Shown here in pieces: positions 1 through 32,000 of a stretch of DNA of 32,000 bases. Position 1 is the first letter of the stretch. Each line of letters starts with the position of its first letter. The position numbers and the translations under genes are program-made. The notes under the pieces were generated by a model, which did not search any database, had not been told where the DNA came from, and worked only from the letters and a program-made list of their open reading frames with translations. Source of the DNA: Ureaplasma parvum serovar 3 str. ATCC 27815 (lineage in GTDB: Bacteria; Bacillota_I; Bacilli_A; Mycoplasmatales; Mycoplasmoidaceae). The stretch covers positions 90,001-122,000 of the forward strand of contig NC_010503.1 in assembly GCF_000019345.1 (NCBI RefSeq), read 5' to 3'.

Positions 1-14
1 ATGAGATAAAAAAA

Positions 15-1007
15 CTAGTTTTTAAAAACTAGTTTTTTTAATTTTAATTCTTCATACATTTCTTTAATACGAGAATTAAAATGATTTAAACCACTTTTTG
101 AAATTTCAATATTAAACATCTGTTTTAATAAACAAGAAAGTTCATTTAATGAACAGTCTGGATTTTGTACTCGTAGTTCACAATACTTTAAAAATTTAGT
201 ACTTTGTTTGCAAAATTCATCGTGGTTTTTTTTTATTTCTAAAATCATTTCTTTAGTCAAAACCCCTGCTTTAGAACTTTTAGAAAGGTTAGAAATATCT
301 AAATTATTTAAACGTTGTTGTTGATTATTAAAATCACGTTGGATACGAATATTCTCAAATTCAAATAACGAATTTTGCGTACGGATCGCTTTTAAAAAAT
401 CACTGATTATCTCTGATTTTTTAAAATAAACAATGGTTTTTTTATTACGATAAATAATTTTATATTCTAAACCATAACGGGCTAAAGCCTTTGTTAATAA
501 TGGGATGTAATTATTTGAATCACAGCGAATTTCTAAATGATAGTTTTCAAGTGGGTGTGCAATTGAACCACCAGACAACATTGCACCAATTAAAAAATTT
601 GAACAATAGCGGTCTTTATGAAAATTTTCATTATTCGCATCATCAAATAGTTTTAAAATTTCATCTAATTTATCCAAATCACCTCAAAGTAATAGCGAAT
701 AATTAGTACGAGTTTTATTTAAATGGTCAGGCTCAAACATAATCTCATATTCAATATTTAAATTATTAAAATAATCTAAACCATTTAAAATAAATTCAAT
801 AATTTGTAAATTTTGAGATTTAATAATTCAAGTTAGTTTTTGACCAATTTTAATGGTTAAATTATTACGAAAAAACGAATATAAAATAACTTTATAGTCT
901 GTGGATGAATAATCAGTGTTAGTATAAATATCTTCTTTAACAAATTCACTAAACGTGAATTTGTTAGAATCATTATCAATTATTTCTTGTAATGTACTCT
1001 TTGGCAT
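15..1007 (-). CDS. whiA: WhiA-family DNA-binding regulator
   Basis: Track ORFs 15..677 and 828..1100 share one frame. They join through in-frame TGA codons at 684-686 and 828-830, checked codon by codon with no TAA/TAG between. It has the LAGLIDADG-like '[12 protein letters not shown]' and the C-terminal HTH '[15 protein letters not shown]' typical of WhiA. I chose the ATG at 1005-1007, which overlaps the trxB 3' end by about 32 nt, so the start is uncertain. Confidence 0.8.
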
Positions 1008-1902
1008 AAAGTGCTGCAATGACTCCATCATTTGTAGCAGTCGCAATTTGTCGAACATTTTTATCAACAATATCACCGGCTGCAAAAATACCACAAACAC
1101 TAGTTTGCATATTTTTATCAGTTGTAATAAATCCGTTTACCTCATTAAAAATACATAAATTATTTGTATTAATTCTTGAAGGCAATAGGCCAATAAAAGT
1201 GAAATTAGCTTCAATATTTAGTGTAGTTACTTCGTTTGTGATTAAATCTCTAAATTTTAAACCTTCTAAAAACTGATGACCAAAAAATTCGAATGTTTGT
1301 TTATTGTAATAAATTTTTATATTAGGTGTGTTATTTGCAATTTGTACTAATTGTTGTTCTGCTTTAAATTGTGGTTTATTGGCAATTAAATGAACTTCTT
1401 TAGCAATTGTAGCTAAATATATGGCCTCTTCCACAGCAGAGTTACCAGATCCAATCACAGAGACAGCTTTATTTTTATAAAGTGGTCCATCACAAATAGC
1501 GCAATAACTAATTCCCTTGTTTTCAAATTCTAATTCACCTAAAATGTTTAACCGTCTATTTTCTGTTCCTGTTGCAATAATTACAGTTTTAGTAATTAAT
1601 GTTTGTGTAGTTAATTTAATTTTTTTATATTTTTCTTTTAAAGATATTTCATCAGCAGCTTCATAAATAATAGAAACATTTAAATTTAAGACTTGTTCGT
1701 ACATTTTATAAGCCAATTCAGGTCCTGGAATACTATTGATACCTAAATAATTTTCTACATTTGATGTTAATGCTATTTTTCCTCCTGGGAATTGTTTTTC
1801 AACAATGATCACATTTAATCCAGAACGTTTAGCATAAACAGCAGCAGCTAAACCGGCTGGACCTGCGCCAATGATTACTAAATCGTAAACTTCTTGATTC
1901 AT
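976..1902 (-). CDS. trxB: thioredoxin-disulfide reductase
   Basis: Intact 308-aa ORF. It has the FAD-binding 'GAGPAG' motif near the N-terminus, the redox-active 'CAICDG', and an NADPH-site '[10 protein letters not shown]'. Confidence 0.93.
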
Positions 1903-1920
1903 TTAAAATCCTTTTCTTTA

Positions 1921-2928
1921 TTATTTATGACAATAAAATAAAAATTCTTCTGGCTTTCTTAATTCTCCAAATTTATGAATTTGGTCTTTCTTTTTATAAA
2001 ACATTTCAATAATTGCATCTAATAAGAATTTTTTTCTTAAAAGTGGCGCTATAAATTGTACATATAATGCACCTAATACACCAAAGATTAATAACAATGA
2101 ATTAATTATATAAGTTCCTTCAAAACTAAACTGTGGAGCACGAGCTGACTCCGTACTAAAACGAGTAACACCATAAAAGAAAAAATATGACATTGAAATA
2201 AAGCCTATTTTTAATTGTTTAATGTAAGACAAGCCAAAATAAATAAAAACAAAAACAATTACATTAAAGAATGATTCATATAGAAATAAAGGTTGATAAA
2301 TTGTAAATAGAGTTTTATTGCCCTCAATGAAATAATGTTTCATTCCTTCGAAAACAGCTGGCATAGCTTTTTTTAATCATTGTAAATCGTTAACAGTACT
2401 TTCAGCACCAAATATTTCACCGTTAATAAAATTTCCTCAACGCCCTAATGCCTGACCAATTAAAATTGTTGGAATAATAGCATCCGCATATATTCACATA
2501 CTAGGTTGGCGAATAACAACATTGCCATCAGCATCAATATCTCGAATGTGATATTTAGGCATGCGCAAAATAAGAGGAAAATAAACTGCAGCACTTAATA
2601 CCCCAGCAATCACCCCGCCTTGAATCGCTAACCCTCCACTTCTAAAATCAAAAAAATCTTTAGCATCACCGATTGCTAATGATCATAAACGAGCACCAAT
2701 AATTGTCATGGGAATTGCTAAAAAAATATAATAAAATCCTGGATCATAAGGCACTTTATAATGAAATTTTAAACGTAGACTATATGTTAGTATAGCAATT
2801 AAAAAACCGCATACAAAGATGATTCCATATCAATATATATTAAAATTGCTACCAATACTAAAAGCTACTCGATGTGCAACAACATCATTAACTAATGTGC
2901 TTTCTGGATTAATAATTTCTAATTGCAT
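1921..2928 (-). CDS. lgt: prolipoprotein diacylglyceryl transferase
   Basis: The track ORF 1921..2364 extends upstream through 5 in-frame TGA (Trp) codons to the ATG at 2926-2928, verified line by line. Motifs 'GGLAIQGGV' and 'GRWGNFINGEIFG' are Lgt signatures. The protein is 335 aa. Confidence 0.92.
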
Positions 2929-3858
<930 letters not shown>

Positions 3859-3869
3859 TTATTATCTAC

Positions 3870-4862
3870 CTATTTCTCAATAACATTATGATCATCGATA
3901 ATATCAACATTAGAGTTGCTAATATTATCGCTTTTATTGTATGATATTAAACTAATTAATTCATCATCATTAACATGCATATAAATATTTTCTTGAACAC
4001 GATAAGCTTTTTCTTTATTAATTTGTTTACCAAAGAATTTGATTAATGAAATGATTTTATTTTCACTTGGATTAATAATTTTATGATCAATTAAAAAGTA
4101 GTAAATTAAATAATATTGAACCATATCGTCTTGACGAATAAAGTAGTCATATTTGTATTTATTTTTTTTAAATTCAATATATGATAAATCTATAAAATTA
4201 GCAAAAGAACTATGTTCTTTATTATATTTAATAACGAATTTTTTAAAATCATAAACCTCATTTAAACTTCAAGAACTAATTATTTTACGAACACGATTGC
4301 GTTCGTATATATCTAATTCATTTGTTTCGTCAATACCATACTTAATTTTATTTTCATCACAATAGCGTTGTAATGTTTGTTTACGCACAAATAAAACCGG
4401 ACGTTTAACAATTATGCCATTAATAACATTACTTTCCTTAATGCCATAAAATAAGGCTTTTGATTGGCGAGCTCGTTGCATATATGCCGTTTCTAAAAAA
4501 TCATCAAAATTATGCGCTATATACAAATTTTCAATATTATATTTTTTACCAATTTCTTTGAAAAAATCATAACGAATTAAACGTGCTTTTGTTTGAAAAT
4601 TATCAATATGACCATAACGTTCATAAACTTTTTCATCAACATCTAAAATTTCAATTATTAAATTATTTTTTCTACAAAAATCGACAACTATTTGCTGATC
4701 ACGATCGGATGATTCGCGTTTATGATAATTCACATGACAAACAACACGAATATTTCTTTTGTACATATTTAACATTGCCATAGAATCTGGACCACCAGAA
4801 ACAGCAGCTAAGTATTTTTTATTACTAATTCTATTAATTAAATTTGTTCATAACTTTATCAA
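3870..4862 (-). CDS. tilS: tRNA(Ile)-lysidine synthetase
   Basis: Track ORFs 3870..4124 and 4269..4781 share one frame and join through the TGA at 4269-4271, with the gap checked codon by codon. The PP-loop '[11 protein letters not shown]' lies just upstream of the track ORF start. No ATG is available. The candidate starts are TTG at 4860-4862, which overlaps the pth 3' end, or ATT at 4827-4829, so the 5' end is uncertain. Confidence 0.75.
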
Positions 4863-5394
4863 AATCTTCACCAATCGCTGCTAATGTAGCTAAAGCGCCC
4901 TTTATAATAGCTGGTTTAATTATAACTAATTCGTCAATCTTAAAATTCGATAAGACATATTGATCTAATTTTATATGTGGATCTTTATCAATTCCTATAC
5001 GAATGCGTTTAATTTCATCTGTTTTTAAAATGTTAATAATATTTTTAATTCCATTTTGCCCTCCTGAGGACCCCTTTTTTCTCAATTTTATCGTTCCTAA
5101 TTTCGTATCAACATCATCATAAATAACTATTAAATTTTTAATTGGAATATTATAAAAATTAAGCATTTTGATAACAAATTCACCACTTAAATTCATGTAA
5201 GTTGTTGGTTGACAAAAAAACACTATGGAATTGTTATAAATTGTTTTAGTAAAAATTCCATTAAATTTTGAACTATCTAGAGACAAATTAAGTTTGTTGC
5301 AAATCTCATTAATAACCATAAAGCCAACATTATGTCTTGTTTTTGCATAGTTTGATCCTGGATTACCTAATCCAACAATTAAATATTTTTCCAC
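4834..5394 (-). CDS. pth: peptidyl-tRNA hydrolase
   Basis: Intact 186-aa ORF. The N-terminal '[21 protein letters not shown]' is the classic Pth signature. Confidence 0.93.
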
Positions 5395-5615
5395 ATTTAA
5401 TACCCATATTATAAACGTACAATGTTTATAAATCTCTTCAATAAAATTATTATATAATAGATGAATTTTAAGTTATGCACATTTAAACACTTAATAATAA
5501 TATTAATAATTAAAAATAAATAAATAAAAAATAAATTATATTTTAAAGCATCACGCTTTTTTGAATTTATATCTTTTATAATATAAATAATAAAAAATGA
5601 GGATTTTAATAAAAC

Positions 5616-6755
5616 ATGGAAGTTTTTATTTCTATAAAAAAATTAATTGAAGCAATAAAATTTAGTACAACAATTGCTAATACAAACAATGCAAATGCTT
5701 TATTATTAGGTGTTTTGATTGAAGTTAGTCAAAATAAAATTAGTTTTAAGACGACAAATAATCAAGTGAGTGGTTATAAAGAAATTACTGAAGGATTTGA
5801 ATATTTTAATAGTGGAAAAGTTTTAGTTACAGCTAAGATTATTTTAGGATTAATTTCTAAGCTTAAAGATAAATCTGTTTTATTAAAACAAATTGACACA
5901 AATATTTTATTAATTAAAACTGAAAATTTTGAAACTCAAATTAATACAATGAATATTGAAGGCTTTCCTAATTTAAACTTTAGTTTAGAAGATTACGTTA
6001 AAATCAGTTTGCCGCATCAAATTATGCAAGAGATTAATACAAAGGTTTTACCCAACGTTTTGAACAGTCAAGGAATTGAAAAAATTCAACCGATTTCTGG
6101 AATTTTGATTGATACTCAAACTTTAGAAAATAAGTTGATTGCTATTGGTACAGATAAAATTAAAGCTTCATGTTTAATAAGAGAATATATGGGTGAAAAA
6201 TTTAAATTTATTGTCTCTTATTCAACAATGAAATTGATTATCGAAATCCTTAAAAATGTTGAATATAGTAATAATCAAACTGTTGATTTTTATGTTCGAA
6301 GTAGAAGTTTAATTTTTAAAATTAATGATGCAATTTTACAAACAAGAATGATTGATGGTGTTTATCCAAATATTTACTCAATTTTTGATGAAACAAATGA
6401 AGAAAATACATATGTTTTTGATCGTCGTTTATTGATAGAAATTATTGAACGGGGTATGAATATTGTTATGCAAGAACAAAACCCTAAAATTAGTATTAGA
6501 ATAGACAAAAATGAAGCAGAAATCAGTTTAACAACTTTTGAAATTGGTAATATGAAAGAAAAAATGTCAATAGTTAATTTAAACAATAAAAGTGCTGAGT
6601 TTATTTTAAACCCTAGTTTGCTAGCTCATGTTTTAAAAAATTTTGATAACAACGATGTAACTTTTAAAGTTAAAGATGAAATTTTAAGACCTATTATTTT
6701 TATCGATACCAAAGATGTTGGATTTAAACAGATTTTATCAAGAATAAAAAATTAA
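5616..6755 (+). CDS. dnaN: DNA polymerase III beta subunit (sliding clamp)
   Basis: Intact 379-aa ORF with a GAGGA SD about 10 nt upstream. Its length, N-terminal 'I..L..AI' pattern and position upstream of yaaA-gyrB-gyrA fit dnaN. The sequence is divergent, so the call rests partly on synteny. Confidence 0.85.
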   Translation: MEVFISIKKLIEAIKFSTTIANTNNANALLLGVLIEVSQNKISFKTTNNQVSGYKEITEGFEYFNSGKVLVTAKIILGLISKLKDKSVLLKQIDTNILLIKTENFETQINTMNIEGFPNLNFSLEDYVKISLPHQIMQEINTKVLPNVLNSQGIEKIQPISGILIDTQTLENKLIAIGTDKIKASCLIREYMGEKFKFIVSYSTMKLIIEILKNVEYSNNQTVDFYVRSRSLIFKINDAILQTRMIDGVYPNIYSIFDETNEENTYVFDRRLLIEIIERGMNIVMQEQNPKISIRIDKNEAEISLTTFEIGNMKEKMSIVNLNNKSAEFILNPSLLAHVLKNFDNNDVTFKVKDEILRPIIFIDTKDVGFKQILSRIKN

Positions 6756-6892
6756 AGAAAACAGTTTATTATTATTTAAATATTAATATTTTTCTAATAA
6801 ATATCACTTACATTTACTAGTTGTTTAACCAAATTTTTAATATTTTATATATGTTATAATAAATATGTATTACTACAAATATTTTAAGACCT

Positions 6893-9075
<2,183 letters not shown>

Positions 9076-9096
9076 AATTGAGGTATATAAAATATT

Positions 9097-11619
9097 ATGG
9101 CATTAAAAAAACCAAAAAAAAGTCGTTTAACCACCGAAGAAATTAAGCAACAATTAGAAGGTTCAACGATTAAAGAACAATCAATTACAAAAGAAGTCGA
9201 AACATCATTTTTAGATTATTCAATGTCTGTAATCGTTGCACGTGCTTTGCCTGATGTGCGTGATGGATTTAAGCCCGTGCATCGCCGAGCTTTATTTGCT
9301 GCTTTCGAAAACGGAATGACACATGATAAGCCTTATAAAAAATCTGCACGTTGAGTTGGGGATGTAATTGGAAAATATCATCCACATGGAGATCAAGCTG
9401 TTTATCAAACTATTGTAAGAATGGCACAAGACTTTTCAATGCGTTATTTATTAGTTGATGGTCATGGTAATTTTGGTTCGATTGATGGTGATAGTGCAGC
9501 TGCGATGCGTTATACAGAAGCACGATTATCAAAAATCTCTTATGAATTATTAAAATACATTGATAAAGAAACAGTAGATTTTGTACCTAATTATGATGCA
9601 TCAGAACAAGAACCAAGTGTTTTACCATCAGGTTTTCCAAATTTATTAACAAATGGAACTACAGGAATAGCTGTTGGGATGGCAACAAATATTCCACCAC
9701 ATAATTTAACTGAAGTTTGTCAAGCAATAAAAGCTTATGCTAAAAACCATAATGTTACTATTTCTGAAATTATGGAATATCTAAAAGGTCCTGATTTTCC
9801 AACAGGCGCTGAAATTTATGGTGATAGCGGTATTATTAAATATTTTAATACAGGTCGTGGTTCAGTAACAATTCGTTCAAAATATGAAATTGAAGATATT
9901 GGGCAAGGACGTGTAGCAATTGTTGTGACAGAAATTCCTTATATGGTTAATAAAGCTAATTTAATTGAAAAAATTGTTGAATTAGTAACAAACAAACAAA
10001 TCGAAGGAATTTCTGATTTACGTGACGAGTCAAGTCGTGATGGAATTCGAATTGTTATTGAAGTTAAACGTGATGTTATACCTGAAGTTTTATTAAACAA
10101 ATTATTTAAAACAACACCTTTACAAACAAATTTTAGTGTTAATAATTTAGCTTTAGTTAATGGTGTACCAATGGTATTAAACATTAAGGAAATGATTAAA
10201 TACTATTTTGAACACCAAATTGAGATTTTAGTAAGAAGAACAAATTTTGATTTAAAAAAAGCAAAAGAACGAATTCATATTGTTGAAGGTTTAGTAATTG
10301 CTGTTAATAATATCGATGAAGTAATTAAAATTATTAAAGCCTCAGGTGATGATGATATTGCTTCAAAATCACTAATTCAACGTTTCGATTTAACAGAATT
10401 GCAAACGAAAGCAATTTTAGAAATGCGTTTACGCGCTTTAACAGGACTAAATATTGATAAATTAAAAAAAGAATATGAAGATTTAATATTAGTTATTAAA
10501 GATTTAGAAGATGTTTTAAACAACTACAATCGTCAAGTTAATATTATTTGTGAAAATTTAGATTATTTAATTGAAAAATTTGGTGATGAGCGTCGTACAG
10601 AAATTATGTATGGAGTTAGTTCGCATATTGATGATGAAGATTTAATACCAGTCGAAGATATTGTTGTAACAATGTCAAAACGTGGTTATTTTAAACGTTT
10701 GCCAATTGATACATATAAAAATCAACGACGTGGTGGTGTAGGTGTACAAGGATTAAAAACGTATGAGGATGATGATGTTGAAAAAATCTTAGTTGCTAAT
10801 ACCCATACAGATTTATTATTCTTTTCTGATTTAGGTCGTGTTTATCGATTACGAGGACATGAAGTACCATTGGGATCACGACAATCAAAAGGAATTCCAG
10901 CAATTAATTTTTTACCAATTGAAAAAAGTGAAAGCATTTTAACTATTTTACCAATAGATAATTATGATCAAGGTTCATTATTCTTTACAACAAGTAAAGG
11001 AATTATAAAACGAGCTAATCTAAGTGATTTCGAGTCAATTCGTGCTAATGGTAAAATTGCTATTACTTTAAAAGATGGTGATAAATTATTTTCAGTAATG
11101 CAAACACTAGGTAATGATGAAGTATTTATCGGCGCATCAAATGGTAATGTAATTCGTTTCAATGAAAATGATGCACGTGAAATGGGAAGAATTGCGACAG
11201 GTGTTAAAGGAATTAATTTAGAAAATGATGAATATGTTGTAGGAACAGGGTTATCTAGTCATGGAGAATATGTTTTAGCTGTTGGTTCTAAAGGATTAGG
11301 TAAATTAACTGACATCAATGATTATCGTTTAACTAAGCGTGGAGCAAAAGGTGTTAATACACTAAAAGTAAATGATAAAACAGGTAACTTAGTAAGTATT
11401 AAAGTTGTTAATCGTGAAGAAGAAGCTTTAATTATTACAACTAGTGGAAAAGTTATTCGTTTATCGATTAAAGACATTAGTGTAATTGGAAGAAATACAT
11501 CAGGAGTTAAATTAATTTCATTAGAAAATAAAGAAGAAGTAAAATCAATTGCTATCTTTAAAAAAGAAGAAATTAATGATGAACAATTATTACAAGAAAA
11601 TGATTACAATCTAAAATAA
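9097..11619 (+). CDS. gyrA: DNA gyrase subunit A
   Basis: Track ORFs 9097..9354 and 9421..11619 join through one TGA. It has the active-site '[11 protein letters not shown]' and the GyrA-box 'QRRGGVG' in the C-terminal domain, which argues for gyrase rather than ParC. The protein is 840 aa. Confidence 0.97.
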
Positions 11620-11726
11620 ATGACAATAAAAACTACTTTAAAAAATAAAGTTATACTTTACTTTTTCTAAAAGTGGTTTTTATTATCTAAACTAATAATT
11701 ATTCAATTTGAAAGGATTTTAAAATA

Positions 11727-12197
11727 ATGAATGTGGCTTTAGAACTAATTAATTTACTAAAAGAAAGACGTTTAAGATTGAGTGTTTGCGAATCAGCAAG
11801 TTGTGGAGCTTTATCATCATCAATTGGTGAAGTTGCAGGTGCTTCAAGTGTTTTTGCAGGTGGTTTTATTAGTTATAGTAATGAAGTAAAAATTAAATTA
11901 GTAGGAGTGAGTGAAAAAACAATTTTTAAATATGGCGCTGTTTCTGAACAAACTGCTAAAGAAATGTGTTTACAAACAAATCAAAAGTTTAATACTGATA
12001 TTGCAATTTCAATTACAGGAAATGCTGGACCACAGGGAAGCGAAAATAAAGAAGTAGGTTTATTTTACATTGGAATCGCAATTAAAGATTTTGCAATTGT
12101 AAAAAAAGTCACATTAAATTCAAATGAACGTACTTTTAATCGTTTTTCTATAGCATGAGAAGCAATTAGTTATTTAATTGAATTGATAAAAAAATAA
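11727..12197 (+). CDS. cinA: CinA C-terminal domain / nicotinamide-nucleotide amidase-like protein
   Basis: The track ORF 11727..12158 continues through a TGA to the TAA at 12195-12197. 'LSVCESASCGALSS...ISYSNEVK...GAVSEQTAKEM' matches the CinA_C/PncC domain. It sits directly upstream of recA, as in Firmicutes. The N-terminal MoCF-type domain is absent. Confidence 0.8.
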
Positions 12198-12235
12198 TTT
12201 TACTAATTCTTTAAATAGGATAGGTGAATAAATTT

Positions 12236-13240
12236 ATGAAAGAAAATAATAATCTTGAGAAATTAGATCCAATTGCAACACTTGAAACAAAATTTGCTAA
12301 ATCATCTTATTTTATTGCTGATGAAATAAAAGATGAAAAAATTAATGCAATATCTACAGGATCAATTCATATAGATCAAATAACAGGAATTAATGGAATT
12401 CCAGTAGGAAAAATTACAGAAATTTATGGTAATGAATCATCAGGTAAAACTACAATTGCTTTACAAACAATTGCTGAATGTCAAAAAACTGGTGGGACAG
12501 TAGTTTTGTTAGATCTTGAGGGCTCATTTGATATTAATTATGCCAAAAGTCTAAAAGTCGATTTAACAAAATTAATCATTACGCAACCTCAAACAGGTGA
12601 ACAGGCTTTTGATATGATTGAAACATTGATTAAAACAAATTCAATAGATTTAATAGTTATTGATTCAGTTGCTGCAATGCTCCCAGAAAGCGAATATCAA
12701 GCAAATATGAATGAAGCATTGATGGGAGCACACGCTCGCTTAATGTCAAAAGGTTTACGTAAAATTCAACCATTAATTAATAAAAGTAAAACAGCCATTA
12801 TTTTTATTAATCAATTACGTGAAAAAATTAATACTTTTTTTGGCAATCCTGAAATGACCACAGGCGGTAAAGCTTTAAAATTTTATGCTAGTTTGAGAAT
12901 AGAAACCAAAAAAGCAGATTTAATTAAAGAGGGTATTAATAAAATTGGTATAAAAACAAAAGTAACAACAGTTAAAAACAAATTAGCACCACCGTTACAA
13001 ACATGTTTTATTGATATTTTTTTTGGTTCTGGTTTCGATTATAATAATGAAATTATAGATTTTGCAATCCAATATGGCGTCTTGAAAAAAAACGGTTCTT
13101 GATTTTATTTTAATGATAATAAAATAGGGCAAGGGCGAGAACAATTAAAAAATACACTATCAAAAAACAATGAACTTTTTATACAAATTTCAGAAAAAAC
13201 TTTGGAGTTTGTCAATAATGAAAAAAGCAATTGACAATAA
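12236..13240 (+). CDS. recA: recombinase A
   Basis: It has the Walker A 'GNESSGKTT', '[10 protein letters not shown]' and 'IFINQLREK'. The track ORF continues through TGA codons at 13100 and 13232 to the TAA at 13238-13240. I prefer the ATG at 12236 over the GTG at 12224. Confidence 0.93.
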
Positions 13241-13271
13241 CTTGTAATATAATTATTATTGGTGATATAAG

Positions 13272-14693
13272 ATGGGTTATTTAATAGCATTTATTATATT
13301 ACTAATATTATTTGTATTGCTGATTACCATTGTTCCAGTTGTAATGGTAGTTTATCTTAAGAAAAAACAACTGAAATTAACTTTTGTTCCAAAAAGCCAA
13401 ACTTCTTTTAAAAAAATAGTTCAAAAAACTAAAGATTTAGAAGAAGAATGTGAAGATTTAAATAATAAAAATAATGAATTAAAAAAAGCAATTAGTGATC
13501 AAAATTTACAAATTGATTTACTCAAAAAAAACAATGAAAATTTTTTACTAAATGCCACAAGTTTAACAGCTGAACAAGCGAAAAAAGAACTTTTTAATTT
13601 ATTAAAAATAAAATTTAAAAAAGAGCTTGCTCAAGAATATGCAAAAATTAAACACGAATTTAATGAAGCCCAAGAAATTTATGCTCAAAACATTCTAGTA
13701 GAAACAATGGAGCAAATTGCTGAGCCTTTAATTGTTGAAAGATCTTTATTTAATATTGACATTATTGATGAAAATCTAAAAGGAAAAATTATTGGACGTG
13801 ATGGACGTAATAAAGCAGTTTTTGAAAATGAAGGCGGAGTTGATCTAATTGTTGATCGACAACAGCCAATTGTAGGAATATCTACTCCAAATCCAATTCG
13901 TCGTGAAATAGCACGAATTGTTATGCAAAAATTAATTGATTCAAAAAATATTGATATTAATCGTATTGAATTACTTTTTAAAGAAGAACGTGAAAAGTTT
14001 GAAAAAAAAGTTTTTGAGATTGGTAAAAACGTCGTAGAACAAACATTAGGTTTTTTTGATTTACCTGAAGGAATTTATTCTTATATAGGGAGAATGAAAT
14101 TTCGTAATTCTTATGGTCAAAATATTTTATCCCATTCATTAGAAGTTGCTGAATATGCTGAACGAATTGCTAAATTAATTAATATTGATCCTATAAAGGC
14201 AAAAAAAGCTGCATTTTTTCATGATATAGGAAAAACGATTGATTTTGAAAGTGACCTAGATCATGTAGAAGCGGGATTATTGATTGCTAAGAAATTTAAT
14301 TTAGATGATTATATTTATAATGCAATTGAATCACATCATAACAAAGTAATTCCAACAACAATTTATGGTGCATTAGTTAAAATAGTTGATACGCTATCAG
14401 CAGCCAGACCAGGAGCACGTGTTAATTCTTATGATGAATATTACAGTCGTGTAAAAGAACTTGAAACAATATGTATGCGATTCGAAGGTGTTAAAAGCGC
14501 CTATGTCATTAAATCTGGTCGTCAATTACGTGTAATTGTTGATTCTAACTTGGTAAGTGATGAGCAATTAGAACTCTTAGGTCACGAGATCAAAGTTGCA
14601 ATTGAAGAAAATGATTTATTAACAAATTATAAAATTAAGATCGTTTTAATTAAAGAAAAAAGGATTTCAATTGACACAAATATTATTGGATAG
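13272..14693 (+). CDS. rny: ribonuclease Y
   Basis: Intact 473-aa ORF. It has an N-terminal TM helix, a coiled-coil region, the KH motif 'GKIIGRDGRN' and the HD-domain 'FFHDIGK...ESHH'. Confidence 0.92.
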   Translation: MGYLIAFIILLILFVLLITIVPVVMVVYLKKKQLKLTFVPKSQTSFKKIVQKTKDLEEECEDLNNKNNELKKAISDQNLQIDLLKKNNENFLLNATSLTAEQAKKELFNLLKIKFKKELAQEYAKIKHEFNEAQEIYAQNILVETMEQIAEPLIVERSLFNIDIIDENLKGKIIGRDGRNKAVFENEGGVDLIVDRQQPIVGISTPNPIRREIARIVMQKLIDSKNIDINRIELLFKEEREKFEKKVFEIGKNVVEQTLGFFDLPEGIYSYIGRMKFRNSYGQNILSHSLEVAEYAERIAKLINIDPIKAKKAAFFHDIGKTIDFESDLDHVEAGLLIAKKFNLDDYIYNAIESHHNKVIPTTIYGALVKIVDTLSAARPGARVNSYDEYYSRVKELETICMRFEGVKSAYVIKSGRQLRVIVDSNLVSDEQLELLGHEIKVAIEENDLLTNYKIKIVLIKEKRISIDTNIIG

Positions 14694-14708
14694 TATGAAA
14701 TAATAAAA

Positions 14709-14737
14709 AAGAAGCAAGACTACCTTGTTTCTTTTTT
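14709..14737. terminator. rho-independent terminator-like hairpin between convergent rny and the small minus-strand ORF
   Basis: The arms are 'aagaagcaag' (14709-14718) and 'cttgtttctt' (14724-14733), giving 10 bp with one G-U pair and a 5-nt loop. It is followed by a T-run and preceded by an A-run, so it could act in both directions. Confidence 0.5.
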
Positions 14738-14908
14738 ATTATTTTCTTTTATATGTTTTTTATCTGAATTTTTATTTAGATATTTTTGTTTTGTTTGCTC
14801 GTCGTTGCGTAATGCTTTTGAAATTCCTCAAATACCAAACGACAAACTAATAGCAAAAATAATACCAACGATCAATCAAATTTTTGATTTATTATTTGTC
14901 TTGCTCAT
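14720..14908 (-). CDS. hypothetical small membrane protein (62 aa)
   Basis: The ORF runs from ATG 14906-14908 to TAG 14720-14722 and has two in-frame TGA codons. It translates to 'MSKTNNKSKIWLIVGIIFAISLSFGIWGISKALRNDEQTKQKYL...', with one clear TM helix and a basic tail. It has no convincing SD and overlaps the kinase gene's 3' end by 17 nt. Confidence 0.3.
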
Positions 14909-15590
14909 TTTCTAACTTTTGTAATATTTTTGTAACTTCATCAACGTTTTGTTCAACAGAATTGTTTGCATCTAAAACAACATAGTTAATACCAAAATCT
15001 TTACAAACATTAACCATATAATTTTTGTACATTTCTAATAAACGTTTGAAGTATGTTTCATTAATTGAAAAATTATCAATTTCAACTTTCCGGTTTCTTT
15101 TAAAAATTCTTTCTTTGAATAACTCTCAATCACCATCTAAAATGACGTAAAGTTTTGGAACTCCATGTTCATAGATTAATTCTTTGCAAACTCCTTGTCA
15201 CAATCCATCATAATATGAAAATACAGAAGGTTTATCAATATTTGCATGCGCAAATAATCAATCTTCAAAAATACTACGATCAAAAATTGTTAAACTTTTA
15301 CGGTTACAATTATTTTTGTAGTTTGCAAAACGATTTAAAACAAAATATAGTTGAAATAAAGACCCAAAAAGAACGTTATTCTCACGTTCATACATTTTTG
15401 CTAGTAATAAATCCATTAATTTATCACCCTCAACCATTTCATAAACCACATTTGATGGTTGATATTTTTCGTGTAAAGCTTGTGCTAAAGTAGATTTACC
15501 AAAAGCAATCATACCACCTATTGCAATAGAATTAGAAACCCTATTTTTTTTAAAAGATGGTGTTAAAAAATCTAATTTTTTATCTGACAT
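14892..15590 (-). pseudogene. deoxynucleoside kinase (dAK/dGK family), reading frame disrupted
   Basis: It has the P-loop 'GGMIAFGKST', 'FDRSIFED' and a lid-like 'RIFKRNRKVE'. Read from the start at 15590 with TGA=Trp, the frame hits TAA at 15009-15011 after 193 aa. The expected continuation 'NETYFKRLLEMYKNYMVNVC' is in another frame across 15002-15059. The C-terminus 'DFGINYVVLDANNSVEQNVDEVTKILQKLENEQDK*' then returns to the original frame and ends at 14892. The family call is solid. Whether the disruption is biological or a sequencing error cannot be decided here. Confidence 0.6.
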
Positions 15591-15787
15591 ATTTTAACCC
15601 TTATCATAAATATTTTTTTAGTTCATATTTTAGATTATACAAATAAAAAAACTAAAAAATAAAATTAAAAAAATAATTTTTTTATTATTAAAAAATGTTA
15701 ATTTTATGGTATTTATAATAGATAAAAATTAAATTTTGTGCTAATTCTAATTTATAATTAAAACTAGTAGTTTTTAGGGGATAATAA

Positions 15788-17581
15788 ATGAGCGAATCAA
15801 CATTGTACCGTAAATATCGGCCACATAAATTTAAAAATGTAATAGGTCAAGATTTAATTAAACAAGCATTAATGAATGCTTGTTTAAACAACAAAATTAC
15901 ACATGCTTATATTTTTAGTGGACCACGAGGAATTGGAAAAACATCAATAGCTAGAATTTTTGCGTCTAGTATTAATTGTTTAAATCCTAATAAAGGTGAT
16001 TGTTGCGGCAAATGTAGTGTTTGTGAAAGTATTCTCAAAGAACAAAGTGTTGATTTGATTGAATTAGATGCTGCTAGTAATAATGGTGTTGATCAAATAC
16101 GTATTATTACTGATAATATAAATTATTTACCAACATTTTTTAAGTATAAAGTCTATATTATTGATGAAGCACATATGCTATCTACATCAGCATGAAATGC
16201 TTTATTAAAAACAGTTGAAGAACCACCACAACACGTTATTTTTATTTTTGCAACAACAGAGTACCAAAAAATTCCCTTAACAATTATTAGTCGTTGCCAA
16301 CGTTATGATTTTAAGCGTTTAAATAACAGTGAATTACAAGAATTAATAGACTCTATCCTTACAAAAGAAGATATCAAAATTGATAATAATGCAATTGATA
16401 AATTAATTCAATTAGCTGATGGATCTGGGCGTGATTGTTTAAGCATTTTAGATCAATTAACAACGGTTAAAAAAAATATAGATCTTGATTTAATAAATAA
16501 AACTTTTGGTTTAGTTGACAACTTTAAAGTAATTTCTTTAATCGAATTAATTCAAAAAAACGACATTTTATTATTGCGTGAATTTATTTATGAATTATAC
16601 AATCAAGGTGTTAATTTAGAAGCTTTTTGTGTGCAAATAATAAATGTTTTAATTGATTATTTAATTTATTTAAAAACAAACGATATAAATAATCTTAAAA
16701 AAGTATCAGTTGATGAATTAAAAAAAATGTTATTAATTAATTTTAATGGTAATTATTTGTTAAATAATTTTATTTCTTTATTTAATAATTTAAAAAAATC
16801 ATTAAATCAAGTTTTTGAATTTGAAATTTATTTATATAAAATAATCAATGCTAATAATGATAAATTAGAAAATAAAAAAATAGAATTGTCAATTAACCCT
16901 GAAGAAAATAAAATTAATAATTCCCAAATAATAACGACAAAAAAAATCGATTGTTTTGAAGAAATAAATAAAAATACTGTTGATTTTGATAAGTTATACA
17001 AAACAAAAATTTTTTATCACAAAAAAATTAACAACCAGAATGATAAAGAATCAGGTATTAATCAAAAAGAAGAATTAAGTACAGAATTAGTTAATGATAA
17101 TAAATTGATTTGCAATTCTAATGATATATTAGATAATTATGAACTAGCCAAACAAGCTTTTTTTAATAAAGACATTAAACTTTCAAAAGAAATGAGTCAA
17201 AAATTTAAAGATTTTAAAAATGAAGAAACCATTGAAAATAGTTATATTGATATTATTAAACAAGCTGATTTAGTACTTTGGTGCTCACCTAATGCACTAG
17301 TTTTAGGAGTAGAGTTTTTAGGATTAATTAATCGTATCAATAAAGTTACGCATTCATTTGAATTTATTAAAGAATTTGTTAAGAAATTTGATTCTATCAA
17401 GTTAGTTATTGCTATTAGCAAAAAACAAGCATTAAATATTATTAATATTAAAAAACAAGGTTTAAAAACTAATATAATTAATGATGTTTTAATTGATGAT
17501 ATTAAAATGTTATTAAAACAAGAAGAACAACGAAAACAAGAACAAACAGCGTTATTAAATGAAATTGAAGATGAGGAGTAA
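15788..17581 (+). CDS. dnaX: DNA polymerase III subunit gamma/tau
   Basis: Track ORFs 15788..16195 and 16574..17581 share one frame, with one TGA at 16193 and the gap verified free of TAA/TAG. It has the Walker A 'GPRGIGKTS', the Zn-module 'CGKCSVCESI', the Walker B 'YIIDEAHMLS' and 'SRCQRYDF'. The protein is 597 aa. Confidence 0.93.
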
Positions 17582-17588
17582 AATTTAA

Positions 17589-17888
17589 ATGGACTTTCAA
17601 AAACTTGCACAAGAATTAAAAAAAATGCAAAACACTTTAAGTAAAAAACAAAAAGAATTTGAAGAAAAAGTGTTTGATTTTGATTATAAAGGATATGTAC
17701 TTGTTAAAATCAAAGGTGATTTAAATATTGAAGCAATTGAAATAAAAACAGAAATAGTGGATCCTGAAGACAAAGAAACATTACAAGATATTTTACGTGC
17801 AGCGATCAATGAAGCAATCTCTATAACATGTAAAGAACGAGATGCGATTATGAATGCTACAATCCCTAAAGGAACAGGTCTTTTTTAG
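17589..17888 (+). CDS. ybaB: nucleoid-associated protein YbaB/EbfC
   Basis: Intact 99-aa ORF. The 'LKKMQ...' N-terminus and its position between dnaX and recR follow the conserved operon order. Confidence 0.9.
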   Translation: MDFQKLAQELKKMQNTLSKKQKEFEEKVFDFDYKGYVLVKIKGDLNIEAIEIKTEIVDPEDKETLQDILRAAINEAISITCKERDAIMNATIPKGTGLF

Positions 17889-17896
17889 AATTAATT

Positions 17897-18502
17897 ATGA
17901 GTAAACCAGTAGAATTTGAAATGCTTGTTGATGCACTTAAATCATTACCTGGTGTAGGAACAAAAAATGCTAATAAATGAGCATTTTTTTTGTTACAACA
18001 AGATCAAAAATACATTGATGATCTTATTAAAAGAATTAAAGAAGCAAAAACAAATATTTTAAAATGTAAGTATTGTGCTAATTTTACAAATAAAGACGAA
18101 TGCGATATTTGTTTAAATGAATATCGTGATTTTACTAAATTAATGATTGTTACCACAAACGAGGATTTAGAAAGAATCGAATCAGCTAACATTTATAATG
18201 GCCTATATCATATTACAAATGGTGAAATCTCTTTAAGGAAAAACGTTGTTATTGAACATACAAACATTAAGACTATTAAAGAGCGTGTTTTAAATGGTAG
18301 TTTTAAAGAAATAATTATTGCTACAAGTTATACCCATGATGGGGAAGTTACGGCTGATTATATTATAAGAATGCTTGAAGACATTAAAGATTTACAAATT
18401 TATCGTATTGGCTTTGGTATTCCTTTAAATTCAAGCATTGATTATGCAGATGATGAAACTTTAAAGCAGTCTCTTATTAATAAACGGAAAATAAGAAATT
18501 AA
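17897..18502 (+). CDS. recR: recombination protein RecR
   Basis: The ATG at 17897 is followed by the HhH 'LKSLPGVGTKNANKWAFF' (W encoded by TGA), the C4 zinc finger 'CKYCANFTNKDECDIC' and a Toprim region. It joins track ORF 17990..18502 in frame. The protein is 201 aa. Confidence 0.93.
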
Positions 18503-18568
18503 TTTTTTATTTTAAAACAATCTTTAATTATTCATTTTAAATGGGGGTTATAATAATTGTATAATTAT

Positions 18569-18575
18569 AAGGAGG
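18569..18575 (+). promoter_or_regulatory. canonical Shine-Dalgarno (AAGGAGG) for the small repeat-protein gene
   Basis: AAGGAGG lies 8 nt upstream of the ATG at 18584. Two TATAAT hexamers (18549-18554 and 18560-18565) lie just upstream. Confidence 0.55.
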
Positions 18576-18583
18576 TTAAACAT

Positions 18584-18826
18584 ATGGGTTACGGTAAAGG
18601 ATACTTAGCAATGTTTAAAAACAAGAAAGTAAGATTTAAGGTTGTAAATAGCTTTCCTGATCTAAAGGTTCAATTTGTTACATCATTTCCTGATTACAAA
18701 GTAAAGATTTCAAATTCATCTTCTTTTTGTGAGGAAACTATTAAAATTCAAGTTGTTACTAGCTTTCCTGATGTAAAATTACAAAAAGTTACATCATTCG
18801 GTGATTTTGAAGCTTATATTGACTAA
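18584..18826 (+). CDS. hypothetical 80-aa protein made of SFPD-x-KV repeats
   Basis: I prefer the ATG at 18584, which has a perfect SD, over the track's TTG at 18557. The protein is 'MGYGKGYLAMFKNKKVRFKVVNSFPDLKVQFVTSFPDYKVKISNSSSFCEETIKIQVVTSFPDVKLQKVTSFGDFEAYID'. That gives about five 11-residue units of the form V-x-S-F-P-D-x-K-V. I do not recognise it as a characterised family. Confidence 0.6.
   Translation: MGYGKGYLAMFKNKKVRFKVVNSFPDLKVQFVTSFPDYKVKISNSSSFCEETIKIQVVTSFPDVKLQKVTSFGDFEAYID
18641..18817 (+). repeat. internal duplication within the small ORF (two ~66-nt double units, 111 nt apart)
   Basis: Segments 18641-18706 and 18752-18817 align without gaps. By eye they are roughly three-quarters identical, sharing 'agctttcctgat' and 'gttacatcatt'. 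Each encodes two SFPD-type units. Confidence 0.7.
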
Positions 18827-18859
18827 GAACTAGATAATAAAAAATTTTTATTTTTTGAT

Positions 18860-18889
18860 TGAGCTGGTGGTATGCTGGCTCATTTTTTT
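18860..18889 (+). terminator. intrinsic terminator/attenuator-like hairpin between the small ORF and the nuclease gene
   Basis: The stem pairs 18860-18867 with 18875-18882 ('tgagctgg' with 'ctggctca'), giving 8 bp including 2 G-U pairs. The loop is 7 nt and a run of 7 T follows at 18883-18889. The track's ATG at 18872 sits inside the loop. Confidence 0.5.
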
Positions 18890-18922
18890 AATATATTTAA
18901 TTTGAGAAGAGGCGAGTTAATT

Positions 18923-20626
18923 ATGGCTAATGAGTATTATAATATGTGTGCCTTAGATGCACTCAAATTTGTGAAAAATAGAAATATGTTATTACCAGAT
19001 ATTCAAAGAGAATATGTTTGGGATACAACTGATATAGAAAAATTATTTGAATCTATAGTTGATGATTATCCAGTGGGTTCTTGTATATTTTGGAAAACAA
19101 ATAAAAAAGTACTTAATGATGAAAAACCAAATCTTTATTATTTTATTTCTAAATATAAGCAAGGCGTAACTAAAAATGAAAAAGCACCAGAATTTGTATC
19201 TGATGAAACAGATTATTATATAGTATTAGATGGACAACAAAGAATTACATCTCTTAATATTGCATTGTTTGGATCGTTTACATCTAAGAAAAAAGGTAAA
19301 GGATATAGTGTAAAAAATTCTAAATCATGGGTAGAACGAGAACTATATTATAATTTATCTTTTTACGACAGCAATGAATTGGATGATGAAAATCCCATTA
19401 AAAGATTTGTATTTTTGTCTGAAGAAGAAGCAAAGAATGGTAATTATTATAAAGTTAAGCAAATAGTTAAAAGTGATAACTTAACTGATTATGTTGATAC
19501 AATATCGAATTTTAATAAAAATGTAAAAACGGATTTAATGTGTTTGTATAGAAGAATTATGGAAGCGTCTGCCACTAGTGTAATTCATTATTATTGCATT
19601 GCAGAGAATACATATGATGAAGCACTAGATATTTTTGTTAGAGTAAATTCTACTGGAAGAAAACTATCAAAGTCCGATTTATTATTTTCTACATTAATTG
19701 ATGGTTGGAAAGAAGGGAAGGAAAATATAGACACCTTATTGTCTGACTTAAATTCAGCTGGAGATGGATTTTCTTTTACAAGAGATTATTTAATGCGATT
19801 GGCTTTGGTATTAGTTGATGCAAATACTAATTTAAAAATTGATTCGTTAACTTCTAAAACAATAAAGGAAATCAGGGATAACTGGCAAAAAATAAAGAAA
19901 GCGCTAGAAAAATTATCTGAATTATTAGTTTCAATTGGCATGTGTGACGAAAATATGACCTCATATAATGCAACCATTCCACTGGCATATTATTTTTACA
20001 AAGGTGGCAAAATTGATACAGCAGAATCAAAAAAAGAAGCAAGAAAGTTCCTAGCCGTTTCAATGTCAAAAGGACTGTTTGGTGTAGCAAGTAATGATTC
20101 TTTGAATCAAAGCAGAACTGCTCTTAAGTCAGTAAATGAAAAAACTCCATTTTCATTAACTTTATTTAGTAGTATTACTTTAACGGGTAATAGAACATTT
20201 ACTGCATCGAAAGATGATATTGAATATTGGTTGACGAAGTTTGAAAAAGGAAAAAACACATTCATAATTCTTTCTTTGCTTTATCCTAATTTAAAGTTAA
20301 GCCAAGTTGAGTTCCATCAGGATCACTGTCACCCTTATACTTCATTTGATGATAAAAACATTAAAAAATTAGGATTGACAGAAGATAAAATAAAAGAATG
20401 GCAGTTTAAAAGAAATTTAATTCCTAATTTGCAGTTTTTGGCAGGTAAGGAAAATGAGTCAAAAAATAAAAGGCCTTTATCAAATTGGGTTAAAGATGGA
20501 AATACCTTTGAATATAGACCAGAAAATGTTTCTCTTGAATTATCCAATTTTGATAAATTTTTTAATGAAAGAAAATCCCTTATAAAAAATAAGCTTTTGG
20601 ATATTTTTGGTTTAAAAGCAAACTAA
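18923..20626 (+). CDS. DUF262 + DUF1524 (His-Me/HNH-type) nuclease, GmrSD/BrxU-like type IV restriction-family protein
   Basis: This is an uninterrupted ORF. The N-terminal DUF262 motifs are 'LLPDIQREYVW' (19001-19021), 'YPVGSCIFW', 'VLDGQQRITSL' (DGQQR at 19229-19243) and 'VNSTGRKLSKSDLLFS'. The C-terminal DUF1524-type motifs are 'HQDHCHP' (20315-20335) and 'NLIPNLQFLAGKENESKNK'. I prefer the ATG at 18923, which is downstream of the hairpin and preceded by GAGG-containing sequence, giving 567 aa. Confidence 0.85.
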   Translation: MANEYYNMCALDALKFVKNRNMLLPDIQREYVWDTTDIEKLFESIVDDYPVGSCIFWKTNKKVLNDEKPNLYYFISKYKQGVTKNEKAPEFVSDETDYYIVLDGQQRITSLNIALFGSFTSKKKGKGYSVKNSKSWVERELYYNLSFYDSNELDDENPIKRFVFLSEEEAKNGNYYKVKQIVKSDNLTDYVDTISNFNKNVKTDLMCLYRRIMEASATSVIHYYCIAENTYDEALDIFVRVNSTGRKLSKSDLLFSTLIDGWKEGKENIDTLLSDLNSAGDGFSFTRDYLMRLALVLVDANTNLKIDSLTSKTIKEIRDNWQKIKKALEKLSELLVSIGMCDENMTSYNATIPLAYYFYKGGKIDTAESKKEARKFLAVSMSKGLFGVASNDSLNQSRTALKSVNEKTPFSLTLFSSITLTGNRTFTASKDDIEYWLTKFEKGKNTFIILSLLYPNLKLSQVEFHQDHCHPYTSFDDKNIKKLGLTEDKIKEWQFKRNLIPNLQFLAGKENESKNKRPLSNWVKDGNTFEYRPENVSLELSNFDKFFNERKSLIKNKLLDIFGLKAN

Positions 20627-20853
20627 AAATAAATAAATGTATAAAAATCTAGATTTTACTCAGTTCTAAATAAATTAATTTCTGTATGAAGTGGAATTAC
20701 ATGGTTTTTTTGCTTGAATATTGTAAATATTCGTATGCTTTGATATAGTATTAATGCAAGCCAATGTGTATAGTGCTTTGCAGTACCTATGACCGATTAA
20801 TGGTGGAGTGGTGCAAAAAAAATTATTTTTCTCTGATCTCAAAGGGTTGATGA

Positions 20854-20931
20854 AAGGAGGAACTTATTATGTCATCAAACAAAGTAGAAAGATTCGACTT
20901 GTTTAAGAACATAACATTATCATTTTGATAA
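20854..20931 (+). other. orphan strong SD (AAGGAGG) plus 20-codon micro-ORF, possibly the 5' remnant of a lost gene
   Basis: AAGGAGG at 20854-20860 lies 8 nt upstream of the ATG at 20869. The ORF reads 'MSSNKVERFDLFKNITLSF' and then TGA-TAA (20926-20931). A 7-bp inverted repeat, 'ttgatga' and 'tcatcaa', brackets the SD and start codon. Confidence 0.2.
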
Positions 20932-21241
20932 ATTAATATTTTGTTTAAGAATAGATAACATTTTAAATTCTTAGTTCTAATTCGTTAATCTTTTTCTAAT
21001 TTAAGAATTTTTATTTATAGATTTGTTTTTTTTAACTCATTGGTTATTTTAATTAATTCATTAATACTATAAATTAGAAACATTTTATTTTGATTAGAAG
21101 CATTTTGAATTTAAACTTTATATCTATAATACAAATTTTGTGTTTTTTATAATTTTATAAATTTCTTATTAAGAAATACAAAGATTAAATAATATAATTA
21201 ATGATTAGTACAATAATTTTTAAAATATAAAGAGGTAATTG

Positions 21242-22588
21242 ATGTTCAAAGCAATGATAGGTAGTATTGTAAGTAAACAAATGTCAAAAAAATTAAAAAA
21301 TGCGACAATTGTTGAAGAAGATATTAAAGAATTATTAAGCGAGATAAGAATAGCATTATTAGATGCTGACGTTAATTTATTAGTTGTTAAAAAATTTATT
21401 AAAAACATCAAAGAAAAAACAATTGGATTGTATGTTGAAGCAAACCAAAAGCCAGCAGATCTTGTTTTAAAAATAATTAAAGATGAATTAGTTGAAATTT
21501 TAGGAAAAGAAAATAAGCCAGTTAACACAGCTAAATCACAATTAAAAATTATGATGGTTGGTTTACAAGGTTCAGGTAAAACAACAACTACTGGTAAATT
21601 AGCTAATTATTTTAAAAATAAATACAATAAAAAACCATTATTAGTGGCGGCTGATATCTATCGTCCAGCGGCGATTGATCAATTAAGAACATTAGCAAAA
21701 CAAGTTCGTGTAGATTTTTGAGAAGAAGGAACACAACGCCCTGATTTAATTGTAAAAAATGCTTTAAACAAAGCTGATGAAAATGAAAATAATTTGATAA
21801 TTGTTGATACAGCTGGACGTTTACAAACAAACGAAGAGTTAATGCAAGAATTAGTAAATGTTAAAAAAACACTAAATCCTGATGAGGTTTTTTTAGTTGT
21901 TGATGCTATGGCAGGCCAAGACATTATTAACGTTGCTACAGAATTCAATAATTGATTAAAATTAACAGGTATTATTGTTACTAAATTAGATTCAGATGCA
22001 CGTGCTGGAGCTGTTTTATCATTAACATCGTTATTAAATATACCAATTAAATTCACAGGTACTGGTGAAAAAATAGGATCAATTGATAGTTTCTATCCAG
22101 AACGAATGGCTGATCGAATTTTAGGTCTTGGTGATATCATGACTTTAGCAGAGAAAGCAGCTGATGTTATTGATGAAAAACAAGTTCGTGGTTCGATGCA
22201 ACGAATGATGGCAGGAAAAATGGATTTAGAAGATTTAATGCGTCAAATGAGTCAAATTAGTAAATTAGGTAGTTTTTCAGGAATAGCTAAGATGATTCCT
22301 GGATTGAACAATATTTCTGAAAACCAAATTGGTGATGCTGAGAGCAAAATGAAAATATGAACAATTTTATTATCAAGTATGACTTTAAAAGAACGTCGTG
22401 ATCCGCGCGTTTTTAAAAAAGAACCATCAAGACGCATACGGGTTTTAAAAGGATCAGGACGTTCGCCTGATGAATTAAATAAGTTATTAAAACAGTGGGA
22501 AGTGTCACGTGATAAAATGGCAGAACTTGGTAAAATGTTACAAAAAGGAAAAAATCCTTTTAGTAAATCTGGTGGGTTATTTAGTTAA
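21242..22588 (+). CDS. ffh: signal recognition particle protein Ffh
   Basis: Track fragments 21239..21721, 22106..22360 and 22379..22588 join in one frame through 3 TGA codons, with the gaps verified. The GTPase motifs are 'GLQGSGKTTT', 'DTAGRL' and 'TKLDSDARAG'. It has a Met-rich M domain. The ATG at 21242 has an AGAGG SD. The protein is 448 aa. Confidence 0.95.
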
Positions 22589-22612
22589 AAATGGTTATAC
22601 ACCATTTTTTTA
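22587..22612 (+). terminator. rho-independent terminator after ffh
   Basis: The arms are 'aaaaatggt' (22587-22595) and 'accattttt' (22601-22609), with a 5-nt loop. A T-run follows. Confidence 0.5.
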
Positions 22613-22799
22613 TTTTATTTAATATAATAAATTGTTGAATAAGAAAAAATAAAACACTATCTTAATAATTTTTCTTATTATTCCATATATTTTTAAAAAC
22701 AAAATAATCAAAATAAAAAAATACAATAAAACCAAAATTAAATTTATCTTTTGAATAAAATTATTAACAATATTTAATATATGGAAAAATCACATAAAA

Positions 22800-24587
22800 A
22801 TGAATAAAAAAATAAATTTGAACAGCAGTTTAGCTTATATTGGTTTTTTAACACGCCTTATTATTGTAAAAAAAACAACATATCTTTTACCGATCATAAC
22901 TTTATTAATTACATTAATTATAGGAATTGTTGTCGGCTGTGTTGTTAAGCAAAAAACACAATTTTTGATAATTTCATATGTAATGATCATGTTTAATTTA
23001 TTAATGACAACAATTTTTGCTTCACTAAAAGCATTAAATATTTTTAAGGATTTTAGTGAAGATGGTATTGATATTTTAGTAATTTCTAAACCAATTAGCC
23101 GTAAAAACATTGTTTGATCAAAAATTTTTTTCTTCGTCCTAACAGGTATTGTTTGAAGTCTAGTTAGTTTTTTAGGACTATTAATTTTTTATTTAATTAG
23201 CTTTAATTTTGCTAAAAATGTTAATTATTATTGAATCTTAAGTTATATAAGTCCTTTTATTTGTTATTTAATTTTTGGGTTAATAACAAGCCTTTTAGCT
23301 TTAAAATTAAATGCAAAAATAAGTATTTTAATTCCTTTTGTTAGTTTTATTCCCTTACTTACTATTGGAATTATTGCGAACTTAGTTAGTCAAGTCCAAT
23401 CACAAGCCTTTTTAAGATTATTAAAACAAAAATCAACAAACAATATTGAGGCTTTTTATTTAAATAATAATTTAGATCAATATTATTTAATTAACACAGG
23501 TTTTTTTAATCATAAATTTAATGAAAATCAAAATTTAGAAATTATGAACGCTTATTTAAAAACTAGAAGTTTAGCAACTTTTTGACAAGTAAGTAGTTGA
23601 ATTCTTCCTGTTTATCAATTAGCTGATGTTTTTAATAAAAGTGATTATGAGCCATTTAGTGATTTTATTAAAAATCAAGTAGATCAGATTTTATATGCCA
23701 ATAATTTAGCATCAAAACAATTTAATTATCAGTTAGAAAAAAATAGTAATTCATTAATCAATTTTAGTATTAATAATGATAAAAGTTTTTTAATTCCAAG
23801 TTTGTTAAAAAACGATTCTCAAAATTTAATTAACAATAACTTAAATCAAGAAGTAATTTATGCAATTGACAATTGAAAAGATCAAACGATCGAATATCAA
23901 AAAAACAGTTATACACAATTAAGTAGTGATGATATTGTTGGTTCGCTTAAATGAATGATTATTAAAGAGGTATTAAACGTAAGATCGTTTAATACATATG
24001 CTAATAATTTATTTAAAACACTTGATCAAAAAGCAAATCAAAAACAAATCTTAGATTTAATTTCAAATAGTGTACAAAAATTTGATTTCAATAAATGAAA
24101 CGATGAGAATGCTGATTTATTTAAAAAGGATTTTAATAAATTATTAATTAAATCAAAAACTGAACAACAAATATATTTAGCAGTTAGTTTAATTTATTAT
24201 CTATATTTCAATCCACACTATACGAATTTACTAAAAATTTTATTAGTTGATCATCAAAATAATTTACAATATAAAACACAATTAAAAATAAATTTAAATA
24301 ATAAAAATTATTTAATTGGCGGTTTTAAAAGCTACTTACTTCATCAGATATTGCCTCAAGAAAATGACGATGGCATAGATGAATTAAAAAAAGATAAAAA
24401 GATTCGTTACAGATATAGTTTAGAACAAGGCGGAAATTATTTATTCGATTATGTCCAACAAAATTATAGTTTTAAAAGAAAGCAACAAATTGTTTATAAA
24501 GAAGCTTACTGCGTAATTTGATTAATATTAATTTTTAGTTTATTAATTGGTACATATTATGGCTATAAAAGAAAGGACTATCGTTAA
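22800..24587 (+). CDS. ABC transporter permease (ABC-2-like) with large extracytoplasmic insert
   Basis: The track ORF 22800..23117 continues through about 10 in-frame TGA codons. The whole gene was translated line by line with no TAA/TAG until 24585-24587. It has five N-terminal TM helices, a hydrophilic region of about 330 aa, and a final TM 'VIWLILIFSLLIGTYYGY'. The stop overlaps the ATPase start (TAATG). The protein is 595 aa. Confidence 0.7.
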
Positions 24588-25297
24588 TGAATAATGAATT
24601 TATTTTAGAAGTTAAAAATTTAACAAAAATTTATAAAAAATCAAACCAAGGGGTTTTTGATTTAAGTTTTAATGTAAAACGTGGCGAAATTCATGCATTT
24701 ATTGGTGAAAATGGATCAGGTAAAACAACAACTATTAAATCAATTATTAATGCATACACAAATTACAAAGGATCAATTTTAATTGATGGTTTTGATAATA
24801 AAACCCCAAAAAGTCATGAAAAAATTGGTTATGTGCCAGAAATTGCTTTATTTCCTAGTGAATTAACAACTTTTCAATATTTATATTCATTTGCTCGTTT
24901 ATCAAATTTAAATAAAAAACAAGCTATTGAACGCATTCATAATTTTTTAGAAAAATTTAGAATTAGTGATTTAAAAAATAAAAAACCAATCAATTTTTCA
25001 TCTGGACAAAAAAAGAAAGTGATTTTAATTCAAGCTTTATTACACGATCCAGAGTTAATTATTTTAGATGAACCAACAGCGAACTTAGACCCATCAGCAC
25101 GTCATGAATTCAATAATATCTTAAAAGAATTGCACGAACAAAACAAAACCATTTTTATTTGTTCGCATATTTTAAAAGAAATGGATACTTACGTTGATAG
25201 TTTGACTTTAATTCACAAAGGAAAGCTAGTATATAGTGGTCATAAATATGATGCATTAGAGAAAATCTACTATGACAGTGTTTTAAAAAATAAATAA
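24587..25297 (+). CDS. ABC transporter ATP-binding protein
   Basis: Intact 236-aa ORF. It has the Walker A 'GENGSGKTT', the signature 'FSSGQKKK', the Walker B 'LIILDEPT' and the H-loop 'CSHIL'. Confidence 0.93.
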   Translation: MNNEFILEVKNLTKIYKKSNQGVFDLSFNVKRGEIHAFIGENGSGKTTTIKSIINAYTNYKGSILIDGFDNKTPKSHEKIGYVPEIALFPSELTTFQYLYSFARLSNLNKKQAIERIHNFLEKFRISDLKNKKPINFSSGQKKKVILIQALLHDPELIILDEPTANLDPSARHEFNNILKELHEQNKTIFICSHILKEMDTYVDSLTLIHKGKLVYSGHKYDALEKIYYDSVLKNK

Positions 25298-25418
25298 GAA
25301 TATCTTTCATTCTTTAAAAAAAGAACGAAAATTTTAATTATTTAATATTAATAGATATTTAAATTCTTTATAATTATACGAATACAATTAAATTAATTCA
25401 AATTAAGGAATTAATACT

Positions 25419-28400
25419 ATGTTTAAAAAAAGAAGTTCAAGTCGTAAATGATTTATAATCTGTACTTCATTATCAATAAGTAGTATTGCTGTAGTTTCAT
25501 TAAGTGCATGTGCTAACACAAATAATAAAATAGTAAACGCAGGTTTTATTTATAATGGATCAACAACCAACGACGCAATTACTGGTTTTGATGTAAACGA
25601 TTACATAATTAAAGCGCCAGAAAATGATACTAATTTAAATCAACAAATTTTGAGAAATAATAATTATGAACAAAAACCAATTCTTTGAAATGATTATTTA
25701 AAAGAATATGATAGTGTTAAAAAACAACACGATCAACAAATCAAGAATTTTTATGAATATATTTGAATTAATGAAGCATCAAAATATAAAAATTTAAATA
25801 AAGTTATTGATATTAATGACCCCTATTTTATAAATTGATTTTTAAAATTAACGCCTAATACATTAAAAAATGATCTTTATAATTTTATTAATAATATTCG
25901 TAAAGACAACACTAAACCATCACTTGTTTTTTCATCAAGTGAACCACAAATTAAAGTTTGAAAAGATTTAGGAAATAATCAAAAACAAGTTTTAAATCCC
26001 AATCAAGCCATTTTTGAACCACTAACAGAACAAGATATTAAAAATAATATTAATCTTTTAGAAAAGAATAAGGCGTTAAGAGTTAGCATTAGTTTTTGGT
26101 ATGCTTTAACAAATCAAAGTAGTGCTAATATTTTAATCAATGATCCATTTTATAAAAAACCTTCTGGGATTGCTTCAAATACTAGTGAAAAATATTTTAT
26201 TAGGATTGAAGCATCACCGATCGCTTTAGATTTTAGCCAAACCGATCGATTAGAACGCGATAAATATAGTGCACAAACCACATCAATTAAAAACACATAT
26301 AAAATGCGTTATTATTTTAATAATATTCGTGTTGAAAAACAAGTTACAAAGGTTAAAAACAATGCTAAACGTGGAGACCAAAACGCAGAAGAAAATTTTC
26401 CAAAAGAATTTTATTTCGGTGCTAATAGTAATGAAAAATTTAGCTTTGGTACACACTCATACACATTAAATAATGAAATCACACAAGCTTCATATGAACA
26501 AGATATTTTTAGTTTAGATCATAAAATTAAAAACGAATTAAAAAAATTAAATGAACAACAAATTTTAAAAGATATTGAATATGCATTTACTAGTGGTTAT
26601 GATGTAGCAATTGATTCCATTGGTAGTATTTTTAACATTTTAAAAGGTGTTGCTAATGATTTAAATTTAAAAGAATTGTTTTTACAATCATCACAAGATT
26701 TTAGAAATTTAACTTATAACATTACACAACAGAATAATTTGACTAATTTAATCACTTTAATTACATCAAATCAATCATTAGGGATGGTTATTGATGGTTT
26801 TAAACCAATTTTAAAAGAAATTATTTATAATAATCCAAGTATTGACCAATCAGTTAAAAATACAATTTGATCAAAAATTGATTCAATGGATTTTAAAAAT
26901 AATTTAATTGCTGAAATTGGACAAATTAGAACCTTACTTGATAGTATCTCATTAACTGAAATTAAAACCTATAAACCAATTATTAATAAATTATTAGAAT
27001 TAATTTCTTTAATTGAAGCACGTTCTAAAAAAGACCCTAAAAATTATGGATTTATTGATGGTTTGGACGAACTATTTTCCTTCTTTTTAAATTTAAAACA
27101 AAATGATCTACCAAGTAGTATTAATTTTAAAATTGGTGATCAAAATTATACTTTATATGATTTAATTACTGAAGTTAAAAAAATTGCAAATAACTTAATT
27201 CCGCATGAAAACCAATATGACCCTAAAGACCAACAAATTATCAGTACCAATTATTTTTTAACAAAAATTAAAATTTTAGATTTGATTTCTTTAAACAAAA
27301 ATGACCAACTTGATTATCATAAGGGTGTTGAAATGATTTTTAGTTTATTAAAAAAATTTCAAATAGCAATTCCCGAATTTATTTATAAAATTATTGATGA
27401 ATTACTAATTCAAAATACTAATTGAAATAAAGAAAATATTAAAAAACTTTTAGATGCTATTTTATATCCAAAAATTACATCTAATGATCCTTCAATTAAT
27501 GATTTAAAATCATATTTTAAATATGGGATTAGCAAGCCTGAAATCACAAGTAAAGAACTTGAATATGATCAAAACAATTTATTAATTAAGAAACTAAATA
27601 TTAAATATCGTTATAAAGTTTTAGCTAATGCAGAATTTGATATTAAACCTTTATTTGATTTATTACCACAAAAACCATTAAGTTTTATTGATCTTGGTGG
27701 ATTATGAGAACAAATCAAAAAAGAATTTCCTTATAAAATTGTTTTAGCAAAAAACGATTATGTTGATCATACAATTAGCATTAGTCAACCACAAGAGTTA
27801 ACAACTTTAATTTTTAAAGACCGTAGTGATCATGATAAATATAAAATTGGTTATGTTTTTTATCCAACACACACAGTTCAAACCCATATGCCTAATTCTA
27901 TGAAAGCAATCATTGAAAATATATCATTAAGAAACGATCGTTTATTACCTAATAAATATGTTGCTCAATTATTAAATTGGTTATTTTATAAAAAATGAGT
28001 ATTCATAAATCCACTAGCGATTTATGAAACTTTTGAAGGTGATAAAAAGATTCCTAATGACAAAAATGTTAAATATTTAATCAAAGATAATTTAAACAAG
28101 TATTTAAAAAACTATGATTCAAATACATATTGTGAAGGCTTTGATTTCAAACATTTTTCTAATAATTTAGAAAATAAAGTTGGTAATCAAACAATTCGTA
28201 ACTTAATTTTAGCTAAAATTAAAACTATTAAAACAGATGGTCAAGAATTATATCAAGACGCATTAGGACGAAAAATCATTGCAACTAGTGCTTATGATCA
28301 AATTAATTTAACGCTTCAAGAACTAATTGATTATAAATTGCTTGGATTTGGGAAAAAAGTTGATTTAAAAAAAGATGTTTATTTGAGTGCAGTTGCATTT

Positions 28401-28583
28401 AATTTTGGTTTAAACACTAACGATAGTGATCAAACAAACGTCTTAAATAATAATGATGAAATTAAATACAATCTAAATATTTTAAAAAAAGTAGTTATCA
28501 CATTACACTTTACTAAGCCAATGTTAGATTTAAGTGATCCTAATCGCACTAAATTAGTTAATTCTTATACTTTTGTTGTTTAG
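25419..28583 (+). CDS. large surface lipoprotein (1054 aa), function unknown
   Basis: The ATG at 25419 has an AAGGAA SD. The signal peptide with lipobox is 'MFKKRSSSRKWFIICTSLSISSIAVVSLSAC'. Track ORFs 26304.., 26886.. and 28338..28583 share its frame. I translated all the regions outside those three intact track ORFs line by line and found only TGA interruptions, never TAA/TAG. Confidence 0.8.
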
Positions 28584-28589
28584 TTTTGT

Positions 28590-30187
28590 TCATACATAAA
28601 TTGATTAATATGAATGTTTTTTGGTGTAATTATAAGAGCATCATTAATCGTCATAATTTCTTTAGTCTTAATTCTGCAAACTATTGATAATAAAATTTTG
28701 TATTCAAAATCGTTTGAATCATTGTTATTTTACTTAACTACTTTTTGAATTTTTTTCATCACAATATCTTCTTTTGAAAAATTACTTGGTAATTGAATAT
28801 TTTCTTTTCCAATATAATTTTTATATAAATCTATTAGCATTTGGAAATTAATGATCATTTTCAAAATTTTCTGCCTTAGAAATCGATTTGTTAAAGCTAA
28901 ATTCTATTAAATTTTTTATAAAAGGAATTAAAGCAAATATATAATATTAGTTTTCTTTATCTTTCTTTTTTATACAACAAATTGCGATTCTTTGCAAACA
29001 TCAAATCCCAATGATATTGTTCTATAAAAATCAAAATTATGAGTTAAAACTATTAAATTTGAAATTTTTATTGCATATATATTTTTATAATCAAAAGAAT
29101 CAGCAATATCATTAATCACAATAAGAGTTTTCTTATTATTTTTTCAATTTTTCTTTATTAAATATTACATTTAATAAATATAAAGACCTTTTTTCTCCTT
29201 GACGCAAAAGTATTGTTTTTTTAATTTCGAGCGATTTAAAATTTTTAACACATTATTTTTTTGAATTGAAATTTAATTTTTGGAAAACTTTCTCCAATAA
29301 GGATCATTTTCTATAGCATCTCGTAGTGCTATACTCTTAGAACCTTCTAATGATTTTATTATTTGTTTGTAAGCTGAAATATTTTTAAATTCTGATTCAA
29401 TTTCTTTTATTTTATTTTCAAGTTTTTATACTTTTAATTTCTATATTTTCATTAACAAAAAATTATTAGATTTTAAACTTTTTAATATATTTTTTAATTT
29501 TGAAAGGGAAAAACCCTTAGAAGAAATTTATGATTTTGAAAATAAATATCCTTTATCTTTTTTAAAATTGAAGAATCAAAAATATTTGTCTATTTAACTT
29601 CTGGAATATATGAATTATTTTTATTATTTATTAATGATTTTAATTTTGATAATAATAAATCATCACCCTTATTAAAAAATGAATTTAATTCTTCTTTTAA
29701 TTCACAAACCCTTTTTTCTAATGAAATTTTTCAATTTTTAATTTAGATTTTTCTTCTAAATCTTGTTTTAAATCTTCATGTATTAATAAATCTGAAGCAT
29801 ATTTTGATTCATAATAATTTTCAAAACTGTTTAATTACAAACACTTCATCACTTCTTATTTCGCGACCATCTACAGGTATTTCATACATAGGTGTTACAA
29901 AAATTTGGTCTTTTATTTCGCTCTGTTTATTTTTTTGTTTTTTTGAAAGTATTTGCTAATGAAGTTTTCATTAATCTATTTTTATCATAAATTGTAATTA
30001 TATTTGATCTGGTAAAATAAATGTGTGTTCCATTTTATCTATACCAAAACAATTTTCTAATTTACATTTAATTTTATTTAAATTAATAATCTCATTTCTT
30101 TAAAAATATATGCTAAATTATATAATTAAAATAAGTACTAATTGTAACGCTATTATTGTTTCAAATATTTTTTATTTTAATGTTCAT
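28590..30187 (-). pseudogene. decayed ABC/SMC-like ATPase gene immediately downstream of hsdR
   Basis: The ATG at 30185-30187 follows the hsdR stop directly, but the frame closes at TAG 30113-30115 after 'MNIKIKNIWNNNSVTISTYFNYII'. Recognisable fragments sit in different frames. One is the signature-like '...LLRQGEKRSLYLLNVIFNKEKLKK*' (29136-29240). Another is the Walker-B/H-loop-like 'KKTLIVINDIADSFDYKN...IVLTHNFDFYRT...*' (28970-29134). No Walker A is found. No ORF of at least 60 aa appears in any frame of the track. Confidence 0.55.
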
Positions 30188-32000
30188 TTAACCACGGAAT
30201 TTTTCAAAATATTCGAGTAATTTTTCAGTAGCATTTTCTTTTATTTTAGACCTATTACTATTCTGATTACTTTTTTTAAAAAAAGAGGTAGGAGGCATTA
30301 AATTAACAATATCTACTCCATTTTCATTAAATTCATTATTTTCAAATGCTTTTTTCATAAATTCAAATGTTTTTTTGTTATCTAATTTATTTTCATTAAT
30401 TATTTTTATAAGCTCACTTTCTTTTTTATTTTTAATAAACTTACTCCATTCATTAAAAATATCAATTTCATCCTTATTAGGTAGTTTATTAATTTCATTA
30501 ACAAATTCAATAATTAAATCTTTCTTTTTTCGCGCTTTTAGACTAGATAAAATATCTCTTTCTAGATCGTGATATTTAACTTCTTTTAGATCTTTTTTGA
30601 GCTTTTCATTCATTAACTTAAGAATATAATCAACACCAATATCTTGTTGACTAATTAATTCAATTTTAAAATCAAGATCACTAACAATGCTATCTGTTTC
30701 CATACGTTTTTTATCTTGATATTTATCACGCAACCCGATATATATACTTTGATAATCTTGCATTTCTGTACCAATAAGATCATCGTTTTGTTCAAATTCA
30801 CTAAATTGTGAAAGCAAATTTTTATATTTTAAAATATCACCAAAAAGTTTAATAAAAATTCTTTCCTCTTCTTTTGTTCCATTAAAAGGAATTTTAAAGT
30901 TACTTTTTAATTCTTCTACTAAGTTTCGATAACCTTGTATATATTGATTATCTTCATTATAATATCCTTCATAATATTCTTTAAATGATCTTAAAATAGC
31001 GATCGAAGAATTAATATTGCTCTCTGATGAAAATAATCTTAAAGCTTCATTCACTTCATCTTCTAAATTTATGAAAAAGACAATATTACCATTTGATTTA
31101 ACACCATTAAGAATTCGATTGGTTCGCGACATTGCTTGAATTAAACTATGATATTTTAGTTTTTTGTCCAATCATAATGTATTTAAAGTTGTTGCATCAA
31201 AACCTGTTAAAAACATATTAACAACGATTGCTATATCTAAGCTTCGATCCTTTAATCTCAAGCTAAAGTCTTTATAGTAATTATTAAAATTAGCATTATC
31301 TGTTGAGTATGATGTCCCAAACATTTCATTATAATCTTTAATCGCTTCATCAAGAAAATTACGTGAATCTAAATCAAGTTGATTAGTGTTTTCGTTATTC
31401 TCATCTAATAGTTCAAAATTAGAAAGTTCATTATCATTACTTTCTTGTTCGCTTGGTAAATAACTATAAATTAATCCAATTTTTAATTTTTCTTCTTGAG
31501 GAAATTTTTGTTGTTGTTTTTTAAATTCTGAATAATATATTTTAGCTGCATTAATAGAAGAGCAAGCTAGAATAGAATTAAATCCATTTAGTGTTGTTAA
31601 TACTTTATTTTCGCTTAATTTATTTCTGCTAGTAATAACTTCATTTATATTAGCAATCTTATTATGTTCAAAAAATTCTTCATTTCTTTTGGTTAAACGA
31701 TTATAGTTTTTTAAAATAAAATCAACAATTTCAGAAATACGAATCGGATTTTCCAAAGCTTCTTTTTTATCTATTCCAGTTGATGATGTTTCATCGTCAA
31801 TGTCATCTTTTTCGCTAAGTGTTTTATAATACTCCGTTCTAAAACCTAAAACATTACCATCACGAATAGCTTTATCAATTGTATATTTATGTAAACAAGC
31901 TCCAAAAAGATGCTCTGTTGTAAAGAAAATATTTTTATTTTTGACATTACTATTTTCTTCTAAAATAGGTGTGCCTGTAAACCCAAAAATCATATATTTT
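30188..32000 (-). CDS. hsdR: type I restriction enzyme R subunit (C-terminal ~600 aa; 5' end beyond window)
   Basis: Track ORFs 31172..31993 and 30188..31171 form one frame joined by the TGA at 31172-31174, reading 'TLNTLWLDKKLKYHSLIQAMSRTNR'. It has the helicase motifs 'FGFTGTPI' and 'QAMSRTNR', followed by a long helical C-terminal region. The frame stays open to the window edge. Confidence 0.9.

Follow-up and report, generated by a model that had tools for sequence, protein, structure and literature searches.

A strain-variable insertion in Ureaplasma parvum places the gene of a 7-1-knot protein beside that of a predicted modification-dependent nuclease

In the window, by which we mean the whole 32,000-nt stretch of Ureaplasma parvum DNA analysed here, positions 18543-20968 are one horizontally acquired, strain-variable insertion of 2,426 bp between recR and ffh, and it is probably a mini defence island in which a nuclease of known type is accompanied by an undescribed, generic accessory gene. 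The nuclease, UU090, is of the BrxU/GmrSD type and is predicted to be a Type IV restriction nuclease, and the small gene encodes Septknot, which, judged by its sequence identity, is the solved 7-1-knot protein, a knotted beta-barrel. Our preferred reading, which we consider probable though well short of certain, is that Septknot serves modification-dependent restriction as a generic accessory factor. A first-pass annotation had proposed an undescribed two-gene defence module at this place; the linkage of the small gene to a nuclease held up, but the nuclease is of a known type, a terminator-like signal lies between the two genes and the nuclease also occurs alone.

Comparison of the recR-ffh interval in relatives, as suggested in that annotation, gave an empty-site allele (contig L186), and the breakpoints of the insertion were placed by alignment with it.

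Position 18502: end of recR
Positions 18533-18542, plus strand: left copy of the 10-bp direct repeat CATTTTAAAT, exactly at the breakpoint
Positions 18543-20968, unstranded: the insertion (probable mini defence island), absent from L186, breakpoints from the alignment
Positions 20959-20968, plus strand: right copy of CATTTTAAAT, exactly at the breakpoint
Position 21242: start of ffh

The flanks of L186 were 99.5% identical to the window, its recR-ffh spacing was 340 nt, and TATTTTAAAT was present once in this allele. The repeat CATTTTAAAT has just two copies across the 32-kb window, one per breakpoint, and the pair is either a target-site duplication or microhomology; the insertion into the recR-ffh interval was a single event at this 10-bp repeat. 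Among the 24 Ureaplasma contigs that were read, about 5 had the empty site and 19 had the insert, and both ORFs were intact in 18 of these 19. The end of recR and the start of ffh had been given correctly before, and the earlier estimate of the insert (about 18540-20935) was close to the bounds set by the alignment and the CATTTTAAAT copies.

The foreign origin suspected for the cassette was borne out by the unoccupied recR-ffh site of L186, the 10-bp repeat on either side of the insert, the exclusive use of TGG for Trp in the nuclease gene and 98.6% nucleotide identity to Metamycoplasma hominis. The nuclease gene had 8 TGG and 0 TGA codons for Trp, as had been counted before, while the other 20 window genes together had 5 TGG and 45 TGA, which agreed with the description of the neighbours as mostly TGA. 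The following donor traces were located from blastn matches and junction sequences.

Positions 18900-20899, plus strand: M. hominis-like block (blastn against contigs L097-L101, and junction sequences)
Positions 20854-20931, plus strand: AAGGAGG and a 20-aa stub ORF (MSSNKVERFD...), 5' remnant of a donor gene
Positions 20897-20916, plus strand: TTGTTTAAGAACATAACATT, from the junction sequences

The M. hominis-like block was 98.55% identical at the nucleotide level to L097-L101, and it takes in the nuclease gene with the spacer downstream of it and also 10 codons from the start of the donor's next gene; the M. hominis homology stops at 20899. In M. hominis this next gene is a 324-aa ORF following the nuclease, and it is uninterrupted in L097. 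The 0.6-kb non-coding tail that had been attributed to the cassette is donor DNA common to the window and M. hominis from 20627 to 20899, but from 20969 onward it is the native ffh upstream region. In the same way, AAGGAGG was indeed present at both of the sites pointed out earlier (18569-18575 and 20854-20860), but the second belongs to the stub of the donor's next gene and lies outside the module. The window nuclease did not differ among the U. parvum contigs L001-L004 and shared 97-98% identity with its M. hominis counterparts, and in M. hominis the intact nuclease occurs without Septknot. In M. hominis the same 19-20 nt as TTGTTTAAGAACATAACATT, with one mismatch, adjoin the nuclease block directly on its left side, and TTGTTTAAGAACATAACATT could be a recombination site or could reflect circular permutation. 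A degenerate copy of it was also seen at about 20943-20964.

The nuclease gene and the parts that carry its classification are as follows.

Positions 18923-20626, plus strand: UU090, 567 aa, predicted BrxU/GmrSD-type nuclease (PADLOC HEC-05), from PADLOC, BrxU PDB and Pfam matches and Trp codons
Positions 18971-19696, plus strand: DUF262/GmrSD_N domain, residues 17-258, from Pfam, the BrxU alignment and motifs
Positions 19229-19243: DGQQR motif within the DUF262/GmrSD_N domain
Positions 20312-20335, plus strand: FHQDHCHP, putative His-Me finger core of a DUF1524-type nuclease domain, aligned with FHVDHIYP of BrxU

UU090 matched the PADLOC HEC-05 profile (PDLC04151) at 8.7e-150, residues 11-563 onto positions 29-594 of 600, BrxU (PDB 7P9K) at 3.9e-59, residues 16-523 onto 14-530, and Pfam GmrSD_N (PF03235) at 2.9e-34 over residues 17-258; DUF1524 as modelled in Pfam was not matched at E<=1. 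The DUF262 motifs read in the first-pass annotation (IQREYVW, DGQQR and NSTGRKLSKSDL) and its His-Me finger were all found, and Pfam, PADLOC and 7P9K agree with the GmrSD/BrxU architecture that it assigned. In the alignment to BrxU, IQREYVW, DGQQR and FVRVNSTG had their counterparts, NLIPNLQFL lay on NKLPNLQLL of BrxU, and the catalytic motifs of UU090 were all intact; the BrxU motif DHIYP is catalytic (10.1101/2024.01.29.577857).

HEC-05 is the same as BrxU, a nuclease for modified DNA that works by itself. BrxU of Escherichia fergusonii pEFER resembles UU090 over its full length (DUF262, helical linker and DUF1524 His-Me finger, with the DH..P motif aligned and the QR, DGQQR and FxxxN motifs in common), whereas it sits in a BREX island, acts alone and has RLFDS as nucleotide-binding motif instead of KLFES; UU090, unlike BrxU, belongs to a Mollicute host, has housekeeping genes on either side and follows a Septknot gene. 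By homology to BrxU, the DUF262 N-terminus (QR, DGQQR, FxxxN) would bind and hydrolyse nucleotide and gate UU090, and the C-terminal DUF1524 His-Me finger (FHQDHCHP...N) would cut incoming DNA with modified cytosine, a specificity that we infer by analogy. GmrSD (Eco94GmrSD/EcoCT) and SspE have the same pair of DUF262 and DUF1524 and the same modification-sensing nuclease logic, but they are far more distant in sequence (SspE model against UU090, 3e-5), and the known small-protein partner of GmrSD, IPI*, is an inhibitor from phage and no host gene. TgvAB (Vibrio cholerae VPI-2) is like the cassette in that a GmrSD-type nuclease depends on a second gene or is accompanied by one, which means that single-gene status is not universal among GmrSD-like nucleases. 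However, TgvA is a DUF262 protein and Septknot, a knotted beta-barrel of 80 aa, is unrelated to it and matched no DUF262 model of Pfam or PADLOC, so a two-protein system of the TgvAB type was rejected.

The small gene and its signals were mapped upstream of the nuclease.

Positions 18536-18565, plus strand: promoter-like TTTAAA-18-TATAAT, from a consensus scan (10 of 12 positions), a pattern match only
Positions 18569-18575, plus strand: AAGGAGG Shine-Dalgarno of the Septknot gene, read in the sequence
Positions 18584-18826, plus strand: Septknot gene (UU089.1/Q9PR55), 80 aa, from identity to PDB 8IWA
Positions 18860-18889, plus strand: terminator-like hairpin and T-run between the genes, from folding energy

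The small protein had been taken for an undescribed one, but it is 100% identical over 80 aa to residues 10-89 of PDB 8IWA chain A (E = 1.5e-49). To our knowledge, among knots in proteins the 7-1 knot is the most complex one. The V-x-S-F-P-D-x-K-V repeats recognised earlier could be counted as five units (three SFPD, one SFGD and one degenerate), and the SFPD-type motif was conserved across the homologue alignments. Close homologues all begin at the Met of the window protein and the true product has 80 aa; the deposited 89-aa model by this comparison starts nine codons too early. The 7-1-knot protein is monomeric and resists ClpXP and urea (PMC10840475), and the published work on it is structure and biophysics only, with no stated function or genomic context.

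There were 549 Septknot homologues, and the precomputed tables give PF19647 (formerly DUF6150) for all 120 listed homologues and also for P0001; PF19647 was absent from the output of a local hmmscan with the window Septknot. The cytosolic close relatives share about 69-86% identity and have a pI of 9.2-9.6 (9.3 in the window), and dN/dS was 0.07-0.12 with dS saturated. This cytosolic clade evolves very slowly, and its genes have as neighbours, almost without exception, single-protein nucleases from at least six unrelated families, which either are modification-dependent restriction enzymes or look like them. The wider Septknot family is mostly secreted, so nothing in the fold itself ties it to DNA. 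Since 2.9 million viral contigs contained just two distant matches, Septknot is not a phage gene. One U. parvum sample (L188) carried the nonsense allele Q56* of Septknot beside an intact nuclease.

The promoter-like site spans the left junction of the insertion, and nucleotide homology among Septknot loci starts about 30 nt before the ATG, with the Shine-Dalgarno included. The hairpin noticed earlier between the two genes was confirmed at 18860-18882, followed by T7, with a folding energy of -11.3 kcal/mol (z = -3.3), and 2 terminator-like sites were observed against 0.6 expected. A comparable hairpin and T-run follows Septknot in L195, and in both the window and L195 Septknot and the nuclease are predicted to be separate transcription units. 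A tight co-transcribed operon of the toxin-antitoxin kind was rejected on the hairpin and T-run in these two loci.

The genes adjoining close Septknots in other loci belonged to six PADLOC families, which were HEC-05/BrxU (3e-203), PD-T4-3/CMoRE (1e-59), PvuRts1I-like mREase (mREase_II, 1e-51; Pfam 6e-22), Uzume (UzuA, 5e-47, 7e-37 and 1e-37), PDC-S26 (4e-57) and PDC-S11 (2e-23), the last two being computational candidates only. The partnership is thus not specific to DUF262/DUF1524 but extends to five other nuclease families. The PvuRts1I family consists of modified-cytosine-dependent nucleases. PD-T4-3 is CMoRE, a Type IV enzyme dependent on 5hmC/5ghmC (PMC12923530). Like BrxU, PD-T4-3/CMoRE, the PvuRts1I family and Uzume are single-protein phage-defence nucleases of the same functional class, but their nuclease folds are unrelated to that of BrxU and none of them occurs in the window.

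The adjacent gene was of these nuclease families in 23 of 42 dereplicated close-homologue loci, and a single one of 255 non-adjacent ORFs matched them, which came from an adjacent gene split in two and was its second piece; this enrichment test is partly circular because it was from these very neighbours that the families had been defined. When the count was limited to Septknots of the clade with about 69% identity or higher, together with one 63% locus (L140), a nuclease was adjacent in about 24 of the 27 contexts that were informative. No recognised nuclease neighboured Septknot in about 15-19 of the 42 representative loci, some of them on short contigs, and the loci without a nuclease include true other contexts (aldose epimerase, AraC regulator, membrane proteins). 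Partners were on the same strand as Septknot with one exception, and gene order was mostly constant inside each partner family. Septknot is followed by HEC-05 in at least five other loci (L105/L195, L191, L104, L138), and this order was still kept as the identity of the partner to the window nuclease fell from 63-64% to 29-30%. Septknot lies directly upstream of HEC-05 in these loci, so the idea that the small gene has no conserved linkage to DUF262 genes does not hold, and the linkage proposed in the first-pass annotation stands. Gaps of 4-5 nt between Septknot and the nuclease were found in L104 and L010 only, and they suggest co-translation units there. L190 had an intact nuclease without Septknot; in L102 Septknot was not found either, but this contig ends within the upstream gene. 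Septknot-nuclease domain fusions were looked for and none was found, and the partner type was shuffled relative to the Septknot tree. Other nearby genes in these loci were WYL regulators, recombinases, IS elements and other candidate defence genes. A literature search found no paper linking Septknot with a DUF262/DUF1524 nuclease.

We infer any Septknot activity from this context. As a generic accessory factor, Septknot would have a target that all partner systems share, which may be the DNA substrate, the host chromosome or a countermeasure of phages against all of them; it would be neither a fold-specific inhibitor nor an antitoxin or nuclease subunit, and it would improve or tune defence while being dispensable for nuclease viability. 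A stronger version, in which Septknot is a portable, near-universal co-factor that is co-inherited with single-protein nucleases of at least six unrelated folds, is needed for their full function or safe use and acts on DNA or chromatin as the substrate or on a phage countermeasure common to them, is possible and we hold it tentatively. What stands out against such obligate pairing is the terminator, the Septknot-free nucleases, the nonsense allele and BrxU working alone; BrxU/HEC-05, PD-T4-3 and the PvuRts1I family are all reported to work as single proteins.

It is rather unlikely that Septknot is functionally untied to the nuclease and that the adjacency reflects mobile and defence genes piling up in variable hot spots. 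The Septknot gene has its own promoter-like site, Shine-Dalgarno and terminator, M. hominis shares the nuclease block without it, partner type does not track its tree, mobile and candidate defence genes are close by, and the partner families function alone in experiments, all of which would suit such independence. However, with few exceptions the partner is directly adjacent and same-strand, it is a single-protein nuclease every time, and no methyltransferase, Abi, TA, CBASS or other multi-gene system takes its place, and the order kept within each nuclease family, for HEC-05 down to 29-30% identity, and the 4-5 nt gaps in L104 and L010 also speak against independence.

An immunity or antitoxin role, in which Septknot would bind and restrain the nuclease and so shield the host until infection, is improbable. 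A small protein recurs beside a potentially self-toxic nuclease, and small GmrSD inhibitors such as IPI* of phage T4 exist, but one near-invariant 80-aa protein would then have to inhibit six families with unrelated folds (His-Me, two GIY-YIG, two PD-(D/E)xK and PvuRts1I-like). M. hominis and L190 retain the nuclease in the absence of Septknot, and the Q56* allele with an intact nuclease in L188 argues against the immunity factor that had been suggested; on these same loci the partner dependence of a toxin-antitoxin pair was rejected. The terminator between the genes and the hyperstable, not labile, nature of Septknot (PMC10840475) point the same way.

Even less probable is that the nucleases are selfish, homing-endonuclease-like genes that repeatedly insert beside a conserved Septknot used as a landing pad and not as a partner. 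GIY-YIG, HNH/His-Me and PD-(D/E)xK are classic free-standing homing endonuclease families, Uzume-like partners had weak PADLOC 'HEase' matches (1.5e-4 and 8.7e-4), and the nuclease block is mobile independently of Septknot, with partner types shuffled relative to its phylogeny. But the partners match validated defence nucleases better by 30-50 orders of magnitude, the synonymous sites of Septknot are saturated, which means that there is no conserved nucleotide target, and the U. parvum insertion delivered both genes at once within a single pair of flanking repeats. That the cassette is a non-functional remnant of a larger element, with both genes unselected in Ureaplasma, is scarcely credible, for although it ends in a truncated donor stub, varies by strain and has a nonsense allele, nearly all insert-bearing contigs (18 of 19) keep both ORFs, the catalytic motifs are intact and the nuclease is conserved in L001-L004 and close to the M. 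hominis copies.

The adjacency of Septknot and a nuclease gene is the first clue to the function of the 7-1 knot. If the accessory role proposed here is true, it would be the first biological role for this knot, and Septknot would represent a new class of fold-independent defence co-factor.

The window belongs to a 25% G+C Mollicute chromosome in which Trp is encoded by TGA, and its genes run in the order dnaN-gyrB-gyrA, then recA and rny, then dnaX. The region from dnaX to ffh contained the following features.

Features of the dnaX-ffh region (window coordinates)
15788-17581, dnaX
17589-17888, ybaB
17897-18502, recR
18569-18575, AAGGAGG Shine-Dalgarno site
18584-18826, + strand, 80-aa ORF (Septknot), between recR and ffh
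18860-18882, terminator-like hairpin followed by seven T, -11.3 kcal/mol, z = -3.3
18923-20626, + strand, 567-aa ORF (UU090), between recR and ffh
20854-20860, AAGGAGG Shine-Dalgarno site, perfect, in front of the mini-ORF
20869-20931, stub mini-ORF of 20 aa, MSSNKVERFDLFKNITLSFW
21242-22588, ffh

Terminator-like sites numbered 2 against 0.6 expected. For Trp, the nuclease gene had 8 TGG and no TGA codons, against 5 TGG and 45 TGA in the 20 remaining genes of the window. All of the sequence details listed in the first-pass annotation (SFPD-type repeats, DUF262 motifs, His-Me motif, two AAGGAGG sites, hairpin and Trp contrast) were found again, so its observation was confirmed, but its interpretation was supported only in part.

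To survey the alleles of this site, we looked in public assemblies for a YbaB protein identical to that of the window. About 19 Ureaplasma contigs had the same arrangement as the window, and about 5 had an empty site, in which recR was followed by 340 nt and ffh and both cassette genes were absent. In one empty allele (contig L186) both flanks matched the window at 99.5% identity; the match ended at 18542 and homology came back at 20969 (alignment A3). The sequence CATTTTAAAT had just two copies in the 32-kb window (18533-18542 and 20959-20968), exactly at both breakpoints, and the empty site had a single copy, TATTTTAAAT. The repeat at both breakpoints together with the empty allele therefore means that 18543-20968 (2,426 bp) was acquired in a single event, which left a 10-bp duplication or microhomology. 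The proposed foreign origin was thus borne out as a single 2.4-kb foreign insertion with a known empty allele, and the proposed limits of 18540-20935 were nearly exact. The 0.6-kb tail that had been described as non-coding turned out to consist of donor spacer, a gene stub and, at 20969-21241, the somewhat diverged native upstream region of ffh. A non-coding RNA in this tail was rejected: the whole window gave 0 Rfam hits at the gathering threshold, and the only match of an E-value search of 20600-21260 was SraB, a chance hit whose 24 bits fall far below the cutoff of 130.

The 567-aa protein, UU090 of Ureaplasma parvum, matched the PADLOC family HEC-05 over its full length (8.7e-150) and the sequence of the BrxU crystal structure 7P9K over residues 16-523 (3.9e-59). 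Its DUF262 motifs were IQREYVW, DGQQR (19229-19243) and NSTGRKLSKSDL; DGQQR is conserved between UU090 and BrxU, and the His-Me motif FHQDHCHP (20312-20335) aligned on FHVDHIYP of BrxU. Pfam reported GmrSD_N (2.9e-34), and its DUF1524 model had no match in UU090. The GmrSD/BrxU architecture recognized earlier therefore stands: UU090 adds a member with intact motifs to an established nuclease family, and its place in the BrxU/HEC-05 family is well supported. HEC-05 is the same as BrxU, a GmrSD-like Type IV enzyme that acts alone to degrade modified-cytosine DNA and needs its DGQQR and DH..P motifs for defence. By this likeness, UU090 would restrict DNA with modified cytosines. The window also held an incomplete gene for the R subunit of a Type I restriction enzyme (30188-31993, - strand, running past the window end; T1R_D3-like 3.8e-53, EcoR124_C 7e-49), of which the C-terminal two-thirds are present. 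The cassette is therefore not the only restriction locus here, and a second one is found at a distance of about 9 kb. Among the exchanges with Metamycoplasma hominis, PMC2751442 counts the type I cluster UU095-UU100 of U. parvum.

UU090 fell into one 90% cluster with M. hominis proteins of 97-98% amino-acid identity, and window 18900-20899 was 98.55% identical to M. hominis contigs at the nucleotide level. The shared block started 23 nt 5' of the nuclease ATG, just past the hairpin, and ended 273 nt past the stop, so that it took in the second AAGGAGG and, after it, the start of an ORF (10 codons). Because the counterpart ORF in M. hominis runs on to 324 aa (7950-8924 of contig L097, directly 3' of the nuclease), we consider the mini-ORF to be the 5' stub of the next gene of the donor. 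M. hominis had no Septknot gene, and the nuclease there came after uvrB and a 281-aa gene. The 324-aa and 142-aa genes downstream matched no Pfam or PADLOC family, and the idea that they belong to a known system was rejected. In another contig (L102) the nuclease was followed by 31 aa left over from the 142-aa gene, ahead of an IS66 element. The nuclease of that contig, which adjoins the IS66 element, was among the next closest (79% identical), followed by one of a sporulating Firmicute (L103, 70%); further nucleases of 61-66% identity were found by the hundred in gut Firmicutes and Bacteroidota, which fits the TGG-only coding of UU090. The element TTGTTTAAGAACA(A/T)AACATT occurred at the right end of the shared block (window 20897-20916) and, in M. 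hominis, directly left of the nuclease block (L097 ~5955-5977); a degenerate copy lay at window ~20943-20964, and the similar ATTTGTTCAAAACAG lay in the empty site (L186 ~8072-8086). This element may be a recombination site or the trace of a circularly permuted intermediate. UU090 is absent from the published M. hominis-U. parvum transfer lists, and neither the M. hominis genome paper nor the 19-Ureaplasma genome paper mentions UU090 or UU089. The cassette is thus a further instance of the gene flow already known between M. hominis and Ureaplasma: it would be a strain-variable restriction barrier whose nuclease part was exchanged with M. hominis at 98.6% nucleotide identity, which bears on the transformability of both urogenital Mollicutes.

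The 80-aa protein had been taken for an uncharacterised repeat protein, but it was 100% identical to PDB 8IWA (UU089.1/Q9PR55), a solved structure of the Septknot family (Pfam PF19647). Q9PR55, a monomer that withstands urea and ClpXP, has the 7-1 knot, which is both the smallest and the most complex of protein knots; the structural work reported no function and left out the genomic context (PMC10840475). The deposited 89-aa model begins at TTG 18557, and its extension (window 18557-18583) contains the AAGGAGG at 18569-18575. Since the close homologues all begin at the Met encoded at 18584 and the Shine-Dalgarno site falls inside the longer model, the native protein probably has 80 aa, not 89; the 9 additional residues coincide with the N-terminal stretch reported as disordered in the structure (PMC10840475). 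Local Pfam hmmscan of the window protein (18584-18823) did not report PF19647, with a weak BA_2335-like match (0.0025) as the sole hit, while the precomputed tables gave PF19647 "Septknot" for all listed homologues; a difference in library version or threshold is the probable cause.

Searching 1.8 billion representatives with a profile recovered 1,255 members of the family, most of them 100-145 aa long with a signal peptide and some of them tandem duplications. No fusion to a nuclease was found among these 1,255, and a domain fusion tying Septknot to an enzyme was rejected, as the longer members were secreted tandem duplications or carried unannotated extensions; one had a Tudor/SH3-like domain. 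The window protein falls into a separate clade of cytosolic 80-aa proteins (60-86% identity, pI 9.2-9.6) from gut and rumen Firmicutes, Fusobacterium and some Bacteroidota, with a dN/dS of 0.07-0.12 and saturated synonymous sites. The possibility that Septknot is a phage (anti-defence) gene was rejected, as viral contigs (IMG/VR) gave just 2 distant matches.

The linkage of the small gene to DUF262 nucleases was first examined by tblastn of the nuclease against 80 genome loci, and the outcome was negative outside Ureaplasma. This test was misleading because 68 of the 80 loci came from the distant subfamily of secreted proteins. The outcome was overturned once metagenomes were scanned with the close-clade alignment and loci were looked up directly: in several other loci Septknot was followed directly, on the same strand, by a HEC-05 nuclease, in line with the pairing that the first-pass annotation had proposed.

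Septknot-HEC-05 pairs outside the window (L-numbers are the contigs compared; identities are to the window proteins)
L105, L195-198: Septknot 84%, nuclease 63%; 117-nt spacer with hairpin and T-run
L191-194 (Solobacterium): Septknot 80%, nuclease 64%; different chromosomal site
L104: Septknot 84%, nuclease 30%; 5-nt gap, HEC-05 3e-203
L138: Septknot 71%, nuclease 29%

Besides these, L110 had a convergent nuclease fragment beside Septknot; in L102 no Septknot was found, and the upstream gene was cut by the contig end. When the immediate neighbours of the close clade were annotated with Pfam and PADLOC, the linkage proved not to be specific to DUF262, since other nuclease families adjoin Septknot too.

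Other neighbours of Septknot in the close clade
L085, L112, L006/7/109/140: upstream, PDDEXK_4 (PDC-S26), 1.8e-20 to 3.9e-57
L108, L124 upstream and L129 downstream: PvuRts1I-like_N + SRA (mREase_II), 1.3e-51
L008: upstream, LEM-3-like GIY-YIG (PD-T4-3), 1.1e-59
L005, L009, L087-92: downstream, GIY-YIG (UzuA), 1e-37 to 5e-47
L093-96, L121/122 (Fusobacterium): upstream, NucS/EVE-like (PDC-S11), 2e-23
L010/11, L113-120, L123: upstream with a 4-nt gap, unannotated 195-aa protein

BrxU and the PvuRts1I family depend on modified cytosine. PD-T4-3 is CMoRE, a 5hmC/5ghmC-dependent Type IV enzyme (PMC12923530). In 42 dereplicated loci, nuclease-family ORFs were 23 of 64 adjacent ORFs and 1 of 255 non-adjacent ones, in a comparison that is partly circular because the neighbours themselves had served to define the families; the single non-adjacent case came from an adjacent gene that is split, of which it forms the second half. 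The analysis does show that the nucleases are confined to the adjacent position. Septknot genes of at least ~69% identity, with one 63% locus (L140), had a nuclease neighbour in about 24 of 27 informative contexts, and the non-nuclease contexts were grouped in the 59-67% clade. The partner was on the strand of Septknot in all but one case and gene order within each family was mostly constant, while partner type did not agree with the poorly resolved tree of the 80-aa proteins.

Other genes also recurred near Septknot. A 128-146-aa lipoprotein-like gene with a signal peptide and Cys, which had no Pfam or PADLOC hit, lay directly 3' of Septknot in seven loci (L085 6322-6708, L108 4586-5026, L112 6266-6706, L086, L109, L111 and L140); because it was present with PDC-S26 or PvuRts1I-like genes upstream alike, it could be a recurring third component. 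The 195-aa protein ended 4 nt 5' of Septknot in more than 9 loci, upstream of ruvC (L010 7409-7996; L113-L120; L123; L011). It had no Pfam or PADLOC hits in L010 and L115, and we rejected it as a stand-alone DUF1524 nuclease, as the alignment of its FHDEHMIP on FHQDHCHP was not significant (hhalign probability 1.4%). WYL-domain regulators recurred one to three genes from Septknot (L007 8850-10662, L125 6391-7275, L085 3827-4831, L093 8048-8941), in L007 followed by a 311-aa restriction-endonuclease-like protein, which suggests that these regions are defence islands.

The Septknot clade therefore recurrently adjoins single-protein defence nucleases, and we infer that Septknot is a generic accessory of modification-dependent nucleases. 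The main rival, still a plausible one, takes Septknot for an island gene in its own right that lies next to nucleases without any functional meaning; against it weigh the immediate neighbours, exclusively single-protein nucleases, and the Septknot-then-HEC-05 order, which is kept down to 29-30% nuclease identity. A fold-specific inhibitor or nuclease subunit is unlikely, because one near-invariant protein accompanies six unrelated folds. An immunity role, which was one of the options suggested at first, an antitoxin role, or a strict dependence of the nuclease on Septknot, is opposed by the terminator between the two genes, by the nucleases without Septknot in M. hominis and L190, and by an Ureaplasma sample (L188, Logan ERR13393061) in which a C-to-T change at the position of window 18749 turns Gln56 of Septknot into a stop while the nuclease gene is intact; BrxU and CMoRE have also been reported active alone.

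None of the papers in the searched literature uses the names "Septknot" or "PF19647", and that literature is also silent on the Septknot-nuclease linkage. What is new is the recurrent linkage across nuclease families, as the small protein was already known as a structure, and this linkage gives the first concrete testable hypothesis on the function of the 7-1 knot Q9PR55. Since the Septknot and UU090 genes have no TGA codons, both could be expressed directly in E. coli. BrxU, CMoRE, the PvuRts1I-like enzymes and Uzume are all regarded as single-gene systems, and our finding suggests an overlooked accessory gene for several such Type IV-like defence systems. If this gene is common to them, the way in which single-gene defence is catalogued and tested would change.

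Follow-up and report, generated by a model that had tools for sequence, protein, structure and literature searches.

A 7_1-knotted Septknot gene of Ureaplasma parvum sits in an imported cassette with a GmrSD-family restriction gene, and its leaderless relatives frequently adjoin defence genes

Introduction

The protein studied here is identical to the deposited protein UU089.1 (Q9PR55), for which a 7_1 knot was predicted by AlphaFold in 2022 (Brems et al., PMC9278004) and confirmed by X-ray and NMR structures in 2023 (Hsu et al., J Biol Chem 2023/24, PMC10840475). The chain forms a pseudo-five-fold beta-barrel, each of whose loops carries SFPD with an outward-facing phenylalanine, and the structural report describes the protein as monomeric in solution (PMC10840475). 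UU089.1 has a Tm of 59 °C, shows no unfolding in 7.2 M urea and is resistant to ClpXP (PMC10840475). In 2023, when its structure appeared, it ranked as the smallest protein to carry the most complex knot then known; the title of "most complex" is now held by an 8_3-knotted protein reported in 2026 (PMC13715821). P73136 of Synechocystis is reported as a homologue with a 5_1 knot (PMC9278004). The structural report counted more than 150 homologues and stated that the function of UU089.1 is not established (PMC10840475). Both PMC10840475 and PMC9278004 name the source organism as U. urealyticum and give neither a function nor a gene context, and in the searchable literature, queried by accession and by family and knot names, no paper on Septknot function or gene context was found.

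The gene neighbourhoods described below bring a second group of known systems into the comparison, namely the WYL/BrxR-regulated single-gene defence cassettes and the candidate systems catalogued in PADLOC. GmrSD-family enzymes such as BrxU act alone. We found Septknot genes that encode no signal peptide (leaderless) within such cassettes or directly next to them, with matching orientation; however, Septknot is not a catalogued component of them, and none has been published with it in the searchable literature.

Here, we analysed a gene in a 32,000-nt stretch of the U. parvum serovar 3 chromosome, referred to below as the window. The structure and the family of the encoded protein are already known and are not new. 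New here are its start codon, the origin of the cassette that carries it, the division of the family into two clades, and the defence-gene neighbours of the leaderless clade.

Results

The window was read with genetic code 4 (TGA = Trp), since dnaX, recR and ffh, among others, have open frames only with this code. The gene under study is present in a single copy in the U. parvum genome (Table 1), and its translation matched the listed 80-aa protein with five 11-residue units exactly. This 80-aa form was 100% identical (80/80 residues) to residues 10–89 of PDB entries 8IWA, 8IWB, 8IWC, 8JRM and 8W68 ("Uncharacterized protein UU089.1"), while the 89-aa reading that begins at the TTG was identical to 8iwa and the other entries over the full chain. 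The open reading frame (ORF) was thereby established as UU089.1/Q9PR55, the type member of PF19647 (DUF6150, Septknot), where membership follows from the identity with the solved protein and from the precomputed annotation of homologues, not from a model score. Homologues at 44–86% identity carry the precomputed PF19647 label, which the newer table lists under the name "Septknot". When scanned against Pfam and NCBIfam, the protein gave only a sub-threshold BA_2335-like match and an IF3 match; the former, PF22372, was a weak local match over residues 20–44 (18.2 bits, where the gathering score is 27), and the protein is not a member of that family.

Table 1. Features of the Septknot locus of U. 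parvum; positions are those of the window
Feature	Position	Strand	Remark
dnaX	15788-17581		
ybaB	17589-17888		
recR	17897-18502		
Species-specific insertion	18503-20920	.	~2.4 kb; Septknot gene, terminator and GmrSD gene; right boundary approximate
TATAAT box	18549-18554	+	candidate -10 element, read from sequence
TTG, start of the 89-aa database/PDB model	18557-18559	+	judged an over-extension
TATAAT box	18560-18565	+	candidate -10 element, read from sequence
Shine-Dalgarno AGGAGG	18570-18575	+	8 nt 5' of the ATG
UU089.1/Q9PR55 coding sequence	18584-18826	+	80-aa Septknot (PF19647), 7_1-knotted mini-barrel; identical to PDB 8iwa residues 10-89
Two-unit repeat block A (units 1-2)	18636-18695	+	SFPD turns at 18650-18661 and 18683-18694
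Degenerate third turn S47-F48-C49-E50	18722-18733	+	
Two-unit repeat block B (units 4-5)	18747-18806	+	SFPD at 18761-18772, SFGD at 18794-18805; 77% identical to block A
Intrinsic-terminator-like hairpin and T-run	18860-18889	+	between the Septknot and GmrSD genes
GmrSD-family type IV restriction gene	18923-20626	+	DUF262 N-domain; Pfam GmrSD_N 2.9e-34; PADLOC HEC-05 7.5e-150
Gene-free gap			612 nt, between the GmrSD gene and ffh
ffh	21239-22588		

The initial annotation, made from the letters of the window, had allowed that the ORF might be spurious and without homologues anywhere. A search recovered 549 homologues at E<=0.01, and both crystal and NMR structures exist for an identical sequence; the ORF is thus a genuine gene, with practically no chance of being spurious. 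The resemblance to uncharacterised bacterial mini-proteins that had been noted was borne out by the assignment to PF19647. As for the other possibility that had been raised, a known family with an unrelated function, a family and a structure could indeed be assigned, but PF19647 has no known function.

The AlphaFold2 (AF2) model of the 80-aa form (pLDDT 84.5) superposed on 8iwa_A with a TM score of 0.97 and an rmsd of 0.7 Å, and matched no other PDB fold with E<2; the 7_1 knot type is taken from PMC10840475 and not from this model. A stack of beta-hairpins, perhaps a small solenoid or an oligomerising module, had been proposed from the repeats, and structure prediction as a monomer had been suggested. 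The prediction yielded the 8iwa fold and not a hairpin stack, the solved structure is a 7_1-knotted pseudo-five-fold barrel (PMC10840475), and the protein is a monomer in solution according to the same report. Given these structures and this monomeric state, a simple hairpin solenoid or oligomer can virtually be dismissed. In this fold, each unit of about 11 residues supplies one beta-strand followed by a tight S-F-P-D turn; the five units coil about a shared axis to form a monomeric mini-barrel of pseudo-five-fold symmetry, whose chain traces a 7_1 torus knot.

The repeats themselves proved to be real, and they correspond to structural units, each consisting of a beta-strand with the conserved F-P-D turn. 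SF[PG]D turns start at residues 23, 34, 60 and 71, and a degenerate turn, SFCE, occupies residues 47–50. Self-identity of the protein peaked at lag 11 with 16 matches and at lag 37 with 15, a level that only one of 20,000 shuffles reached at any lag. At the DNA level, 47 of 66 nucleotides were identical between 18641–18706 and 18752–18817, compared with a mean of 20.5 (SD 4.0, maximum 38) for random window pairs, confirming the diverged duplication of a two-unit block that the initial annotation had described. A repeat search of the DNA returned nearly the same pair, given as blocks A and B in Table 1.

We compared the region between recR and ffh across species. In two other Ureaplasma species (L108 and L109), recR and ffh are only 10–15 nt apart, indicating an empty junction. 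In a sister species with a RecR 92% identical (L107), the interval holds another filler of 1.7 kb with a 244-aa coiled-coil membrane protein, which aligns only to positions 20923–21112 and from 21184 onward of the window. As these junctions are empty or differently filled, the insert of U. parvum spans the interval given in Table 1. Septknot was absent from the 13 other Ureaplasma species searched, and 100 genomes of the family gave only one marginal match (E 8e-4), which was interrupted by a stop codon. Of 399 other genomes of the class, only 4 had a Septknot match. By these genome comparisons, the Septknot gene is not ancestral to Ureaplasma.

A counterpart of the whole insert was found on a metagenome contig, L137, with a GC content of 31.5%. 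It carries a Septknot gene (84% aa identity), a terminator-like hairpin and a GmrSD gene (63% aa identity to the window protein) in this order, and is collinear with window positions 18556–20592 at 67.5% nucleotide identity. As L137 carries both genes collinearly, the alignments show that the pair reached U. parvum together, as a two-gene cassette inserted between recR and ffh. The closest relatives of the U. parvum Septknot (70–86% aa identity) come from gut, rumen and oral bacteria, including Christensenella, Oscillospiraceae, Erysipelotrichaceae and other Clostridia, Fusobacterium polymorphum and Paludibacteraceae. The GC content of the gene was 28–32% in every host checked, with locus GC ranging from 26% to 39%. 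The tree of the short clade is nearly a star and too short to resolve donors, and recR lay near no other Septknot locus among those collected. The comparisons place the source of the cassette in a pool of mobile, low-GC defence cassettes that circulates in Bacillota, Fusobacterium and Bacteroidales.

The deposited UU089.1 construct begins nine residues earlier than our reading, from a TTG start for which comparison offers no support. The ATG at 18584 is invariant in 12 loci, with a GGAGG-type Shine-Dalgarno sequence 6–10 nt before it, whereas the TTG of U. parvum is TTT in the collinear cassette of L137. In L010, L011 and L118, the upstream gene stops 4 nt before the ATG, and most relatives have a length of 80 aa, with 49 sampled ones exactly this long. 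The crystal chains have 77–79 ordered residues, and residues 1 to 11–15 of the 89-aa construct are disordered and removed by proteolysis (PMC10840475). Because the ATG and its Shine-Dalgarno sequence are invariant, the TTG is not conserved, upstream genes abut the ATG, and the length of relatives and the ordered residues agree, the native form is most probably the 80-aa product of the ATG and not the annotated 89-aa product of the TTG. Gene callers of public assemblies also give 80 aa. This is a practical correction, as the native protein would be 80 aa and not 89 aa.

Signals around the gene were consistent with this start. A promoter scan lists TTTAAA-18-TATAAT ending at 18565, and the block TATAATTAT-AGGAGG is kept in L137. 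The two TATAAT boxes would place the start of transcription at or after the TTG. Five AGGAGG sites occur in the window and only the one at 18570–18575 precedes a gene start, in line with the earlier remark that the gene has the best Shine-Dalgarno sequence in the window. A terminator of its own had likewise been claimed, and a hairpin followed by a T-run is predicted downstream; in L137, the spacer between the two genes holds a terminator-like site that matches it in position but not in sequence. The gene probably has a strong Shine-Dalgarno sequence of its own, from which the product is translated, and is closed by its own terminator.

When 266 sampled homologues were sorted by length, the family split into two clades. 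The leaderless clade comprises 88 proteins of 74–90 aa (about 80 aa), only one of which has a signal-peptide-like N-terminus; most have no Cys, and they show three to four clean turns. The secreted clade comprises 148 proteins of 100–170 aa, 120 of them with a signal-peptide-like N-terminus, with five to six clean SFPD turns, usually two Cys and an SFPG end. The number of repeats, whose conservation in homologues had been put forward as a check, is fixed within each clade. The U. parvum protein belongs to the same family and has the same repeat unit as P73136 and the secreted clade; unlike it, the secreted proteins mostly carry signal-peptide-like N-termini, usually have two Cys and have non-defence neighbours. 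The secreted clade was found in Leptospira, Myxococcota, Bacteroidota and others, and its neighbours are of envelope type and lineage-specific (CsgG/LpoB-TPR, trypsin-like peptidase, sulfatase). Clustering of neighbours at 80 genome loci recovered only lineage-specific synteny, with GmrSD near none of them.

To describe the surroundings of the leaderless clade, contexts were gathered from genome contigs, exact-protein look-ups, class genomes and metagenome contigs, and the immediate neighbours were annotated. About 20 of 32 contexts, which were dereplicated and tallied by hand and include many metagenome contigs and some repeatedly sampled lineages, had an adjacent catalogued defence gene from one of eight families; five had the p190 gene described below, and seven had neither. 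A recognisable defence neighbour was lacking at L008, L012, L084, L125 and L155. The partners were nearly all co-directional with Septknot, at gaps of 4–290 nt.

HEC-05/GmrSD lies downstream in the window, in L137 and in L138 (3.2e-203). UzuA is also a downstream partner, recognised in L005 (3.4e-48), L115 (5.2e-47) and L003 (1.4e-37), and by homology in L116, L117, L136 and L158. PDC-S26, a PD-(D/E)xK family, occurs upstream in L110 (1.8e-20), L153 (1.5e-57), L006, L004 and L140; the GIY-YIG protein PD-T4-3 upstream in L007 (1.1e-59); and PDC-S11 upstream in L112 of Fusobacterium (2e-23). PDC-S01 was found downstream in L009 (3.5e-111) and in L110 (3.5e-124), where it is two genes downstream and not adjacent. 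A methyl-directed type II restriction endonuclease (mREase_II) stands on either side, in L083 (3.1e-43) and L150 (1.3e-51), and a mad3-like ATPase is adjacent in L013 (2.3e-32). WYL regulators head the cassettes of L110, L150, L153 and L156, and a recurring slot made up of a WYL regulator, a variable nuclease, Septknot and a small protein was seen in L110, L140, L150 and L153. Serine recombinases lie near L005, L010, L115 and L116.

In the five p190 contexts, housekeeping surroundings enclose a three-gene insert consisting of a divergent HTH gene, a protein of about 190 aa (p190) and Septknot after a gap of 4–5 nt. p190 had no match in Pfam, PADLOC, PDB sequences or Foldseek despite a model with a pLDDT of 95, and therefore cannot be called a nuclease; members of its family were also seen in places that lack Septknot. 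The 113 genes immediately beside secreted-clade Septknot genes served as a control, and their PADLOC matches were all generic: five to trypsin-like peptidase, three to cyclase and a few to methylases. No PADLOC model matches Septknot itself. Judging from these neighbourhoods, no single partner is obligate for leaderless Septknot, and the link to defence is a neighbourhood correlation only.

Discussion

Identity, structure, gene model and origin of the U. parvum gene, taken jointly and leaving function aside, are conclusions that we hold with high confidence. For function, we tentatively favour, at somewhat less than an even chance, a reading based on gene neighbourhoods in which Septknot is a non-enzymatic and very stable binding or plug module that would serve as an optional accessory of single-gene defence nucleases. 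The gene would travel in the same transcription direction as a defence nuclease, and its product would modulate such systems. It is conceivable, though rather doubtful, that leaderless Septknot is a generic optional accessory of nuclease systems for which resistance to unfolding and proteolysis is the functional property itself; it might then act, for example, as a clamp that resists degradation, as a decoy, or as a plug, acting on the nuclease to control it or on AAA+ machines of phage or host to block them. If this holds, a deeply knotted protein fold would have a biological role for the first time. The neighbourhood pattern makes the question of function testable, namely whether the knotted mini-barrel alters single-gene restriction or abortive-infection nucleases.

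The arrangement in U. parvum could also be taken as an obligate two-gene defence system in which Septknot is a required subunit, an immunity factor or an antitoxin of GmrSD. The two genes are adjacent, co-directional and co-inserted, the same pair with an intervening terminator is collinear in L137, and L138 has a distant GmrSD (30% aa identity, 6-nt gap) beside its Septknot. However, no Septknot accompanies the 65%-identical GmrSD of genome G361 (L088), where an unrelated 126-aa gene stands in front of the GmrSD gene; Septknot genomes and GmrSD genomes share no overlap in the class sample; and Septknot also pairs with seven other defence families and p190, while enzymes of the GmrSD family can act alone, as BrxU does. 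Moreover, in one U. parvum assembly (L134), Q56 is changed to a stop codon (C to T, 18749) and the GmrSD gene is intact and identical, although this is a single assembly and a weak argument. An obligate pair therefore appears improbable, and both the lack of an obligate partner and the Q56 stop beside an intact GmrSD argue against an antitoxin or immunity role, so that Septknot would be neither an obligate subunit nor an immunity protein or antitoxin of GmrSD. The variety of partners, which stand on either side of the gene, also fits an unrelated passenger of defence islands, a self-contained gene with its own promoter and terminator that would lie near nucleases solely through the gathering of mobile cargo at shared hotspots. 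The gene has its own Shine-Dalgarno sequence and terminator in U. parvum and L137, which set it off from GmrSD, serine recombinases lie near four of the loci, and its GC content stays low whatever that of the locus. Against a passenger speak the partner, which is almost always co-directional and 4–290 nt away, in some cases with gaps of 4–6 nt that suggest translational coupling, and the recurrence of the gene in the same slot of the WYL-regulator cassettes; we regard this explanation as possible but on the unlikely side.

A small stable protein beside restriction genes on mobile DNA also recalls an anti-restriction protein of phages or plasmids, and phrog_6462 matches the family. This phrog, whose function is unknown, mostly represents the secreted clade, as a secreted member scores 1.2e-35 and the U. 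parvum protein 1.9e-8. However, tblastn searches of 50,697 phage records and 72,556 plasmids came up empty, the single matching IMG/VR contig belongs to the secreted clade, BFVD gave no fold match, and Septknot lies in cis with defence genes on chromosomes. The U. parvum protein is basic (12 K+R against 8 D+E) and thus not a DNA mimic; this charge and the absence from the phage and plasmid collections argue against a phage anti-restriction DNA mimic, and an anti-defence role seems very unlikely. The remaining explanation, suggested in the discussion of PMC10840475, is that urea resistance arose as an adaptation to the way Ureaplasma bases its metabolism on urea; the protein stays folded in 7.2 M urea, and urea is what its host lives on (PMC10840475). 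Against this, the gene is a recent import that was not found in the other Ureaplasma species searched, and relatives of 70–86% identity occur in gut and rumen Bacillota, Fusobacterium and Bacteroidales. As the gene was recently imported from gut-type bacteria, such an adaptation is extremely unlikely, and with its gut relatives taken into account the stability is most simply a property of the fold.

The recR-ffh junction and variation among assemblies

The contents of the recR-ffh junction vary within the genus, as a comparison of U. parvum with a sister species (L107) and two other Ureaplasma species (L108 and L109) shows. The junction is occupied by the Septknot-GmrSD cassette in U. parvum and is empty (10-15 nt) in L108 and L109. 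In the sister species, it holds a 1.7-kb filler, the minus strand of which encodes a 244-aa coiled-coil membrane protein. A short segment of the U. parvum junction looks like a remnant of this filler.

The Septknot gene itself varied among U. parvum assemblies. In one assembly, ERR13393061, a C-to-T change at window position 18749 converted Q56 to a stop codon; its GmrSD gene was identical and intact. Another assembly (L132) carried P62S in the fourth SFPD turn.

Genes accompanying Septknot

The p190 family of ~190-aa proteins comprised 25 clusters with an invariant F-H-D-E-H..P motif (alignment A4). It had no matches in Pfam, PADLOC or PDB sequences, and a Foldseek search of its AF2 model (pLDDT 95) against PDB gave none. 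A divergent regulator gene of the HTH or WYL type preceded p190, which formed a small insert within housekeeping regions; in some inserts a Septknot gene lay 4-5 nt 3ʹ of p190, and others had none.

Another small uncharacterised protein, named 'c11' and 105-204 aa long, was recurrent directly 3ʹ of Septknot in WYL-regulator/nuclease/Septknot cassettes, with no PADLOC match. A soluble FtsH-like AAA+/peptidase M41 protein, with a weak IetA-like PADLOC match (1.2e-8), was encoded by the first gene of three Septknot cassettes, a position which is notable because the knotted protein withstands AAA+ unfoldases in vitro (PMC10840475).

Coordinates of the features compared
Feature	Locus	Positions
recR-ffh junction, U. 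parvum	window	18503-21238
Possible filler remnant	window	20923-21112
recR-ffh junction, sister species	L107	663-2357
Septknot gene, ERR13393061	L134	3662-3904
p190	L123	4409-4993
p190	L010	7409-7993
p190	L118	5434-5994
p190	L121	4412-4993
'c11'	L110	5322-5705
'c11'	L006	8092-8703
'c11'	L140	1277-1660
'c11'	L146	609-923
'c11'	L150	4266-4703
AAA+/M41	L110	721-1980
AAA+/M41	L004	4103-5404
AAA+/M41	L006	3968-5422
Divergent Septknot member	L084	1477-1719

Larger and divergent Septknot proteins

PF19647 (Septknot) was absent from local Pfam-A hmmscan results even for clear members and present in their precomputed tables; the lack of a local match is uninformative for this family. Septknot units also occurred in larger secreted proteins (P0246, P0207 of 216 aa, P0174 and P0226). 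One of the examples was fused to a pair of Tudor/Agenet-like domains, and tandem pairs of Septknot domains occurred too. P0246, of 2571 aa, combined a type IX secretion CHU_C signal with 13 matched stretches. A divergent 80-aa member in genome G403 had Y-G-E-D for S-F-P-D in every turn, with the aromatic residue shifted one position and the spacing and acidic residue retained.

Follow-up and report, generated by a model that had tools for sequence, protein, structure and literature searches.

A BrxU-like nuclease gene in Ureaplasma parvum with TGG-only tryptophan codons: a probable import of standard-code ancestry in a strain-variable mosaic insertion

Our analysis of a 32,000-nucleotide stretch of the Ureaplasma parvum serovar 3 str. 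ATCC 27815 genome (the window) indicates that a nuclease gene located between recR and ffh is very probably a horizontal import with standard-code ancestry, carried in a mosaic insertion of approximately 2.4 kb, and that its exclusive use of TGG for tryptophan is a mark of that ancestry. The event visible here is an exchange between two mollicutes that use genetic code 4, U. parvum and Metamycoplasma hominis, and its junctions carry mollicute IS ends.

The first evidence is the spelling of tryptophan. When ORFs were re-called under genetic code 4, the frame at 18872..20626 on the forward strand comprised 584 codons plus a stop without a single in-frame TGA, and it is also one uninterrupted ORF under table 11. 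The 584 consecutive TGA-free codons of the original prediction therefore hold when counted from 18872, and all eight of the Trp contexts it named (YVW, IFW, KSW, DGW, DNW, EYW, KEW and SNW) were found in the 567-aa translation that begins at the homology-supported start at 18923. The native genes of the window, by comparison, spell Trp mostly as TGA, as had also been claimed: the TGA/TGG counts were 5/0 in lgt, 5/0 in gyrB, 9/0 in the ABC permease, 9/2 in the lipoprotein, 1/1 in dnaX, 3/1 in ffh and 1/1 in the hsdR fragment, and 47 TGA vs 5 TGG over 20 pooled genes. TGG is thus rare in the native genes of the 32-kb window, where common use of TGG would have counted against an import. The nuclease gene departs from the native Trp codons with a Fisher exact p of 5e-7, and the binomial probability of eight TGG out of eight by chance is (5/52)^8 = 7e-9; the native codon baseline is this window and approximately 17 kb of M. 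hominis, rather than a whole genome.

The remaining codon choices of the gene point in the same direction as Trp, and its bulk composition does not. Non-Trp codon usage makes the nuclease gene an outlier (chi2/df 4.2 vs 0.7-2.05 in native genes), with, for example, 15 AGA and no CGT codons for Arg, for which native genes use approximately 50% CGT. The gene is atypical in codon choice only (Trp, Arg, Leu and Lys): GC (0.28), GC3 (0.18) and tetranucleotide distance (z = 1.2) are all host-like, and none marks the gene as atypical in base composition. The proposed comparison of codon adaptation and k-mer composition, made at the scale of the window, gave a divided answer, with codon usage an outlier and tetranucleotides unremarkable. 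Trp-codon spelling can mark foreign DNA in code-4 genomes even where GC and k-mers look native, and is useful as an import flag when annotating minimal genomes.

The second line of evidence is the insertion itself (Table 1). Genomes L013-L018 of U. parvum (including CP021988 and CP041199) have recR, a 341-bp spacer and ffh, without the nuclease gene, and the site is occupied in L009-L012 and in the window, a within-species polymorphism in which strains lacking the insertion keep the site intact. Homology to the empty-site strain L013 stops at 18542, and the insertion junctions fall at 18542/18543 and 20968/20969. The 10-bp A/T-rich direct repeat at both flanks of the insert may be a target-site duplication but could equally be microhomology. 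The small ORF upstream of the nuclease gene is, by sequence, foreign to mollicutes: its closest relatives, at 83-86% identity, are found on non-mollicute contigs beside recombinases or WYL/PDDEXK genes, and it matches phrog_6462 at 2e-8. An RNA element was considered for the leader at 20739-20868 and rejected, with no Rfam match and no folding signal (fold z-score -0.96).

Table 1. Features of the nuclease gene and its insertion (positions in the window)
Feature	Coordinates	Strand	Remarks
Strain-variable insertion of ~2.4 kb, mosaic of foreign modules, between recR and ffh	18543..20968		Absent from L013-L018, present in L009-L012
Direct repeat CATTTTAAAT, left copy, at junction	18533..18542		Single copy in U. 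parvum strains whose site is empty
'7(1) septoil knot' (PF19647) ORF, 80 aa, strong Shine-Dalgarno, zero Trp codons	18584..18826	+	Missing from the M. hominis island
Terminator-like hairpin and T-run, end of the small-ORF module	18860..18892	+	
Core segment, sharing 98.2% DNA identity with the island in M. hominis	18900..20899		Left end coincides with the M. hominis IS-like element's tip
BrxU-like GmrSD-family type IV restriction endonuclease gene, 8 TGG / 0 TGA	18923..20626	+	Motifs KLFES, DGQQR, DHCHP
Conserved leader of ~130 nt, 5' of the lost 324-aa partner gene	20739..20868	+	76% conserved in a standard-code genome
Remnant of the 324-aa gene of the M. hominis island, first 10 codons (MSSNKVERFD)	20869..20898	+	
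IS-end-like motif TTGTTTAAGAACATAACAT, similar to the right-hand terminal repeat of the IS-like element in M. hominis	20899..20917	+	
Second IS-end-like motif TTGTTTAAGAATAGATAACAT	20941..20961	+	16-nt exact match, complement of the M. hominis IS-like left terminal repeat
Direct repeat CATTTTAAAT, right copy, after which the native recR-ffh spacer resumes	20959..20968		

The identity to M. hominis is confined to the core segment, and the M. hominis counterpart lies at a different locus. Named members of the 90% cluster of the nuclease are all U. parvum or M. hominis, the M. hominis copies being those in the assemblies returned by a look-up with the nuclease protein. In M. hominis (L001), an IS-like element at 4254-5264 has 41-nt inverted repeats, and a 4.7-kb cargo lies between IS-terminus copies in inverted orientation (71 nt, 99%, at 5193-5263 and 9964-10034); the boundaries of the island are set by these inverted repeats alone. 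Besides the nuclease, the island carries 324-aa, 142-aa and HTH genes. The 324-aa and 142-aa genes each have 5 TGG and 0 TGA codons, native M. hominis genes have 15 TGA to 2 TGG, and the IS-like ORF flanking the cargo carries TGA codons. Because the U. parvum insert lacks an IS terminus on its left side (both of its IS-end-like motifs are on the right) and the 281-aa IS ORF has no Pfam or PHROG match, we put forward IS-mediated insertion in U. parvum as a candidate route. Recent acquisition, as originally proposed, is shown both by the empty site in L013-L018 and by the 98.2% DNA identity to a distant species at a different locus.

Outside the mollicutes, the nearest relative is encoded by a Candidatus Enteromonas MAG (79% aa and 78% nt identity), followed by a spore-forming Firmicute (70%) and by hundreds of proteins at 60-66%, among some of which the names Ruminococcaceae, Solobacterium and Odoribacter appear. 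The NJ tree has the form (((U. parvum, M. hominis), Enteromonas), spore-former) with the rest outside, so that the nearest-homologue check places the mollicute pair inside standard-code lineages. Beyond the 90% cluster, the nearest homologues belong to non-Mollicutes and not, as would have spoken against an import, exclusively to Mollicutes. With 98% nt identity to M. hominis and this nesting, the nuclease phylogeny is incongruent with the species tree. The eight Trp positions show no variation across 61/61 sequences, and each of the 5 DNA copies compared spells them TGG; the genes beside the Enteromonas and spore-former copies likewise use TGG only, with no in-frame TGA. Nesting and invariant TGG support the Firmicute-type, standard-code ancestry that had been suggested, but the transfer need not have run directly from a Firmicute to Ureaplasma. 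A search of 5.8 billion proteins yielded no standard-code copy above 79% aa identity, which leaves the actual donor unsampled and sets only a loose bound on the residence time in mollicutes. In the donor search, synteny was limited to a 142-aa gene remnant downstream of the nuclease in Enteromonas, and homologues of the septoil knot ORF and the 324-aa gene occur in other mobile or defence contexts, where the nuclease is not adjacent.

The nuclease gene has 27-28% GC (GC3 0.18-0.20) in every host examined, beside neighbouring genes of 37-54% GC. Amelioration was rejected as the cause of the low GC3, and of the low GC in U. parvum, because the gene is at approximately 28% GC in all hosts, with homologues in standard-code hosts of 38-54% GC equally AT-rich; a low GC3 acquired through long residence in a mollicute would have been hard to square with unaltered TGG codons. 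Phage carriage was also considered and rejected: a scan of viral contigs for a close pattern found none, and annotated phages and plasmids hold relatives only, at ≤38% identity.

These observations are best accounted for by a history in which the nuclease lineage arose among Firmicute-type bacteria of the standard code, whose only Trp codon is TGG. A horizontally acquired nuclease, putatively directed against phage or other foreign DNA, would then have lodged between recR and ffh in a single U. parvum lineage, as part of a recent, probably IS-associated spread between two urogenital mollicutes. The time since arrival would have been too short for AT-biased G-to-A drift at eight inherited, family-invariant TGG codons, which would make the TGG-only, TGA-free pattern a passive mark of ancestry. 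In which direction and by what vehicle the gene moved, and which donor it first came from, we infer rather than observe. The retention of TGG fits such a history: the copies of the two mollicutes differ at only 2/35 comparable NNG codons, so that zero TGG-to-TGA changes are expected neutrally (probability of keeping 8/8 TGG, about 0.63), and no selection for TGA avoidance is needed. For the long branch that follows the split from Enteromonas, a polarised G-to-A clock gave 2/5 polarised and 12/18 unpolarised, counts too small to decide the matter.

The same numbers bear on the suggestion that the gene belongs to an element that must work in both codes, which is neither needed nor demonstrated at 2/35 differing NNG sites. 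In its fuller form, this explanation holds that an AT-rich (~28% GC) BrxU-type module circulates across the boundary between UGA as stop and UGA as Trp, with repeated moves between code-4 mollicutes and code-11 bacteria selecting for a TGA-free module and TGA-free island partners, because copies that gained a TGA would be dead ends in standard-code hosts. We consider it highly improbable. The cassette is compositionally foreign in each host examined, including those of 38-54% GC, the whole M. hominis cargo is 18 TGG / 0 TGA over three genes, and relatives are found on plasmids and in phage records; at a dS of 0.033, however, the absence of TGG-to-TGA changes is neutral, the flanking IS-like ORF contains TGA codons and so is mollicute-adapted, and no standard-code copy above 79% identity is present in the databases, giving no sign of export from mollicutes. 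Were such circulation true, an outcome to which we give little credence, mollicutes would belong to a wider Firmicute defence-gene exchange network rather than being a code-isolated dead end.

Separate uptake of the cassette by U. parvum and M. hominis, each directly from one unsampled standard-code donor and not by way of the other species or a further mollicute, also seems very unlikely, although the two species do hold complementary parts of a presumed precursor: the septoil knot ORF and an Enteromonas-like 5' flank (18884-18899) in U. parvum, and the 324-aa, 142-aa and HTH genes in M. hominis. It is opposed by the shared IS-end sequences at the junctions in both species, associated with an IS-like ORF that uses TGA, by a 90% cluster with no non-mollicute name at ≥90%, and by the HGT already documented between these species for five other clusters (PMC2751442). 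That the gene is instead native to mollicutes, its TGG bias due to chance or to translational selection such as avoidance of UGA decoding in a toxic nuclease, is scarcely credible. Its GC, GC3 and tetranucleotides are indeed unremarkable for U. parvum, but the Trp codons (p about 7e-9), the foreign Arg, Leu and Lys choices, the 98% DNA identity to a distant genus and the nesting inside standard-code lineages all oppose a native origin, which the phylogeny and the empty site in conspecific strains effectively refute. An import of standard-code ancestry, exchanged recently between two mollicutes, is the reading that we prefer.

Motif matches, together with the fold of a structural model, show the nuclease to be a BrxU-type member of the GmrSD-family type IV restriction enzymes. 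Residues 17-258 match GmrSD_N / DUF262 (PF03235; ParB-like NTPase) at 2.9e-34, and the PADLOC HEC-05 profile PDLC04151 matches nearly the full length (8.7e-150, residues 11-563 of 567); the HEC-05 representative that was tested is 99.2% identical to BrxU. The sequence of BrxU (PDB 7P9K) matches residues 16-523 at 4e-59, and the alignment spans BrxU residues 14-530. The DGQQR motif (residues 103-107) aligns with DGQQR of BrxU and is invariant among 43 homologues. KLFES aligns with the nucleotide-binding motif RLFDS of BrxU through two conservative changes (R to K and D to E), and its F42 and S44 are invariant in the 43-homologue alignment, as is the whole block FHQDHCHP (464-471), which aligns with FHVDHIYP; PNLQFL..N aligns with PNLQLL..N of BrxU. 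A Foldseek comparison of the AlphaFold model (pLDDT 82) with the PDB gave a single significant fold, that of BrxU, matched over the full length (6e-27). Both domains are fused in the single 567-aa ORF, with a modelled helical middle region at approximately residues 260-400. Pfam and NCBIfam searches of the C-terminal domain gave no match, and the Pfam DUF1524 model was silent even when the domain was isolated; we assign a DUF1524-type nuclease domain because of the BrxU alignment and fold match.

By homology, the N-terminal DUF262 domain is predicted to bind and hydrolyse NTP, and the C-terminal His-Me/HNH-type, DUF1524-like domain would cut DNA with modified cytosines (5mC, 5hmC and glucosyl-5hmC). 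BrxU itself cleaves only modified DNA (5mC, 5hmC and glc-5hmC), and needs NTP hydrolysis and Mg2+ (PMC8565348). The predicted role would be restriction of modified phage DNA and of DNA from 5mC-methylating strains; both the specificity and the expression of the nuclease are presumptive. Each of the 14 mollicute copies sampled is intact and has 8 TGG, some members of the 90% cluster are truncated (455 and 531 aa), and the dN/dS of 0.42 between the mollicute copies, based on 30 differences, is still compatible with relaxed constraint.

BrxU of Escherichia fergusonii pEFER (PDB 7P9K/7P9M; HEC-05 in PADLOC) is the closest known system, being likewise a single polypeptide of approximately 570-590 aa that joins DUF262 at its N-terminus to a DUF1524-type nuclease domain at its C-terminus and is matched over its full length, with an identical DGQQR and the similar pairs RLFDS/KLFES and DHIYP/DHCHP. 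However, identity in the structure-based alignment is only about 25%, the U. parvum gene lies outside any BREX, Hma or type I R-M operon (a type I hsdR is approximately 9.5 kb away), and its host is a wall-less code-4 mollicute. GmrSD (E. coli CT596 / Eco94GmrSD) and SspE share the fusion of an NTPase to a His-Me nuclease (DUF262-DUF1524), with a Pfam GmrSD_N match and a weak match to the SspE N-terminus over 26 residues only, but are far more distant; BrxU itself is 13% identical to GmrSD (PMC8565348).

The gene is a clean case of transfer across a genetic-code boundary, for which precedents exist. Near-exclusive TGG for Trp has been used as a mark of HGT in mycoplasmas, in the Mycoplasma bovirhinis HAZ141_2 prophage, where it was read as recent acquisition of foreign DNA by a code-4 mycoplasma (PMC8614714). 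That prophage is 54 kb long and GC-rich (40.7%), whereas the U. parvum cassette is 2.4 kb long with a host-like GC of 28%; as the GC of the cassette matches its host, composition gives it away mainly through its codon choices for Trp and Arg.

[quoted passage not shown] The five published clusters (Pereyre et al. 2009, PMC2751442) involve the same species pair and niche, and restriction/defence genes are prominent among them, including the type I R-M genes UU095-UU100 and a type III R-M system; UU095 is the hsdR found at the window's right edge. The nuclease is a new addition, outside these five clusters, strain-variable in U. parvum and 98% identical at the nucleotide level, compared with protein-level similarities of 45-89% for the clusters. 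A predicted BrxU-type modification-dependent nuclease thereby joins the known strain-variable defence genes of the two species. Such an enzyme would be a plausible barrier to 5mC-carrying DNA and, as M. hominis strains have variable 5mC methyltransferases (PMC12376442), could shape gene flow among urogenital mollicutes. It may also affect the transformation of U. parvum and M. hominis, species that are hard to manipulate, with E. coli-propagated (dcm-methylated) plasmids. As for the claim that the gene can be expressed directly in E. coli, this is trivially possible as far as codons are concerned, but BrxU-like cutting of 5mC DNA could make the product toxic in dcm+ hosts.

The nuclease gene encodes tryptophan in a way that sets it apart from the genes around it. 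When ORFs were called with genetic code 4, the window proved to contain some 20 ordinary housekeeping genes besides the nuclease ORF (18872-20626, plus strand), which runs for 584 codons with no in-frame TGA; with the start placed at the methionine at 18923 (MANEYY...), where homologues begin, the product is 567 aa long. All of its Trp codons are TGG (8 TGG, 0 TGA), as the original prediction had read from the sequence, and the eight tripeptide contexts quoted there were all found in the translation. The Trp counts it gave for neighbouring genes were also essentially right on recounting: TGA and TGG numbered 5 and 0 in lgt, 5 and 0 in gyrB, 9 and 0 in the ABC permease gene, and 9 and 2 in the lipoprotein gene, with a single TGG apiece in dnaX, ffh and hsdR and a native total of 47 TGA and 5 TGG in the window. 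Against this native rate the TGG-only pattern is highly non-random (binomial 7e-9; Fisher 5e-7). The gene remains an outlier in codon usage when Trp is left out (chi2/df 4.2 versus 0.7-2.05 for native genes): Arg is encoded by AGA 15 times and never by CGT, which accounts for about 50% of native Arg codons, and TTG, AAG and ATA are over-used. Its base composition is host-like (GC 0.28, GC3 0.18, tetranucleotide z = 1.2).

Support for the further proposal, that the gene was acquired recently and has its ancestry in standard-code organisms, comes from an empty insertion site in other strains, from DNA shared at 98.2% identity with Metamycoplasma hominis contigs (18900-20899 only) and from nesting in a protein tree. 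The 90%-identity cluster of the nuclease (68 members) names only U. parvum and M. hominis. The closest relative outside it lies on a Candidatus Enteromonas metagenome-assembled contig (79% aa and 78% nt identity, with IS66 adjacent), followed by a spore-former (70% aa, with SpoVA and sigma-F neighbours) and by hundreds of proteins at 60-66%, of which only some are named, including Ruminococcaceae, Solobacterium, Enterosoma and Odoribacter. A neighbour-joining tree of 61 sequences placed (((U. parvum, M. hominis), Enteromonas), spore-former) within the rest. The Enteromonas and spore-former hosts follow the standard code, since the genes next to their nuclease copies spell Trp only as TGG and lack in-frame TGA. 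The eight Trp positions are invariant in 61/61 proteins, and each of the five DNA copies compared encodes all of them as TGG; no additional Trp has arisen in the mollicute copies. Directly 3′ of the nuclease gene on the Enteromonas contig, a 37-aa ORF matches the N-terminus of the M. hominis 142-aa protein until IS66 interrupts it, so part of the island gene order predates entry into mollicutes. The IS66-family element (TnpA/TnpB/DDE, 49-54% GC) on that contig is a further sign that in standard-code hosts the cassette occupies mobile-element hot spots.

In the empty-site U. parvum loci (L013-L018), which include the complete genomes CP021988 and CP041199, recR and ffh are separated by a 341-bp spacer, and the RecR allele differs slightly from that of the window. 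In window-type strains this site is occupied by an 80-aa ORF together with the nuclease gene (L009-L012 among the matches listed, with 20 further similar places). Alignment to the empty site put the insert junctions at 18542/18543 and 20968/20969; a 10-bp direct repeat, CATTTTAAAT, is present once at each insert end and as a single copy at the empty site. The left 357 bp of the insert is a foreign module distinct from the segment shared with M. hominis, and includes a terminator-like hairpin and the 80-aa septoil-knot ORF. This ORF is foreign to mollicutes, its best relatives adjoining serine recombinases or WYL/PDDEXK genes. It also has an internal 111-nt spaced direct repeat (VTSFPD motifs) and matches phrog_6462.

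Coordinates of features in and around the insert, in related contigs and elsewhere in the window
Feature	Location	Description
7(1) septoil-knot ORF (PF19647)	window 18584-18826	80 aa; best relatives 83-86%, non-mollicute contigs
Leader	window 20739-20868	~130 nt; upstream of truncated 324-aa gene
IS-end-like motif 1	window 20899-20917	3′ of 324-aa gene remnant
IS-end-like motif 2	window 20941-20961	16-nt exact match to IS terminus; target repeat comes next
IS-like unit	M. hominis contig L001 4254-5264	~1 kb; 41-nt terminal inverted repeats; 281-aa ORF with two TGA codons
324-aa and 142-aa cargo genes	L001 7234-8737
IS66-family element	Enteromonas contig L005 3176-5778	truncated 142-aa-like gene 3′ of AT-rich nuclease
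Tetranucleotide outlier	window 28584-30187	z = 3.6; GC ~0.19
hsdR fragment (UU095)	window 30188-31999 (-)	right end; part of UU095-UU100

In M. hominis, where uvrB always adjoins the nuclease gene, an IS-like unit is followed by a 4.7-kb cargo of nuclease, 324-aa, 142-aa, 52-aa HTH and 107-aa ORFs. Inverted copies of the IS end (71 nt, 99% complementary) flank this cargo on both sides, and several assemblies end exactly within the 71-nt repeat. The 324-aa and 142-aa genes have five TGG each and are TGA-free, against 15 TGA and 2 TGG in native genes of the same contig. The unit differs from the published ISMhom-1 in both length and repeats (1.26 kb, 27-bp inverted repeats; PMC7648426), and a Pfam search with its 281-aa ORF gave no match. 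Sequences like those of its ends are found again at L001 9964-10034 and window 20899-20961. Homology between the two species begins precisely at the IS tip (L001 5262, window 18900) and in U. parvum stops after ten codons of the 324-aa gene (20869-20898). Because window 18884-18899 resembles the sequence 5′ of the Enteromonas homologue, where M. hominis has an IS end, the two arrangements appear to have arisen from one precursor by different truncations, neither derived from the other. These data refine the original prediction, supporting movement of the cassette between two urogenital mollicutes with IS involvement.

The persistence of TGG needs no special explanation. Amelioration in a mollicute, which host-like composition might suggest, is ruled out: the gene has 27-28% GC and GC3 of 0.18-0.20 in U. 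parvum, M. hominis, the Enteromonas contig and the spore-former alike, with neighbouring genes at 43-54% GC in the Enteromonas contig and 37-40% in the spore-former. The low GC thus belongs to the cassette, and host-like GC3 and unconverted Trp codons do not conflict. The U. parvum and M. hominis genes have diverged little (dS 0.033, dN/dS 0.42), and only 2/35 twofold NNG-bearing codons differ, which gives a neutral chance of about 0.63 of keeping all eight TGG; 14/14 sampled mollicute copies have 8 TGG, 0 TGA and no stops. With so little divergence, selection for TGA avoidance is unnecessary. Database searches turned up nothing that speaks for it, for instance a standard-code host with a near-identical copy, and it is very improbable that the defence cassette actively shuttles across the genetic-code boundary. 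The data instead support TGG as a passive mark of ancestry. For an M. bovirhinis prophage, another import into a code-4 genome, near-exclusive TGG use has likewise been taken to indicate recent exogenous acquisition (PMC8614714).

The nuclease is a GmrSD-family enzyme of the BrxU type: it matched Pfam GmrSD_N (3e-34) and, over its full length, PADLOC HEC-05 (9e-150). BrxU was its sole PDB sequence match (7P9K, 4e-59, residues 16-523), and when the protein was modelled with AlphaFold from 43 homologues (mean pLDDT 82), no structure other than BrxU (6e-27, probability 1.0) matched significantly. The RLFDS, DGQQR and DHIYP motifs important in BrxU (PMC8565348) align to KLFES, DGQQR and DHCHP, blocks invariant in the 43 homologues. 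The Pfam DUF1524 model gave no score on the C-terminal domain, whose assignment therefore depends on the sequence alignment and fold match with BrxU. BrxU degrades 5mC, 5hmC and glc-5hmC DNA, spares unmodified DNA, and requires hydrolysable NTP and metal (PMC8565348); BrxU/HEC-05 is experimentally validated defence, the HEC-05 representative assayed by Payne et al. being 99.2% identical to BrxU. From this similarity we infer that the protein works by the same general mechanism. Variable 5mC methyltransferase systems occur among M. hominis strains (PMC12376442), which would make a 5mC-sensing nuclease biologically meaningful in the urogenital niche. Both BrxU-type type IV restriction enzymes and the TGG signature of imports into code-4 genomes are already known kinds. 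No paper connecting DUF262 with Ureaplasma was found in the library searched, and the published M. hominis-U. parvum transfer clusters include UU095-UU100 and not the nuclease gene (PMC2751442).

No annotation of the Pfam, PHROG or PADLOC type was obtained for the 324-aa and 142-aa cargo genes, which are TGA-free in L001. Gut-type bacteria contain at least 153 homologues of the 324-aa protein, a family that occurs in defence-like neighbourhoods (a DndB-like gene, an N6/N4 methyltransferase), and the two cargo genes are possibly uncharacterised defence or anti-defence partners. The leader is conserved with M. hominis, and a standard-code genome (L027, GCA_000987605.1) has a 76% identical stretch ahead of a 324-aa homologue, a degree of conservation that is unusual for intergenic DNA; an Rfam search gave no match and a folding signal was absent (z = -0.96).

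Elsewhere in the window, hsdR is a second defence locus, acquired separately from the nuclease gene and lying within about 10 kb of it. The strongest tetranucleotide outlier, between the lipoprotein gene and hsdR, holds only minus-strand ORF fragments of 50-70 aa and is probably a decayed gene beside the type I R-M cluster. GC skew changes sign at about 5400-5600, between a minus-strand block (pth and upstream genes) and dnaN-gyrB-gyrA, consistent with a region proximal to the replication origin.
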